From IMG/VR virus record IMGVR_UViG_3300042447_000691: 64,000 nucleotides of DNA; one strand, 5' to 3'. A program made the translations under genes and the position numbers. Numbering within the stretch: the stretch's first letter is position 1; the number at the start of each line of letters is the position of its first letter. Positions 1 through 64,000 of the stretch are shown piece after piece. Source of the stretch: a virus. The notes beneath the pieces were generated by a model that worked only from the letters and a program-made list of their open reading frames with translations, searched no databases and had not been told where the DNA came from.

Positions 1-1
1 T

Positions 2-547
2 ACAGTTACCTACACACCACAAGGAGGTAGTTGGCCGACAAATACAATAACATTGGACACAATATTCCAAGGTGATAGTAATAACCAAGTATCGGGACAA
101 ACTTCAGATAATTTTACAACGATCCCGTTTATTCTTTCGGGATATACAAAATCTAAATTAAACGAACTTAGAAGATATGGTACCCAATCATATACGGTTG
201 GTTATCAGTTTTTTAAAAATAACGACATTTTAGGTCAAATAGACTTGATCACTAGTGATTACACGGCATACACAATTAATAATATAAGTTATTTTGACTT
301 TCCTGACGGTAAAACATTCTTTATTTTAAATTCTTCCGGTATAACTGACAATATGATTGTTGCTTCAGCGATTACAAAAAATGAATATTTGTTAGATTTT
401 GTTATGAGTCCTGAAATACAGGCCGATGTTTTCATCGAAAGAGGTAAATATTCCGCTTTTGAGTCGTTAGAAAGGTTAGGTGAAATTGATAATACGGGAG
501 ATATGGTTAGGTATGGTTACGGTTTTTTCAAGATTAATACTACATAA
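2..547 (+). CDS. virion structural protein, 5'-truncated at window edge
   Basis: Frame is open from position 2 (TVTYTPQGGSW...) through the track's TTG at 53. First gene of the structural cluster. Confidence 0.6.
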   Translation, partial: TVTYTPQGGSWPTNTITLDTIFQGDSNNQVSGQTSDNFTTIPFILSGYTKSKLNELRRYGTQSYTVGYQFFKNNDILGQIDLITSDYTAYTINNISYFDFPDGKTFFILNSSGITDNMIVASAITKNEYLLDFVMSPEIQADVFIERGKYSAFESLERLGEIDNTGDMVRYGYGFFKINTT

Positions 548-562
548 AAAATGAAGATAAAC

Positions 563-574
563 TATTTATAAATA
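563..574 (+). promoter_or_regulatory. putative phage late promoter (TATTTAT class), here the palindrome TATTTATAAATA
   Basis: TATTTAT lies 5-25 nt upstream of the ATG of many structural genes (also 8182, 8485, 14647, 16287, 18772, 21606, 34771, 38645, 44281, 49511, 53664, 58242, 61996, 62977). Confidence 0.6.
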
Positions 575-580
575 AAAAAA

Positions 581-1489
581 ATGGCATTAGGAACATACGG
601 AACAGTAAGACCGGCAGACGTATCACCTGAAGATGTTGATATAATTTTACATTATACCGAATCTAGGGATGTGACAACCAACTTCACATTAAAAAAGTTA
701 AACGCAAGAACAATTTTAACACCTTACTTTAATAATACAGATACCGGAGGAAATGATGGTGTTGAGATTTTAGGTGGGTTATATAATTTAAAATTACCCG
801 CATCCGAATTTAATAAAATTGGAATTTACACACTTTATATTAGACCTGCAGAAGTTAGGACAGTTATTACTGATTGTGGGGTTTTATCGTCTTTACCAAA
901 TGTTAAAGGTATAGTAATAGATTTAAACAACGTACCAAATTTATATAGGAATAAATTTACTAATCAAGGGTTGGTTGGGTATAGAATTGAATATTTAAAC
1001 TCCGATGGTAGTAAAATACAAAATTTCTATAGAATAGTGACCTCATCGTTTTATTGTGAACCTGTCTTGAGTGATCAAACAAATAGCACACAAAAAACAA
1101 TAAGATATAGGTATGTTGACGGAGGAAGCGATTTAATTTTTTGTACACTATCACCATCAACCGCACCAACAAACAAACCAACTGCAACACCATATATTGG
1201 ACAACCAAATCAAAATATTATAGTAACTAACACATTTTTTAATCCGTTAACTATCGATATACAAATGGCTGAACATGATTTAGATACTATAGCGATAGCC
1301 CTTTACGGGAATCAAACTAAGAGTATTGAAGATGGTATTTACACGTTATACGATAGTGCTGGTAACATATATAAACAATACAACTTGTTTGAGATTAGAG
1401 ATAACTTTAATGAATTACTTTATGAAGTTAGACAAGATAGGGGATCTAACGTAGATTTTAGTAAGAATTTTACAAATATTATTAGTTAA
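581..1489 (+). CDS. conserved virion structural protein (tail/baseplate region)
   Basis: 302-aa ORF after a late motif, translationally coupled (TAATG) to the next structural gene. No enzyme motif. Confidence 0.55.
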   Translation: MALGTYGTVRPADVSPEDVDIILHYTESRDVTTNFTLKKLNARTILTPYFNNTDTGGNDGVEILGGLYNLKLPASEFNKIGIYTLYIRPAEVRTVITDCGVLSSLPNVKGIVIDLNNVPNLYRNKFTNQGLVGYRIEYLNSDGSKIQNFYRIVTSSFYCEPVLSDQTNSTQKTIRYRYVDGGSDLIFCTLSPSTAPTNKPTATPYIGQPNQNIIVTNTFFNPLTIDIQMAEHDLDTIAIALYGNQTKSIEDGIYTLYDSAGNIYKQYNLFEIRDNFNELLYEVRQDRGSNVDFSKNFTNIIS

Positions 1490-4464
1490 TGGCAAAAACA
1501 AAATACTTTTACCCTCCTGCCCCATCCGTTGGGTCACAAACGTTTTCGGACAACATAGTTGGTTTACAATTAGTTGCGGGTGGAGGTCTAACGCAAGGTA
1601 ATTTTGAGTTTACTTCGGCGATATATGAAAAGGTAAATCGAAAGTTTGATACTGGCGTTTTTTCAGAGCCATTTACTTTAGAGAATTTAAATATTGAAAA
1701 TATTGAAGAGACTAAAAAAATTATTGAAAAAAACTTTAAGGTTTACCCTAATTTTGATATCTCACAAATAACAAGTTTTTCACTATATGGGTCACTACAG
1801 AAACGGTTATTAGCATCTATCACTAAGGTTATTAACTTTTTCCCTGCAGCCATTGAGATATATAGTAACCAATCATCAGGTATCGGAACCTATCCAACAG
1901 CAACCAACATTGTTTATGATAGTGTTGATGATGAGACTACTTTCGATATTAACGTCTTTTTATTTAACAACCCATTTGGTATTGACTATTCGACAAACGC
2001 CAAAAGAAATTTAGAAACAAGACCTTTAGCGGTATCTAAATATAGAAATATAACGGATAACTTTACGAGTTATTCTCTTTATTTTAAAACCTTAGATGTA
2101 GAATATAATTTACTTGATTTGGTGCCAACAACGTCTTTGACTGGTGGTACGGTTAATGTTACGGTTAAGGGTGATCCGTTTAATAATAAAACATCTACAA
2201 TTACACAATCAAACGAAACGTTAATAATAAAACCAAATAACTTAGTTACTGAACAAATTTTTTCAGATAGTTTTGATGAGGTCGAGGACTTTTTACTTAA
2301 TAGAAAAAGTATACCCCTTTATACCTCAACCTTTAAATATCCCGATTATGATGGTGACGGCAATTATGTTATGTACAACGAAAAGGTGACTTGGAAATTG
2401 GATGTTTATTGGAATTTAGATATCACTTCGCCAAATTTTGACAACTACCTAACTAAAGTACAAAAAATTGCAGAAGCGTTAGACCTTTATAAAACCAATT
2501 TGATTAGTCGGTTTTTAATTACTGGTTCGTTTATCGAGTTTGATACTGCAGATCAAAAAATTGAAAAGGTACTTCAAATATATGGTAGAAGTTTTGATGA
2601 GGTTAAAAAATTTATCGACGCGTTGGCTAATATGAACTCAGTTAACTATGTTGTGGGGAACGACATACCGTCGCAACTATTGGTTAATTTGGCTCAAACT
2701 TTAGGGATCAGTACCAATATTTCACCAATAACTAATGAAAACTTTTTAACGTCGGTATTTAATCCAAACGCCACACAAACATATCCGGGACAATCAAAAC
2801 CGGACACACCAACCGAACTTAATTATCAATATTATAGAAATTTAATATTGAATGCGTCTTATATGTTTAAGTCTAAAGGTACGAGAAAATCGATAGAATA
2901 TATCTTGAGATTTATTGGTGCTCCTGATGCTTTGATTGAACTAAATGAAATTGTTTATTTGGCCGACTCTAAGATAAACATAAATAGATTTTACGAACTT
3001 TATGATAACGTGTCTGGAGGTACTTACTTAAACGTATCACCAACATTAGACCCAACCAACACTTTTAGTGTTTTAGGAACAACATACACGGGGTATACAA
3101 CGTCTGCTAGTATAGAATTAACAACTTCTACGTTAGCTGATTATCCGGTTGACCCTTATGGTTATCCAAAACCACCAACAAACAACGACAGTTATTATTA
3201 CCAACTTGGAAGTGGATGGTTTGAACAGACACCTGAACATAGATCTGATGAGGTTGCTGATTTAGCAAATTCTTCATTTGATCCAGCAAACCCGTATTTA
3301 ATATCATCCTTAAAACCGTTCACTTATGGTCAAGAATATTTAGATAAGTATAGAAACTTTCCATCTATGGGTACTTTTGGTTTTGAAATAACAAAGACAA
3401 TTGACAACCAAAAATCGTGGGAGATAAATACAGAAACAAGAAAAAATAATAGTGACTTCAATGGTGTTGATTATACGACGGAAAGTGATAATTTGGTTTT
3501 AAATACTAAAATGGTTGAGGTTTATTTGAACATGGGTCAAGGTATCACTTACGATGTATGGGATATGTCAGCACAATACGATTACCCTATACCTAATACG
3601 GGGTTAACCGCACCATACCCATCGCCAGGATTAATAGATTGGACATTCATAAATCCAAAACCAAAAGAGAAATCGTTTTTTGAGTTTGCTCAAAGTTTTT
3701 ATAATAATTTTATTAATGTAAGAAATCGGTGGACAATATCTGACGGTAAAACCGGAGGATATCCAACACTACAATCTGTTTTTTGGAATTATTTACAATC
3801 TGAAGAAACGGTTGGAATACCATCTAATAAATTCACCTATCAAAAAATGATAGATTTTACGTTAGGGTTAGGTGATTATTGGCAAAGACTTTTAGAGCAA
3901 GTTGTTCCAGCAACAACAATATGGATGACAGGGCAAAAAATGGATAACTCGGCATTTCATAGACAAAAAATAGTTTGGAGAAGACAAAGGGGTTGTATAT
4001 TTATTCCTGTTAGTTGTATTCCTTGTGCATATAACGGTCAGTTATTTACATATGATTGTATTGATCAAACATTAACTTGTTCTTTAACTAATCTAAGTAA
4101 CCCATTATTTCCAAGTCAAGTACTGAGCGATAGTGTGAATAACCTAATAGCGTCTAGTGGGTATACACAAACACAGTGTGACGAAACTAGTGTTGTTAGT
4201 ACTTGGTATATCGATTGTCGTTTAGATAGTGACATATTAATACAAGGTTCGTTCTTTACAGGGTATGGAGATCAGACACCAACAACAACTCAAATTTTAA
4301 CGGCGATTGAAACTGAATTAGATACTTTATACAGTTTTGGTTTAAATTATTATTTGGCGGGTAATAATTTAATAGTGAGTAACACTACTTGCTACGATAA
4401 CTTTACTAATAAAACTTTCCACATAAATATCGGTGTGGATATAGATATAAATTGTACGAACTAA
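1489..4464 (+). CDS. baseplate wedge-like structural protein
   Basis: 991 aa. Segment YYRNLILNASYMFKSKGTRKSIEYILRFIG resembles the KGT-xx-I motif of myovirus baseplate wedge/P2 gpI-like proteins. Cys-rich C-terminus. Confidence 0.55.
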   Translation: MAKTKYFYPPAPSVGSQTFSDNIVGLQLVAGGGLTQGNFEFTSAIYEKVNRKFDTGVFSEPFTLENLNIENIEETKKIIEKNFKVYPNFDISQITSFSLYGSLQKRLLASITKVINFFPAAIEIYSNQSSGIGTYPTATNIVYDSVDDETTFDINVFLFNNPFGIDYSTNAKRNLETRPLAVSKYRNITDNFTSYSLYFKTLDVEYNLLDLVPTTSLTGGTVNVTVKGDPFNNKTSTITQSNETLIIKPNNLVTEQIFSDSFDEVEDFLLNRKSIPLYTSTFKYPDYDGDGNYVMYNEKVTWKLDVYWNLDITSPNFDNYLTKVQKIAEALDLYKTNLISRFLITGSFIEFDTADQKIEKVLQIYGRSFDEVKKFIDALANMNSVNYVVGNDIPSQLLVNLAQTLGISTNISPITNENFLTSVFNPNATQTYPGQSKPDTPTELNYQYYRNLILNASYMFKSKGTRKSIEYILRFIGAPDALIELNEIVYLADSKININRFYELYDNVSGGTYLNVSPTLDPTNTFSVLGTTYTGYTTSASIELTTSTLADYPVDPYGYPKPPTNNDSYYYQLGSGWFEQTPEHRSDEVADLANSSFDPANPYLISSLKPFTYGQEYLDKYRNFPSMGTFGFEITKTIDNQKSWEINTETRKNNSDFNGVDYTTESDNLVLNTKMVEVYLNMGQGITYDVWDMSAQYDYPIPNTGLTAPYPSPGLIDWTFINPKPKEKSFFEFAQSFYNNFINVRNRWTISDGKTGGYPTLQSVFWNYLQSEETVGIPSNKFTYQKMIDFTLGLGDYWQRLLEQVVPATTIWMTGQKMDNSAFHRQKIVWRRQRGCIFIPVSCIPCAYNGQLFTYDCIDQTLTCSLTNLSNPLFPSQVLSDSVNNLIASSGYTQTQCDETSVVSTWYIDCRLDSDILIQGSFFTGYGDQTPTTTQILTAIETELDTLYSFGLNYYLAGNNLIVSNTTCYDNFTNKTFHINIGVDIDINCTN

Positions 4465-4473
4465 TTATAGATT

Positions 4474-7400
4474 ATGGCATGTGTTTCAGGATTAACAAAT
4501 GGGGTATATAGTTATGTAGATTGTTGTGGTAATTTACAGGCGGGAGTTTCATTAGGTGTGGGTATTTGTATTGATGATACGTACTCTGGTAGTGCGTCTG
4601 GCGTTTACATTGCGACAGGACAAACCTGTACACAAAATTGTAATACAGGAATTTTAACATACACTTTCACCGTAACAGGTGTTTGTGATTCTTCTTCGGG
4701 TACCACAGTAATTACACCGTTTGGTGGTGTTTTACCATATACGATAGATAATATCATACCAGGGACTATAAGTGCTCAGACCAGTAACGGGCCTTTCACT
4801 TATACAGGTTTAACGGGGGGTACTTATGTTTTTAGACTTAACGATTTTTTAGGGTTACAAAACAACGAGGCGTTTATAAACGTATTTGTTTCTGAATGTT
4901 TTATTGCTAATATAACAGATACAACAACAACATGTGGGTTGGATAATGGATTTGTATCTGTTAGTGCAACATCAACCAATAGTCCATATAATATTATTCT
5001 TTATAAAGACGATGTGTTATATGATGTCCAACAAACAATAACATTACCTTACATTTTTCCTAGTTTAGGTGCCGGTGAGTACTATGCGACTGTGTTTGAT
5101 TACGGAGCGGTAAGTGCAAATACACCGAACATTTTAATATATAGTTCAACAAGTGTTAACTTTGGTTTATGGAAAGTGAACACATCGACATGTGTGATCA
5201 ACACGGGTAAACTCGCCGTAACAGGATTAACAGGAACCGGACCATTCACGTACTTATGGAGTAACGGAGATACAACACAATTAGTTACGGGATTAACTCA
5301 AGGAACATATAGTTGTACAGTAACCGATAGTATTGGTTGCTCAACCACAGTTTCAGAAACCATAGGACAAGCATTACCTTTAGGAATATTAGGGACAAGT
5401 AGTGTTAGTCCGAGTTGTTTTGCGTCTGATGGTAGTTTAACATATACTGTTTCAGGTGGAACCGCACCGTTTTTCTATTCTGCTAATACGGGACAAGTTG
5501 GGTACACTTTATCTGACACGTTTACATTGACTAATTTAGGAAGTGGTAATTACAACGTATTAATACGAGATGCTAATTTTTGTGAAATAAACGTTTCAGG
5601 ATCACTCAACACTCAAAATGGGTTTTCATTATCTAGTTTAAACATAACCAACTCAATATGTAGTCAAAACAATGGTGAGATATCGGTTTCAATAAACGGA
5701 ACGGGTAGTCAAGATTACCTTTATGTGTTAAGTGCACAGACAGGAGGAACCGTCTATAGTTATTTTGGTACTAACCAAACATTCCAACAAGCGGGGTTAA
5801 CTAATGGTATTTATGATTTAATTATTTCGGGGACGGGATCACCTTGTGCTTATACCACAACCGCAACAATAAACTCACAACAAAAATTCACAATAACGGC
5901 AACCACTTCAGGATCTACTTGTGGACAACCGAACGGTGAAGTCACGGTGACGGTGGGTACGGGATATACTGGATTTATTACTTACGTATTGGAAAACCTC
6001 GATACACCATTAGTTAATGATAGTGTAGTACCATCAACATCATCAAGTGCTGAAACATTCACAAGTTTAATACCAGGAAATTATAGAATAAATGTTATAG
6101 ATATTCAAGGATGTGTTGTTAGTGAGGACTTCTCAATCACGACAACCAACTTTGTTAGTTTTGCGATAAACCCCGTTAATTGTCTTCTTGGTGTTCCGGG
6201 ATATGCAACCGCATCGATATATCAAGGAGAACCACCATTCATGTATTTATGGTCTGACGGGCAAACAGGAACGACGGCAACAGGATTAACCGCAGGTACT
6301 TATAGTTTGGTTGTTACTGATAGTAATACTTGTTCTGACACCAATTATTTTAATATAACGTGTGTTGGTAATAGTATAGAAGGTTACGAACTTTACAACC
6401 TTTGTTCGAATAACTTTAATACCACATCGGGAAATCGTCGAGGAATTTCCGAGATGTTCTTTGAAGGGTTTATGGATGCAACATCAGGATATACTGGGTG
6501 TACGATAGACAATGCTGATTTAACCTGTACAATAACGATAAACGGTAGTGCTTTTACACAGACGTTTGCAAATATCACAAACATTGATGATATTCCTTCA
6601 GACGACTTATGGGTACAATCGATAGAATACTTACTATCATCAACAAGTGCCGTTGGTAGTTATACTATCAACCAATTGAATAACACAATACATATTGAAT
6701 CTAATTGTAGTGGAGACCAAGACCCTATTGGTAATTCTGAATTTAAGTTAGAATTAACCATAGATTATGACTCTACTTGTGCGGGAAGCGCAACAACAAC
6801 ACCTATCGTTGTGTGTTGTGCACCAACTATTGTTGACGTAAACGACCTTGGAAGTGGACTTTACGGGATATACTTCAATTTAAATTGTGGTTCATGTACT
6901 TTAACATCAATACAATACTCAACAGACAGTGGATCAACATGGAGTACTAGTAATACGTCAAGTTGTAGTACATATAGAACAATAGCAACAACGGCAACAA
7001 CGACAGGAACAACATATTTTAGAATGACCAAAAATTGTGGATCAACTATTAGTAACGACTCAAACTCATACATTTACACAACACCAACACCTACCCCTAC
7101 TCCAACACCTACCCCTACTCCAACACCAACACCTACCCCAACACCTGGATTTAGGGCGACTGTGGATACTAGAATTGTTTATGGTTCATTATATGATCCA
7201 TATACTGGTTTGTTTTTACCGGCATCAACCGGAAATAATGTTATAAGATTACCATTTAATGTTATCGGACAAACTAATATCACAAACGGAACTATTTATT
7301 GGGGGGATGGGACAACCTCAACACTATCTTACGCTAACAGAACCCATACATATACAACCGGCCCAGGAATATATCAGATTACTATTACAGTGAATTCTGG

Positions 7401-7890
7401 AGGAGCCTTTAATGGTATAGGAGCTAACCCAATTGCTAATGATAGATTAAAATTTTTATCAATAGATGAGTGGGGAGATTTACAATTTGATGGGGGTTAT
7501 ACAAATTCTTTCTTTGGATTCCACAACCTATCATTGTCAGCAACAACAGATAGTCCACAACTTTATGATGGCACTCCTGATGATTCATTAGCTTTGTTAT
7601 TTGAGAACACATTTACAGGATTTACAAATATTAATAATATTGGATCTTGGAATGTTAGGGATATTACCAACATGGGGGCATTTTTAGCTAATGGAGGTGT
7701 TTACGTATCGGGGTTAAACAGTACAAATTATGATAGTTTATTAAACGGATGGGCATCATATGGGTCATCTTTACAAAATGGTGTTATTTGTGACTTTGGT
7801 TCTTCTAAATATGGACTATCGGCAGCAGCATCAAGAACGTACCTAACAGGTACCAAAGGTTGGCTAATAAACGATGGTGGTCCTGTATAA
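4474..7890 (+). CDS. SprB-repeat adhesin-like virion protein with PT linker and C-terminal PKD/DUF285(BspA)-like region
   Basis: Repeats such as GTGPFTYLWSNGDTTQLVTGLTQGTYSCTVTDSIGC (SprB repeat), a (TP)n tract, IYWGDGT (PKD-like) and NIGSWNVRDITNMG (DUF285-like). Confidence 0.75.
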   Translation: MACVSGLTNGVYSYVDCCGNLQAGVSLGVGICIDDTYSGSASGVYIATGQTCTQNCNTGILTYTFTVTGVCDSSSGTTVITPFGGVLPYTIDNIIPGTISAQTSNGPFTYTGLTGGTYVFRLNDFLGLQNNEAFINVFVSECFIANITDTTTTCGLDNGFVSVSATSTNSPYNIILYKDDVLYDVQQTITLPYIFPSLGAGEYYATVFDYGAVSANTPNILIYSSTSVNFGLWKVNTSTCVINTGKLAVTGLTGTGPFTYLWSNGDTTQLVTGLTQGTYSCTVTDSIGCSTTVSETIGQALPLGILGTSSVSPSCFASDGSLTYTVSGGTAPFFYSANTGQVGYTLSDTFTLTNLGSGNYNVLIRDANFCEINVSGSLNTQNGFSLSSLNITNSICSQNNGEISVSINGTGSQDYLYVLSAQTGGTVYSYFGTNQTFQQAGLTNGIYDLIISGTGSPCAYTTTATINSQQKFTITATTSGSTCGQPNGEVTVTVGTGYTGFITYVLENLDTPLVNDSVVPSTSSSAETFTSLIPGNYRINVIDIQGCVVSEDFSITTTNFVSFAINPVNCLLGVPGYATASIYQGEPPFMYLWSDGQTGTTATGLTAGTYSLVVTDSNTCSDTNYFNITCVGNSIEGYELYNLCSNNFNTTSGNRRGISEMFFEGFMDATSGYTGCTIDNADLTCTITINGSAFTQTFANITNIDDIPSDDLWVQSIEYLLSSTSAVGSYTINQLNNTIHIESNCSGDQDPIGNSEFKLELTIDYDSTCAGSATTTPIVVCCAPTIVDVNDLGSGLYGIYFNLNCGSCTLTSIQYSTDSGSTWSTSNTSSCSTYRTIATTATTTGTTYFRMTKNCGSTISNDSNSYIYTTPTPTPTPTPTPTPTPTPTPTPGFRATVDTRIVYGSLYDPYTGLFLPASTGNNVIRLPFNVIGQTNITNGTIYWGDGTTSTLSYANRTHTYTTGPGIYQITITVNSGGAFNGIGANPIANDRLKFLSIDEWGDLQFDGGYTNSFFGFHNLSLSATTDSPQLYDGTPDDSLALLFENTFTGFTNINNIGSWNVRDITNMGAFLANGGVYVSGLNSTNYDSLLNGWASYGSSLQNGVICDFGSSKYGLSAAASRTYLTGTKGWLINDGGPV
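7078..7146 (+). repeat. Pro-Thr coding tandem repeat
   Basis: acaccaacacctacccctactcca... encodes about 11 TP units. Confidence 0.9.
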
Positions 7891-8177
7891 TGGCATATTC
7901 AATAGACATAACAGGCGTTTCAGGTGGTACCGCACCGATTAGTTTCTACGCTTGTGACGAATATGGGAACAATTGTTCATTTTTAGGGATTGCTCCTGGT
8001 GTTTATATATTACCGGCATTATTACAAACGGCAACAACCATTATGATAAAATCTATTGATAGTGGCGGGTGTACGTTCTTTAAAATAATATCTTGTGACG
8101 TTGAGACTTTCTTAATTTTAACAGAACTTGGAGATTCTTTAACCACAGAAGATGGTGACACTTTAGTTTTTGAATAA
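7890..8177 (+). CDS. small Cys-containing fibre-associated/adaptor protein (paralogue 1)
   Basis: Start refined to ATG 7890 (MAYSIDITGVSGGTAPISFYACD). Similar to 8193 and 16300. Confidence 0.6.
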   Translation: MAYSIDITGVSGGTAPISFYACDEYGNNCSFLGIAPGVYILPALLQTATTIMIKSIDSGGCTFFKIISCDVETFLILTELGDSLTTEDGDTLVFE

Positions 8178-8192
8178 AAAGTATTTATCTAT

Positions 8193-8480
8193 ATGATAGT
8201 TAATATAACAGGAGACACAGGAGGGTTAGAACCATACGACATTTTTTTATGTGATCCAACAAATACGGGTTGTTTCTACGTTTCAGGATTAACAAACATA
8301 CCTGCAACGGTTGTTATTAATACGGAAAGTTATTTTCCAAACGAAAATTACCTTTATTTAAGAATTATTGATACAAATGGATGTGTTTACTCGACAGTTA
8401 TTGATTGTGCGGGTCAAAAGGCGTTCCAAAATGATATATACTTTAATTTTATGGACGGGTTTGGTTATATTTTCCAATAA
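8193..8480 (+). CDS. small Cys-containing fibre-associated/adaptor protein (paralogue 2)
   Basis: MIVNITGDTGGLEPYDIFLCDP; acidic-aromatic tail FQNDIYFNFMDGFGYIFQ. Confidence 0.6.
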   Translation: MIVNITGDTGGLEPYDIFLCDPTNTGCFYVSGLTNIPATVVINTESYFPNENYLYLRIIDTNGCVYSTVIDCAGQKAFQNDIYFNFMDGFGYIFQ

Positions 8481-8501
8481 ATAATATTTATTAAATAAAC
8501 T

Positions 8502-11500
8502 ATGCCAACATATCAATTATTAACAGACAGGTCTTTAGCCCAATCATCGGCAATAACGCCGACGACACTCATACATATTGTTTATACTGGTGACCCATCT
8601 CAAAATATTGCGGGATCATCATATAAGGCCGAACTTGGACAACTTGCCGGATTATTTAGTGGTACGTCAGATACTTTTGTTACAGGAGGAACCTATTCTG
8701 CTGGTACAATAACATTTATAAACAGTAGCGGCGGAACTTTTGATGTAACCGGATTAACTACAGGTGACACAACGACAATTACAGGAGCAACTAGTGTTGG
8801 TACGGGTGTTACAATATTTGATAGTGTAATTGATAGGGATATAAAAATAAATTCTATCACGGGAGACACTTTAGAAAAGATAACTACCACATTATTTTCT
8901 AACACTATTGAGGTCGGAATTAATGAACAAAATTTAGATTTGTGGTCTTTAGTTGTACAAGGTAATCGATTAATAAGTGGAGGTGTCTCGTATGTTAGTG
9001 GATTAACTTTCGAAACGAGTGCTTTGGAATACATTATTGGTGGTACAATATACGACATACCACTACCAACCACACTTGTTTTGAGTAGTGGTGATCCTGT
9101 TTTTAATAGAATCGATGTTATTGTTGCTGATGTGAGTGGAAATACTTCGGTAGTGGGGGGTACTCCGTCCGCAAATCCAGAAAAACCTGATATTGACGAA
9201 GAAACTCAAGTTGAAGTGACGTTTGTATCAATACCTGCAAATGGTACGACACCAGATATAGATTTATTATTATTATATAACGAAAATGTGGGGCCACCAA
9301 CTGAATGGTCATTTGGTGCAGTTGGTTTACAACCAACAAGAATAAGTGGATCATCAACTGACCAAACATATAGTGGTTTAACAGCTATTAGAGTTAGTGG
9401 GGTTACCGGAACATTTACTACGTCGTTCAGATTGACAGGATCAACAACGGTAGACACAAACCAATTCGCAACATTACAGTTTGCGATAAGAAATTTATCA
9501 GCAAACACAACATCAAGTCAAATACGGTTGGGTTTTAGAACCACTGGAAACACACAGAACGGTAATTATGTTTATATGAATGCTGCTGGTTCTTCGGGGT
9601 ATGTTCAATATAGTAGTACGAATACGTCCTCTTGGCAGTTAATATCAATACCTTTATGGAGATTTTACTTAACTAACACAAACGTTCAAGTTTTAGATGT
9701 TTCATTTAATAGTCCGAACGCTAGGTACTATTTTGATATGATACAATTAGTTGAGGGATTAGCCTCGTCTCCACCTACTAACGCATGGACAACAATTAAA
9801 GGTGATGGATCGACGACGATTATCGCCCCTAACCCTAACGCCACTTTAACTATATCAGGTGGTACAAACATCGGTTCTTTTATATCTGGAGCCTCAACAG
9901 TTGTTTTAAACTTGGACAATAATATTAATTTAAATGGTGTTACAGCGTCAACAATATCCGCAACCACATATCAAAATTTACCTTCAAGTACCTTTACTGG
10001 TGGAACTGTAAGTGGCACAACTAACTTTACAAATGGGTTAAGTGCAAACACAATATCAGCAACAACATATCAGAATTTACCAACAGATATTAGAGTTACA
10101 GGTGGAACATACTCCGCCGGAACTATCTCATTCACTAACAACACCGGTGGGACTTTTAATGTAACCGGATTAACCACAGGATCAACATCAACCGTAAGTG
10201 GTAATTTTTTACCATTAAGTGGTGGGACAGTAACAGGAGGAACCATTTTCCAAAGCGGATTAACCGCAACAACAATATCCGCAACAACATATTTAAACTT
10301 ACCATTAGACATAAGAGTGACTGGTGGAACGTATTCTGCAGGTACAACAACATTTACTAACAACACGGGAGGCACATTTAACGTAACGGGTTTTACTACC
10401 GGATCAACATCATCAGTAAGTGGGGAGTATTTACCTTTAAGTGGTGGGACCGTAAGTGGAGCAACAAACTTCACAAATGGGTTAACTGCAAACACAATGT
10501 CCGCTAGTACTTTATTTGTAAATGGAGTAAAAATTACCGGAGATACATATGTTACAGGACTAACATTCAATACATTAAATTATAATTTAACGTTAGGAAG
10601 AAACGATGGTGTTACATTTACTGATAATTTAGGTGTTTTAGCTTCAGATAATACAATAACAGGAGGAACGTATAACTCATTAACAGGTGTCGGTACGTTT
10701 ACTAATAACACTGGAGGAACATTTGATGTTTCAGGGTTTTTAGTTGGATACACAGATGTTGAAGTTACGGGATCAACATACAACAATAACACCTTTACGT
10801 TTACAAATTCAACGGGAGGTACTTTTGATGTATTATTCAATACTGTCACAGGATTAACGTCAACAGGATTGGTTTCATCTAATACTATATCTGCAACAAC
10901 ATATTTAAACTTACCATTAGACATAAGGGTGACTGGTGGAACGTATTCTGCAGGTACAACAACATTTACGAACAACACAGGAGGAACTTTTAACGTAACA
11001 GGATTCACTACAGGTACTACCTCATCAGTAAGTGGGGATTATTTACCTTTAAGTGGGGGGACTGTAAGTGGGTCAACAACCTTCACTAACGGGTTAACGG
11101 CAAATACAATAAGTGCTACAACATATTTAAACATATCCGTACCAACACTGAACCAAGTTCTAATTGAAGGTAATCAAACTTTAGGTGAAGATATCGTTTT
11201 AAATGATATGGATAGTATTATCAATACCGGTAATACTATCGGAATACAATTTAAAACCGGTGCGACGATGTACCAATATGCTACGGATAATATAGATAAA
11301 ACAACTGAAATAAGTTTAGATAAAGAATTTATAACATTAAACGCTACAAATAATGATGATGGATATTATGCTACAATTCAACTTGATGTAAGTAATAACG
11401 TGATGTTTGAAATTGTTGGAGACCCCGCTTTAAATAATTTTAGTAGAACGACAAGACAACTTGGTGTTATAAATGATTATGTTGGTAATTCAACAAATAC

Positions 11501-13376
11501 AGACTATTCAAGTGTAAATCAAAAGGATGATCAAATATCTAGTATAATCGTTTCAGGTAGTAGTGAAGTAACTAAATGGAAATTAAACAATAATCAAATA
11601 TCAGGTTCAACAACAAATGGTGTAAATACAACCCTTATTTCTTTAACCCCTAATAATTTTAGAGTAGAAACGGATAATAATCAAAATATATTTTTTGTTG
11701 ATGGTACAAATAACAGGGTAGGTATATCTACAAACACACCGACAGAAAAATTAACAGTTAGTGGTAATACAAATATTACAGGAACATTAAACATTGGTAC
11801 AATTGGGGCTGGAACACCTTTAATTAATTTAGGGTTGGATTCTAGTGGGAATGTCGTTACAGGTACAACAGGTGGAGGAACTTTTACCGGAGGAACAGTT
11901 AATGGGGCGACAAATTTTACAAATGGATTAACCGCGAATACAATTTCTGCTACCACATATCAAAACCTACCATTAGATATCCGTATAACAGGAGCAACAT
12001 ATTCTAACAACACTTTCACACATAGAAATAACACCGGAGGAACGTACACCGTTTTATTTAACACGGTTACGGGTTTGACGGTAAACGGTCAGTTATCTGT
12101 TACAGGTAATACTTCTTTACGAGGGTTAACTGCAACAACAATATCCGCTACAACATACCAAAATCTACCAACGGATATTCGTATAACAGGTGCTACTTAT
12201 TCTAACAACACTTTTACACATAGAAATAATACAGGTGGCACATACACGGTTTTATTTAATACGGTTACAGGGTTAACAATTAATGGTAATTTAACAGTTA
12301 CTGGTAGTACTAATCTAAAAACATTAACGGCAACAACGACAACAATTAATGGTAACTTAACTGTTACTGGTAGTACTTTTAATTTTGACGGAACTACCTT
12401 AGACCTGAAAAAAAATAGTACAAACCCAAATCTAATTATAAGTGACACGGGCAATACTTTAAACGACCCGTATATTAGGTTTGTTGCTACATCCGCAGGA
12501 ACACCAACATATTCGATGGGTGTTGATAAATCGGCGTCAAACTCATTTAATGTGTCATATAGAACAGACACATCAGCATCACCAAGTAATACGGGTTTAT
12601 ATTTACAATTCACAACAGGGTTTACTCTTAACTTACCTACCATTAGTAATAGCCCTACCCTTGCTTTAGGTCTTAGTGGAATGACATTTATTATTGCTAG
12701 TAATGCGGCACAACTTAAAATATTCGATGGGTCGAGTCGAAATAGAAATATAGAGTTTACTCAATATGCGACATATGGTACTTGGCTTGCTAACAATGGT
12801 GGATCTGCTGGTAGTCAACACTTTATTTTAAATAATGTGACTTCAGGTGAGACATTATTTGGTGGATTACAAAAATCAGATGAAGTATCCATTTTTCACA
12901 GTGGTAGAACGGAAGTAGACGGTGGATTTGGAGTTTTAGTTAGAGGTAATTTAAAGGTAACCGGTACTACAAGTGTTGGTACTGTTATTGGCACGGGAGC
13001 GGCATTAAGTAGAGATGCAACAACCGGTATTTTGGCTGTGGTAGTATCAGATGAAAGATTAAAACAAAACGTTGAGCAAATACCAAATGCATTAAATATA
13101 GTTAATAATTTACGTGGAGTTTACTATAATTGGAAAGATAATGAAGACTTCCAATCAGGTGATAGTTCAAGACAATTTGGTTTTATTGCACAAGAAGTGG
13201 AAACTTATTTACCTGAGGCGGTAATCTTAAGCGGTAGTAAAGATTATAAAACTGTTAAGTATTCTGAAATAACTTCAGTTTTAGTTGAAGCTATTAAAGA
13301 ACAACAACAAATGATAGAAGATCTAAAAGTGGAAATTACAAATTTAAAACTAAGGGTTACTAATTTAGAATCTTAA
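8502..13376 (+). CDS. long tail fibre with CBM-like domain, internal repeats and C-terminal peptidase S74 intramolecular chaperone
   Basis: C-terminal SDERLKQNV...GFIAQEVE...VKYSEITSVLVEAIKEQQQMIEDL is the S74 signature. Repeats TISATTYQNLP-DIRVTGGTY and LPLSGGTV. WQLISIPLWRF...YFDMIQLV looks like a carbohydrate-binding beta-sandwich. Confidence 0.85.
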   Translation: MPTYQLLTDRSLAQSSAITPTTLIHIVYTGDPSQNIAGSSYKAELGQLAGLFSGTSDTFVTGGTYSAGTITFINSSGGTFDVTGLTTGDTTTITGATSVGTGVTIFDSVIDRDIKINSITGDTLEKITTTLFSNTIEVGINEQNLDLWSLVVQGNRLISGGVSYVSGLTFETSALEYIIGGTIYDIPLPTTLVLSSGDPVFNRIDVIVADVSGNTSVVGGTPSANPEKPDIDEETQVEVTFVSIPANGTTPDIDLLLLYNENVGPPTEWSFGAVGLQPTRISGSSTDQTYSGLTAIRVSGVTGTFTTSFRLTGSTTVDTNQFATLQFAIRNLSANTTSSQIRLGFRTTGNTQNGNYVYMNAAGSSGYVQYSSTNTSSWQLISIPLWRFYLTNTNVQVLDVSFNSPNARYYFDMIQLVEGLASSPPTNAWTTIKGDGSTTIIAPNPNATLTISGGTNIGSFISGASTVVLNLDNNINLNGVTASTISATTYQNLPSSTFTGGTVSGTTNFTNGLSANTISATTYQNLPTDIRVTGGTYSAGTISFTNNTGGTFNVTGLTTGSTSTVSGNFLPLSGGTVTGGTIFQSGLTATTISATTYLNLPLDIRVTGGTYSAGTTTFTNNTGGTFNVTGFTTGSTSSVSGEYLPLSGGTVSGATNFTNGLTANTMSASTLFVNGVKITGDTYVTGLTFNTLNYNLTLGRNDGVTFTDNLGVLASDNTITGGTYNSLTGVGTFTNNTGGTFDVSGFLVGYTDVEVTGSTYNNNTFTFTNSTGGTFDVLFNTVTGLTSTGLVSSNTISATTYLNLPLDIRVTGGTYSAGTTTFTNNTGGTFNVTGFTTGTTSSVSGDYLPLSGGTVSGSTTFTNGLTANTISATTYLNISVPTLNQVLIEGNQTLGEDIVLNDMDSIINTGNTIGIQFKTGATMYQYATDNIDKTTEISLDKEFITLNATNNDDGYYATIQLDVSNNVMFEIVGDPALNNFSRTTRQLGVINDYVGNSTNTDYSSVNQKDDQISSIIVSGSSEVTKWKLNNNQISGSTTNGVNTTLISLTPNNFRVETDNNQNIFFVDGTNNRVGISTNTPTEKLTVSGNTNITGTLNIGTIGAGTPLINLGLDSSGNVVTGTTGGGTFTGGTVNGATNFTNGLTANTISATTYQNLPLDIRITGATYSNNTFTHRNNTGGTYTVLFNTVTGLTVNGQLSVTGNTSLRGLTATTISATTYQNLPTDIRITGATYSNNTFTHRNNTGGTYTVLFNTVTGLTINGNLTVTGSTNLKTLTATTTTINGNLTVTGSTFNFDGTTLDLKKNSTNPNLIISDTGNTLNDPYIRFVATSAGTPTYSMGVDKSASNSFNVSYRTDTSASPSNTGLYLQFTTGFTLNLPTISNSPTLALGLSGMTFIIASNAAQLKIFDGSSRNRNIEFTQYATYGTWLANNGGSAGSQHFILNNVTSGETLFGGLQKSDEVSIFHSGRTEVDGGFGVLVRGNLKVTGTTSVGTVIGTGAALSRDATTGILAVVVSDERLKQNVEQIPNALNIVNNLRGVYYNWKDNEDFQSGDSSRQFGFIAQEVETYLPEAVILSGSKDYKTVKYSEITSVLVEAIKEQQQMIEDLKVEITNLKLRVTNLES
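10281..10978 (+). repeat. near-identical ~86-bp dispersed repeat inside the tail fibre (10281-10366 and 10893-10978)
   Basis: gcaacaacatatttaaacttaccattagacataag(a/g)gtgactggtggaacgtattctgcaggtacaacaacatttac(t/g)aacaacac, two mismatches. Confidence 0.85.
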
Positions 13377-13416
13377 ATTTTGTTTACAAAAGACCATAAG
13401 AGACTATTTTTAGTCT

Positions 13417-14616
13417 ATGAAAATTTTTGTACAAATAGCGTCATACAGAGATCCCGAACTATTACCAACCATTAGAGATTGTATTAATAAAGCAAAATAC
13501 CCCGAAAATATAACATTTGGAATTTGTTGGCAACATGATGATACCGAATCAATGGAGGAATTTGCAAATGACCCAAGATTTAAAATATTAGATTACCATT
13601 GGAGTTGGAGTAAAGGTCTTTGTTGGGCTCGTAGTGAAATTCAAAAACTATGGGATGGTGAAGAATACACTATGCAATTAGATTCACATATGCGTTTTGA
13701 AAAACAATGGGATGTAGAATTGATTGAAATGATGAATATGGTTGACTCAGAAAAACCAATAATTTCTTCATACCCTGGTATGTATAGACCAAGTGATAAT
13801 CAATTACTAAATGTTGAACCATATAAAATGGTTGCGAATAATTTCACACCAAGCGGAACTATAATGTTTTTTCCAACCCCAATCGAGAATTGGCAAGATT
13901 TAAAAAAACCGATTAGGTCTAGATTTGTTGCGGGTGGTTATTTTTTTACAATAGGAAAACACTGTGAAGAATATAAGTATGATCCTAATTTATACTTTGC
14001 TGGCGATGAGATTAGTTTAGCAATTAGATCATACACTTTAGGTTATGATTTTTTTCACCCACATAAAACAATTATTTGGCACGAATATACAAGAGAGGGT
14101 AAAACAAAACATTGGACCGATTTTAATGAAGATAACAAAAAATCTGGTGTTGTTGAAAAACAATGGTCAGAAATGGACAACGAGGCAAAAAAAAGACTCA
14201 GACATATGTTACAAGAAGAGGATAACAATATTGATTTAGGTGAATATGGTTTAGGAAGTGTAAGAACACATAAAGAGTATGAAGATTATGCTGGAATAAA
14301 CTTTAAATATAAAAAACTACACCCGAAAACATTAAAAGGTATTGAGCCCCCCATTAATGATTACAGCGAGTGGTACCTAAAAGACGAAAAAGAATATGAA
14401 TATGAATTTGACATTCCATACACGGAAGACTTTAAATTCATTTACATCGCTATTGAAAATGAAAATGGTGACGTGTTATATAGAAAAGATTTATTAGAAT
14501 ACCAAGAAAAATTAAAAATACAATTTAAAACCTTAGAGATACCATACAAATGGGTTTATTGGGTTTACAATAATACAGATAATTGGATAAATAGAAAAGA
14601 TTTCATAATCAATTGA
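13417..14616 (+). CDS. GT60-like (Pfam GlcNAc; Skp1/polypeptide alpha-GlcNAc transferase family) glycosyltransferase
   Basis: IFVQIASYRDPEL, GLCWAR, YTMQLDSHMRF..WD (DSH metal motif), FVAGGYFF and PNLYFAGDEISLAIR match the family motifs. No signal peptide. Confidence 0.85.
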   Translation: MKIFVQIASYRDPELLPTIRDCINKAKYPENITFGICWQHDDTESMEEFANDPRFKILDYHWSWSKGLCWARSEIQKLWDGEEYTMQLDSHMRFEKQWDVELIEMMNMVDSEKPIISSYPGMYRPSDNQLLNVEPYKMVANNFTPSGTIMFFPTPIENWQDLKKPIRSRFVAGGYFFTIGKHCEEYKYDPNLYFAGDEISLAIRSYTLGYDFFHPHKTIIWHEYTREGKTKHWTDFNEDNKKSGVVEKQWSEMDNEAKKRLRHMLQEEDNNIDLGEYGLGSVRTHKEYEDYAGINFKYKKLHPKTLKGIEPPINDYSEWYLKDEKEYEYEFDIPYTEDFKFIYIAIENENGDVLYRKDLLEYQEKLKIQFKTLEIPYKWVYWVYNNTDNWINRKDFIIN

Positions 14617-14673
14617 TAAAAACAATTAATAAAATGAAATTCCTGTTATTTATATAAAAAACTTAAAAATTGA

Positions 14674-16284
14674 ATGGCTGACATAATATTAAGTAGTTGT
14701 TGTTACAATCAAATATCATATAGTGCAACGAGTTGGCTTGGGTTACAAACTTTAGGTACTGTTTTTAATGTGACCGGAGATACGGTTATAGTTGAAGGGT
14801 GCTATACTGTTGTTACCGCAACAACACCAACAATAGTAACAACATCGTTAGTTGGTACCGCAACTGTGGTTACAGGGTGTACCGATCCGTCATGTTATTC
14901 GTGTTGTGACGACACTATATGTATCGAACTATTGGGTAGTACGTATTCGGCAATAACCGGAACATACCAAATTGACGGTAGTTATAATGGTCATATATAT
15001 TTTACAGGAGGAACAAATCCTGGATACGTTTATTTTGACACAACAAAATGGTGCTTAAGTTCATCTTTAGGTGGTGTTTGTGAGTTTTACGGATCAAGCC
15101 CAACGACAAGTGAATGTCCTGATTTTGCTCCAAGCATTCAATCTTCAGGTATTTGTCCAACTCCGACACCCACACCAACAGACCCTTGTTCTATTTTAGA
15201 TTTTGATATTTTATTGGAGTGTGATATACCAACCCCAACTCCGACCCCTACGCCAACTCCAACACCTACACCTACACCCACACCAACCCCTACGGTTGAC
15301 CCTTGTTCTGGGTTTAGTGCTAATTTATCATACAGTGAGGTTACACCGACCCCTACACCAACTCCGACTCCTACACCAACACCGACACCGACAGGAATAC
15401 CTGTTACGGGAGAAAGTGTTACATTTGTTGTTGATCAGGGTTATTTTGTTTGTCCTACCGTTAAGAAATTAGTCGACTGTCAGACGACCGATATATATTA
15501 CGTATCTGACAATTTATTATTTAGTGGATCACAAATAACCACAGGAACGACGTTTGTTGTTACGTTAAGTGATTTTAATTCTGACCAAATACAGTGTGTT
15601 ACATACACCGAAAATGTTGGAGGATCACCAAATAGGGTTGTGGTTGAAATAATAGAGTTGATATCAGGTTGTACTGGATGTAATTTACCGACACCAACCC
15701 CTACACCAACACCAACCCCTACACCAACACCAACGGCAACCCCCACACCAACATCATATCCAGTCAACACTTCTTTTGTGTTCACGTCGTGTACAAACAA
15801 TAGTATGATAATACAAGTAGCATACCCACCATCAAATGTGGTGGTTGACGATATACTAAAAACTACTGGTGGAACTTGTTATCGATATATTGGTAATTTT
15901 GTTGGTTATGCACCACCAAGTGGATTTATAATTGCAAACACAAATATATTTACATCATCAGCACAGACGGTTTACGATTCTTGTGTTGAGTGTAATACGC
16001 CTGTAATAACAGGAACCACATATAAAACGTGGGAAGCTAAAGGGGAATATTCTGTTTCTTGCCCTGTCTGTCAATTAACTAACTTCGGGGCAGCAATCAC
16101 ATTCTACACTTCATCTGCCAACACAATAATGCAAACGGGAGTTTATATTTATAAAGATATTAATTTAACAAAACCAGTAACTATTGATTATGTACAATAC
16201 GGAACTAAAATCTATAGGGTAGATACATATGGTATGGTAACAGAATATTGTACATTAAACGGAAATTGTAAAAAAATAACATAA
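14674..16284 (+). CDS. Cys-rich virion protein with four Pro-Thr linkers
   Basis: Four (PT)n tracts separate Cys-rich modules. Late motif at 14647. Confidence 0.7.
15157..15750 (+). repeat. clustered Pro-Thr coding repeats
   Basis: PT tracts at about 15157-15183, 15226-15295, 15343-15393 and 15690-15750. Confidence 0.9.
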
Positions 16285-16299
16285 AATATTTATTAAATT

Positions 16300-16584
16300 A
16301 TGTCATATCAGATAACAATAAACTCAATAACTAGCGGAACGTCACCATACGATGTATGGATATGTAATAGTTGTTCAGGTACATGTGTTTATGTTGCAAC
16401 AACAAATACGGTACCATACACCTTTACGTTACCCACAGTATACGAAACATATCCAACATATGTTGTAAAAATTATTGATAATAATAATTGTGTTTTTTGT
16501 GAGGTTGCATCGACAACATATAAACAATTTGAAGACGGGGAATATTTTGAATTCCAAGACGGAGAAGAATACCAATTTGAATAA
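16300..16584 (+). CDS. small Cys-containing fibre-associated/adaptor protein (paralogue 3)
   Basis: MSYQITINSITSGTSPYDVWIC; tail KQFEDGEYFEFQDGEEYQFE. Confidence 0.6.
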   Translation: MSYQITINSITSGTSPYDVWICNSCSGTCVYVATTNTVPYTFTLPTVYETYPTYVVKIIDNNNCVFCEVASTTYKQFEDGEYFEFQDGEEYQFE

Positions 16585-16603
16585 TATTTAAAAAAATATA
16601 AAA

Positions 16604-17125
16604 ATGGCAAGATTAACAGATAAAACATTCGCCCAATCAACGGCAATTACACCAACAACCCTTATACATATTGTGTATACGGGAGATCCGTCACAGAATC
16701 CGGCTGGATCATCATATAAAGTAGAGTTAAATCAAATTGCACCAACTATTGGTGGATATCAATATTATAGTGAAATTACGGTATCTGATTCTGAAATTCT
16801 CACTTTAAATAGTTTACCCGTTAATATCCTACCAGCACCAGGATCTAATAAATATTATGATTTTAAGGTATATTTTGAATATGTGTACGGAACATCAAGT
16901 TACTCAGCAAATCCAATTTTTCTTATTGATAATGCATCAAATACTGTTACCAAACAGTTCGACATACAGGGAACGGCAGATGTGATAATGGTGAGTTCTA
17001 TGGATATATTGAATTATATGCCAGTTAACTCTAATTTACGATTGGCCGATCTTGTATCTAACCCAACTGCAGGTGATGGAACTATGAAAATAAAAATATA
17101 CTATAATATAGTTGATTTTGGATAA
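16604..17125 (+). CDS. short fibre-like protein sharing the N-terminal anchor of the long fibre
   Basis: LTDKTFAQSTAITPTTLIHIVYTGDPSQNPAGSSYKVELNQ vs LTDRSLAQSSAITPTTLIHIVYTGDPSQNIAGSSYKAELGQ in 8502..13376. Confidence 0.7.
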   Translation: MARLTDKTFAQSTAITPTTLIHIVYTGDPSQNPAGSSYKVELNQIAPTIGGYQYYSEITVSDSEILTLNSLPVNILPAPGSNKYYDFKVYFEYVYGTSSYSANPIFLIDNASNTVTKQFDIQGTADVIMVSSMDILNYMPVNSNLRLADLVSNPTAGDGTMKIKIYYNIVDFG

Positions 17126-17128
17126 AAT

Positions 17129-18763
17129 ATGGCAGATTTAAGTGGAAATAGTTGTAATATAATAACACTCTTACCTTTAGGTATAGATTGTGATACCATA
17201 AATGCGTCAACACCTGACTCATCAAATGGTTATATGGCCATTTTAATAACAGGTGGGACACCACCTTATAATGTATCTTGGAGTAACGGAGCACAAGGTA
17301 CTTACATAACCAATTTAATTCCTGGTAATTACACGGCAACAGTTGTTGATTATTATGGTGATTTTAGTGCGACAACAACATGTGAGGTCGGATATGAAAG
17401 TTTTTATTTAGAAAAATTTGAAAAATGTGTATTAATATCCGCAGTAACACCACAATACATATATTATATCGCATCAACACCATCATTGTTTACCCCTAAT
17501 AAAGTGTACAAATTAACAACACAAACGGGATGTTGGACAAGTTTAGGTTTGGAGTTAAATACGGGTCAAACGTATAGTAATTCAGTTGCCGTTAAATCTT
17601 CAGGACCATATAACTCATGTTTTGCTTGTATCGCAAATATACCTGCACCACAACCATATTCCGGACCACTTTGTTTAACAAGATACATACAACCGACAGC
17701 CAGTCTGACGACGTTCTATAGTGGTGATACTATAAATAATTACCCTTCTTGGACAAGTAGTACACAAACAATCTATTACGATAACACAAATACAAGATGG
17801 ACTGTTAGTGGTTGGACAACACCTAACGTACCATACTTACAAAATCCTAATATACCACCTGTTGGGTCTTGGACACTACCAGGGTCATTCATATCTAACG
17901 TTATTGTTGCTACGGGAGTTTGTACGACATCACCTTTACAGATAACAGTTCAAACACAAAATCCGGCATGTTCAACAAGTTTAGGATCGGCAACTATTAA
18001 TGTAGTTGGAGGAACACCACCTTACATATATTCGTTAGACAATATTAATTTCACATCAACTAACCTTTTAACGGGTCTGGCTGCAGGACCAAAAACTGTG
18101 TATGTTAAAGATTCTTCACCATTACAAAATGTAGGGAATCAAGGGTTTTCAATAATCCCAGTTCAAAATTACACGAACTATCAGATAAATGTTAACTTTA
18201 CCACTCCAGGACTACAATCAACCACCACAACGAATCAAACCGCCAATTCCACCACATTATCACAAGACACTAATTTCAATATAAGTCTAACACCAAACAC
18301 CCCGTTTAATCAACCTTCAACAGTTAAGTTTGATTTAATTTTTAATGTTGCTACTACCGCATATACAAATTCCACGGACGCTCCGATAATTGCAAACACG
18401 ATAAATGCGAGTGGAAGTGTTGGATCAACTTTACCTGGCGGTATATCATCAATACCTGTTACACAAACAGTAAGTAGACCGTTGTGTATTGCCGGTGACA
18501 TAATTACAACAACATATACGATCTCATACTTAAATTGTTTATTGACGGACACAACATCAAATATTACAGGAACGATAAACCAATATATAAGTGAAATATG
18601 CGCAACTAGTAATTTTTGTATATTAAAGGCGTATTCCGATGTTACATTAACCGTTAAAAAAATATCATTAACCCCGTTAAATTGTCAGGGTATTGATTCG
18701 ACAATAATTAATAGAACCGCAAGTGCGGTAAAATTTGGACCAATTTGTCCGTTACTTTCTTAA
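17129..18763 (+). CDS. SprB-repeat-containing Cys-rich virion protein
   Basis: ITGGTPPYNVSWSNG..ITNLIPGNYTATVVD and VVGGTPPYIYSLD are SprB-like repeats. Confidence 0.7.
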   Translation: MADLSGNSCNIITLLPLGIDCDTINASTPDSSNGYMAILITGGTPPYNVSWSNGAQGTYITNLIPGNYTATVVDYYGDFSATTTCEVGYESFYLEKFEKCVLISAVTPQYIYYIASTPSLFTPNKVYKLTTQTGCWTSLGLELNTGQTYSNSVAVKSSGPYNSCFACIANIPAPQPYSGPLCLTRYIQPTASLTTFYSGDTINNYPSWTSSTQTIYYDNTNTRWTVSGWTTPNVPYLQNPNIPPVGSWTLPGSFISNVIVATGVCTTSPLQITVQTQNPACSTSLGSATINVVGGTPPYIYSLDNINFTSTNLLTGLAAGPKTVYVKDSSPLQNVGNQGFSIIPVQNYTNYQINVNFTTPGLQSTTTTNQTANSTTLSQDTNFNISLTPNTPFNQPSTVKFDLIFNVATTAYTNSTDAPIIANTINASGSVGSTLPGGISSIPVTQTVSRPLCIAGDIITTTYTISYLNCLLTDTTSNITGTINQYISEICATSNFCILKAYSDVTLTVKKISLTPLNCQGIDSTIINRTASAVKFGPICPLLS

Positions 18764-18783
18764 ACCATGAATATTTATAAAAT

Positions 18784-20976
18784 ATGTCTTACATAATTAA
18801 AAATACCTCAGCACTCATTAATACACAATTAACCGATGCTGCAAGAAAAAGGTTATCGCAAGGTAAATTCGATATCGCGTATTTCCAAGTTGGAGATAGT
18901 GAGGTTTGTTATAACTGTGTTAATGGAATGAATTTGGTTGAGTCCAACGTTCTAAGTCCTCAGTATAACTCTCAAAATACGGCACCGATTCCTGACAGAA
19001 ATAGAATGAACATCAAATATCCACTTTTTGTGGACTCAACATCTGGTAGTACTTTTGGTATTCCGTATGATGATTCTTATATTGATGATGTTTTTAATAG
19101 TGCGGCACCAAGGGGATTCTTTACTGGTAGTACGGTATTCACTTCTTCGGCATACACTTTAAATCCTAACTTTATAATTGATAATACGACCTTATCATCA
19201 GGAACTACAATAACGCTGTCTTCATCTTCTGTTAATTTAACCGTATCTGGTACCGTAAGTGAGGGTGACTTTATCACTATATTTACAAACGGAAACATAT
19301 CACCAATATCAGGTAACTCACCTATGTTTACCTATAAGATAGTTGGAATAACCGGAGACACCTCAACAGCAACGACGGTAACAATACAAGTCGATAGGCA
19401 GGTGCCTGATTTTAGTAATATGGGTATTACGGGTAATTCGTCTTGTTTATTTTATCCGCAAAAAATGACGGATTTATACGATACGTTCACACCACAACCA
19501 TATTGGGCAACTGACGTGTTTAATTTTGAAACAAATTGTGACGTATCACAACGTAACGTGGCGATATGGAATATGAATTCACCTTGGACCGAATCACCGG
19601 CTGGTGTTTTTAACAACTTAAATCAAGATTATAACTTATATGAGTCAACAGGGTATACAGGATCTAAAGAGTATTTTGGATATAACCTAAATGGTGGTCA
19701 AACTGATACCGACTCAACATATTATTACAACTCACTATCCGATAAGATTACTGTTAATCCTATTGATCAAAAAGCGATTGGAATCGTACACTACACAAAT
19801 CAGGCGATAGATAATTTTTATGGTGAAAAATTTGCCTTTCAAGAATACGATCCGACAAATCCCGGAAATACAGGACAAGCAAGAAACTTCAAAATCAACC
19901 TTCCTTGGTTGATGTGGCACAAAAATCAAAATGCGACCATAGGTGAGGAGTTCTATGTTGACCCATCAGGATTTACTTCATTAAACCTTTTTGAACCACA
20001 TTATATGGAATCAACTAGGGATTTAAACTTTAACGCACCTGGTCTTAGATATTACCATTTGTGGGATACACATGCAAACACTAACGGAATTCCAAATAGA
20101 GTAGGTAAGGTATATCCTGACCAAAAAATGGTTATATTTGATGATGATGAGATTGTTGCAACACTAAACAACAAATCTAATAGGTCGTGGACTTTACCGG
20201 CACCACAATTAGGTCTGATTTTACCAAACACCTTATGTGGTGGTGATGGTGGAACAACCGGATTATTATCGGGTAATAGTGAAAGTCTTTTCGTTACTTA
20301 TAGATTTAACAATAGTGCCTTTACCAATTCGTTACATTGTAATTACTACTCAAGAATAAGTGGTTACGATCAAACAATGGTACAAGGATCTACAGACGTA
20401 TTAGTTAGGTTTGGAAACGAATTTCCATTTTTAAGTCCTCAAGTGGGGACCTCACTAAGTGGGTTTAGTGCAAATAACATAAAAATATTAGCACAAAAGG
20501 TTAGTAGTGGAACAACAAGACCTAACCCTATTGCATGGAAAGAAATAGATATTTCCTCACAATTATCGGCAACGACAGTTGGTGGGTATTTAACGTCAAC
20601 AGGATTAACTGCAACCACAATACAATTAACTGAGACAATGTATAATTCTGCGCCTACATATAGATTGGACAATTACATTAATTTACCATCATTAAATCAA
20701 ACAGGAACTACGTTTAATTTTGGTGGAGAGTTTTATTTTTATGGAACGATACAAACAGACATTCAAGCAACAATATACGTTATGAACTATCTTTGTAATT
20801 TAGGACAAACACAGTTCTTCGACTCATCGAACCCTACTTGGAGTAAAACTAAGACGCCACACGTCACGGAAGTTGCTCTTTACAACGCGGATAAAGAACT
20901 TATGGTTATTTCTAAGATACAATCACCCGAAAAAAGACAGGGAATACAACAGTATCCTATTAAATTAGATTTTTAA
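18784..20976 (+). CDS. conserved tail/baseplate structural protein
   Basis: N-terminal LTDAARKRLSQGKFDIAYFQVGDSE and C-terminal VTEVALYNADKELMVISKIQSP resemble phage tail-collar/fibre-attachment proteins. Late motif at 18772. Confidence 0.55.
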   Translation: MSYIIKNTSALINTQLTDAARKRLSQGKFDIAYFQVGDSEVCYNCVNGMNLVESNVLSPQYNSQNTAPIPDRNRMNIKYPLFVDSTSGSTFGIPYDDSYIDDVFNSAAPRGFFTGSTVFTSSAYTLNPNFIIDNTTLSSGTTITLSSSSVNLTVSGTVSEGDFITIFTNGNISPISGNSPMFTYKIVGITGDTSTATTVTIQVDRQVPDFSNMGITGNSSCLFYPQKMTDLYDTFTPQPYWATDVFNFETNCDVSQRNVAIWNMNSPWTESPAGVFNNLNQDYNLYESTGYTGSKEYFGYNLNGGQTDTDSTYYYNSLSDKITVNPIDQKAIGIVHYTNQAIDNFYGEKFAFQEYDPTNPGNTGQARNFKINLPWLMWHKNQNATIGEEFYVDPSGFTSLNLFEPHYMESTRDLNFNAPGLRYYHLWDTHANTNGIPNRVGKVYPDQKMVIFDDDEIVATLNNKSNRSWTLPAPQLGLILPNTLCGGDGGTTGLLSGNSESLFVTYRFNNSAFTNSLHCNYYSRISGYDQTMVQGSTDVLVRFGNEFPFLSPQVGTSLSGFSANNIKILAQKVSSGTTRPNPIAWKEIDISSQLSATTVGGYLTSTGLTATTIQLTETMYNSAPTYRLDNYINLPSLNQTGTTFNFGGEFYFYGTIQTDIQATIYVMNYLCNLGQTQFFDSSNPTWSKTKTPHVTEVALYNADKELMVISKIQSPEKRQGIQQYPIKLDF

Positions 20977-20981
20977 TTTTT

Positions 20982-21587
20982 ATGGCAAACAAAACTGATT
21001 TTAAAAACTCACCAAAGGTGTTAGGGTTAGATATTTCAACAAAAACTATAGGTTGGTGCCTATTTGATATTCAAACACGAGAATTGTTAGAACTAACACA
21101 TTTCTCACCCGTTATCAAACCAAAAGTTGAGGATAAAATACAAGAATTATTGATGAAAGTGACCATGTTTGAAGAAAAATTGGTTAATTATAAAAATCTT
21201 GGAATAACTAGTGTTATAATAGAAGAACCATTATTAAACTCAAACAATGTTTGGACAGTAGGTACTTTATTACGGTATAACTCAATGATTACGAAGTCAA
21301 TTTACGACACTTTAGGTATCGTACCATCATACATATCAACATACAACTCAAGAAAATATGCTTGGCCTGATTTAGTTATGCCAAACGATAAAGGTAAACA
21401 CGTATTGTTTGGTGGACTACCAAAAGACATAGATAAAAAAGATTTAATTTGGAGGAAAGTTTCAGATAAAGAACCACAAATAACTTGGTTATATACACGG
21501 AACAATACACTTAAAAAAGAGTGTTATGATATGTCCGATTCATATACTTGTGTTCTTGGTTATATGAATCAAGAAAAGATTTGGTAA
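20982..21587 (+). CDS. RuvC-like Holliday junction resolvase (RNase H fold)
   Basis: VLGLDISTKTIGW, IIEEP and DMSDSY give the D-E-D-D catalytic layout. Confidence 0.75.
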   Translation: MANKTDFKNSPKVLGLDISTKTIGWCLFDIQTRELLELTHFSPVIKPKVEDKIQELLMKVTMFEEKLVNYKNLGITSVIIEEPLLNSNNVWTVGTLLRYNSMITKSIYDTLGIVPSYISTYNSRKYAWPDLVMPNDKGKHVLFGGLPKDIDKKDLIWRKVSDKEPQITWLYTRNNTLKKECYDMSDSYTCVLGYMNQEKIW

Positions 21588-21627
21588 CTTTTTTTAATTA
21601 GGTGATATTTATATATAAATTAAAAAT

Positions 21628-22071
21628 ATGAAAAGACTTGTAAGATTATCCGAATCGGATTTAGCGAGAATAGTTAAAAGAGTTATTAAAGAGTCTAAAA
21701 TCGAAACACAAGCCGAAGGTATTTTCGATTACTTCAGTAAAGGAAATGAAGATGATGAAGTTGGTAATGAATTACTATCTGCTATTAAAAATGGTGAAGC
21801 GGAAAACATTGAAGAACTAAAACCTACTGGTGATTATGCTAAATTTATTGGGTTTAAATTTGATATTGATGACCATAAATTTATTGTGAAAAATATACTT
21901 AACCATTTTGATTTTATTAATGAATATTTTTTATCTATTGATGGACAAGAATTAAAGGTAAGTAAAGGTACAATAAAAAAAATAATCAGAGAATTAGAAC
22001 CAATTACGGGTAAATACAAATCTGATGTAAAATCGTCAATCATATCATCATTTAAAGGACGAAAAATATAA
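21628..22071 (+). CDS. leader-family (RLSESDLARIVKRVIKE) late protein
   Basis: N-terminal motif shared with 62998 and 63506. Late motif at 21606. Confidence 0.7.
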   Translation: MKRLVRLSESDLARIVKRVIKESKIETQAEGIFDYFSKGNEDDEVGNELLSAIKNGEAENIEELKPTGDYAKFIGFKFDIDDHKFIVKNILNHFDFINEYFLSIDGQELKVSKGTIKKIIRELEPITGKYKSDVKSSIISSFKGRKI

Positions 22072-22096
22072 AATAAATTCTATATTAGATCAATAT

Positions 22097-22124
22097 AAAC
22101 CCACCCCATAAAGGTGGGTTTTTT
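22097..22124 (+). terminator. intrinsic terminator
   Basis: aaacccacc-ccataaa-ggtgggttt followed by a T run. Confidence 0.8.
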
Positions 22125-22129
22125 ATTGT

Positions 22130-22158
22130 TTGACAAAACCGATTCATATACTTATCTT
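22130..22158 (+). promoter_or_regulatory. sigma70-type promoter TTGACA-N17-TATCTT
   Basis: Directly upstream of the primase ATG at 22159. Confidence 0.55.
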
Positions 22159-23085
22159 ATGTTTATGGATGATGAATCACTTTTGATAGATTTAATAATG
22201 ACGATGTTTGGTGAACCAAAAAGCATCAACGAATATTCAGGACAAATATCCGTTGATTGTCCGGTTTGTTCGTATGATATTAAAGCGTTATCAAAAACTG
22301 ACGGAAAGGGTAATCTTGAAATAAATTACCAAAACCACGTTTATAAATGTTGGGCATGTTCAGAAACTCACGACACTCACGGACACTTAGGTAAGTTAAT
22401 TGATAAATACGGATCAAAAAAAGACAAAAAAACCTACAAGTTAATCAGACCAGATAAGTTTGAAAAGAAAGAAAAGGTATTTAAAGAGTTAGAACTACCA
22501 AAAGAGTATAAGAAGTTTGAAGAAATCCACCCCCTACATATACCAAGAAAAGAAGCTTTTAACTACCTCAAAAAACGAGGAATAACACAAGAAATAATAG
22601 ATAAATACCAAATCGGAATTTGTATTGAAGGAGAATACTCCGGAAGAATAATAGTCCCATCGTTTAATAAAAAAGGTGATCTAAACTTCTTCGTTTCTAG
22701 ATCTTGGGATCCCAAATCAAGACTTAAATATAAAAACCCCGAAGCTGCGAAGGACTTTTTGATTTTTAATGAAAGTTTGGTTGATTTTAAAAAAGACATC
22801 TATATTGTTGAAGGTGTTTTTGACTCATTCTTTTTGGATAACTCAATAGCATTACTTGGAAAGTACATCAACGACAATATGTGGGAAAAACTATATACCA
22901 AAGCAAAAAAAGATATTATTATCTGTTTGGATGGTGATGCTTATGATGACGCAAAAAAACTATACGATAAACTAAACGGAGGTGCTCTCTACAATAGAAT
23001 AAAACTTGTCAAACTACCAAAAGATAAAGATGTTTGTGATTTAAGAGGTGATATTACTCCGTATTATATACAAGAAAAAAAATGA
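22159..23085 (+). CDS. dnaG: DNA primase (Zn finger + TOPRIM)
   Basis: CPVC...CWAC zinc ribbon; IYIVEGVFDSF and ICLDGDA TOPRIM motifs. Start refined from GTG 22114. Confidence 0.85.
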   Translation: MFMDDESLLIDLIMTMFGEPKSINEYSGQISVDCPVCSYDIKALSKTDGKGNLEINYQNHVYKCWACSETHDTHGHLGKLIDKYGSKKDKKTYKLIRPDKFEKKEKVFKELELPKEYKKFEEIHPLHIPRKEAFNYLKKRGITQEIIDKYQIGICIEGEYSGRIIVPSFNKKGDLNFFVSRSWDPKSRLKYKNPEAAKDFLIFNESLVDFKKDIYIVEGVFDSFFLDNSIALLGKYINDNMWEKLYTKAKKDIIICLDGDAYDDAKKLYDKLNGGALYNRIKLVKLPKDKDVCDLRGDITPYYIQEKK

Positions 23086-23957
23086 ATTTAAAAGAAATAG
23101 CAAAAGTTGCGGAAGATATAAGGAATGTCTTATCAATAAGACGAAATGAGTTAAATTTATCTTTTGAAGAAGAAGGTCACGAATATACTATGATGGATGT
23201 TGATGGAAAAATTAAAAAAGATTTTCCATCGGTTTCAAAAGTAATGAAATTATTTTATGATGAATTTCCTACTGAGGAGGCGGCAAGAGCAAAGGCGAAG
23301 GGAGATCCTTATGTGATGCAAACATTACTAGCTGAATGGGAAGAGATGGGTAAGATATCCACAAATATGGGTAGCCGGGTTCACTACGAATTAGAGATTG
23401 AAACCTTAAAAAGGTGTGGACTTAATAAAGAGGTAAGGCAACCGATATATGAGTGCGATATGGAAATGATTATGAAAGGTGATCGTATGATTAGGGCTGG
23501 ATATAATTTTTTAAAACTAATGGAAGAAAGGGGTGCGGTGTTAATTGATACGGAAATAGTATTAGGAGACCCCGAACTGGGTTATGTTGGTCAGGGAGAT
23601 ACTTGTTGGTTAATTATGAATAAAAGTAAAACCGGATATGGATTTATTATTACTGACTATAAATCAAACAAAAAGAAAAATATGGAAACCAATAACTACA
23701 CAAAACCAATGAGAGAACCATTCAAACACTTACCAAACAACGCTCTTGGACACTATAACACACAGTTACCATTATATGGTAAATTATTATTAAAAATGTT
23801 AAGAGGTACAAAGTACGAAAACTTACCGCTTTTAGGTTGTATTATTGTCCACCTTACAGACGAACAAGAATTTATAGAATACCGAGTATCAAAAGAAGAT
23901 ATTGACACAATATTGAAAATGGACATAAAACCAAAGTTGACAACATTAAAAAAATAA
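23082..23957 (+). CDS. PD-(D/E)XK exonuclease (Cas4/RecB-like)
   Basis: E..LGDPELGYVGQGD...ITDYKS...HYNTQLPLYG. Confidence 0.75.
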   Translation: MNLKEIAKVAEDIRNVLSIRRNELNLSFEEEGHEYTMMDVDGKIKKDFPSVSKVMKLFYDEFPTEEAARAKAKGDPYVMQTLLAEWEEMGKISTNMGSRVHYELEIETLKRCGLNKEVRQPIYECDMEMIMKGDRMIRAGYNFLKLMEERGAVLIDTEIVLGDPELGYVGQGDTCWLIMNKSKTGYGFIITDYKSNKKKNMETNNYTKPMREPFKHLPNNALGHYNTQLPLYGKLLLKMLRGTKYENLPLLGCIIVHLTDEQEFIEYRVSKEDIDTILKMDIKPKLTTLKK

Positions 23958-23965
23958 ATTATATT
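23937..23965 (+). promoter_or_regulatory. sigma70-type promoter TTGACA-N17-TATATT
   Basis: Exact 17-nt spacer, 6 nt before the ATG at 23971. Confidence 0.6.
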
Positions 23966-23970
23966 AAACT

Positions 23971-24060
23971 ATGGAAAGTACAATAACACCTATATGGTAC
24001 ACCAACACAAGTTGGGACAATACAACAATTAAAATAAACATAAATTATATTATAAAATAA
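23971..24060 (+). CDS. 29-aa micro-ORF
   Basis: MESTITPIWYTNTSWDNTTIKININYIIK; stop overlaps the next ATG (TAATG). Not in the ORF track. Confidence 0.45.
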   Translation: MESTITPIWYTNTSWDNTTIKININYIIK

Positions 24061-24272
24061 TGGACGAAATAATCAAACCAAAAATCAATCTAAAAGATCA
24101 ACCAACCGTTGAGTGTGAGAAATGTAAATCAATTTACTTTAAAGAAGTAACGATTTTGAAAAAAGTACCAAAGTTATTGACTGGTAGTCACGAAGATACG
24201 ATAGTACCCTTCCCAACTTATATGTGTAATGATTGTGGTAATATAAACGAAGACTTTAAATTATTTGATTAA
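24060..24272 (+). CDS. small zinc-ribbon protein
   Basis: CEKC...CNDC. Confidence 0.7.
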   Translation: MDEIIKPKINLKDQPTVECEKCKSIYFKEVTILKKVPKLLTGSHEDTIVPFPTYMCNDCGNINEDFKLFD

Positions 24273-24498
24273 TATGGGAAAAAAATTAGTATGGTTTGAA
24301 TCTTACACAACAATTTGTAAGTATTCTGCCGAGTTAACAGATGAAGAAGCGAAACTGTTTGAAGAAGATGAAGACAAGTTTTATGAAGAAGTTGATTTCA
24401 GAGGAGATCAAGAATTGGAGTGGGATAAAATTGAAAATGAGGATGAATACGATTTTAGTATAGAGGAGGATTTTAGTATTGAGGGGGGTTTACTATGA
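24272..24498 (+). CDS. acidic hypothetical protein
   Basis: Start refined to MGKKLVWFE. Small DFSIEE duplication near the C-terminus. Confidence 0.6.
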
Positions 24499-24728
24499 CA
24501 CACAAAGAATTTTATATTTGGTTGGAGGGGTTTATGACTAATAGATCTTGGGTAACATTTAAAGAAACGGATGTTGAAAGTATTAAAGAAAAAATGAATG
24601 AAGTTAAAGATGTTGATCCATTTTTTCCTAATCCAAGAACGACAGTTCCTTCACCATTTAATCCGGTTATTATGCCGTTAAAAAATAATGATGACCCACA
24701 TAAACCACCTTTTGATATTACTTGTTAA
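24495..24728 (+). CDS. hypothetical protein
   Basis: MTHKEFYIWLEGF; ATGA-coupled to the previous ORF. Confidence 0.6.
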   Translation: MTHKEFYIWLEGFMTNRSWVTFKETDVESIKEKMNEVKDVDPFFPNPRTTVPSPFNPVIMPLKNNDDPHKPPFDITC

Positions 24729-24744
24729 ACAAAATAAAAATTAA

Positions 24745-25524
24745 ATGATAAAAAAACTAGTACATTTTTCGGATCTTCACGTAAAATTATTTAAAGATCA
24801 CGACCAATACAGAAAGATATTGGAGAACGCGATCGACCAATGGAGAGAATTAGAACCTGATAGAATTGTTTTTACTGGTGATTTAGTTCACTCTAAAAAT
24901 CAAATGACACCTGAACTTATTGAGTTTGTTGCTTGGATATTAACTGAATGTGTAAATATTGCAAAAACAATCATTATACCTGGTAATCACGACTTTCTCA
25001 CCGGTAATATTGAAAGATTGGACGCATTAACACCTATCATTAATTCGTTAAATGACCGAAACATTCATTATTACAGGGATCGTGGTGTTTATGAAGACGA
25101 TAATATTAGTTGGTGTGTGTATTCTCAATATCAAGGAAATATCCCCCCCGACATTACCGAGGCGAAAGGAAAAAGAATTGGTTTATTTCACGGACCAATA
25201 CAAGGGATGAAAACAGATTTAGGTTTTGACTTTGGAGAAGAAGCATATGACATTGAAAAATTTAATGGACTTGAAGTCGTTTTATGTGGGGATATCCACA
25301 AAAGACAAGAATTTAAGTTCAAAACGGGGAAGGGTCATATGGTAGGATCAACAATCCAAAACAACCTTGGTGAAAGTATTACAAAACATGGGTATGGTAT
25401 TTATGATGTTGAAACAAAGGAATATAATTATGTTGATTTATTCAACCCAAAACCGTTCTTAAAATTTTCAATAAAATCTTTTGAGGATATTGAAAACGGA
25501 ACTGAAAAATTATTAAATATTTAA
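24745..25524 (+). CDS. sbcD: SbcD/Mre11/gp47-like metallophosphoesterase nuclease
   Basis: HFSDLH, FTGDLVH, IPGNHD, GLFHG and CGDIHK motifs. Confidence 0.85.
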   Translation: MIKKLVHFSDLHVKLFKDHDQYRKILENAIDQWRELEPDRIVFTGDLVHSKNQMTPELIEFVAWILTECVNIAKTIIIPGNHDFLTGNIERLDALTPIINSLNDRNIHYYRDRGVYEDDNISWCVYSQYQGNIPPDITEAKGKRIGLFHGPIQGMKTDLGFDFGEEAYDIEKFNGLEVVLCGDIHKRQEFKFKTGKGHMVGSTIQNNLGESITKHGYGIYDVETKEYNYVDLFNPKPFLKFSIKSFEDIENGTEKLLNI

Positions 25525-25569
25525 TTGATATTATTCACACTTTTTAATTTATTAGGATATTTATATTAT

Positions 25570-25731
25570 ATGGGAAGATTAAAAATAAAAGATGACGATA
25601 AAAAAACTAAAGTATCTGTCGCACTTGAACCGGAATTACTAAAATTTTATCGGTCATTACATATTAATTTATCTTCTTTGGTTAATAAATTACTTAAAGA
25701 TTATAAAGATGAAAAATACAAAAATTTGTAA
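25570..25731 (+). CDS. ribbon-helix-helix (CopG/CcdA-like) small DNA-binding protein
   Basis: KTKVSVALEPELLKFYRSLHINLSSLVNKLLKDY has the beta-alpha-alpha RHH pattern. Start refined to ATG 25570. Confidence 0.6.
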   Translation: MGRLKIKDDDKKTKVSVALEPELLKFYRSLHINLSSLVNKLLKDYKDEKYKNL

Positions 25732-26335
25732 TGTTTGTGGAAATCAAAAAATGTTAAATGAATTTCATTTAAGACCCGATTCAAAAGACGGTTTAAGAAA
25801 TGAATGTAAAAGTTGTACTAGAAATCGGGTTAACAATTACCGAAAGATAAATAAAGAAAAAACCAATAATTGGAATAAATCAACTTATCACAGAAACATT
25901 GAAAAACACAAAGAAACTAAAAAAAAATATAGAGATAAAACCAAAGAAGAACAAAAAAAACGAGCTAAAAAATATAGAGAAAATAATAAAGAAAAAATAA
26001 ACAATTACTCTAAAAATAGAAAAAAATACGACATTGAATTTAAAATAAGATGTAATGTTAGGAGTAGGGTGAAAAATTTTTTAAAAAGTAAAAATATAAA
26101 AAATAATAATACAACTTTTAAAATTGTTGGATGTGAACCATCAAAATTGAAAGAACATCTTGAAAAACAATTTAAGGATGGGATGAGTTGGGAAAATTAC
26201 GGATTGAACGGGTGGCATATTGACCATATAATACCATTAATAAGTGGTATTACCGAAAATGAAATATATCAATTATGTCATTTTACAAACTTACAACCTT
26301 TATGGTGGTATGAAAATTTAGAAAAAAGATATTGA
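25709..26335 (+). CDS. free-standing HNH homing endonuclease
   Basis: N-terminal CNVC...CKSC, Lys-rich linker, GMSWENYG..WHIDHIIP...CHFTNLQPLW..EN. Confidence 0.8.
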   Translation: MKNTKICNVCGNQKMLNEFHLRPDSKDGLRNECKSCTRNRVNNYRKINKEKTNNWNKSTYHRNIEKHKETKKKYRDKTKEEQKKRAKKYRENNKEKINNYSKNRKKYDIEFKIRCNVRSRVKNFLKSKNIKNNNTTFKIVGCEPSKLKEHLEKQFKDGMSWENYGLNGWHIDHIIPLISGITENEIYQLCHFTNLQPLWWYENLEKRY

Positions 26336-26913
26336 AAATGGAACCGAAGTACTCAGAAATATTTAATAAAACCATTTTAAAATCGGTATCTGAATATTGT
26401 AAACTAAACAGTGTTGAAGATGTTGATGGGTTTATTAAAAAATGTTTTGACACCGGATTTAATATTCAGAAATACGGACTTTTAGGAAAAACGGGTATTG
26501 TTGGTGAAAAACAGGTAGAAATTGAGGTAATCCGTGAAATACGGGTGGAAGTACCGGTTGAAGTGATTAAAGAAGTTGAAAAAATTGTCACAAAAATAGA
26601 ATATATTAGTGACAAAACAGGTGAAAACGAACTGTTAAGTAAAATTGAACAGTTGGAAGACGAAATGTCTAAAAAGGATAAAGAATTAGACGAAGTTAGA
26701 CGTAATTTAGACGTAAACTTAGACATTACCGTAACAAATGATAAGGTAAAAATGTTACAAACAACCATTCAAAACCTTACTTCGGAGGTTAGAGAATTAA
26801 AAAAGAAAAACGAAGAATTAGAAAAACAATTGTTAGACATACCAAAACAACTTGGCGATATTCCCGCCAAGTTCCACGGTAGTTCTAACCTAAACGATGA
26901 TTTATACAAATAA
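26332..26913 (+). CDS. coiled-coil protein with VEVIKEV repeats
   Basis: IEVIREIRVEVPVEVIKEVEKIV followed by heptad coiled coil. Confidence 0.6.
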   Translation: MKMEPKYSEIFNKTILKSVSEYCKLNSVEDVDGFIKKCFDTGFNIQKYGLLGKTGIVGEKQVEIEVIREIRVEVPVEVIKEVEKIVTKIEYISDKTGENELLSKIEQLEDEMSKKDKELDEVRRNLDVNLDITVTNDKVKMLQTTIQNLTSEVRELKKKNEELEKQLLDIPKQLGDIPAKFHGSSNLNDDLYK

Positions 26914-26914
26914 T

Positions 26915-27265
26915 ATGAACTTAGTAATTTGGGCAATGGTTGCCTACGGAATGACAAACATTTTGGTCTACGGATCAATTTTTAACGGATTTAGACAATC
27001 CATTCACAATTGGGGTAACGACCCATTATCCCCCTTCAACTTCTTAGGTAAGTTCTTATCAGGACTAATCTCTTGTGTTTTATGTACTGGAACGTGGATT
27101 GGTTTTTTCCTATCATTAACTTATTTCTCACCAAATGTTGATATTATTGGACTTAACAAATTTTTATCAGTATTCTTTGATGGTATGTTATCTGCCGGTT
27201 TAGTATGGGCGATAAATGCGGTGATAGAATGGTTTGAAGAAAATAGACCGAGTAATAATAAATAA
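26915..27265 (+). CDS. DUF1360-like membrane protein
   Basis: Hydrophobic helices with LISCVLCTGTWIG (CxxCxxxW). Start refined to ATG 26915. Confidence 0.6.
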   Translation: MNLVIWAMVAYGMTNILVYGSIFNGFRQSIHNWGNDPLSPFNFLGKFLSGLISCVLCTGTWIGFFLSLTYFSPNVDIIGLNKFLSVFFDGMLSAGLVWAINAVIEWFEENRPSNNK

Positions 27266-27279
27266 AACAAAACAAAAAA

Positions 27280-27534
27280 ATGGGAAAAGCAGCAAAGGCT
27301 CATAGAGCGAAAGTGGCGAAAAGAAACGTCAATGTTAAAGTACAAGAAAAGAGAATGCAAAAAGTTTGGCAAGAGGCTTTTGAAGAACAAATGAATGTTA
27401 TGAAAGAGAAATTTGCAGCAATGTCGGGCGATACGATGTCAGGATTAACAGGATTATTTGGAGATGAGCAAGAAGAAACAATACAGGAAGAATCCGAACC
27501 AGCAGAACCTATTTCAGGAGATCAAACCGTTTAA
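27280..27534 (+). CDS. hypothetical protein, basic N-terminus and acidic C-terminus
   Basis: MGKAAKAHRAKVAKRN...; A-rich start context. Confidence 0.6.
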   Translation: MGKAAKAHRAKVAKRNVNVKVQEKRMQKVWQEAFEEQMNVMKEKFAAMSGDTMSGLTGLFGDEQEETIQEESEPAEPISGDQTV

Positions 27535-27544
27535 TTATACAACA

Positions 27545-29878
27545 ATGACAAAAGAAATAGACTTTTCAAAGTTTGAAAACCCCAACATCCAAGTTGTGTG
27601 GGAAGATTACAATGAAAATTTTACTCAAGACAGGATCAAAAGTGTTAAACACTATTTTCAAAAAAAATATAACACAACTAATGTAAACGTCATAACAAAG
27701 GCTAAAGTTCAGAAAGAAGACGGAGAACAAACGGTAGATGTGTCTGTAAATATTATGGACACAAACTACCAAGTAGAACTACTTAAACAGTTTCTAACAA
27801 GTAAAAATTACGACAAACACTTGGATGAGATTTTGAATCATAATAAAATGGTTGAAAATAAAATGCAAGAAACTGAAACGGATAGTGCGGTGTTTAAAAA
27901 GTGGTATATTAAAAATATTGAGTTTTCAAACTTCCTTTCATATGGAGAGAACCAAGTCGTTGATTTTGAAAAAAGTAATGGACTAACGGTTATTGAGTCT
28001 AATCCACCAAACTTCGGTGGTAAAACTGTATTGTCAGTGGATCTATTATTGTTTTTATTCTTTAACGAAACAACAAAAACAACAAAAGCGGAAGAGATAT
28101 TTAACCGGTTTACAGATAAAGATAAAGTGACTGTTAAGGGTGAAATCATCATCGACGGTGAGGAATACATCATCGTAAGAAACATTGAAAGAAAGTTATC
28201 CAAAAAAGGTGAATGGAACGTTAAAACGGAATTGGACTTCTTTAAAAAAATGGCTGATGGAACCTTACAAAACTTTACCGGAGAACAAAGAAGAGAAACG
28301 GAAAAATTCATTAAAGATTCGATCGGAACAAAAGAAGACTTCTTAATGACAATCCTTACAACGGCAACGAACCTTGAAGAATTAATAGACTCCAAACCAA
28401 CGGCAAGAGGTCAGGTACTTTCGCGTTTTATGGGTCTTGATTTTTTAAGAAGAAAAGAGGACGCAGCAAAGTCAATCTATTCTGATTTTTCAAAATCAAT
28501 GTTATCAAACATCTATAACACAGAACAGTTAAAAACGGATAACGAAAATAACGAAACAAAAATCACCGAATTGAGAGATAATCTCAAAACGTACAAAGAT
28601 GATCTTAAAACCATCGAAGAAAACATCGTAAAGGGTAAGGACTATCGAGACGATATGTTAAGAAAAAAACATACCGACATTGATGTTGAAATAAGTAGAT
28701 TAAACCCAAGTCAAGTTAGACAAGAAATTGAAAATCACGAGTACCAGGTTGAACAAACAAAAACGAAACTTAATGAACTTAACGTCGTTGAACCAAAAGA
28801 GTACTACAAAGAGGATGAGCACGATAAGGTAAAAGAAGAATATAATGTTGCGTTTAAAGAGAAAGTTCAGTTGGATACAAAAATCTCTGAGATTGAGAAA
28901 TTAAGATCTTCTGTTAAAGACGGGATCAAATGTGAGCACTGCGGAATTGACTTGATGAATGCTAGTATTACACAACAAAAAATATCTGAACTTGATGGTT
29001 ATATTAGTCAAAAAGGGGAAAAAGAGGGGTTAATGACTGTTTTAACAAGCAAAGAAAAAAGATTTGTTGATATTAAAAGACAATTTGATGAGTATGAGAA
29101 AAACAAACTAATCAAAGAAAAACACGAAGCAACAATTGAGAACTATCAGTTGAAAATAGGTGGACTTCAGACAAAACTTACAGAATATGATAAGATGTTG
29201 GATAAAATCAAGGCTAACGAACATATCGATACGATGTTGATCAAAGCGAATATGAGGTTGGAAGATTTGGATAGACAAAAAACTCAAAAACAAAATCAGA
29301 TTAATAATGATGAGTATTCAATTAAAACGTTAGAAGAAAAAATCAAAACAAACCTGAATAACATTATTAAAATTGCTGAAGAACAAGAAAAAGAAAAAAT
29401 ATATAAGATTTTCTTGGAAGCATACGGTAAAAACGGAATCTCAAAGATCATTATGAAAACAATGATTCCACTTATTAATTCGGAACTTCAAAGATTGATG
29501 GAGGAGAGTGCGTATTTCAAACTACAAATACAAATCAACGATAAAAATGAGGTTGAGTTTAATATGATTGATAACGGAACGGGTATTGAAAAACTTATGG
29601 CTTCGGGATCAGGGTATGAAAGAACAATAGCGTCATTGGCATTAAGATCGGTATTAAGTAAGATATGTAGTTTGCCAAAACCAAATATTGTAGTTTTTGA
29701 TGAAATATTTGGTAAGATCTCAAATGATAATTTGGAGATGGTGCATAGTTTCTTTGTTGCCATTAAAGACTTCTTTCCTACCATTTTACTTATCAGTCAT
29801 AACCCGATAGTGAATAATTGGGGGGATAACACAATAAAAATCGTAAAAGAGGACAATATTTCAAAAGTTTTTCAGTAA
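27545..29878 (+). CDS. sbcC: SbcC/Rad50/gp46-like SMC ATPase with N-terminal extension
   Basis: IKNIEFSNFLSYG, Walker A NFGGKT, CEHC zinc hook, signature SGSGYE, Walker B VVFDEIFG, H-loop LISH. Start refined to ATG 27545. Confidence 0.9.
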   Translation: MTKEIDFSKFENPNIQVVWEDYNENFTQDRIKSVKHYFQKKYNTTNVNVITKAKVQKEDGEQTVDVSVNIMDTNYQVELLKQFLTSKNYDKHLDEILNHNKMVENKMQETETDSAVFKKWYIKNIEFSNFLSYGENQVVDFEKSNGLTVIESNPPNFGGKTVLSVDLLLFLFFNETTKTTKAEEIFNRFTDKDKVTVKGEIIIDGEEYIIVRNIERKLSKKGEWNVKTELDFFKKMADGTLQNFTGEQRRETEKFIKDSIGTKEDFLMTILTTATNLEELIDSKPTARGQVLSRFMGLDFLRRKEDAAKSIYSDFSKSMLSNIYNTEQLKTDNENNETKITELRDNLKTYKDDLKTIEENIVKGKDYRDDMLRKKHTDIDVEISRLNPSQVRQEIENHEYQVEQTKTKLNELNVVEPKEYYKEDEHDKVKEEYNVAFKEKVQLDTKISEIEKLRSSVKDGIKCEHCGIDLMNASITQQKISELDGYISQKGEKEGLMTVLTSKEKRFVDIKRQFDEYEKNKLIKEKHEATIENYQLKIGGLQTKLTEYDKMLDKIKANEHIDTMLIKANMRLEDLDRQKTQKQNQINNDEYSIKTLEEKIKTNLNNIIKIAEEQEKEKIYKIFLEAYGKNGISKIIMKTMIPLINSELQRLMEESAYFKLQIQINDKNEVEFNMIDNGTGIEKLMASGSGYERTIASLALRSVLSKICSLPKPNIVVFDEIFGKISNDNLEMVHSFFVAIKDFFPTILLISHNPIVNNWGDNTIKIVKEDNISKVFQ

Positions 29879-29905
29879 AAGTGAAACCAATTTGAATTTT
29901 ATACG

Positions 29906-29913
29906 TATCTTTG
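29906..29913 (+). promoter_or_regulatory. Bacteroidota housekeeping-type promoter -7 element (TATCTTTG)
   Basis: TAnnTTTG also at 32787, 34230, 43407, 45715, 56136, 56381, 57411, 57849 and 61189, most with (T/C)TTG 19-21 nt upstream. Confidence 0.7.
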
Positions 29914-29917
29914 TAAT

Positions 29918-30451
29918 ATGAGAACAAAAGAAGAGTGGGAAAACAGATATCAGTGCGTTAAAAGACTTATGTCTGTTATGGATACACTTTCTGAAGATTT
30001 TGAAGGTAACGATAGAATTTTAGAAACATGTGCAACCATGTTAAGAAATCCCGTTATATTTGATAATAATGTTAAGGTAGTCAAAACAAGGCTACCTTAT
30101 TCTATTGAAAATATGAATCAAGAAACTGAGGACCATTTAATTGGTATTAGTAACATTGTATTATACATATACAAAAGAAAGTTACATAATAAGTGGAATA
30201 ATGTTGAAGACTTTAAAAAAACATTAAAGGCGTTGAATGTATTATTACCGATAGAAAAAAGTTTGAATAATAGTAAAGTTTTTAAACACCAGTGGAGTTT
30301 TAGTTATGATGATATTGAATCATGTATTATGTGGGACAAAAAATTGGAGTCCGTAGGTATAACAGAATTGATATGTGACGAAACAAATGAAAAGGTTTCT
30401 GTAACAAAAATTAGAGAGACTTGGTATAAAGAAAACGAAGAATATTTATAA
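29918..30451 (+). CDS. hypothetical protein
   Basis: 177-aa ORF after a host-type promoter, upstream of the R-M gene. No recognised motif. Confidence 0.6.
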   Translation: MRTKEEWENRYQCVKRLMSVMDTLSEDFEGNDRILETCATMLRNPVIFDNNVKVVKTRLPYSIENMNQETEDHLIGISNIVLYIYKRKLHNKWNNVEDFKKTLKALNVLLPIEKSLNNSKVFKHQWSFSYDDIESCIMWDKKLESVGITELICDETNEKVSVTKIRETWYKENEEYL

Positions 30452-30463
30452 AAAATAATTAGA

Positions 30464-31954
30464 ATGAAAAAATTAACACTAACAGGACAAACGTTAAATC
30501 AATTGTACAAATCTGTAGTTGAAAAAGACGTTGAAAACAGTTATAGACAATTTTTATCTACAAGAATTTCAGATATGGTTTTTACGTCTCCATATTTGTG
30601 TGATGGTTTTGGTGTTTCAGAAAAGTATAAAATAAGAATACTTTGTGAATTTAAAAAAGACGCCGATTTTAGGAAAAAAATAGACAGAGTACAGGCACTA
30701 TGTCAAGTTGTTGGTTACATAAAAAAATTCACAATAGATGCTATAAAAATACCTAATGTTGTTTTAATTGGTGATAGAAATGAATGGTTTGTTTTACACG
30801 TCAATGAAATATTTAATTACTTAAACTTAGATATTGATTGGAAAATTGCACCATCAGACGCTTACAAAAATCAAGTTTTGTTTAATGCTTTAATGGAAGA
30901 CGATAAAATTAATCCATTTGTTTTTGATGTTACTGAAATAGATCAAGTGGTTGATAAAATAAAAGACTTAGCAAAAAACGTTACAAGATTAATACCTATT
31001 ACTCCACAAAATATTACTGAAGTATTTTTGTATTTTGAAAAAAACGTCTTAGGAAAAAATAAACTTACAACAAATGAACTTGCTAATTTATTTGTTCAGA
31101 TTTTAATTAATCCTGACGATAATTACTTACATCCGGTTAAAAAAAGGAAGACTATTGTCACAAAATCGTTTAATGAAGTTCCGGTAAAAACAAGGGACTC
31201 GTTTAGTTCGTTTTTTAGTCACTTCGCTAATGAGTATAGTCCTACACAAAAAGAAGGTCTTACTGCGGTTGTTGACAGATTAATACAAGACGTTACAAGA
31301 CGTAAACAAGGTGAATTTTTTACACCGACAATATGGGTAGATAAAGCACACGAATATATAGCATCTGTTTATGGTGACGATTGGAAAGAAAAATATGTAG
31401 TTTGGGATCCAGCTTGGGGTACCGGTAATCTTACTCGTGATTATAAATTTAAGGAGTTATATGTATCGACATTAAATTATTCTGACATTCAGACTGCGGA
31501 CCAAATGAGTTATAATATGGGAGCAACAAAGTTTCAATATGATTTTTTGAATGATGATTATGATTTCTTGCCAAAGGGTTTGAGGGGGGCTATTGAGAGT
31601 GGAAAAGAGATTATTGCGTTGATGAATCCACCATATAAATTTTCGGGTAATGGTACGGGTAAAGGAGGGGTATTTGAATTACAAAATGTGACCCAAAAAG
31701 AAATGAAAGATAAAAATTTTGGAAAATCAGCAAATCAAATGTATCTCCAATTTTTATATAGGTTAAGTAATATGGGTAAAATACATTTATTATTTTTTTC
31801 AAATCCCACATTTTTAACTGGTTCAGGGTATTCTGTGTTTCGGGGGTTTTTTTTAAATAAATACGAATTTAAAAAAGGATTTATGATGAATGCTAAAGAA
31901 TTTGAAGGAACTAAAGAATGGGGTTTAACTTTTTCAATTTTTAATAAAAAATAA
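30464..31954 (+). CDS. type IIG-like restriction-modification enzyme, nuclease + N6-adenine methyltransferase part
   Basis: CDGFG...ILCEFK (PD-(D/E)XK), GEFFTP, VWDPAWGTGNL (motif I), MNPPY (motif IV). Confidence 0.75.
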   Translation: MKKLTLTGQTLNQLYKSVVEKDVENSYRQFLSTRISDMVFTSPYLCDGFGVSEKYKIRILCEFKKDADFRKKIDRVQALCQVVGYIKKFTIDAIKIPNVVLIGDRNEWFVLHVNEIFNYLNLDIDWKIAPSDAYKNQVLFNALMEDDKINPFVFDVTEIDQVVDKIKDLAKNVTRLIPITPQNITEVFLYFEKNVLGKNKLTTNELANLFVQILINPDDNYLHPVKKRKTIVTKSFNEVPVKTRDSFSSFFSHFANEYSPTQKEGLTAVVDRLIQDVTRRKQGEFFTPTIWVDKAHEYIASVYGDDWKEKYVVWDPAWGTGNLTRDYKFKELYVSTLNYSDIQTADQMSYNMGATKFQYDFLNDDYDFLPKGLRGAIESGKEIIALMNPPYKFSGNGTGKGGVFELQNVTQKEMKDKNFGKSANQMYLQFLYRLSNMGKIHLLFFSNPTFLTGSGYSVFRGFFLNKYEFKKGFMMNAKEFEGTKEWGLTFSIFNKK

Positions 31955-31955
31955 T

Positions 31956-32759
31956 ATGATAAATTTTGATATCTTGAAATCAAACGATAAGTTTGAAATT
32001 GAAAATTTAGGGGTAATTACATTATACGATACGGATAATCTAAATCCATTATCCGGATTTATTAAAAACACAAATTCTACAGAATTTTTTAAAATGAGTT
32101 TTGATAGTAATAATGTTTATAATAGTGGTCAAGGGGTCTATTTATTTAATACTATAGATAAAAATAACAAACGCAAAGTTAAAGTTGGTGGGGACAATTT
32201 TGGTGACGCTATGGTTGGATTTACTGCTAGAAAATTAATACCATTTACGTGGGTTAATGAATATTCTGAATATTTAAAACCTAACGTTGAAAATAAACAG
32301 TATGCGAATTTCAAAAATAATTCTGTTATTTATAGTCTTTTTAATTCTCAAAATTTGTTACAACCTAAAAACGAATTCTTTTGGATGTCAAAAGAAAAAA
32401 TGATGGAAATGGCAAATAACATTAACTACACCGAATTATACAACGACGCAAGAACCGATAATAACAGGTACGTACATAACCTACTATTCGGTGAAGAAAA
32501 CATTTATGAACAACTATCACCTGATGCTAAACTTGTATTGGATAAGGCTACAGAATTAACCATAAGGTCAATGACGATGAGAAGTCACTTCGCTGACAAC
32601 CACAATCACCTTAATAGTTGGGATGCTGGTTACGCACAACTTAAATTGGTATGGAAAGAATATTTTCCAAATGAGTTTAAAGAATTTAGACAACTTTATA
32701 AGAACTTGGAAGACAGAATGAGACCTTTAGTAAATGAACTTGGATTTTTATTAAAATAA
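31956..32759 (+). CDS. probable target-recognition/C-terminal part of the R-M enzyme
   Basis: Starts 1 nt after the MTase stop in the +1 frame. Ends in HLNSWDAGYAQLK...LEDRMRPLV.ELGFL. Confidence 0.55.
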   Translation: MINFDILKSNDKFEIENLGVITLYDTDNLNPLSGFIKNTNSTEFFKMSFDSNNVYNSGQGVYLFNTIDKNNKRKVKVGGDNFGDAMVGFTARKLIPFTWVNEYSEYLKPNVENKQYANFKNNSVIYSLFNSQNLLQPKNEFFWMSKEKMMEMANNINYTELYNDARTDNNRYVHNLLFGEENIYEQLSPDAKLVLDKATELTIRSMTMRSHFADNHNHLNSWDAGYAQLKLVWKEYFPNEFKEFRQLYKNLEDRMRPLVNELGFLLK

Positions 32760-32817
32760 TATGTACGGAATAACAAAAAAAATACTTATATTTGTAAAAC
32801 AATTTAAAAACATATTT

Positions 32818-33402
32818 ATGGCTAGACAGAGAAAAGTAACAAAACCCCAAGATAAGAGGTATATGTTATTTTTATATGGTGATTTTAGTGATGGTGATGA
32901 GTTAACAAACGAGATCAGCATGCAGTTTGTACCAGCAGTATCTTCTGAATTTTTAAAATTCACTTATGGTGAGTTTGGTGTTGTATTACACTTTAGAACT
33001 AAAGAACCGTTTGAGGACCTTAAAGACTATGTTGATATGGTGTTTAACGATATTACCGAACAATATTTCTTGGTTGAAGTATCGGGAGATGTTGATATTA
33101 AAATGCCAAGAAAACTTAAAAAAGACTTTTTAAATATAGACGGAGACATAAAGAAAGAAGAACCAAAAACAGGAGGGATAAAAGTAGATGAAGTAAGAGA
33201 CGATAGAAACCGAGACATTAAGAATATGTCGTTTGATATATTCTTACCAATGTTTGACCCCACCTCACCCTTTAATAAGGTACAAGAAGAGGTATTACCA
33301 ACAGTGGATGAAATTTTAGAGAAGATAACAGAGACAGGAATTGAATCATTAACAGAGAAAGAAAGAGAAATATTAGACAATTATGGAAAAAACAAAAAGT
33401 GA
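32818..33402 (+). CDS. hypothetical protein
   Basis: Start refined to MARQRKVTKP after the TATATTTG promoter at 32787. C-terminal VDEILEKITETGIESLTEKEREILD (DUF6576-like helix). Confidence 0.6.
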   Translation: MARQRKVTKPQDKRYMLFLYGDFSDGDELTNEISMQFVPAVSSEFLKFTYGEFGVVLHFRTKEPFEDLKDYVDMVFNDITEQYFLVEVSGDVDIKMPRKLKKDFLNIDGDIKKEEPKTGGIKVDEVRDDRNRDIKNMSFDIFLPMFDPTSPFNKVQEEVLPTVDEILEKITETGIESLTEKEREILDNYGKNKK

Positions 33403-34198
33403 GAACGTTAAATCGTCAAACCCTTTGAATCAAGATGAGATTCAGATTTATTTAAAAGACATTAGAAAACTAAAGGTTATGACACCTGATCGTGAGAAAG
33501 TCTTGGCACAAAAAATTGCGTCAGAGGACTGTACCGAACGAGAGAAAGAACAAATCCAAAAGGAGATGTTGGAAGGAAACCTTCGTTTTGTTATCACGGT
33601 GGCAAAACAATACCAAAATCAAGGGGTTGATTTATCGGACTTAATTGCTGAAGGTAACTTTGGTCTTATGAAAGCAATTAAAAACTTTGATTGGAGTAAA
33701 AATAACCGATTCATATCATATGCTGTATGGTGGATTAAACAATCCATTTTGCAATCCCTTAATGAGCATTCAAGAACAATTCGTCTTCCGGTTAATGTTG
33801 TTCAGGATATGCAAAGAGAAAAGAAAGAGAATGAAAAGACAAATAAAGAATTGTCTGACAAATTCGCAACCCTACCAAAAATGATTGATCTTGATATGCA
33901 CATCAACGAAGATGGGGACACCTTGATTGATATCATCAAAAATGAAAACGTGGAATCACCTGACGCTATATTCTCAACAAAAGATCTTTTAAAGGATAAG
34001 ATGATGAATATTATGGGTGTTTTGGATGAAAGAGAAAGAGTGATCGTTGAAGATTATTATGGAATTACCGGAACACCAAGAACATTGGAAGATATTGGAT
34101 CTGACTTTTCTTTAACAAAAGAACGTGTAAGACAAATTAAAGAGAAAGCTCTTCGTAAGTTAAGAAACGAATGTTCGGATTTATTTGAATATTTATGA
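33383..34198 (+). CDS. rpoD: RNA polymerase sigma70-family factor, Bacteroidota primary-sigma-like (no region 1.1)
   Basis: GNLRFVITVAKQYQNQG, FISYAVWWIKQSILQSL.EHSRTIRLP (region 2) and TLEDIG..FSLTKERVRQIKEKALRKLR (region 4 HTH). Confidence 0.9.
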   Translation: MEKTKSENVKSSNPLNQDEIQIYLKDIRKLKVMTPDREKVLAQKIASEDCTEREKEQIQKEMLEGNLRFVITVAKQYQNQGVDLSDLIAEGNFGLMKAIKNFDWSKNNRFISYAVWWIKQSILQSLNEHSRTIRLPVNVVQDMQREKKENEKTNKELSDKFATLPKMIDLDMHINEDGDTLIDIIKNENVESPDAIFSTKDLLKDKMMNIMGVLDERERVIVEDYYGITGTPRTLEDIGSDFSLTKERVRQIKEKALRKLRNECSDLFEYL

Positions 34199-34250
34199 TA
34201 AAAAATTTGGCGGATTGGAATAAACACCATATATTTGTATAACAAACAAA

Positions 34251-34385
34251 AAGGGTTAAAATTCACCGATTAATTATAGGTGATGGGTTAAGTAGAAGTG
34301 ATTTAGGAAGAAACGAGCCTAAGTCGATAGGAAGATGGAAGACGATTCAGATACTAATATTCTATCCTACTTAATCAACCCAAAT
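34251..34385 (+). ncRNA. candidate structured small RNA (multi-helix junction)
   Basis: Host promoter at 34230-34237. Helices 34263-67/34279-83, 34286-95/34367-76, 34300-07/34318-25 and 34326-32/34360-66. No ORF. Confidence 0.5.
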
Positions 34386-34748
34386 TGTTAGTTGTGGTCT
34401 CCCAGAAGTTTCTTTATAGTAAGCCGACTTAACAATCAATAAAAAATTATACGGATCCTCTTCCTTTAATACTACAGGAACAAATAAACCTGTTGATCTA
34501 CTTCTTATAATAATATCCTCATTATCAGAAACCTCATTTAAAATTATCTTACCAGTTAATTCATCAATTGCTAATTCAATAAGAGCTTTTATTGTTTTAC
34601 TTTCAATACCCCTTTCTTTTTGCCTACCTTCAGCATGACTACGATTATCAACTTTAACATCATATGTAATAAAAATTTGAGAACGTAGTTGGGCAATTCT
34701 TTTCTCAAGTAATAAATGTTTTCTAATTGACTCTCTGAGTAGTGACAT
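34371..34748 (-). CDS. leader-family late protein
   Basis: MSLLRESIRKHLLLE; TACTTAT motif on the minus strand at 34766-34772, back-to-back with TATTTAT at 34771. Confidence 0.65.
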   Translation of the reverse strand: MSLLRESIRKHLLLEKRIAQLRSQIFITYDVKVDNRSHAEGRQKERGIESKTIKALIELAIDELTGKIILNEVSDNEDIIIRSRSTGLFVPVVLKEEDPYNFLLIVKSAYYKETSGRPQLTIWVD

Positions 34749-34795
34749 ATTGATTAATCTTTATTATAAGTATTTATTAATTATAGTTTAATAAT

Positions 34796-35989
34796 ATGAA
34801 AGAGAAATTTTTACCTTGGTTTTTATTATTTTGTGCTTTAGGGTTGTCAGGGACTGCAGCCTATTATAGTGTTGTCGGACTATCAATAGTGTTTGTTGGT
34901 GTGGCATTACCCGTTATTATTATGGGAACGTTCCTTGAGATATCAAAGATTGCAATTGCAACATACCTACACGATAAGTGGAAAGAAACGTATGGTGTGT
35001 TAAAGATTTATTTAACCATTGCCCTTGTTACATTATCACTAATAACTTCACTTGGTATATATGGGCTTTTAAGTACTGGATTTCAGGGAAACATTGCAAA
35101 ACTAGAAATCAATGAGAAACAAGTTAAAAATGTTGAGGTCAAAAAGAAACGTTTTGAGGAGATAAAGACCGAATTAACGAAAGAAAAAACCACACTTGAT
35201 GGTGATATTACAAAATTAAGAGATGGTCTCTCTAATAACACCACAACACAGTCTGTTGATCGTAAGACAGGTCAATTAATCACAAAGGAAAATAATAACA
35301 ATAGAAAATCATTTGAGTTACAACTAACCCAAGCACAAATAAGAAGAGACACTATAACTAAAAGAATAGATAATATGAATGATAGTATAACTAAACTAGA
35401 TGTTGATATTTTAAATATGGAGTCAGAAGAAATATCAGGAAGTGAGTTAGGTGCTTTAAAATATGTTAGCGAATTACTTGATTGGGACGTTAAACGAACC
35501 GCAAATCTTTTTATTTTAATTCTGATATTTGTGTTTGATCCATTGGCAATCACATTAGTTATTGCAACAAACCAAGCGTTTAAAGGAAAAAGAAAAGACA
35601 AAAATTCAGAGAGGGACAACAATGTCCCTAACAAAGAAGAGACCATACATGATACAATACATGATACCATACATGATACCATACATGATGAGGTTGAAGT
35701 AACCGCACAAGATAGTAACCAAGTAAGTGACCAAGTACCGACCAGGTATCGACCAAGTACCGACCAAGTAAAAAGGGTATGGGAAAAGGTTAAAAAATTA
35801 AAAGAAGAAGGAAAACAAACGAAGGATTACACTCCACAAGAAATGGAGGATTACTTTGAAAGGGAGGATCTGATTGATTTACAAAAAATAGAAGAAAAAC
35901 CAATAGAAGAACCTAAAGTTCAAGTTGAACCTAAACGACTTTCATATTTAAATAGAGATGGTGGATCTTTCAGAATCAATAGAATTTAA
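34796..35989 (+). CDS. membrane-anchored coiled-coil protein (DUF4407-like, FVFDPLA motif)
   Basis: Three N-terminal TM helices, long coiled coil, then TM ILIFVFDPLAITLVIA. Confidence 0.65.
   Translation: MKEKFLPWFLLFCALGLSGTAAYYSVVGLSIVFVGVALPVIIMGTFLEISKIAIATYLHDKWKETYGVLKIYLTIALVTLSLITSLGIYGLLSTGFQGNIAKLEINEKQVKNVEVKKKRFEEIKTELTKEKTTLDGDITKLRDGLSNNTTTQSVDRKTGQLITKENNNNRKSFELQLTQAQIRRDTITKRIDNMNDSITKLDVDILNMESEEISGSELGALKYVSELLDWDVKRTANLFILILIFVFDPLAITLVIATNQAFKGKRKDKNSERDNNVPNKEETIHDTIHDTIHDTIHDEVEVTAQDSNQVSDQVPTRYRPSTDQVKRVWEKVKKLKEEGKQTKDYTPQEMEDYFEREDLIDLQKIEEKPIEEPKVQVEPKRLSYLNRDGGSFRINRI
35642..35689 (+). repeat. 12-bp tandem repeat x4 (accatacatgat)
   Basis: Encodes TIHD x4. Confidence 0.9.
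35718..35770 (+). repeat. 11-bp tandem repeat array (accaagtaccg)
   Basis: accaagtaagtg, accaagtaccg, accaggtatcg, accaagtaccg, accaagta. Confidence 0.85.
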
Positions 35990-36554
35990 ATCAGAAGGGA
36001 TATCTGAAAAAAAAACACAAATAATACTTTCCGAAACTAAACGGTCAGCTAAAAATTACATAAACTCTTTAAAATATAGGTATAACAGTAAAAACCCTTA
36101 TATACCAAACTATGTAATTGATAAAGAAGGTGAAATATATAAGATTTTAGACGATAAAAAGTATTCAAAATACATGGATAGTGAGGTAGTTAATAAACGG
36201 GCCGTTATTGTTGTTTTAGAAAATTACGGTTGGTTATTAAAAAATGCACTTGAAAACACATATGTAAATTATGTTGGTGATATTTATAAAAAAGACATAT
36301 TTAAAAAAAAGTGGAGAGACCACGATTATTGGGATAAATACGAAGAAAAACAAATAAACGTGTTATCCGAACTTTTAAGTGACATATGTAATAAAATGAA
36401 TATTGAAAAGGAATGTATTGGAACTAATGTTAGATATAATGAAGTCACAAACTTTAAGGGAATTGTTTCCAAAAGTAACTATGATTTCATCTATAAAGAC
36501 TTAAATCCATCGTTTAACTTTGAATTATTAACAAAACTTTTAAAAAATGAGTAA
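35958..36554 (+). CDS. Amidase_2-fold protein with degenerate Zn ligands
   Basis: QIILSET...PNYVIDKEGEIY...AVIVVLEN...Q...LSELL..IC follows the amidase pattern, but the His ligands are replaced. Confidence 0.55.
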   Translation: MVDLSESIEFKSEGISEKKTQIILSETKRSAKNYINSLKYRYNSKNPYIPNYVIDKEGEIYKILDDKKYSKYMDSEVVNKRAVIVVLENYGWLLKNALENTYVNYVGDIYKKDIFKKKWRDHDYWDKYEEKQINVLSELLSDICNKMNIEKECIGTNVRYNEVTNFKGIVSKSNYDFIYKDLNPSFNFELLTKLLKNE

Positions 36555-37113
36555 TCAGTACGAAGAAATTAAAAACCTATTAAAGAAAACGAGACTTCTT
36601 AAAGAACAAGCCGAGAGAATAAACATGGCTAAAAGTATCGAAAATAATATATCTGACGATGAACAAGAATATGAAACCGCTGACGGTGAAAATGAGGTTG
36701 AAGATGTTGTTAAAAAAGATAAAAGCAAATCTTATAGAATTTCGGGAGGACTTTTAACTTTACACGGTAAAGAAAAAAAGGACATAGAACTTACAAGTGA
36801 CGAAAAAACAGCATACCAAGAAACTATGGATGAGTTTGTTTCTGAAGTTTCTGATTTGTCTGACTTTGGTGTTCTAAACATGTATCCAAATGAAGTACAA
36901 TGGAGTGGTAAGGTAATTGATTTTGATTTGGAGTTCTTCTTTTCTATCGGAGAAGAGAATGGTGTTTACATCAACGGAGATATGATAAAATTAGATGAGA
37001 AACTAACAGAACTGGTATCCAAATTAACAAGTTACTATGAAAAGTTTAAATCCAAATGGGCTAAAGTAATCGTCGGAAGAAAGAAAACTCAATTTAAAAA
37101 AGAAGAAGAATGA
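36547..37113 (+). CDS. hypothetical protein
   Basis: 188-aa ORF coupled to its neighbours. Confidence 0.6.
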   Translation: MSNQYEEIKNLLKKTRLLKEQAERINMAKSIENNISDDEQEYETADGENEVEDVVKKDKSKSYRISGGLLTLHGKEKKDIELTSDEKTAYQETMDEFVSEVSDLSDFGVLNMYPNEVQWSGKVIDFDLEFFFSIGEENGVYINGDMIKLDEKLTELVSKLTSYYEKFKSKWAKVIVGRKKTQFKKEEE

Positions 37114-37463
37114 AAAACTTTGTAAAAAAATATTTTAAAGAAATTTTATTGGTAATTATGGTAATCGCCTTAATTTTTCTTTTAATTAACATTTTCACAC
37201 CAAAACCAGAAATGTCTGAGTTGGATAAATATAAGTTAGATCAGTTAAATAAAGACATTCATTTAATTATTGAAAATCAAAAAAAATTAGATAAACAAAT
37301 TGAAAGTTATAAAAAGGAACTATCACACATAGACTCAACGATTGCCAAAGTACAAAATCAAAAAACAATAATAAAAGAATATTATAAAGAAAAAGGTGAA
37401 AAAATTTCAGGTATGAAACCATCTGAGATTGATAGTCTTTTTCATAAACGATATAACTATTAA
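37110..37463 (+). CDS. N-terminal TM + coiled-coil protein (i-spanin-like)
   Basis: ILLVIMVIALIFLLINIF followed by heptads. Confidence 0.5.
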   Translation: MKNFVKKYFKEILLVIMVIALIFLLINIFTPKPEMSELDKYKLDQLNKDIHLIIENQKKLDKQIESYKKELSHIDSTIAKVQNQKTIIKEYYKEKGEKISGMKPSEIDSLFHKRYNY

Positions 37464-37464
37464 A

Positions 37465-37872
37465 ATGAAAAAAATATTAATTATCCTTTTGTTTTTACCT
37501 ATGATGGTATTATCACAAAAAGTAAAAACAGACACCACCGTTATTTGTATACCTTACAAGGCAGCTAAACAAATGGCTTTAGACCTTAACCGTTTAGACT
37601 CTTTAACTGCCGTACATAATTTAACAGTAACCGAATTATCACAGACACAAAACAAAGTTACTTTTCAAGATAAGATTATTTCCATTATGGAGCAAAAAGA
37701 AAATAACTATGAATTACAAATAGAAAAAGAAAAAGAAAAATTTGTAATAGTTGAGGGGCAAAATGAAGATTTAAGAAACCAAGTTAAAAAACTAAAAACA
37801 AAAAATAGTTTTATTGAAATTATAGGAGGAGCGTTGCTTACGACATTAACAATATTCTCAATTCTTAAATAA
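37465..37872 (+). CDS. signal-peptide + coiled coil + C-terminal TM protein (spanin-partner-like)
   Basis: MKKILIILLFLPMMVLS|Q; C-terminal IIGGALLTTLTIFSILK. Start refined to ATG 37465. Confidence 0.5.
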   Translation: MKKILIILLFLPMMVLSQKVKTDTTVICIPYKAAKQMALDLNRLDSLTAVHNLTVTELSQTQNKVTFQDKIISIMEQKENNYELQIEKEKEKFVIVEGQNEDLRNQVKKLKTKNSFIEIIGGALLTTLTIFSILK

Positions 37873-38120
37873 TGGCACTAACACCCTCAGAAAAAAAAGA
37901 ACTGGAAGCGATGGTGAGAAAAGAAATAAAAGACTTTCTTGGAGAACCAACAGTAAAAAAATTTGAAAGTTCTTTAGTAAAAAAAATTGGTAAGGAATTA
38001 AAAAGTGGTGAATTAAGACCCGATTTTAATGAAATATTTACAAATATGATGGCCGAGTTTTATTACACTATGTGGACTAGAAAGAATACTTGGCAGAGTA
38101 GTTTAAAAAATAAAAAATAA
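37872..38120 (+). CDS. hypothetical protein
   Basis: TAATG-coupled ORF. Confidence 0.6.
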   Translation: MALTPSEKKELEAMVRKEIKDFLGEPTVKKFESSLVKKIGKELKSGELRPDFNEIFTNMMAEFYYTMWTRKNTWQSSLKNKK

Positions 38121-38635
38121 TGAATAAGTTAATAGACGATTTAATTAAAGAAGCATTAAAAAAACTTAATGATGAACCTAAAGAAGCAACAGGAACGGGT
38201 TCTGCTGGTGGGTTTAATGGTCCTGCGTTTAGTATGTGGTCAGAAGATGATGAGGCAAAGTTGGAATATAAAAAAGGTGAACCTGTTGAGGGTGAATTTA
38301 CTGAAGCCACAGGATCGGGATCTGTTGGTGCTTACGACGCACCTGGATTTGAAGACGTAAACATGAGAGGAAACAATCCTGTTGGTCGTGGAAGGTCGTT
38401 TAAAAAAACACAAATACCTGGCGGAGGATTTGTTAAAATACAAGATAAGTGTGGTAAATATAACAATAAACCTTGGTGTAGCCAAGGTAATAGTAAAGAC
38501 AAGCCGGTAAAACTAACCAAAATCGCTAAAGAGTCACCACTAAATGAGGCGATCAACAACGTATCAATGAGGACTGGATTAAGTGTTGAACGAATAAAAA
38601 ATATAATAATGAATACAATTAATAGCGATTTATAA
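38120..38635 (+). CDS. Gly-rich head-associated-like protein
   Basis: Repeated EATG(T/S)GS(A/V)G motifs after E; leader-like LIKEAL. Confidence 0.55.
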   Translation: MNKLIDDLIKEALKKLNDEPKEATGTGSAGGFNGPAFSMWSEDDEAKLEYKKGEPVEGEFTEATGSGSVGAYDAPGFEDVNMRGNNPVGRGRSFKKTQIPGGGFVKIQDKCGKYNNKPWCSQGNSKDKPVKLTKIAKESPLNEAINNVSMRTGLSVERIKNIIMNTINSDL

Positions 38636-38656
38636 GTAAGGCGATATTTATTCTAT

Positions 38657-39853
38657 ATGGAAAGTAATGCGATTAATATTATAAATAAAATTGTTTCTGA
38701 GGAAATAAAAAATAGGGTTTATTCATTAAAAAATAAAATTTTTGAAAACAAAAATATGAAAAAAGGTATGTGTGAAGAATGTGGTTCTGGAAAAATGTAC
38801 GAAGGTATGTGTTCAGAATGTGGTTATTCTGAAAGTGAAGTTAAAGAAAATACAGAAAAAGGTATGTGTGAAGAATGTGGTTCTGGAAAAATGTACGAAG
38901 GTATGTGTTCAGAATGCGGTTATTCTGAGGGGGAAGTTAAAGAAGGTAAAAGCCTATCTAAAGGACAAAAATATATTGCAAGACAGGCAAAACCATACGA
39001 CAAAATAGACGGTGAAGATTTTAAAAAGTTAAGATCAAATAAATCAGAAGTAAAAGAAAGACTTTACGGAAGACAAAGTAGGATTGATGCTAATAAAAAT
39101 AATAAAATAGATTCTGAAGATTTTAAAATATTAAGAAGAAAAAGAACGGATGAGAGTGTTACGTATAAATTGGTTTTAGATGAGTCAACAAACGAGGTAT
39201 TCTATTTTAAAGAAAATGAAGTTATAAATATTATTGAAAATATAGTTTTAGAAGAAAAGAAAAAGAAAACATCTAAAATACCAAATATAACCAAAGACTC
39301 ACAAAACAAATCTAAAAAAGAAAATGACGATTATCTTGAAAGTGTTGTTAAAAAAATGAAAGATTATTTAAAGGCAGGATCTAAAGGTAATTATGAAACA
39401 AACCCTAAACACTTCCCTAAAGGTAACGGTGAGTTAGATAAAATGGAAAAGATGGCTTATATGCCGTCAAATTCTGTTGAGGAATATATTGATAATTTTA
39501 CCGCAGCTGGTTTAGAGAACTTAGATTACGATGAGATCCACCCTAATGAAGATTGGGTTAATGATTTGTTAGTTGGATCATCAAGAACAGGTAATAACCC
39601 TGAATGGGGTAATGCGGTAGAGACACCAGCAAACACAAAAAGAAATAAAATAAGAAAGGATAATTTACTTGCTAAACTAAAAAGAAAGGCATATAATAAA
39701 TCACCACAACCTGTTGTTAATGATAATACAGGTAATCAAACGGATAATGCGTCTAAAATCATGATGAAATTAGAGTCTAAGGAAGAAAAATTGGTTTTAG
39801 AAGATATCAAAAAGATAAAAAACCTACTTTCATACGGTAAAAAAACACAATAA
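38657..39853 (+). CDS. late/head protein with duplicated CxxC module and EF-hand-like loops
   Basis: (KGMCEECGSGKMYEGMCSECGYSE.EVKE)x2; DKIDGEDF and DANKNNKIDSEDF. Late motif at 38645. Confidence 0.6.
   Translation: MESNAINIINKIVSEEIKNRVYSLKNKIFENKNMKKGMCEECGSGKMYEGMCSECGYSESEVKENTEKGMCEECGSGKMYEGMCSECGYSEGEVKEGKSLSKGQKYIARQAKPYDKIDGEDFKKLRSNKSEVKERLYGRQSRIDANKNNKIDSEDFKILRRKRTDESVTYKLVLDESTNEVFYFKENEVINIIENIVLEEKKKKTSKIPNITKDSQNKSKKENDDYLESVVKKMKDYLKAGSKGNYETNPKHFPKGNGELDKMEKMAYMPSNSVEEYIDNFTAAGLENLDYDEIHPNEDWVNDLLVGSSRTGNNPEWGNAVETPANTKRNKIRKDNLLAKLKRKAYNKSPQPVVNDNTGNQTDNASKIMMKLESKEEKLVLEDIKKIKNLLSYGKKTQ
38761..38944 (+). repeat. tandem duplication, 96-bp period
   Basis: 38761-38848 is nearly identical to 38857-38944. 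Confidence 0.9.
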
Positions 39854-39891
39854 GTCTTTTGTTTTAAAAAGGTCCGTATTATTATTGTTAC

Positions 39892-40380
39892 ATGATGATT
39901 GATAATAATATGGGTCGTTTTTTTGATTGGTTAGCAAAACCAATGGATCAAGAAGATGTAACCTCTTGGTATTTAGCCAATAATATAATTCCTGAACTTA
40001 CAGAACTATTCAGGGATTTTTGTATATCTTTTTTAAGTTTAATTAAAGACACATATTTAGGGGATGATTTTGAAAATACGGACACTAAAGTCGGAATGAC
40101 TGAAAAACAAAAGAAAGAACACTTAACATGGTGTATTAATAAAACCCTTGAAAATTTTAAAAAAGAGAACATCTATTTTATCTTTAGTGGTGATGATATA
40201 ACCTTTTTTGAGGGGTTCTTTTTTGAGGTCTGTTACAACCAAAACGATCAAAAACTTAAATTAGCTATGGATGATTTTTTTGTAAATCTTTTTGATAGAC
40301 ATCAGAAAAAAACAAAATCAGACATTGAAATATTCACAGAAATATATAAAATATTAGAAAGATCGTTGAAAGTTTATTAA
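39892..40380 (+). CDS. hypothetical protein
   Basis: 162-aa ORF with no recognised motif. Confidence 0.6.
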   Translation: MMIDNNMGRFFDWLAKPMDQEDVTSWYLANNIIPELTELFRDFCISFLSLIKDTYLGDDFENTDTKVGMTEKQKKEHLTWCINKTLENFKKENIYFIFSGDDITFFEGFFFEVCYNQNDQKLKLAMDDFFVNLFDRHQKKTKSDIEIFTEIYKILERSLKVY

Positions 40381-40445
40381 ATATCTTTACTATTTGCTAA
40401 TAGATTTTATTATTTTTTAAAAATAAACATTATATAACACAAAAA

Positions 40446-40625
40446 ATGGAAACATTAGAACAAATTAAAACCTTAGTAGAAACGTTGTCAGCAGAAACCA
40501 CAAAATTTTATACTAAAGGTAATCATTCTGCCGGCACAAGAGCTAGAAAAAGTGCTCAAGAATTAAAAGAACTTATGCAAGTTTTAAGAAAAGAAATTTT
40601 AGCACACAATAAAGAAGAAAAGTAA
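40446..40625 (+). CDS. Bacteroidota-type histone H1-like (Hc1) nucleoid protein
   Basis: 59 aa, missed by the track: METLEQIKTLVETLSAETTKFYTKGNHSAGTRARKSAQELKELMQVLRKEI; the KF..KGN..AGTR.RK motif is typical. Confidence 0.8.
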   Translation: METLEQIKTLVETLSAETTKFYTKGNHSAGTRARKSAQELKELMQVLRKEILAHNKEEK

Positions 40626-40626
40626 T

Positions 40627-40815
40627 ATGGAATTATTATTCAGAGCATCAACATTTGTACTTGTATTCTCAACATTTGTCGTTTTAAAGTATATGGTTAA
40701 CTTTTTAATGGCTATATTCTCAAACCCACCAAAACCAATAGAGTATACAGAAAGACAATTAGTTGTTGTGGGGTCTTTTCTGTCGTACATTATAACATAC
40801 TTAATATTTTTTTAA
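40627..40815 (+). CDS. small two-TM membrane protein
   Basis: Two hydrophobic stretches. Confidence 0.55.
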   Translation: MELLFRASTFVLVFSTFVVLKYMVNFLMAIFSNPPKPIEYTERQLVVVGSFLSYIITYLIFF

Positions 40816-40819
40816 AATT

Positions 40820-41248
40820 ATGATTTTTAGCCAATTTATATCAAGAGCAACCAAGTATCTCAAATCAGTTAGAGTACTTAAAAATTTTATTAGTTTTGAC
40901 ATGATTTTTCCTAAAACATGGATGACACTAAAAAAATATCCAGAGGGTATTGAAGTTATACAGACAGAAACAGAAAATGGTAATACTATTACGTCTTTTG
41001 TTTGTGAAAATAATAAAACACTAATAGACATTATTGAGCAAACATTCGAGACTTACGTTAAAACAAATATTGAAAGAGAAGAAAAAGAAAAATTATTTAA
41101 AACAAAAGTAAGAGAATTACAAACAATTTTTGAAAAAGAAAAATTAGAGAGTTTAAAAAGTCTTAAATTTGACATAGAAGAGTTGACCAAAATTTTGCAA
41201 GATAATGAGCCAGAAGAAATCAATGCCGGAGATACAGAAACTAATTAA
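40820..41248 (+). CDS. hypothetical protein
   Basis: Member of a coupled ORF run. Confidence 0.6.
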   Translation: MIFSQFISRATKYLKSVRVLKNFISFDMIFPKTWMTLKKYPEGIEVIQTETENGNTITSFVCENNKTLIDIIEQTFETYVKTNIEREEKEKLFKTKVRELQTIFEKEKLESLKSLKFDIEELTKILQDNEPEEINAGDTETN

Positions 41249-41417
41249 TGTATTAAGAGAGGACATAGAAGAAAATAAAACATCCTTAGAAAAAGATAAA
41301 AAAAAGTTTTCAGATGAACTTATTAAGTTCAAAAAAGAAAATATTAAAAATACAATACACAAAGAGGAGAAATACACTTTATGGCAAAGAATATTGAGAA
41401 CTTTAGGGATGAATTAG
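41205..41417 (+). CDS. small coiled-coil hypothetical protein
   Basis: Ends in TLWQRILRTLGMN. Confidence 0.5.
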   Translation: MSQKKSMPEIQKLINVLREDIEENKTSLEKDKKKFSDELIKFKKENIKNTIHKEEKYTLWQRILRTLGMN

Positions 41418-41599
41418 TCAAGTTCGCAAATATTGTTGAAATACTTGAAAGTACGTTCATAGGTGAAGACTCCACAGAAATAATCACATATTTAGAAGAT
41501 CATGTTTTTGATAGAGTATCGAGAGAACTAAAAACTGACCAAAAAAATAAATGCGTTATATCTATAGGTAGTGTAAATTTTACCTTTTTGAAAAGGTAG
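41381..41599 (+). CDS. hypothetical protein
   Basis: 72-aa ORF. Confidence 0.5.
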   Translation: MAKNIENFRDELVKFANIVEILESTFIGEDSTEIITYLEDHVFDRVSRELKTDQKNKCVISIGSVNFTFLKR

Positions 41600-42224
41600 T
41601 TTTTAATCTATACAACCTTTTTTTATCAAACCCCTTTTCCGTTAAGACATCATATATCCACTTCCTTTGTGTTGTGGATATGTCTTTTACAAACATACCA
41701 TCAACCCTATTATTATTGAAAAAATAGTATTGAGCACACTCTAAAAACCTAACCGACTCTGATTTATCCTTCAATGAGAAAACACTTAAATCCGAATCCT
41801 TCTGAACACAGATTTTATTATTCAACGTGAATATATTCTTCAATTCGTTACTTCCACAGTAGTTCTTTATAAACTGATTAAAGGTTATTTTTTTTTGAGT
41901 TTGCCAATCAAATATCCTCTCCTCTTGTTTATAATTTTTTAAATCTAAAAAAACGTAATCAGTGTTTTCAATGGTTGCTGGCACATTCCTACCAAAAACA
42001 TCTTTTATAAAAATACTTTTTTGTATGTTAGTTGTGTTAGTGAGTAAACCTAACGTATAGGTCGTTTCCTCGGCGTTTTCTATTAGTTTATCAAAAATAA
42101 TATTTTCTTGATCCTTAATTAATTGATTAAATTTCTCTAATGCTCGTTTTTCTATAGAATAACGTTTGATAATTTTTCTTTTTTTTTTATTCTTAAACAG
42201 AACGATAATATAGTTACTACTCAT
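41580..42224 (-). CDS. hypothetical protein
   Basis: 214-aa ORF with Lys-rich phage-like composition and no long ORF on the opposite strand. Confidence 0.6.
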   Translation of the reverse strand: MSSNYIIVLFKNKKKRKIIKRYSIEKRALEKFNQLIKDQENIIFDKLIENAEETTYTLGLLTNTTNIQKSIFIKDVFGRNVPATIENTDYVFLDLKNYKQEERIFDWQTQKKITFNQFIKNYCGSNELKNIFTLNNKICVQKDSDLSVFSLKDKSESVRFLECAQYYFFNNNRVDGMFVKDISTTQRKWIYDVLTEKGFDKKRLYRLKTTFSKR

Positions 42225-43218
42225 GAAAAATTATTATGAAATTTTAGGTGTTGACGAAACGGCAACACAAGACGATATAAAAAAGGCATATAGACAATTA
42301 AGTAAACAATATCACCCAGATGTAAACCCTGAAGGTGAAGAGCGATTTAAAGAAATTAGTGTTGCTTATGAAAACATCGGAGAAGAGAATAAAAGGGCTC
42401 ACTACGATAATGTTAGAAAAAATCCCTTTAATGGAATGGGTGGTGGTAATAACTTTGATTTTGATTCTATTTTTGAACAAATGATGGGTGGTAGATCCAA
42501 TCACAGACCTAAAGCTCCTGATAAAGTATTAAGTTTTGATATTAGTCCTGTTGATTCCTATTTTGGATCAAAAAAAGAGATTAGATTACAAAATAACGTT
42601 GCTTGTGAGCCGTGTAATGGTAATGGTGGAGATAAAAAAATATGTGATACATGTAGAGGGAATGGGTTTGTGATACAAACGTTCGGCACCAATATGTTTA
42701 GACAACAAGTCCAAGTACAATGCCCTACATGTAACGGTCAGGGGTCAATATTAATCACTCCTTGTAGAATTTGTAGAGGGTTAGGTGTTGAACCTAAACT
42801 TGAAGCTTTCATGGTAAACTTACCACAAAATACGGATAATGGTCATTTTATGAGATTAAGAGGTAAGGGAGATTACTACCCTAATATAAAACAAAGAGGT
42901 GACCTCATAATTAAGGTTAACGTCGTAAACGATAATGACTTTGAAAAAATGGGAGACGATTTGGTACACAAAGTAAGATTATCACCGATGGATTTAATTT
43001 TAAATGAGAAACTCCAAATTAACCATCCAGATGGTGCGATATCGATTAATATACCGGATAAAATAGATACTGACATACCGCTAAGAATACCTAATAAGGG
43101 GTATATGTCTGAAAACGGTAGAGGACACTTCTACATAAAAATGTCAGTAGTAAAAGATAAGTCCCTTAATGATGAAGTTAAGAAAAAGATAAAATTAGCG
43201 TTAGACCATACCAACTAA
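42223..43218 (+). CDS. dnaJ: DnaJ co-chaperone (J domain, Zn finger, C-terminal domain)
   Basis: YYEILGV...YHPDVN (HPD), four CxxCxGxG repeats, GDLIIKV. Confidence 0.92.
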   Translation: MKNYYEILGVDETATQDDIKKAYRQLSKQYHPDVNPEGEERFKEISVAYENIGEENKRAHYDNVRKNPFNGMGGGNNFDFDSIFEQMMGGRSNHRPKAPDKVLSFDISPVDSYFGSKKEIRLQNNVACEPCNGNGGDKKICDTCRGNGFVIQTFGTNMFRQQVQVQCPTCNGQGSILITPCRICRGLGVEPKLEAFMVNLPQNTDNGHFMRLRGKGDYYPNIKQRGDLIIKVNVVNDNDFEKMGDDLVHKVRLSPMDLILNEKLQINHPDGAISINIPDKIDTDIPLRIPNKGYMSENGRGHFYIKMSVVKDKSLNDEVKKKIKLALDHTN

Positions 43219-43359
43219 ATCCTGTATAATTTTGTAGGTGCCGTATATGGCACTAGCAAAAATATACATTGAAAATATGATTAATCCTACCTGCGATTTA
43301 TTTAATCCTTTTTTACATGTGTTACATCTTGTAACTTCTGTTGCCTTTTTTGTTTCCAT
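43201..43359 (-). CDS. 52-aa CxxC + TM micro-protein
   Basis: METKKATEVTRCNTCKKG...GLIIFSMYIFASAIYG; not in the track. Confidence 0.55.
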   Translation of the reverse strand: METKKATEVTRCNTCKKGLNKSQVGLIIFSMYIFASAIYGTYKIIQDLVGMV

Positions 43360-43418
43360 AGTTATATTTTAATTATAAATCATTTGAAAATAAATATTTA
43401 AAAAACTATATTTGTGTT

Positions 43419-44258
43419 ATGTTAAGTTATATCGGAGGAAAAAGTAAGATAGGAAAGTGGATAGTCCCTTTCTATGATAAAAATATGGAAACATATGTTG
43501 AAACATTTGGAGGTATGTTTTGGTGTTTTTATAATATGGACTTGAAAGAGTACCCCAACCTAAAGAAAGTTGTTTACAACGACTTTAATCCACTAAATTA
43601 CAACCTATTTAAGTGTATTCAAAACCCAACGGAGTTATTACAGGCAATTAATGCAATACCATGCCAACAATTTGGTGAGGTACCAACCCCACCATTATAT
43701 AAAGAACAATTTATCAGGTTCCAAGCTGAAATATTTGCTGAAGGTTTCAGCGTAGAACCTGGTGATTACGAAGTTGCTGCCAAATACGTATATATCCTAA
43801 CTCAAGTATTCAGTGGATCAAAACCTGAGACAAGTTCTTTTATTGACCTTAAAGGTAAATACAAATCAAAGTATTTGACGTTTAGAGATAAACTATCAAA
43901 ACCTGATTGGGTTGAACATTTTTTAAGAATAACACACGTCGAAAATATGGACTTCGATGACGTAATCAAAAAATATGATTCACCAACAACATACATTTAT
44001 TTAGATCCTCCTTATTGGAAAACTGAGAACTATTATTCAAACCACGATTTTGATAGAGAAGATCACGAAAGGTTAGCAAATGTCTTAAAGACTGTTAAAG
44101 GTAAATTCTCATTATCCTACTATGATTTTCCAATTTTATCTGAGTGGTTTCCTAAAAATGAATACACTTGGGTTAAAAAAGAATTCGCTAAAGCTGCTGC
44201 CGCGAAGAAGGGAACCAAACAAAATATGGGTGAAGAGTTATTGATTATGAATTATTAA
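43419..44258 (+). CDS. Dam-like (D12 class) N6-adenine DNA methyltransferase
   Basis: LSYIGGKS, YVETFGG, VVYNDFN, IYLDPPY, GKFSLSY. Confidence 0.88.
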   Translation: MLSYIGGKSKIGKWIVPFYDKNMETYVETFGGMFWCFYNMDLKEYPNLKKVVYNDFNPLNYNLFKCIQNPTELLQAINAIPCQQFGEVPTPPLYKEQFIRFQAEIFAEGFSVEPGDYEVAAKYVYILTQVFSGSKPETSSFIDLKGKYKSKYLTFRDKLSKPDWVEHFLRITHVENMDFDDVIKKYDSPTTYIYLDPPYWKTENYYSNHDFDREDHERLANVLKTVKGKFSLSYYDFPILSEWFPKNEYTWVKKEFAKAAAAKKGTKQNMGEELLIMNY

Positions 44259-44304
44259 AATATTTTTCTTATATTTGTGATATTTATTAATAAAAACTAT
44301 AATT

Positions 44305-45687
44305 ATGGCAATTAGATTTACAAGTATATTAAGAGACCTTATCGTTGAAGGTTCAAGACAAGACGCGTTTATTCAAAATTATATTAAACCTAAAAAGGGA
44401 GAAAAAAAAGGTAAATTACCTTTTCAAGTGATGGTCAAAATTATTGCCGCTGATCCAACAACAAAGAATCTGGAAGGGATTGATCTTGAAAATATCACAC
44501 AAGAAGACTTTAATAAAATCCATATTGGTAAGTACTCTAAGTGGATGATTGAAAATTATATTAAGACTTATGTTAATATGAGTGGAACTATGGAACCTGA
44601 TAGTCCGGAAACGAAACGATCTATCGAACGAGCCCAATCACTTTTTATGGAGGACTTATATAAAATTACTGGTGACTTAATGAAGTTTGAACGATTTAAA
44701 AATAGATTACCACAAGAGGTGAGAGATATTAATAAATTGACACCTGAAACTCTTTATGATCAAGTAAAAAACTTTTCATTAGAAAAAACTAGAGCGACTA
44801 AAGATGAGAAAAAAGAAGCGTCTAAAACTTACGAACATCCTGGTGGTGAGGTAGTTTATCGTGGTAGTGAATGGACTGTTGTTAGAATTTCAGATCAAGG
44901 AGAATTAGGTAAAAACGCGGCTTGTTTCTATGGTGGACAACATAAGGATGTACAAAATGGTGAAACAAGATGGTGTACGTCGTCTCCAGGTCTTACATAC
45001 TTCAACACATACATTAAACAAGGACCTTTATATGTTTTAATACCTAACTCACCAAGACCATTCACAGGTTCAATGGATATTGGATTGGAATCAGGACTTC
45101 CAGCATATAGATTACAATTCCATTTCCCATCTAATCAATATATGACACCTGACGATAGAAATATCAATTTGGTTGAGTTTTTAAATGAAAACGAACCAGG
45201 ACTTAAAGAGTTCTTTAAACCTGAGTTTGCTAAAGGACTTGCTAGTCAATCTTTAGTTAGTCAAGACAATTTGGTGTCAATTACATATCCAGATAGTAGT
45301 GCGGCATCTAAGTTTATCGCTCTTTATGGGTTTGATGATCTTTATACTATGTTACCTAAAAATATTAGAAGATTGAGTTTTAATAATGTAGGGAAAGAAG
45401 TGTTTAATTTACCAATTCCTGACGATATTGGTGATTATACGTCGTTAATTGGTTTACACTTATCTAATTGTGTGACTAACCTACCTGATAGTGTTTGTAA
45501 GATAAAAAATTTAAAGTTCTTATCTATAACGGATAATCCGAACCTTCAAAGTATACCTGAATGTTTGGCTGATGCACCACATTTAACAATTCTTAATTTG
45601 AAGAATAGTAGAACGGAAGGTGTTGTACCAGAATCGTTAAAACAAAGAAATGATACTGATGATCATTTTCATCTTTATCTGAATTAA
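44305..45687 (+). CDS. leader-family late protein with C-terminal leucine-rich repeats
   Basis: MAIRFTSILRDLIVE; WCTSSPG...GPLYVLI domain; LPDSVCKIKNLKFLSITDNPNLQSIPECL LRRs. Confidence 0.7.
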   Translation: MAIRFTSILRDLIVEGSRQDAFIQNYIKPKKGEKKGKLPFQVMVKIIAADPTTKNLEGIDLENITQEDFNKIHIGKYSKWMIENYIKTYVNMSGTMEPDSPETKRSIERAQSLFMEDLYKITGDLMKFERFKNRLPQEVRDINKLTPETLYDQVKNFSLEKTRATKDEKKEASKTYEHPGGEVVYRGSEWTVVRISDQGELGKNAACFYGGQHKDVQNGETRWCTSSPGLTYFNTYIKQGPLYVLIPNSPRPFTGSMDIGLESGLPAYRLQFHFPSNQYMTPDDRNINLVEFLNENEPGLKEFFKPEFAKGLASQSLVSQDNLVSITYPDSSAASKFIALYGFDDLYTMLPKNIRRLSFNNVGKEVFNLPIPDDIGDYTSLIGLHLSNCVTNLPDSVCKIKNLKFLSITDNPNLQSIPECLADAPHLTILNLKNSRTEGVVPESLKQRNDTDDHFHLYLN

Positions 45688-45744
45688 AAAAGGGTAAAAA
45701 TCAAAAAAATTTCTTATCTTTGATTAATGTAAAAAAATTAAATT

Positions 45745-46026
45745 ATGGGTAACTTAGATATTGAAATTTATATGACGAACTTTAAGGGGTTTTTTGATAA
45801 AAACCCCGAACAGTTAAAAAAACTCATTGGTGATATAAACCCTGATAAGTTTTTTGGAGGGGTAAGAAAAATTGTTGAATCAAATTCTACAGAAGATGAA
45901 ACACCTTTAGAACCAACAAGAAAACAACTCATATCTTTAATTTTAGAACTAAACGGTACAAGTACCAATGTTGATAAAGTAATCCCATATATGGAGCACC
46001 ATATGGGATTAATATGTATGAATTAG
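45745..46026 (+). CDS. hypothetical protein
   Basis: Follows TATCTTTG at 45715. Confidence 0.6.
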   Translation: MGNLDIEIYMTNFKGFFDKNPEQLKKLIGDINPDKFFGGVRKIVESNSTEDETPLEPTRKQLISLILELNGTSTNVDKVIPYMEHHMGLICMN

Positions 46027-46047
46027 TAACCTTATAATATTATTTTT

Positions 46048-47715
46048 ATGTCTGAAATGACAAGCTTATTTAAAGCACAAGAGGTAACATATAGAACCGA
46101 AGTTTTTGAAAATTTTAATCAAATTGAAAAACATAAAGACGATTTAGAAGATATTTTTGGAGAAATGTCACCTGTTCCATATAGGGTTCAAGGGTCTTTT
46201 AAAACAAAATTTAAATCATCCGATGAGAATGTTTTTTTAGAAAACTACGGGAACCAATTTGCTGAATTACATATGAAAAGAAAGACTTTAGTAGTCGAAG
46301 AAAACGAAAATAAAATCGCATTAAAATTTTTTATTTATAATAATTGTAGAGACGTATCCAAAAGGTTTTTTAAAGTTAGAAAAGAAATACACTATCTTAC
46401 ATTTAATATTAAAAGAAAAACATTTTATTCTGGAGAACTTAGACTTAAAAAAAAGAAAAAAATTGGGTCTAAAATGGTTATAAATAAAACAGATTTAAAT
46501 GGTATATCCGTTTATAATCAAATGATGTATTTTCATTATAACCTTAATGATTCTGATAATTTAAAATTTAAAAACGAAGTTATAAATATATTTCTAAATA
46601 GAGTTGCAGAAAGAATGGAGGTTAAATTTGATAAGGAAGGTTTATCACCAGAAGACAAACTTTACCAACTACACTTAAAATTTTCAATCATTAAATATCC
46701 GGATGCGTTTTCAAAATTCAAAACTTTTTACACACCTAAAAAAGAAATCAGACAACACGATAATAATTTAGTTACTTGGTTTATGAATAAACACAATCTT
46801 AAAGGAACTAAAATTAGAGAAATTTTAAATAGGTATAATAATATTGATATGAATGGTCTTATTATTTTTTACAATTTATTTGGAATTGATTTGTTTAACA
46901 CAATACATAACGATTGTTTTTTAAATATGAATCCTAATAATTTTGTTGGGTATTATGGGTCGTTAATCGAAGATATTAGTAAAAAAGAAAAAGAAAACAT
47001 TGCTAAAATTTTAAATACCACGGATTCTGAAACATTATTAAACTCCTTGAATGACCACATACAATATAAAACAACATTAAAACGATATGGTGAACACGTT
47101 AAAATTACAGCAACAAACTATGATGATTACGTAAAAGAACACTCGGAGTGGTCAACTCTAGTACAATCTTATCGTTCAGGTACTGTGAAAAGATTTTATG
47201 GTGACGAGGCGTATTTGATTGAAAAACCGATTGTTAGTAATGGTGATATATATTACCCAGTATTATTAAAAACAACTGAACAGTATGAAAACGAGTCTAT
47301 GGTTCAGAGTAATTGTGTTAGGACTTATAGTGAGAAACCCTATTGTTTTATAATCTCATTAAGAAAGGGTAGTATTGATAGCGATGTTAGAGCTAGTATT
47401 GAGTTTAGATACTCAGATGACGACATCAGAATTGTTCAAAAATTAGGTAAATATAATAAAGGGTTAGATCAAGAGTGGACCTCACCAATACACGACTTAG
47501 AATTGTTTGGTAAGTTTCTTTACGATAAAGGCATGATTAAATTACCTACAATGGTAAAGAAATACCCAAACGGTAAATCATCTAAAGAGGTTGCAATATT
47601 TAAAAACGAAGATAATATACATAATATGTACCCCGTATGGGAAAACCAAAATACTGTTAGTGACTATTTACTAGGTGAGTTAGACAATTATAATCTATTT
47701 GATGAACTCTTTTAA
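46048..47715 (+). CDS. PcfJ-like domain protein
   Basis: C-terminal LLKTTEQYENESMVQSNCVRTY...ASIEF...VQKLGKYN. Confidence 0.65.
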   Translation: MSEMTSLFKAQEVTYRTEVFENFNQIEKHKDDLEDIFGEMSPVPYRVQGSFKTKFKSSDENVFLENYGNQFAELHMKRKTLVVEENENKIALKFFIYNNCRDVSKRFFKVRKEIHYLTFNIKRKTFYSGELRLKKKKKIGSKMVINKTDLNGISVYNQMMYFHYNLNDSDNLKFKNEVINIFLNRVAERMEVKFDKEGLSPEDKLYQLHLKFSIIKYPDAFSKFKTFYTPKKEIRQHDNNLVTWFMNKHNLKGTKIREILNRYNNIDMNGLIIFYNLFGIDLFNTIHNDCFLNMNPNNFVGYYGSLIEDISKKEKENIAKILNTTDSETLLNSLNDHIQYKTTLKRYGEHVKITATNYDDYVKEHSEWSTLVQSYRSGTVKRFYGDEAYLIEKPIVSNGDIYYPVLLKTTEQYENESMVQSNCVRTYSEKPYCFIISLRKGSIDSDVRASIEFRYSDDDIRIVQKLGKYNKGLDQEWTSPIHDLELFGKFLYDKGMIKLPTMVKKYPNGKSSKEVAIFKNEDNIHNMYPVWENQNTVSDYLLGELDNYNLFDELF

Positions 47716-47717
47716 TT

Positions 47718-48071
47718 ATGGAAGAAAGAAAAGAATTTAAAATACCTGAACACATTATTGATATTTTTAAAAAAAAATATGAGTTGTATCCTTGTTTTAT
47801 AAAAACCAGAAATGTTGTTGAAGGTGGTATTGATGTCCTAACAAAAAAAAACAAAATAGTTTGGTTTGATAAAATTTTTGATGGTAAAAATACACACATA
47901 AAAGGGGCTTTAATTGACTATAGTGTGAGTAATAAAATTATGATTTATGTTAAAGCAAAAGAGAGTGAGAAGGTATATGAATTAGTGATACTATCGAGCG
48001 ATGAAAGTGGTGTCAGTGTTGATTTGTTATTGAAAGGTTTAAATAAATATTATACAATAGATTTTATATGA
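47718..48071 (+). CDS. hypothetical protein
   Basis: 117-aa ORF. Confidence 0.55.
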   Translation: MEERKEFKIPEHIIDIFKKKYELYPCFIKTRNVVEGGIDVLTKKNKIVWFDKIFDGKNTHIKGALIDYSVSNKIMIYVKAKESEKVYELVILSSDESGVSVDLLLKGLNKYYTIDFI

Positions 48072-48352
48072 AAGTTGCAGTTGTTTACACTATGAAAGGT
48101 TGTCCGTTTTGTAGTATGATTAAAGAAGAATTAGAAAAGGAAAATGTGTCATTTTTAGAGAGAGACATTTACGAATATGAGGAAGAATACGACGAGTTTT
48201 CAAAAGTCACCGAAAATGAGTATGTTCCAGCACTTATGTTATTAACTTTAGATGATGAGGATAACCCAACTAACGTAAAACTTTTAGCCCCCGATAGAGA
48301 TTTTAACGATATCTATGAGGGCGTAGAGATTGTAAAACAGTATTTGTTATAA
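48068..48352 (+). CDS. glutaredoxin/thioredoxin-fold protein
   Basis: VYTMKGCPFC...YVPAL. Confidence 0.85.
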   Translation: MKVAVVYTMKGCPFCSMIKEELEKENVSFLERDIYEYEEEYDEFSKVTENEYVPALMLLTLDDEDNPTNVKLLAPDRDFNDIYEGVEIVKQYLL

Positions 48353-49237
48353 TAAAACCATTTCACTAACCACATCAAGTTTTTCCCACAACAATCGATC
48401 ACTCGGAGATAGAACCTCAACAGACGAATCGTAGTTAGAAATATCAAAACTATTAGACAAGTCTTTATGATTGAAAGGGAACACATCCAATATAAGCGAC
48501 CTCAACCAATTGGTTCTAACGGTGTGGTTGTCGTTCAATATCTCAAATTCAGAGTTTAGATTATCTATTTCACACGGCCTGTATTTACTATATAGTTTCA
48601 TGTTTAACTCTTTTGAAATCCCTAATGAGAATACATTATATGTGATATAACGTAATAATATATGGTATAATTTTTCAGTATCGTTTGATAAACCATAATA
48701 ACGATCTGAAACATAAGTTTCCTGACTAAGGTCTGTTTTTATAATTTTGTAATTAGGGAATTTATTAAAAATGATTTCTTTAACCTTCTCTACGTTAGAA
48801 TCCAAACAATCAAAATATAGATAGTTATTTGTTTTCTCCAATTTAATGTTAAAGTATAGTTTATCTTTAACGTGAGAATTAACAAATTCTTGAATATCTA
48901 ACTTTTCTTTTTCGTATAATTTATCTGAATGATACTCAATATCCATATTTCTATTGTCAAATGAGGTGTTATAATTAATCACATCAATCACTCGAATGAT
49001 GTTAAGTAAATCTTCATCATCGTAATTTTTTAAAAATTCTATTAAAATATTAGTTAAGTTTAAAACAACATCAGATGTTGTTCTACCACGTACAATAAAA
49101 AAATTCCTAATGTTTACTACTGTTATTTCAGTATTCGCATTAGGAAATGTTTTATTTATTTCATTCACAATAAGACTTGCAAAAATATTACATAGATTTT
49201 TACCATCTAAGAAGTTGTAAACCTCAATCGTTCCCAT
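48347..49237 (-). CDS. S-adenosylmethionine synthetase (MetK)-fold protein lacking catalytic motifs
   Basis: KNLCNIFASLIVNEI..FPNANTEITVV..FFIVRGRTTS aligns by eye to the MetK N-domain DKICDQISDAILDAI..DPNARVACETL..LVLVAGEITT; SDRYYG ~ VDTYGG. No GHPDK or GAGDQG. Confidence 0.55.
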   Translation of the reverse strand: MGTIEVYNFLDGKNLCNIFASLIVNEINKTFPNANTEITVVNIRNFFIVRGRTTSDVVLNLTNILIEFLKNYDDEDLLNIIRVIDVINYNTSFDNRNMDIEYHSDKLYEKEKLDIQEFVNSHVKDKLYFNIKLEKTNNYLYFDCLDSNVEKVKEIIFNKFPNYKIIKTDLSQETYVSDRYYGLSNDTEKLYHILLRYITYNVFSLGISKELNMKLYSKYRPCEIDNLNSEFEILNDNHTVRTNWLRSLILDVFPFNHKDLSNSFDISNYDSSVEVLSPSDRLLWEKLDVVSEMVLL

Positions 49238-49301
49238 ATTAATTTATTTATTTTTTATTTTAATTAATCTTAAATAAAATAAAATATAGGTTAAATAGTT
49301 T

Positions 49302-49436
49302 TTATTTTTTGTTATAATATTTTTCTACAACTTTTTGCACACCATTTTTAACTGACTCGGTTTGTTGAGCCTGTTGAGTTTGTACGGTCTGTACTTGTTG
49401 TTGACCATTGTTTTTGTTTTTACATCCACACGACAT
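49302..49436 (-). CDS. 44-aa Gln-rich micro-protein (MSCGCK...)
   Basis: Not in the track. Minus-strand TATTTAT at 49468-49474. Confidence 0.55.
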   Translation of the reverse strand: MSCGCKNKNNGQQQVQTVQTQQAQQTESVKNGVQKVVEKYYNKK

Positions 49437-49522
49437 AGTTATAATTTTTAATTAGTTTATTATATATATAAATATTTATAATTTACGATTATTCATTTGT
49501 AAATATAAAGTATTTATAAAAT

Positions 49523-50692
49523 ATGAGAAAAACAATATTAAGAATATTAAAAGAAGAAACGGAAGAATGGGTTGATATCAGTCCTAATGAGTTTTCTGAA
49601 CTACTAAGGGATGTTGGTGGTGATAGTAATCGTATAAAAAACATTTCAGAATACAGAGGTAAAAAGATTAAAATTACTGGTGATTTAAATCTTTCAGATA
49701 GAAAAGACATTGAAAATATAGATAGTATTGATTATGTGGAAGGTAAGTTAGATATATCAAACTCAAGCGTAAAATATTTTGATAAAAATAAAGTTAAAGG
49801 TTATTTCTCATATTACAATAGTGAAATGCAAAAAGAGGAAAAAAGGAAAGAACTTGAAGGTCGTCTTGAACAACTAACTGAACTTAGAAATAACGGTGCG
49901 TGGGACATTGAAAACGATGACATTATTTCAAACGAAACCGAAGCGTTGTTTAATCATCTGATGAGTGAAGGTGACGTTGAGAAAGGTGAGGATAAATATT
50001 ATATTTTTCCGTCATATAGAAGTACATATGGTGGATATTATATTTGGTTGGGTAACAACGCTTTTGAGCAAGAATATTTTGTCTGTGATAATGATAAGAT
50101 TGATGATGCTGCTAAAGAATCTTTACAGAATATTGTTGATGACTTAGGGTATGAAGCATTTAGACCCCAACTATGGGAAAACTTTGTGGATGAAAATGAA
50201 GCGAGGAAATGGTTATATGATGAGTTTAATGGTATGATATGGGATAGCCCTGAAGATTATGGGGTTAGTAGATCACAATCCAATGAACAAATGAAATACA
50301 ATGAGGTATATAGAAAATCCATATCAAATTTAGAAAATAAATTAAATGCGGAAAATCTAACCGAAGAACAGGAGGATGAGATAAGAAACCATATTTCTGA
50401 TTATGAGAGTTTAATAGAACATAATGAAGAAAACCCTGAAGGTGATTACGATGATGATGCGGTTGAGGGAACCATAGAGAGTTTTGTGGATAATGAAGTG
50501 GATGAGTTTCCACAATATTTAAAAAATCATGGTTTCGATTCTAAATATATTTTAGATTTTATAGATATGGACTCTTTGTTTGATTATTTAATTCGTAGTG
50601 ATGGTTACGGACAAATTTTAAACATATACGACGGTAGAGATGATGAATATAAGGTAAATGGTAGTTGGTATCACGTAATGAGAGAAAATTAA
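49523..50692 (+). CDS. acidic leader-family late protein
   Basis: MRKTILRILKEETEE; L-domain-like ITGDLNLS/VEGKLDIS repeats. Late motif at 49511. Confidence 0.65.
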   Translation: MRKTILRILKEETEEWVDISPNEFSELLRDVGGDSNRIKNISEYRGKKIKITGDLNLSDRKDIENIDSIDYVEGKLDISNSSVKYFDKNKVKGYFSYYNSEMQKEEKRKELEGRLEQLTELRNNGAWDIENDDIISNETEALFNHLMSEGDVEKGEDKYYIFPSYRSTYGGYYIWLGNNAFEQEYFVCDNDKIDDAAKESLQNIVDDLGYEAFRPQLWENFVDENEARKWLYDEFNGMIWDSPEDYGVSRSQSNEQMKYNEVYRKSISNLENKLNAENLTEEQEDEIRNHISDYESLIEHNEENPEGDYDDDAVEGTIESFVDNEVDEFPQYLKNHGFDSKYILDFIDMDSLFDYLIRSDGYGQILNIYDGRDDEYKVNGSWYHVMREN

Positions 50693-50730
50693 TAATTTAC
50701 ACCTACAAAATATTTTACTACATTTTATTA

Positions 50731-51480
50731 ATGAAAACTGATTGGTTATTTCAAGAACCCATAGATTTAGAGCACAAACAATATGTGCTTTTAGATTATC
50801 TACAAAAGTTAGATAAAAATCTAAATAATTTAAAATTATATCCCCAATTCCAAGAGATATCGTTACACCTGGCTAGTATTAATCTTTTAATTGAAAAAGG
50901 TCAATATTTAACAATGAACAGAACGTTAAAGGATCCCGATGATGAGATATTAATATCTGACTTAATACCGGTTGATTGCCCACTCCTTACAAAAGAAGAG
51001 ATACTTGAAATTTATCATATCTGTAAATATACAACCGATAAATTAAAAGACTACTTCAACCACGCAAAGGCGATATGGGACATCGTTAACGATGCGGTAT
51101 CAATAGATCCGATACAAAACTCAAAAAATATTGACCCCAAACAAGGGCTTTTCTTTTTAGATTATAAAGATAAAACCTACCTATATGAGTTTATGGTTAA
51201 ATTAATTAAAAAGGGTAATTTAGAAACAAAATGTCACATAAAAAAAATATGTGAATGTCCTAAAGGAGATTTTAATGAAAAATTAAAAGAAGTAAAAAGA
51301 CCACTTATCAAAGATCTAAAAGACGATAATATTCATAGTAAGTTAATTGTTTTTAGGGTTAAACACAACAACAATTACCCCCTTAAAGAAACTTTGCTTC
51401 CTATCGCAAAAAGAAAAATAATGAATTATATGATTCAATCAAAAATTATTAGACATAAAAATTTGACTAATATATCTTAG
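50731..51480 (+). CDS. hypothetical protein
   Basis: Start refined to MKTDWLFQEPIDLEHKQY after TTTACA-N17-TACATT at 50696. Confidence 0.6.
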   Translation: MKTDWLFQEPIDLEHKQYVLLDYLQKLDKNLNNLKLYPQFQEISLHLASINLLIEKGQYLTMNRTLKDPDDEILISDLIPVDCPLLTKEEILEIYHICKYTTDKLKDYFNHAKAIWDIVNDAVSIDPIQNSKNIDPKQGLFFLDYKDKTYLYEFMVKLIKKGNLETKCHIKKICECPKGDFNEKLKEVKRPLIKDLKDDNIHSKLIVFRVKHNNNYPLKETLLPIAKRKIMNYMIQSKIIRHKNLTNIS

Positions 51481-51506
51481 TTTTTTATTATTAAAATAAA
51501 AAAGTC

Positions 51507-51701
51507 ATGGTAGTAAAACAAAGATCATTAAACGAGTTAAGACAAGAAAAAGAGTTTGGATACAAACATTCAGACAATCAAAAGAAAAAAATTAATGTTG
51601 ACCCACAACACATAATCAATTTGGTTAGAAAATACCCAAATGATATGGATCTTGGAAAAAAAGTAAGAGGTTATTTATTGGAATTAGGGATTTATGAGTA
51701 A
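51507..51701 (+). CDS. small hypothetical protein (YPNDMDLGKKVR motif)
   Basis: Follows TTGACT-N17-TATTAT at 51463. Confidence 0.6.
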   Translation: MVVKQRSLNELRQEKEFGYKHSDNQKKKINVDPQHIINLVRKYPNDMDLGKKVRGYLLELGIYE

Positions 51702-51915
51702 GGAACAAGTAAACCATCCAGAACATTATGGAGGATCTGAGAACGTATATGAAGCAATAAAGGTGATTGATGCGTGGGATTTAGGTTTCTCACTAGGTAA
51801 TACGGTAAAGTACATCTCAAGGGCAGGTAAAAAAGATCCAGAGAAAGAAATCGAAGATTTAAAGAAGGCAAAATTTTATTTGGATCATCACATTAAAACA
51901 TTGGAGAATAAATGA
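51694..51915 (+). CDS. DUF3310 (SaV-like) phage protein
   Basis: VNHPEHY...GNTVKYISRAGKK...EDLKKAKFYL. Confidence 0.85.
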   Translation: MSKEQVNHPEHYGGSENVYEAIKVIDAWDLGFSLGNTVKYISRAGKKDPEKEIEDLKKAKFYLDHHIKTLENK

Positions 51916-52124
51916 AGATGAAATTAACTGAAGAACAAAAAAGTAATATTCGTGATTTATATGAGGGATTAAAAAGTGATGAACAAACACTTGGAGAAAC
52001 ACTAGATATTATTGTGGATTTTTGTCTTGATGAAGGAATTGCTAATTTATCGGATGATCAAGATGAAGACCTAATCGAAGAATTTTCAAATGAGGTGTGG
52101 GATTATTTAGAAACTATAACGTAA
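51912..52124 (+). CDS. acidic hypothetical protein
   Basis: 70-aa coupled ORF. Confidence 0.55.
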   Translation: MKMKLTEEQKSNIRDLYEGLKSDEQTLGETLDIIVDFCLDEGIANLSDDQDEDLIEEFSNEVWDYLETIT

Positions 52125-52138
52125 TTAATAAAAAAATA

Positions 52139-52789
52139 ATGAGATATCTATATTTTTGTCTAATATTATTTTTGACATCCTGTATTGAAATAATTGAAGA
52201 CCTAAAGTTTAATTTGGATGGATCAGGCACCTTTAAATATGTTATAAATCTTAGTGGTAGTAAAACCAAAGTAACATCCATACTCGCTTTAGATAGTTTA
52301 CACGGAGAAAAGGTACCAAAGGTATCAGACATTAGAACTAAGATCGGAGAGTTTAAAAGAACCTTACAAGAGCAAGAAGGTATTAGTAACGTATTAATAA
52401 CGGAAGACTATACCAACTTTATCATTAAATTTCAGTGTGATTTTAAAAGTGTTGAGGATTTAGAACAAGCACTAAAAAACTCAATTAAAAAACTATACCA
52501 AAACAACTATTACGAATATGATTGGGTTTCTTTTAAAGGTAAGGTATTAACAAGAAAAACACCTATTTTTTATTTAGATGATATTAGGAAGTTTGGTGAT
52601 AAGGATATTGATAAACTAAAGACCGGAACCTATACTTCAGTGACTAGGTTTCCAACTAAAATAGATACGTTTGAGAATAAAAATTCGTTAAGATCAAAAA
52701 GTAATATGGCTTTAATGATTAAAACAACACCTGATCTACTTTTAAATGACCAAACCATATTAAACAATAAAATAATATTAAAAAAATGA
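52139..52789 (+). CDS. lipoprotein (Bacteroidota-like)
   Basis: MRYLYFCLILFLTS|C lipobox followed by IEIIEDLKFNLDGSGTFKY. Start refined to ATG 52139. Confidence 0.7.
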   Translation: MRYLYFCLILFLTSCIEIIEDLKFNLDGSGTFKYVINLSGSKTKVTSILALDSLHGEKVPKVSDIRTKIGEFKRTLQEQEGISNVLITEDYTNFIIKFQCDFKSVEDLEQALKNSIKKLYQNNYYEYDWVSFKGKVLTRKTPIFYLDDIRKFGDKDIDKLKTGTYTSVTRFPTKIDTFENKNSLRSKSNMALMIKTTPDLLLNDQTILNNKIILKK

Positions 52790-53637
52790 TAGAAACAGGA
52801 AAAATAATAAATGGGGATTGTATTGAGGTAATGAAAACCTTACCGGAAGGGTCTGTGGACTTAATTTGCACATCGCCGCCATATGGCGTGGGTATTGCTT
52901 ATGACACACACGATGATGATGTGGAGTTTGAAGACTACCTTGTGTTTGCAAGAAATTGGTTAACTGAATCGTATAACGTATTGAAAGATGATGGGAGAAT
53001 TGCGTTAAACATACCCTATGAAATCAATAGACAAAAGAAAGGAGGGAGAATTTTCTTTGTTTCAGAGATGTATCAAATAATGAAAGAAATTGGTTTTGGA
53101 TTCTTTGGTATTGTTGATTTGGAAGAACAATCACCACATAGAAGTAAAACCACAGCATGGGGATCTTGGATGAGTCCATCCAGCCCGTATATCTATAACC
53201 CGAAAGAGTGTGTTATTTTGGCCTACAAAAAACTACACATTAAAAAGGTGAAAGGAGAACCACAATGGAAAGGGGTTCCTACTGACATAGAACAAGAAGA
53301 TGGGACATTTAAGAAAAAAGTAGTATACGAGGAACAAGACAAGAAAGAATTTATGGAGTTAGTCTTTGGCCAGTGGAACTATTTTGCAGATACAAAGAGT
53401 TTAACTAAGGCTACTTTTTCTATGGACATACCAACGAAAGCAATAAAAATATTATCCTACAAGAATGATATAATTTTGGATCCATTCGCTGGTAGCGGAA
53501 CTAGTTTAGTCGCTGCGGAAATCTTGGGTCGTAGATGGATCGGAATAGAACTATCACCAAACTACACTGAAGTGGCAAAAACAAGGGTGGAGTATTTTAA
53601 AACACTACAAGAAGTATCGGAAGAAAACCAACAGTAA
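52786..53637 (+). CDS. beta-class N4-cytosine/N6-adenine DNA methyltransferase
   Basis: IINGDC, TSPPY (motif IV) precedes ILDPFAGSGTS (motif I), WIGIEL. Confidence 0.88.
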   Translation: MIETGKIINGDCIEVMKTLPEGSVDLICTSPPYGVGIAYDTHDDDVEFEDYLVFARNWLTESYNVLKDDGRIALNIPYEINRQKKGGRIFFVSEMYQIMKEIGFGFFGIVDLEEQSPHRSKTTAWGSWMSPSSPYIYNPKECVILAYKKLHIKKVKGEPQWKGVPTDIEQEDGTFKKKVVYEEQDKKEFMELVFGQWNYFADTKSLTKATFSMDIPTKAIKILSYKNDIILDPFAGSGTSLVAAEILGRRWIGIELSPNYTEVAKTRVEYFKTLQEVSEENQQ

Positions 53638-53651
53638 AATGTTGGTTTTTT
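53624..53651 (+). terminator. intrinsic terminator
   Basis: aaaaccaaca-gtaaaa-tgttggtttt plus T run. Confidence 0.65.
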
Positions 53652-53675
53652 AGTTTTATGTAGTATTTATTTATT

Positions 53676-55598
53676 ATGAGAAGAATAATAAATGAATCAG
53701 GTATCCGGGATATTAATAATATTGCTAAAAGATACAAAAAAGCAAAAATATACTTTCACCAAGATTTGGACGGTGTAACAACCGCATTGGCGATGAAAAA
53801 CTATCTTGAACAACACGGTATTGAAGTTGTCGATGCTGAAGTAATACAATACGGATCTAAAGAATTCGCCATTAAAAAACCTGAAGGTGAAGGTGACGTT
53901 ATGCCGGTTCTTGTTGATTTTGCTCACGGAAAACCAATGTTTGTTATTCATACCGACCACCACGATACACAAGCTGGTGTTGAAAAAGACACGGCAACAA
54001 GTTTCAAATCATCAAGATCAAACGTGGAAACCATATCACAAGTCGTTTCACCAAAAGAGATTTTCCCATCGGATGATATAATGTTAATATCAACGATCGA
54101 TTCGGCAAACTTCGCGGTAAATCAAATAACACCAGAAATGGTTATGAATTACCTATACAAATACGATAAAGATAGTTCACTAAAGAGAAATAAAATGTTA
54201 ATGGGGTTAGTTGTAAATAAACTATTATTAGCATATAAAAACAAACCAAGATTTTTGGAAAACCTTGTGTTAAACTCACAACCATCCCTTTTAAGTATTT
54301 TAAATAATATTAAAAAAGAAGCGGTTGAAAAGGGGTATGTCGAACCTGAACAACTAACAAAAAACAAGGAAAATTATATACAAAGTAGAAAAGAAAAGGG
54401 TGTAGAAACTCTTGGTAATATTATCTCTCAATATGGATTTGGTAGCACAACAAAGTCAGGTGCTTATGATAGATACACACCATTTAAAAACAATCCAGAT
54501 TCCGATTTCCTTGTAACGGGAATGCCGATGGGTATGGTTCAAGCATCCTGCAACCCATTTAAAGAAGATAGAGCACTCAAAGGGGTAAATTTAGGTGAAA
54601 TAAAAGATGAGGTATTAGATGTATTTAGAAAAGAATTTGAGGGGTTAAAAATAACCTTTGGTATTATAAAAAGGGTTGCGGAACAAGAAGCTGATTTTAG
54701 TTCAGTTGGTTTTACCTTTAAAGATATGGAGGCGATCTACGGTGAAAGCCCATCTTATAAAATAGACGGAGGAGAAAACTTAAAAGAGATTTTAAACAAC
54801 ATATCCTCCAAACTTTATAGGGGGTTATCTCAAAAACAAAAAGAATTATTAAATAAAGTTTCTGTTAATGGATTTGACGTTATAAGAGCAAACTCAGGAG
54901 GACACAAATGTATAACCAACATTTCAGGTATAAATTTTTTATATAGGGATAATAAAGGAGGTAAAACAGATAAAATTCCTAGTGAGTTATTACCAATCGC
55001 TAATTATTCAGGAAAAAATTCATTTTTAAACGACATTAAATCAAAATTGTTAACTTACGGTAGATTGTCAGACAAACAAATTGAGATGGCAATGAATCAG
55101 ATTAAAAAGGAAGGGGGATCACCATCACCATCACCATCAACTGAAACAGTTGCTTCACAATCAAACAAAACTTACGTAGATGTTGTAAAACAAATCCAAC
55201 AGGAATTTGTGAATATTTTAAATAATAAAATAAAATCACAATCTGAAGGTATAACTGAAAGTTTTAACAAGGGAGAAAATGTGGAGTCATTATTGAAAAG
55301 TCACGTTAAAGGACAAAAAGTTCTTTCTGAACGAGAATGGAAATTTATTATGTCAAAACTTAACGCAGTTACTGATAACAGAGGACAGTGGGATCATCCG
55401 GGTAGATGTACCATGATAGAAAGTAATAGAATAACTATGGAGAATGTTAATTTTCCTTTAGTTGGTATAGACAACACTGGTCACTTAAAATTAATGTTAC
55501 CTGAAAACGATTATAAATTCCCAGGAAAAAGAGTTTTTGAAATACCATTAAAAGGTAAATATAAAAATTTAGGTATAAAATTACTAAAAACGATTTAA
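53676..55598 (+). CDS. DHH-family phosphoesterase with extra C-terminal modules
   Basis: YFHQDLDG, LVDF, HTDHH, SGGHK; C-terminal WDHPG...ITMENVNFPLVG..NTGH...YKFPG module. Leader MRRIINE. Confidence 0.75.
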   Translation: MRRIINESGIRDINNIAKRYKKAKIYFHQDLDGVTTALAMKNYLEQHGIEVVDAEVIQYGSKEFAIKKPEGEGDVMPVLVDFAHGKPMFVIHTDHHDTQAGVEKDTATSFKSSRSNVETISQVVSPKEIFPSDDIMLISTIDSANFAVNQITPEMVMNYLYKYDKDSSLKRNKMLMGLVVNKLLLAYKNKPRFLENLVLNSQPSLLSILNNIKKEAVEKGYVEPEQLTKNKENYIQSRKEKGVETLGNIISQYGFGSTTKSGAYDRYTPFKNNPDSDFLVTGMPMGMVQASCNPFKEDRALKGVNLGEIKDEVLDVFRKEFEGLKITFGIIKRVAEQEADFSSVGFTFKDMEAIYGESPSYKIDGGENLKEILNNISSKLYRGLSQKQKELLNKVSVNGFDVIRANSGGHKCITNISGINFLYRDNKGGKTDKIPSELLPIANYSGKNSFLNDIKSKLLTYGRLSDKQIEMAMNQIKKEGGSPSPSPSTETVASQSNKTYVDVVKQIQQEFVNILNNKIKSQSEGITESFNKGENVESLLKSHVKGQKVLSEREWKFIMSKLNAVTDNRGQWDHPGRCTMIESNRITMENVNFPLVGIDNTGHLKLMLPENDYKFPGKRVFEIPLKGKYKNLGIKLLKTI

Positions 55599-55607
55599 TT
55601 TTTTTCT

Positions 55608-56045
55608 ATGAACGACCAATTGTATTATTTTAATTATAGTGGAAAAATAAAAGAATGGCCGGGAATTAAATTAATAATTAATGAAAAAAAAACACATAAA
55701 GAAATAGGACACATCTTTTTAGTTGATGTTGATACCGCATATGATTACGATAGTAAAATAGAAAACGAGATATCAAATATTGAAGATTATAATGATTATG
55801 ATTTTATAAAAGAAAATGAAACTATATTTTTACATAGTTTATTTATTGTTGAGAAATATAGGAATAATGGGTTTGGTAAAATAATCAGAAAAAAAACAGA
55901 AGACATTGCGATTGAGTATGGATATAAGGTTTTATCGTCTATAACAAATAAAAATAATTTACATTCCAACAGAATAAATGAGGGGTTAAATTATAAAATC
56001 TTAGAAAATTTAAAAGAATATAATTTTTTTTACAAAAAACTGTGA
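55608..56045 (+). CDS. GNAT acetyltransferase
   Basis: FLHSLFIVEKYRNNGFGK (motif A), N..S..IN..L.Y. Confidence 0.75.
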   Translation: MNDQLYYFNYSGKIKEWPGIKLIINEKKTHKEIGHIFLVDVDTAYDYDSKIENEISNIEDYNDYDFIKENETIFLHSLFIVEKYRNNGFGKIIRKKTEDIAIEYGYKVLSSITNKNNLHSNRINEGLNYKILENLKEYNFFYKKL

Positions 56046-56195
56046 TTTTACTAAACTAAGTTGTATTTATATATTACCTCTGACAAAATTTCTATATTTT
56101 TTATTAAATCACTTGATTAAACAAAAATAAATTTATAAATTTGTAAAACAATTAGGAAACGTTCTAATTAGTATAAAAAATTGATTTATTAATAT

Positions 56196-56339
56196 ATGTC
56201 TGAAATTACAAACGAAGTGGTTGAGATCTATGCCTACACTGACGACAAAGGTCAGAAAGTGTACACACCAAACGTAGAGTTTGCTGAGATAATGGCTAAG
56301 AAATACGGAACAAACGATGTTTACGTAGAAAAAAACTAA
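56196..56339 (+). CDS. 47-aa hypothetical protein
   Basis: MSEITNEVVEIYAYTDDKGQKVYTPN...; after host promoter 56112-56143; not in the track. Confidence 0.6.
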   Translation: MSEITNEVVEIYAYTDDKGQKVYTPNVEFAEIMAKKYGTNDVYVEKN

Positions 56340-56356
56340 AAAAAAACAACAAAGGA

Positions 56357-56388
56357 CTTGTCTAATTGAAAAAAAAGACTTAACTTTG
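56357..56388 (+). promoter_or_regulatory. Bacteroidota sigma-A promoter (CTTG-N20-TAACTTTG) for the giant ncRNA
   Basis: Matches the -33/-7 consensus spacing. Confidence 0.7.
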
Positions 56389-56416
56389 TAAAACAAATCA
56401 GGAAAAGACCTGAAAC

Positions 56417-56428
56417 GTTCTTTGAAAA
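56417..56428 (+). promoter_or_regulatory. rRNA-operon-type boxA antitermination element (GTTCTTTGAAAA)
   Basis: About 25 nt past the predicted TSS, the same position boxA occupies in rrn leaders. Confidence 0.55.
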
Positions 56429-56429
56429 T

Positions 56430-57325
56430 CTAAATCCGACCGAAACAGTCGTCACAGTTAAAAAAAGCGAAGTAACACCTCCCTTTCTTTATATGTGAAA
56501 CTAAATTAAGTCATTGGGCCGTGTATGGTCCATTAAAATAAACCACGAAAGTGGGATAAAGTGAACCCTTAGTGTGTTGGGTTTGCGTCTTGGTGAGTCT
56601 TCGGACTTGTCGAGATTGAGTACACAAGCGGGATACCGCTTAACCTTTAGTACCGAGGGCAACGCTGTAGGGAAAGTGGTTAGGTGAATTGGCAATGTGG
56701 GTTGTCAGTTTGAGATGGGAACATCGATAGGAATAACTCGTAGGGATATTGCAAAAAATAAGGTTATCCGATTTTATTATTGCGTGTTCCATTATGATAG
56801 GATACTTAAAACCGAAAGGTATGTTAGTGTACAAGTGGTGTTGTTACTAACCTTGACCGTCCCCTACCAAGGGTTCGATCTCGAAGTAGTCTTGAAATAT
56901 TGAGATGGGGACATTTCACGGGGTAGTTTGGTATTTCGTTGTTCAAAAGATAACGAATCTAAAGACGGACCACTACTTCGATCAATCCACGACACCAAAC
57001 TTATGGAGCTTTAATTCCAATTAAAATTACATTAAGCAAAAGTGTTCGTCAGGTGTCAATGAAAGGTGACTACATAGTAACGAGCAGTTCGTTGCGTAGT
57101 GAGACCGCAAGTTGAACTACATTCTTACCAAAAACCTCTATTCCCGCAAGGAAGAGTTGGGACGGCAGTCTCGAAGAGAGTTGAGTAATGAGAGAGTAAT
57201 TGATACCTCAAGGAGTGATTCACCTAAATAATCGTCACTGAGGAATACCATTCAAAAGATGGTGGATACGAAGGGAAACAATAATCCTTCAAAAGGTTCT
57301 CAATAACAGGTATAATCTCAGCCTT
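56430..57325 (+). ncRNA. giant highly structured ncRNA, GOLLD-like
   Basis: ~900 nt, GC-richer, no credible ORF. GNRA/UUCG hairpins (ccac-GAAA-gtgg 56543, gagtc-TTCG-gactt 56595, aagcgg-GATA-ccgctt 56626, acc-GAAA-ggt 56811, two GCAA loops) and long-range helices (56620/56827, 56715/56783, 56881/56972, 56991/57052). Ends in a T run. Confidence 0.75.
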
Positions 57326-57422
57326 TTTTAAAAAACTACTTACTGGTAAAAAAAATTGATGGATGATAAAAAATTATTGTCCATTTTTTTGTGAGTTAAA
57401 TTTTTTTGCATATCTTTGTTGT

Positions 57423-57833
57423 ATGAAAAATGATAACAAAATAGGTAAAGCGATTACGGACAAACATATTAAGATCGTTAAAAAAATTACTAAAGATATG
57501 GTAATTAGTGCATATAAAAATTACAAATATTATGTGGATTCTGACCTATTAGATTCAGCAATTAAAATCTCATCAATTAGAAAATATAAACACGAAAAAT
57601 CTGTGTGGTTGGATAATAAAGAACTATATACCTATGAGATAGATGTTATTGTTGATATGCGTTCTGGACGGAGTTGGAAAAATAACAATTATTGCCAACG
57701 AAATGCAACAAGATATAATAGATATTATAGGAATAGTATTTATAATTCAGTTTTAGAATATTTAAAATATTTTGGAATTGATGAATCAGATAACCCCACT
57801 ATTTCAAAAATACAATACAAAGAAATTGTTTAA
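57423..57833 (+). CDS. hypothetical protein
   Basis: Start refined to MKNDNKIG after TTTG-N19-TATCTTTG. Confidence 0.6.
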   Translation: MKNDNKIGKAITDKHIKIVKKITKDMVISAYKNYKYYVDSDLLDSAIKISSIRKYKHEKSVWLDNKELYTYEIDVIVDMRSGRSWKNNNYCQRNATRYNRYYRNSIYNSVLEYLKYFGIDESDNPTISKIQYKEIV

Positions 57834-57870
57834 TTAAAAAAAAAGTATTACATTTGTATAAATAAAAGAT

Positions 57871-58137
57871 ATGGCAACACTAAAACACATAATGATCGTC
57901 CACCCTAAGTTTGGTGAAGTTTTAAATGAAACTTTTATGGATGAGGTACAGTTTAAAATATTTTTGAATATGGTCCACTCATCTATTGAGTTGAATCAAA
58001 ACCTATCAACGTTTAATGGTAAAGACTTTTTAGTTCACGTACCAAGTTCAATATTAAAGGAATGTTTAGTTATTGGTAATAGTAAAGAGATGTCAATAGC
58101 TGAGGTTGTTATAGCAAAATCTAAGTTGGAGGGATAG
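57871..58137 (+). CDS. hypothetical protein
   Basis: Follows TACATTTG at 57849. Confidence 0.65.
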   Translation: MATLKHIMIVHPKFGEVLNETFMDEVQFKIFLNMVHSSIELNQNLSTFNGKDFLVHVPSSILKECLVIGNSKEMSIAEVVIAKSKLEG

Positions 58138-58140
58138 TTT

Positions 58141-58204
58141 CTTTGTTTCTCTTTAAAACAAAGTGGTGGCAGTTTGTATCACAATCCGTGATCGACCCGA
58201 AATT
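58141..58204 (+). ncRNA. possible structured 3'-UTR/small RNA
   Basis: Hairpins ctttgttt/aaacaaag (58141-58163) and atcac/gtgat (58178-58192) precede the terminator. Confidence 0.3.
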
Positions 58205-58231
58205 AGGTGAGGTTTTCCTCACCTTTTTTTA
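58205..58231 (+). terminator. intrinsic terminator
   Basis: aggtgagg-tttt-cctcacct plus T run. Confidence 0.85.
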
Positions 58232-58252
58232 TTATATGATATATTTATTAGT

Positions 58253-59614
58253 ATGGATCTAAAAAGAATTATTAGAAAGGTAATAAAAGAGGCTCACGAA
58301 AAGAGGCAAATTAACGAAGCCACATGGGTACCTAAAAATACTGGAAGTAAATATGGTATGAGACTTCACCCCGTACAGAAAGTTTATAAACTTCATGCTG
58401 GTCAGGATTATCCTGAACCACAAGGTACTGCTATTATTGTAATTAAACCAGGTAAGGTATTAAGATCTGAATTTGGTAAAGCCAATGGTAATTTTGTTGA
58501 AATTTTACATAATGATGGTTCGGTTACGATGTATTTACATCTATCTAAGAGAATGGTAAGTGCTGGTGACATTGTAAATAGTGGTAAAGTAATTGGGTTG
58601 GTTGGATCTACAGGTCTTTCTACGGGGCCACATCTACATTTTGTTTATAAAAAGGATGGTAAAATGATAAATCCTGAAACTTATGCTCCACAGGTATTTA
58701 GATTTAGTAATAGTTCGTCACCAGACGTTAGTGAGTTTGTTAAACCGGTTGCAAAAGGTAAAACAAAAGAATATATGGTGTATGCCATCTCAAGTGGAAA
58801 AGTGCATAACCCAACCGGTAATTATATTGGTAGTTTAGGTACATTAATATCAAAAAGAAATGGTGAACCGATATATGGATCACAAAGAAAACGAGATGGT
58901 AGAATATTTTTATTCACATTTGATAACAGTAATGATGTATTATACATTGAAATGTCTAATGAGGACTTTTTAAATTATGATGTTAAAAAACAAAGAATAG
59001 AAGGGACGTGGGAAAAATTAACGGAAACTTCTGTTGTTAGAGATTCTAAAAGTAAAAACCAAGAAAAATCTTCTGAAACAAAAAATAAAGAAACTCAAAA
59101 ATCAGGAGATTTAAAAGACGATAGACTTTCAGAACCAATTTTAAAGGCAATTAATGACTTAATAAAAAAAGGTGTTAACATTACAAAAAAAAATATAGAT
59201 AAAGAATTTGAACAGGAAGGGTCAACAAGACCTGATTTGGGAAAAAATAAAATTGCAGAAAAGAAAATACTAGAACTTATAAATGATTGTAATAAAAAAT
59301 TTGGTATAAGTGGAGGGGTAGTCTCCGGATATAGAAGTTATGATGATCAAGTGAATAATTTTGCAAAAAAAGTTTTAAATAATAAAAGAACAATAGATAA
59401 TGTTCAAGCATCAAACACATTACCTGGTTTTAGTCAACACCACACAGGAAAGGCGTTTGATATATATTCAACAGAAACTAGTTGGTGGGATGCGAAACCT
59501 AAGATTAAAAAATGGGTTGCGGATAACGCTAAAGATTACGGTTTTGAAATAACATATAAAACACAAGGACCATTAAGGGTTGCTGAACCTTGGCATTTAA
59601 ATTATATAGGATGA
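58253..59614 (+). CDS. dual peptidoglycan hydrolase: M23 endopeptidase + M15B (VanY-like) peptidase, with leader
   Basis: HAGQD...YLHL...STGPHLHF (M23); SGYRSY..Q, SQHHTGKAFD, EPWH (M15B); leader MDLKRIIRKVIKE. Confidence 0.85.
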   Translation: MDLKRIIRKVIKEAHEKRQINEATWVPKNTGSKYGMRLHPVQKVYKLHAGQDYPEPQGTAIIVIKPGKVLRSEFGKANGNFVEILHNDGSVTMYLHLSKRMVSAGDIVNSGKVIGLVGSTGLSTGPHLHFVYKKDGKMINPETYAPQVFRFSNSSSPDVSEFVKPVAKGKTKEYMVYAISSGKVHNPTGNYIGSLGTLISKRNGEPIYGSQRKRDGRIFLFTFDNSNDVLYIEMSNEDFLNYDVKKQRIEGTWEKLTETSVVRDSKSKNQEKSSETKNKETQKSGDLKDDRLSEPILKAINDLIKKGVNITKKNIDKEFEQEGSTRPDLGKNKIAEKKILELINDCNKKFGISGGVVSGYRSYDDQVNNFAKKVLNNKRTIDNVQASNTLPGFSQHHTGKAFDIYSTETSWWDAKPKIKKWVADNAKDYGFEITYKTQGPLRVAEPWHLNYIG

Positions 59615-59982
59615 AAATAGATCATATCATAAGAAAAGTTTTAATTGAAGAATTCACAACTAAAGAATTTTTATATGAAGACATATACGGATCAGTAGAA
59701 AGTGTTGATGAATTTTTAAACGAAGCAGAATACCAAGGAAGAAAAGTCCAACTTGGAAAAATAATGCAAGGAGACATTAAAAAGTCCAAAGTTTATGTTA
59801 AAAACGATAAAGGAAAGGTTGTTAAGGTAAATTTTGGTTTTGGTGGTAAATCGGCAAAAGGTAAAAGAATGGTTATTAAGAAAAATAACCCTGAAAGAAG
59901 AAGGTCTTTTAGAGCAAGACATAATTGTGATAATCCAGGTCCAAGATGGAAACCTAGATATTGGGCATGTAGAACATGGTAA
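59611..59982 (+). CDS. conserved phage head-associated-like protein (RRSFRARHNC motif)
   Basis: MKIDHIIRKVLIEE leader; EAEYQGRKV; ERRRSFRARHNCD...RYWAC. Confidence 0.65.
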   Translation: MKIDHIIRKVLIEEFTTKEFLYEDIYGSVESVDEFLNEAEYQGRKVQLGKIMQGDIKKSKVYVKNDKGKVVKVNFGFGGKSAKGKRMVIKKNNPERRRSFRARHNCDNPGPRWKPRYWACRTW

Positions 59983-60005
59983 TAAAAAAAATAAAATAAA
60001 AAAAA

Positions 60006-60440
60006 ATGAACAGAAGTTACAGTAAAATCAGACATATTCAAGAATCTAACAGAAGACTTGAAGAAACATTATTAAACGAACAAAATCCAGCATTAGCAGG
60101 ACTTGCTGCTAGAGTTGGTAGTGTGATTGGTAATTTATTTAGAAAAAAAGAAAATGAAACCTCACCGGCACTTCAAGCGGCACAGGCAAGAGTAGAAGCA
60201 AAAACAGAACAATTAAGAAATTCACTTAGAGAGTTTCATGATGAGTTTGAAAAACTTTATAGAGATAGAGCAAAAGAAATTAGTGACTCAATAAAAAAAT
60301 TAGAAGCCGAAAAGGCACCAAACTTAGAAAAAGTAAAAGAACAAAGTACCACATTGAATACTGAATATGAAAGTCTTTTATCTAAAATAACCGATTTTGA
60401 AACTGAAATACAAACAATTTTAGGTAACTATAATAGTTAA
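60006..60440 (+). CDS. leader-family coiled-coil protein
   Basis: KIRHIQESNRRLEETLLNE followed by heptads. Confidence 0.6.
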   Translation: MNRSYSKIRHIQESNRRLEETLLNEQNPALAGLAARVGSVIGNLFRKKENETSPALQAAQARVEAKTEQLRNSLREFHDEFEKLYRDRAKEISDSIKKLEAEKAPNLEKVKEQSTTLNTEYESLLSKITDFETEIQTILGNYNS

Positions 60441-60446
60441 GATAAT

Positions 60447-60746
60447 ATGAGTAAAATTATTATAACAGAAGACCAACTAAAAAAAGTTGTTAAATCACTT
60501 AAAGAAAGTGATGAGGAAGGGTCTTACATGGCAAAACAACAGTTGTTTACCATCGCAACATTGGCTTACAAAATGTGGGAAATGATGGAAGAAGGAGACC
60601 AACTCGAAGATTGGATGGAAACAAAAATCGCTCAATCAGAACAATCTATCACTGCGGTAGTTAAGTCGTTTATGTACGATGAGTTTGAAGACGGTATTAA
60701 AGGAACCAATGGTTTGGATTTTGATGAATTAATCATTGGTAGATAA
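60447..60746 (+). CDS. leader-family protein
   Basis: MSKIIITEDQLKKVVKSLKE; YMAKQQL...LEDWMETKI. Confidence 0.6.
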   Translation: MSKIIITEDQLKKVVKSLKESDEEGSYMAKQQLFTIATLAYKMWEMMEEGDQLEDWMETKIAQSEQSITAVVKSFMYDEFEDGIKGTNGLDFDELIIGR

Positions 60747-60779
60747 AAAAACAAAACATAAATAAACCCCCTTTCTTAG

Positions 60780-60808
60780 TTGACTGGGGGATTTTTATTT
60801 TATATAAT
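60780..60808 (+). promoter_or_regulatory. near-consensus sigma70 promoter TTGACT-N17-TATAAT
   Basis: Overlaps a ccccc/ggggg terminator-like hairpin; precedes the ATG at 60822 and the tRNA. Confidence 0.7.
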
Positions 60809-60821
60809 TATTAAAAAAGTC

Positions 60822-60998
60822 ATGTACGTAATAGTTAAACAAATCAAAACGGAATCCAAAAAAAGATTACCAGTTATATTATTAAACTCTGAAAGTGAAA
60901 TTTGGGAATTTGATAGTATTGAAGACGCTGAAGAAATGAAAGAAATATTTCAAACAAACTCAGACTCAGGACACATTTACGAGGTTAAGAAGATATAA
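60822..60998 (+). CDS. small hypothetical protein
   Basis: Start refined to MYVIVKQIK. Confidence 0.6.
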   Translation: MYVIVKQIKTESKKRLPVILLNSESEIWEFDSIEDAEEMKEIFQTNSDSGHIYEVKKI

Positions 60999-61004
60999 TA
61001 ATAT

Positions 61005-61076
61005 GGTTCCGTGGTGAAAGGGATATCACAGTAGATTTCTAATCTTCTATTCCTGGTTCGAGTCCAGGCGGGACTA
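61005..61076 (+). tRNA. trnR: tRNA-Arg (anticodon TCT)
   Basis: Acceptor ggttccg/cgggact, D arm gtga/tcac, anticodon loop tt-TCT-aa (stem has one T-T mismatch), T arm cctgg-ttcgagt-ccagg. CCA not exactly encoded. Confidence 0.85.
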
Positions 61077-61091
61077 CACCAAACAAAAACA

Positions 61092-61199
61092 ATGGAAAAC
61101 ACCTTAGAACAATTACACCAAGAATTTATTAATTCAGAAGAATTTATAAAATATCTTAAAGAACTTGACGAATATTCAGAAAAATATGTATCTTTGTAA
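61092..61199 (+). CDS. 35-aa micro-ORF
   Basis: MENTLEQLHQEF...; A-rich start context; not in the track. Confidence 0.4.
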   Translation: MENTLEQLHQEFINSEEFIKYLKELDEYSEKYVSL

Positions 61200-61210
61200 A
61201 AACAATACAT

Positions 61211-61510
61211 ATGAACAAAGAACTTGTCTCCCTATTTTTCTCAATGACTCACGAAGTGGAAGAACTACTTGAAGTATTCAATAAGAAACAATTATTAGAT
61301 TTTTACATCAATGGGTGTGAGTTAAGACTTCGTATGGAAGGACGTTTGGAGAATTTTGAAAAGTTCAATAAAGAAACGGGAGTTGAGTTCAGCACTTTGA
61401 TCTCAAACAAATTTCACTTGGCGAAACAACTTCACGTATTAAAAATGGCCTTAGAAAAACTTGGAGTTAAAGGATTAGAAGAAGACCAATACATTATCTT
61501 TAACAATTAA
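61211..61510 (+). CDS. hypothetical protein
   Basis: Follows CTTG-N21-TATCTTTG at 61164-61196. Confidence 0.6.
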   Translation: MNKELVSLFFSMTHEVEELLEVFNKKQLLDFYINGCELRLRMEGRLENFEKFNKETGVEFSTLISNKFHLAKQLHVLKMALEKLGVKGLEEDQYIIFNN

Positions 61511-61800
61511 TGAAATCATTCAAAGACATAGAATTTAAACCACATTCTTTTGGTGAAGGTGTACACGGACTATTATTTTTTCCTAATGGTTATGGGGTGT
61601 CTGTTGTTAGGTATAAAAATCCAATAAGCAAAATTTATGGTTCATATACATCTAACGATAACGAATGGGAAGTTGCGGTGTTATATGGTGATGAAAAAAA
61701 GTGGGAGATCACTTATAACACATACATAACGGACGATGTTATCGGTCACTTATCAGAAGGTGGTGTTGAATGGATAATTATGTTAGTTCAGGATCTATAA
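61510..61800 (+). CDS. conserved small phage protein (FPNGYGVSVV...EVAVL)
   Basis: Recognisable widespread phage motif of unknown function. Confidence 0.65.
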   Translation: MKSFKDIEFKPHSFGEGVHGLLFFPNGYGVSVVRYKNPISKIYGSYTSNDNEWEVAVLYGDEKKWEITYNTYITDDVIGHLSEGGVEWIIMLVQDL

Positions 61801-61820
61801 ATTAAGATATTTATAAGTAA

Positions 61821-61906
61821 CCTCTCAGGGATTTTGATATTTTTACCCTTTTGTCTAATACTCGGCCGTAAAAGCAATAAAGAAAAAATAGATCGGTAGT
61901 TGAGAA
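61821..61906 (+). ncRNA. candidate late small RNA
   Basis: Late motif at 61808 with no ORF. tctca(61823)/tgaga(61901) closing helix and aggg/ccct hairpin. Confidence 0.35.
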
Positions 61907-61914
61907 CAACAAAG

Positions 61915-61977
61915 GAATCCGTGTGGTGTAATTGGTTAGCATAATTTTGGTGTGGGTTTGATTCCCGCCACGGTTTC
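61915..61977 (+). ncRNA. anticodon-less tRNA-like element
   Basis: Stem gaatccgtg/cacggtttc, D-arm-like tggtgtaattggttagcat, only a 9-nt linker, T arm gtggg-tttgatt-cccgc, then a T run. Confidence 0.6.
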
Positions 61978-62007
61978 TTTTTTTAGTCTTTGATGTATTT
62001 ATTATGT

Positions 62008-62967
62008 ATGGGATTAGAGTTTAAACAAATATGGAAGACCTCAAGGACATTAGCGGACTTAGTCAAAGAAGAGTCTGGAGATAAAGTAATTACGAGAACT
62101 AAAATTAAATCAATTGCAACCTCTGACCATTTTGGTCAAGTCCTATTATCTGCGGCCACAACTTTATCTGATAAAATAAAAATCATACAAACAACTTGGT
62201 TTATAATTAATAAACCGAATTACACGCCAGAAAAAATATATAAAATCATAAACGACTTCTATATTTTAGTGGTTGATTTTTATGTTGAACAAACAACAAA
62301 AACTGAAACGTGTGGTGAATGTGATAATGGGTATGTTGAATGTAATAGTTGTGACGGGGATGGTAAACAAGATTGTAGGTATTGTGATGGTGAAGGAACT
62401 CATGAGTGCGATACTTGCTATGGTGAAGGAACCCAAGACTGTAGGTATTGTAATGGTAAAGGAACTGAAACTGAAACAGAAGAAGATGATGAAGGTGAAG
62501 AAGTTGAAGTTGAAGTGGAGTGCGTTCATTGTGATGGTGGAGGTAAGGAATCCTGTCGTGATTGTGGTGGAGAAGGAAATTTTGAATGTGATACTTGTGA
62601 CGGTGAAGGAACCGAAGGATGTGATCATTGTGGAAGTACAGGGTCCGAAGGATGTGGTGAATGTGGTGGAAGTGGAGACGTTGAAAGTTATGAATCATAT
62701 TATAGTATTGAAAGAACCTTTATGGTTGTGAATGGAGATTCTATGCAGAAATACATAGACAAACCATTAACAAAAGATGTGTTTGATGATATTGAAGGCG
62801 AAGATCCTGCCTTTGATTTTTATATGATATTAAAAAGACAAGATTATATGAGTGATAATACGGCAGAAGATGAAAGGGAGAACAACGAAATGGAAGATGA
62901 TTTTGTAATAGTACAAGATTTGATAAAACTTGAAGATTCAAATCTAAGAGTACCCGGACTTTCCTAA
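62008..62967 (+). CDS. protein with ten DnaJ-type CxxCxGxG zinc motifs
   Basis: Five motifs, acidic linker ETETEEDDEGEEVEVEVE, five motifs. Start refined to ATG 62008 after TATTTAT at 61996. Confidence 0.75.
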   Translation: MGLEFKQIWKTSRTLADLVKEESGDKVITRTKIKSIATSDHFGQVLLSAATTLSDKIKIIQTTWFIINKPNYTPEKIYKIINDFYILVVDFYVEQTTKTETCGECDNGYVECNSCDGDGKQDCRYCDGEGTHECDTCYGEGTQDCRYCNGKGTETETEEDDEGEEVEVEVECVHCDGGGKESCRDCGGEGNFECDTCDGEGTEGCDHCGSTGSEGCGECGGSGDVESYESYYSIERTFMVVNGDSMQKYIDKPLTKDVFDDIEGEDPAFDFYMILKRQDYMSDNTAEDERENNEMEDDFVIVQDLIKLEDSNLRVPGLS

Positions 62968-62997
62968 CCATTAACATATTTATTAATAAAAACAATA

Positions 62998-63495
62998 ATG
63001 AAAAGAATAATTAGACTTACAGAATCAGATTTAGCAAGAATTGTTAGACGTGTGATTAAAGAAAACGAAGAAGACTTTGACACACAAAGTTTTTTTGATG
63101 CTCAGTTTATAATTTTAAAAGAGTTTTTAACAAATTTGGGTTATATTTACATGGATGGTGAAAAACCACCTTATTCTAAAAAAGGAAGATTAGGTGTTTT
63201 TGAAAAAATTTCACATACGGAATCCGGCGAAAATGAACCTGGAACAAGTGGGTTAAAAGATGACTATTTATTTAGGGTAAAAATAGAGTTGGATTATAAT
63301 ATTTACGGAACAAGAGAAAATAAGTCGTCTATTTCTATATCTAAGTTTACATATGGTGATTCTGATTGGAAAGTTTTAGTCAATTCAAATGTACCTTGGG
63401 TATTAGGTAAACCTAATTATACAAAAATATTACAAGAGTTCAAAAAAATGGGTGAAGAAGCGCCAGGACTTTATTGTGAATTTAATAAATGTTAA
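62998..63495 (+). CDS. leader-family (RLTESDLARIVRRVIKE) late protein
   Basis: Leader plus an unrelated body. Late motif at 62977. Confidence 0.75.
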   Translation: MKRIIRLTESDLARIVRRVIKENEEDFDTQSFFDAQFIILKEFLTNLGYIYMDGEKPPYSKKGRLGVFEKISHTESGENEPGTSGLKDDYLFRVKIELDYNIYGTRENKSSISISKFTYGDSDWKVLVNSNVPWVLGKPNYTKILQEFKKMGEEAPGLYCEFNKC

Positions 63496-63505
63496 TAAAA
63501 AAATA

Positions 63506-64000
63506 ATGAAAAGAATAATAAGACTAACAGAATCGGATTTAGCAAGAATTGTTAGACGTGTGATTAAAGAAAACGAATATGAAGAAGATGAATATGATGA
63601 AGACGACGACGACGACGAAGATTATAAAGCATTTATAGATTCATATAGTGATGAACCTATAAATACCCCTAAAACACGAATGGCCGATCCTAATGAACCG
63701 TACGATTCAATTGGAGGACATTCCGTAAACGATTTAAAAAGAGCGTTTAATAAGACGAAGAGGGAAGATGAAGAGTGGGGACAAACAGACGCAGGTAAAC
63801 ATCAATCACAGGACTTAATTAATATGGCGATAGATATATTAGAAGACGAATACGGTTATGATGGGGATGAACTTAACGAAATGAATGAGATGGATATTGT
63901 TGAATCTTTATATGAAGAGGGCGAAGACGATTTGGCATCACAAATAGAATACCTATTAGATGAAGAAGGTATTGGTGAAAGAAGTGGAGGTGAATTAGGT
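63506..64000 (+). CDS. leader-family acidic late protein, 3'-truncated by the window
   Basis: MKRIIRLTESDLARIVRRVIKENEYEEDE...; open to the window end; not in the track. Confidence 0.75.
   Translation, partial: MKRIIRLTESDLARIVRRVIKENEYEEDEYDEDDDDDEDYKAFIDSYSDEPINTPKTRMADPNEPYDSIGGHSVNDLKRAFNKTKREDEEWGQTDAGKHQSQDLINMAIDILEDEYGYDGDELNEMNEMDIVESLYEEGEDDLASQIEYLLDEEGIGERSGGELG

What the first reader, a model, noticed from the sequence alone, without database searches (positions are those of the whole stretch)
48347..49237. Catalytically dead MetK mimic: possible anti-defence or SAM-pool manipulator
By eye the protein keeps the MetK scaffold (N-domain helix-strand pattern; SDRYYG...LLRYITYNV ~ VDTYGG...AARYVAKNI) but lacks GHPDK, GAGDQG and the catalytic Lys motifs. 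Known: MetK is oligomeric with active sites at subunit interfaces; phage T3 SAM lyase both cleaves SAM and binds and inhibits host MetK to blunt SAM-dependent defences (type I R-M, BREX). Inference: a pseudo-subunit could poison or retune host MetK, or sequester SAM.
Basis: inference. Interest (0 to 1): 0.7.

Follow-up and report, generated by a model that had tools for sequence, protein, structure and literature searches.

The report
Dead MetK look-alike in jumbo phages
An uncultured jumbo phage carries a well-conserved gene whose protein has the shape of the enzyme that makes the cell's methyl donor SAM, but it has lost nearly every part needed to make SAM, so it probably works by binding something, and what it binds is not yet known.

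Summary
The 296-aa ORF at 48347-49237 (-) has no Pfam, PHROG, NCBIfam or PDB-sequence hit. Its confident AlphaFold2 model (pLDDT 89) superposes end to end on SAM synthetases (Z 21.9 over 291 residues; next fold Z 6.6). Diverse family profiles also reach MetK by sequence (hhalign E 8.8e-6). The GHPD histidine, gating loop, GAGDQG, the Arg229/Phe230 segment and the P-loop are substituted or deleted; only Asp238 is largely kept. It is not a SAM synthetase.

It is also not a decaying gene. dN/dS is about 0.1. It is single-copy in five 96-100% complete jumbo phages (281-321 kb) that have no real MetK. It is almost absent from 185,579 prokaryote species. It always lies antisense to its neighbours, in a small operon led by a conserved 44-aa Cys-x-Cys micro-protein.

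SAM sequestration and SAM shut-off look unlikely, because the SAM contacts are gone and conserved SAM-dependent DNA methyltransferases flank the gene. My favoured model, at about 0.3, is a pseudo-subunit that docks on host MetK. A SAM-unrelated binding role is nearly as likely. An earlier first-reader note of this scan (e1-5709917, another genome) flagged a similar MetK-like pseudoenzyme; that note is unchecked.

The parts
48347..49237 (-). [quoted passage not shown]
   Evidence: ORF; AF2 model pLDDT 89; MAT fold Z 21.9 and Foldseek E 1.6e-15; hhalign to a MetK profile E 8.8e-6; dN/dS about 0.1
49302..49436 (-). Conserved 44-aa micro-protein, first gene of the antisense operon: M[GS]CGCK[NK][KN], a Gln/Thr-rich linker of variable length, then SVK.AV.KIVEKYYNKK
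   Evidence: Found on the same strand directly upstream in 69 related viral loci, 41 distinct peptides; no family hit
49467..49480 (.). Perfect 14-nt palindrome TATAAATATTTATA in the divergent intergenic region, 30 nt upstream of the micro-ORF; conserved across loci; candidate bidirectional promoter or operator
   Evidence: Single occurrence in the window; conserved in the alignment of upstream regions from 46 distinct loci; the half-site TATTTATA lies 4-19 nt before six + strand start codons, 6 of 24 hits against 3.7% background
49498..49503 (-). TTTACA, a -35-like hexamer 17 nt upstream of TATAAA (49475-49480), conserved as aTTTACAAATGA
   Evidence: Read from the sequence and the upstream alignment; function inferred, and the consensus scan was not above chance
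48068..48352 (+). Glutaredoxin gene, convergent with the MetK-like gene, 6-nt tail-to-tail overlap; this arrangement is kept in all loci
   Evidence: PF00462 E 5e-11; '>METK* <Grx' in all 22 loci displayed, apart from two inserted ORFs in L080, down to 24% identity

Best explanation
The gene encodes a catalytically inactive derivative of SAM synthetase (MetK/MAT). The three-module core of the fold is kept, but the loops and residues that bind ATP, methionine and metal ions have been deleted or replaced. It therefore acts by binding, not by making SAM. The best-conserved part is module 1, which corresponds to MetK's central domain. In real MetK the open sheet faces of two subunits pack against each other, and here that face of module 1 is hydrophobic and conserved, so it is probably buried in a protein-protein interface. 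My favoured full model is that the protein docks as a pseudo-subunit on the host's MetK, the only MetK in the infected cell, and changes SAM supply. Because the phage depends on its own SAM-dependent DNA methyltransferases, tuning or sustaining synthesis is more likely than shutting it off. It is made from a separate antisense operon together with a Cys-x-Cys micro-protein, which may be part of the complex. Shown: fold, homology, loss of catalytic residues, purifying selection, distribution, operon structure. Inferred: an interface on module 1. Speculative: host MetK as the partner, and the direction of the effect. Layered odds: not a SAM synthetase 0.9 or more; acts through a module-1 interface about 0.6; partner is host MetK about 0.3.
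For: The fold equals MAT over 291 of 296 residues. Remote sequence homology is supported. Catalytic positions: His14 maps to D11 (variable), Asp16 to K13, Lys17 to N14, Glu42 to S/T39, Glu55 to a variable residue, Gln98 to N/G. Asp163 and Lys165 map to variable positions, and that whole module is absent from the short forms of about 210-255 aa. The gating loop with GAGDQG, Arg229/Phe230 and the P-loop are deleted. Only Asp238 is retained, as D178 (D/E in 45 of 55) (residue roles from PMC3853416 and PMC1282579). dN/dS is 0.10-0.14. The gene is single-copy in five 96-100% complete jumbo phages with no canonical MetK. Module-1 strands are hydrophobic on both faces and conserved, while the open faces of modules 2 and 3 are polar and variable. 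MAT active sites and the dimer contact lie between the facing sheets (PMC1282579, PMC3853416). Host MetK is a proven phage target (T3 SAMase-MetK complex, bioRxiv 10.1101/2023.02.27.530186; 8bb1). Dead paralogues of oligomeric SAM-pathway enzymes are known to act by heterodimerising (AdoMetDC prozyme, PMC6221367 abstract).
Against: There is no direct evidence for any partner, and complex modelling could not be run. Many inter-subunit contacts in real MetK come from the loops that are deleted here. Identity to MetK is only 10-14%. Short forms lack a whole module, so they would leave part of a MetK face uncovered. Outside module 1 the family diverges quickly (24-58% identity where the neighbouring Dam is 70-90%), although MetK is highly conserved. 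The conserved co-transcribed micro-protein and, in one sub-clade, a 327-aa partner fit a purely phage-internal complex equally well. The hydrophobic-face argument rests on sequence pattern plus DSSP, not on coordinates.
Confidence: 0.33

Rival explanations
1. SAM-unrelated binding or scaffold protein. The MetK core has been reused as a stable three-module platform that forms a phage-internal complex (a homodimer, with the micro-protein and, in some lineages, the 327-aa partner), and its role has nothing to do with MetK or SAM.
For: A conserved operon with the micro-protein in 69 loci, plus an inserted partner family in the short-form sub-clade. Found in every complete genome examined, single-copy, with fixed synteny. 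Almost all ligand contacts are lost. One module is dispensable.
Against: It gives no reason why Asp238, the S177-G182 loop, N17, T53, D85 and Y89, which lie around the former methionine/ribose subsite by alignment, stay nearly invariant. No virion-targeting or membrane features were seen. The partner's fold gave no clue.
Confidence: 0.3
2. A remodelled ligand pocket. The protein still binds a small molecule, or catalyses a new reaction, at the old methionine/ribose subsite, using the family-invariant polar residues.
For: The near-invariant N17, T53, D85, Y89, S177, D/E178, G182 and K/R189 map to segments that line the Met/ribose site in MetK. Purifying selection is strong.
Against: The adenine-stacking Phe230, Asp163, Glu55, Gln98, the gating loop and all triphosphate and metal ligands are gone or variable. 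The open faces of modules 2 and 3, which would form the rest of a cleft, are variable. No fused catalytic domain was found (weak evidence).
Confidence: 0.18
3. One reading: a dominant-negative subunit or SAM sponge that lowers SAM to disarm SAM-dependent defences (type I R-M, BREX), as T3 SAMase does. This is the less favoured direction of the host-MetK model, so its odds overlap with those of the best explanation.
For: MetK inhibition by a phage protein is an established anti-BREX route (10.1101/2023.02.27.530186). The gene diverges faster than its neighbours, as host-interface genes often do.
Against: Highly conserved SAM-dependent Dam-type and N4/N6 DNA methyltransferases sit in the same block of every locus long enough to show them, so the phage needs SAM. 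It is a gene in a fixed position, not an accessory gene in a variable hotspot. The SAM contacts are lost, which argues against a sponge.
Confidence: 0.1
4. A still-active, minimal SAM synthetase that supplies SAM to the phage methyltransferases.
For: MAT fold; methyltransferase genes nearby.
Against: All known SAM synthetases keep the GHPD signature with catalytic His14 (PMC1282579). Here the aligned position is D11 and varies across the family, and the loops for ATP and the gate are deleted.
Confidence: 0.02

Closest known systems
S-adenosylmethionine synthetase (MetK/MAT, EC 2.5.1.6; Pfam PF00438/PF02772/PF02773; e.g. 5h9u, 4le5, 6rjs, E. coli 1rg9)
   Same: [quoted passage not shown] There are collinear remote sequence matches, including LILDVFPF ~ LVREFFDLRP, LWEKLD ~ PWEKTD and SDRYYG ~ VDTYGG. 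The Asp238 equivalent is kept.
   Different: About 90 residues shorter, because the active-site loops are missing. There is no GHPD His14, no gating loop or GAGDQG, no Arg229/Phe230 and no P-loop. It scores below every Pfam threshold. It is viral only, and some members lack a whole module.
AdoMetDC 'prozyme' of trypanosomatids (a catalytically dead paralogue that heterodimerises with the active enzyme; PMC6221367)
   Same: A dead homologue of an oligomeric SAM-pathway enzyme. This is the working analogy for a pseudo-subunit.
   Different: A different fold and enzyme. The prozyme and its partner are encoded in one genome, whereas here the only possible active partner is the host's MetK. Heteromerisation is not shown here.
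Phage T3 SAMase (gene 0.3), which cleaves SAM and binds and inhibits host MetK (bioRxiv 10.1101/2023.02.27.530186; PDB 8bb1)
   Same: A phage protein for which host MetK and the SAM supply are the target. This is the precedent for the proposed target.
   Different: Unrelated fold: in 8bb1 the model matched chain A, whose length (378 aa) and alignment match E. coli MetK. SAMase is an enzyme and an accessory early gene. Nothing here indicates SAM cleavage.
MAT2B (MAT beta), the regulatory subunit of human MAT2A (e.g. 9qpo)
   Same: A non-catalytic protein that binds a MAT oligomer and tunes it. This is the functional analogy for 'retuning'.
   Different: From my own knowledge, MAT beta has a different fold and is not MetK-like. 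It is not a homologue.

Membership tests
SAM synthetase (MetK/MAT) | [quoted passage not shown] | tested here: met
   AF2 model pLDDT 89 with three such modules; Z 21.9 over 291 residues and Foldseek E 1.6e-15 to MATs
SAM synthetase (MetK/MAT) | Sequence membership: passes the Pfam models PF00438, PF02772 and PF02773 | tested here: not met
   P0001 has no Pfam hit even at E 10. Only sub-threshold hits occur among relatives (25 of 55 to PF02773, best E 1.3e-4). Homology is supported only at profile level.
SAM synthetase (MetK/MAT) | GHPD signature with catalytic His14, present in all known SAM synthetases (PMC1282579, PMC3853416) | tested here: not met
   The aligned tetrad is D11-G12-K13-N14. 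The His14 column reads D17, Y11, T5, S4, N4 and others in 55 members.
SAM synthetase (MetK/MAT) | Adenosine contacts Asp163, Arg229 and Phe230 (PMC1282579, PMC3853416) | tested here: not met
   Arg229/Phe230 fall in a 15-column deletion. The Asp163 column is variable or gapped. The whole module is absent in the short forms.
SAM synthetase (MetK/MAT) | Methionine contacts Glu55, Gln98 and Asp238 | tested here: not met
   The Glu55 column is K/I/F/R/V and others. Gln98 is N in 23 and G in 16 of 55. Only Asp238 is retained, as D178 (D 37, E 8 of 55).
SAM synthetase (MetK/MAT) | Flexible gating loop (Ile102) and the GAGDQG (Asp118) loop | tested here: not met
   A gap of about 40 columns in hhalign between Y89-N90 and the next strand. 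The local register is of low confidence, but the loop cannot be accommodated.
SAM synthetase (MetK/MAT) | Triphosphate and metal site (P-loop GGGAFSGKD, Lys165, Lys245, Lys265, Lys269, Asp16, Asp271; residue roles from my own knowledge of the E. coli structures) | tested here: not met
   HGGGAFSGKDPS is deleted. Asp16 maps to K13, and the Lys165 column is variable or gapped. The Asp271 column is E/D in 29 of 55.
SAM synthetase (MetK/MAT) | Dimer with the beta-sheet layers facing each other | not testable with these tools
   Only an indirect hint: module-1 strands are hydrophobic on both faces. No multimer modelling was available.
Prozyme-type pseudo-subunit | Catalytically dead homologue of an oligomeric enzyme | tested here: met
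Prozyme-type pseudo-subunit | Forms a hetero-oligomer with the active enzyme | not testable with these tools
   No complex prediction or experiment. No phage-encoded MetK exists in the clade, so the partner would have to be host MetK.
T3-type SAMase anti-defence protein | SAM lyase fold and activity | tested here: not met
   The model matches chain A of 8bb1, whose length (378 aa) and alignment match E. coli MetK, and other MATs only. Activity was not testable.

The most novel reading that the evidence does not exclude
This is a virus-encoded 'prozyme' for the host's SAM synthetase: a loop-pruned MetK pseudo-subunit, made with a Cys-x-Cys micro-protein, that inserts into host MetK oligomers and reprogrammes SAM production during jumbo-phage infection. 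It would be the first non-synthetase family in a fold long described as unique to one enzyme, and a new way for viruses to control the methyl-donor supply.
Probability: 0.3. Interest if true: 0.8.

Novelty: new variant of a known kind. Interest (0 to 1): 0.6.

Why it matters
The SAM synthetase fold has been described as an evolutionarily unique family in which every member keeps the GHPD catalytic signature (PMC1282579). This is a large family, with at least 349 clusters at 90% identity, that is viral, under strong purifying selection, and keeps the fold while discarding the chemistry. It gives a name and a testable hypothesis to a gene present in all five near-complete genomes examined from an uncultured jumbo-phage clade, which no database currently recognises. 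If it acts on host MetK, it would be a second route, mechanistically different from T3 SAMase, by which phages control SAM. That matters for SAM-dependent defences and for phage DNA methylation. Even if it does not, it is a clean natural example of an enzyme core reused after its loops were pruned away.

Tried and rejected
1. Direct family look-ups of the protein found nothing: Pfam, PHROGs, NCBIfam, PDB sequences and tblastn/megablast against 50,697 phage records.

2. The 36-sequence profile A1 found no MAT in the PDB, only a weak DUSP16 match, and hhalign of A1 against E. coli MetK alone was insignificant. The more diverse A2 profile was needed.

3. hhalign in global mode gave a degenerate alignment; local mode worked.

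4. The ESM Atlas holds only a poor model of this protein (pLDDT 0.40), so its hits are uninformative.

5. No longer or fused forms were found (weak evidence, as the tool itself says).

6. No canonical MetK was found in the window's record or in five complete relatives.

7. The co-oriented upstream partner (327-440 aa) in the divergent sub-clade has no Pfam, PHROG or PDB-sequence hit. It is not MetK-related, and it was not found in the part of the window's phage that is held. Its confident model (pLDDT 89) matches no solved fold (Foldseek E above 1; best Z 4.2), so it gives no functional clue.

8. The sigma-70 and terminator consensus scan around the gene was not above chance, and no terminator was found. 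TATAAATA is only marginally enriched in the window (24 against 15.2 +/- 3.7), so I make no claim about early or late timing.

9. In BFVD the only significant structural match is one uncharacterised 208-aa phage protein.

10. Literature searches found no report of a MetK-like pseudoenzyme in phages.

11. 'Relatives' and 'of' searches are not possible for virus records or W handles.

12. Two unpublished genomes (G007 and G024; loci L103 and L097) were left out of the MetK profile.

Full report
**What is there**

The ORF is as described: 48347..49237 on the minus strand, 296 aa, ATG start. The window is part of a 109-kb IMG/VR virus record estimated to be 37% complete. GC is about 30%, and nearly all genes are on the + strand. 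The protein has no hit in Pfam, PHROGs, NCBIfam or PDB sequences, and none in 50,697 phage records.

It is not an orphan. There are 349 clusters at 90% identity, nearly all 283-296 aa and all labelled 'hypothetical'. An exhaustive search found 92 representatives at 50% identity, including forms of about 230-250 aa that match in two stretches.

**Fold and homology**

An AlphaFold2 model built on a 36-sequence alignment is confident (pLDDT 89.3, pTM 0.86). [quoted passage not shown] Both structure searches return S-adenosylmethionine synthetases over the whole chain:
- VIA-align: Z 21.9 (rmsd 3.6, 291 of 296 residues) to 5h9u_C, Z 21.6 to 4le5_B, Z 15.5 to archaeal 7p82_A. The next, unrelated fold scores Z 6.6.
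- Foldseek: E 1.6e-15 to 6rjs, with 168 chains at E of 0.001 or better; every one of the rows displayed is a MAT.

This is homology, not convergence:
- A profile of 55 diverse members (A2) hits MAT chains in the PDB by sequence, at both the N- and C-terminal blocks (best E 3e-4, about 40 MAT entries).
- 25 of the 55 members weakly match PF02773 and 8 match PF00438.
- hhalign of A2 against a MetK profile gives probability 83%, E 8.8e-6, 273 collinear columns. The MetK profile was E. coli MetK plus 26 MetKs from published genomes.
- Matching landmarks include SDRYYG ~ VDTYGG, LLRYITYNV ~ AARYVAKNI, LILDVFPF ~ LVREFFDLRP and LWEKLD ~ PWEKTD.

**Is it catalytically dead?**

The yardstick comes from the literature:
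- All known SAM synthetases keep the GHPD signature with catalytic His14.
- Adenosine binds Asp163, Arg229 and Phe230.
- Methionine binds Gln98, Asp238 and Glu55.
- The two SAM molecules lie between the facing beta-layers of the dimer (PMC1282579).
- His14, Phe230, Asp163, Asp238 and the loop residue Ile102 are conserved even in archaeal MATs (PMC3853416).

Two independent alignments and column counts over 55 members give the following mapping:

| E. coli MetK residue | Phage family position | State |
|---|---|---|
| His14 | D11 | variable (D17, Y11, T5 and others) |
| Asp16 | K13 | lost |
| Lys17 | N14 | lost |
| Glu42 | S/T39 | lost |
| Glu55 | R52 | variable |
| Gln98 | N90 | N in 23, G in 16 of 55 |
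| Asp163, Lys165 | S121, K126 | variable or gapped |
| Asp238 | D178 | kept as D/E in 45 of 55 |
| Arg272 (aligned position) | K189 | kept as K/R in 53 of 55 |

The alignment gaps fall on the active-site loops:
- about 40 columns for the gating loop plus GAGDQG
- 15 columns for RFVIGGPMGDCGLTG, which carries Arg229 and Phe230
- 12 columns for HGGGAFSGKDPS

The local register in the middle module is of low confidence, but the loops cannot be fitted in.

The short forms delete the entire middle module, which is MetK's 'N-terminal domain' and carries Asp163, Lys165 and Phe230. The conclusion that this is not a SAM synthetase is an inference from sequence, but a strong one (0.9 or more).

**It is a maintained gene**

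Nei-Gojobori estimates for the closer pairs give dN/dS of 0.10-0.14 (WIN-L003: dS 0.95, dN 0.097; L004-L005: 0.36, 0.051; L004-L007: 0.57, 0.079).

Family-wide near-invariant residues are N17, I38, F46, G51, T53, D85, Y89, S177, G182, S247, D251 and F253. Median pI is about 5. No fused forms were found (weak evidence).

**Distribution**

- 95 confirmed hits in IMG/VR contigs, many of 200-320 kb.
- One hit among 185,579 prokaryote species genomes. It lies on a 6-kb contig of an 'Aquiluna' MAG that carries the same phage synteny, so it is probably a mis-binned phage fragment.
- Five 96-100% complete relatives (281-321 kb) each have exactly one copy and no canonical MetK. None was found in the window's record either.
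- In BFVD the only structural match is one uncharacterised 208-aa protein from an uncultured phage.
- The clade has no cultured member. A neighbouring 640-aa protein finds only uncultured 'huge phage' records.

**Context**

Across loci whose MetK-like proteins are only 24-58% identical, the order is fixed:

DnaJ < Dam (D12) < LRR protein < 93 aa < 555 aa < 117 aa < glutaredoxin < | > MetK-like | < 389 aa < 271 aa < 73 aa ... < N4/N6 methyltransferase

- The MetK-like gene always runs antisense to all its neighbours.
- It is always tail to tail with the glutaredoxin gene (6-nt overlap in the window, no terminator).
- It is the last gene of a small operon. A 44-aa ORF (49302-49436, minus strand) lies directly upstream on the same strand in 69 related loci. 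That ORF has a near-invariant M[GS]CGCK[NK][KN] start, a Gln/Thr-rich linker of variable length, and a near-invariant SVK.AV.KIVEKYYNKK end.
- In the sub-clade with short MetK-like proteins, a 327-440-aa acidic protein family is inserted between the two genes. That family has 734 homologues, all unannotated, and a confident model with no known fold.
- The divergent intergenic region is conserved. It holds aTTTACAAATGA, then 17 nt, then a perfect palindrome TATAAATATTTATA (49467-49480) 30 nt before the micro-ORF.
- The half-site TATTTATA lies 4-19 nt before six + strand start codons (6 of 24 occurrences against a 3.7% background). So the operon shares a signal with its neighbours, and I cannot assign it to an early class.

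**How it most likely works**

In the DSSP strands of module 1 (the central-domain equivalent), both faces are hydrophobic and conserved: F46-F47-I48-V49, V83-I84 with V86-I87, and I38/V40 with V41/I43. In modules 2 and 3 the strands alternate hydrophobic and polar, and the polar face is variable.

In real MAT the sheet faces of two subunits pack against each other, with the ligands between them (PMC1282579). I infer that the former catalytic cleft is no longer conserved, but that the open face of module 1 is buried in a protein-protein interface (about 0.6).

Candidate partners are another copy of itself, the co-transcribed micro-protein, and host MetK. I favour host MetK at about 0.3, for these reasons:
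- Dead homologues of oligomeric enzymes often act by heteromerising (AdoMetDC prozyme, PMC6221367).
- The phage has no MetK of its own.
- MetK is a proven phage target (T3 SAMase, 10.1101/2023.02.27.530186).

If that is right, tuning is more plausible than poisoning. The block contains two SAM-dependent DNA methyltransferases that are among its best-conserved genes (60-93% identity across the clade).

Against the host-MetK model:
- The deleted loops supply many MetK inter-subunit contacts.
- The short forms lack a module.
- The family diverges fast outside module 1.
- The conserved operon partners fit a phage-internal complex equally well (rival, 0.3).

A remodelled ligand pocket around N17, T53, D85, Y89, S177 and D178 remains possible (0.18). 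SAM sequestration is unlikely, because the SAM contacts are gone.

**Comparison with the known, and novelty**

The protein shares a fold and an ancestor with MetK/MAT, but it fails every catalytic membership feature tested, so it should not be filed as a SAM synthetase. It may work like a prozyme-type pseudo-subunit or a MAT-beta-like regulator; that is an analogy only.

The held literature contains no report of a MetK-fold pseudoenzyme, viral or otherwise, and no database model covers the family. I class it as a new variant of a known kind.

An earlier first-reader note of this scan (e1-5709917) flagged a similar protein in another genome. It is unchecked, so it is not independent evidence.

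**Host**

Only 1 of 50 ORFs has a Shine-Dalgarno-like motif.

**Unpublished data**

Genomes G007 and G024 were excluded from all analyses.

Noticed in passing
window 49302-49436 (-): A conserved 44-aa micro-protein with an M[GS]CGCK start, a Gln/Thr-rich linker of variable length and a KIVEKYYNKK end. It is better conserved than the MetK-like gene it precedes. The Cys-x-Cys start could bind a metal or be redox-active, and a glutaredoxin gene lies next to the operon.
   Followed up: partly
L072:4890-5870 (+), also L071, L078, L080 (two copies), L082: An acidic protein family of 327-440 aa is inserted between the micro-ORF and the short MetK-like gene in one sub-clade. It has 734 unannotated homologues. 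Its confident AF2 model (pLDDT 89) has no match in the PDB (best Z 4.2), so it may be a new fold.
   Followed up: partly
window 49467-49480: A perfect 14-nt palindrome TATAAATATTTATA in the divergent intergenic region, conserved across the clade. Its half-site TATTTATA sits 4-19 nt before the start codons at 581, 14674, 18784, 21628, 30464 and 49523 (6 of 24 hits against a 3.7% background).
   Followed up: partly
P0145, P0149, P0154-P0156, P0168, P0197-P0203; L069-L082: Natural two-module forms (about 210-255 aa) of the MetK-like protein, with the whole middle module deleted. The more distant ones carry SEFP[HY]G in place of SDRYYG.
   Followed up: partly
window 48347-48352: The MetK-like gene and the glutaredoxin gene overlap tail to tail by 6 nt with no terminator between them. 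This arrangement holds across the clade, so their transcripts probably overlap in antisense.
   Followed up: no
whole window: Only 1 of 50 + strand ORFs of 100 aa or more has an AGGA, GGAG or GAGG motif at -20 to -5. Translation initiation is essentially free of Shine-Dalgarno sites, as in Bacteroidota.
   Followed up: partly
L083 (CAZGNP010000036.1, 5967 bp): The only 'bacterial genome' hit is a short contig binned into an Aquiluna MAG that carries the full phage synteny (MetK-like, Grx, 117 aa, 555 aa, LRR, Dam). It is probably a mis-binned phage fragment.
   Followed up: partly
L071:4058-4645 (+): A GIY-YIG homing endonuclease is inserted in the divergent intergenic region upstream of the antisense operon in one relative.
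   Followed up: no
window 42223-43218, 43419-44258, 52786-53637, 27458-29878, 58253-59614: Other annotated genes: a full-length DnaJ (J domain, CXXCXGXG, C-terminal domain), a Dam-type D12 methyltransferase, an N4/N6 methyltransferase, an SbcC-like protein, and a 453-aa protein with a metallo-endopeptidase or endolysin-like domain.
   Followed up: no
window 53676-55598 (+): A 640-aa protein whose only relatives among 50,697 phage records are uncultured 'huge phage' genomes of 635-735 kb (LR745206, LR756502, LR756501/3).
   Followed up: no
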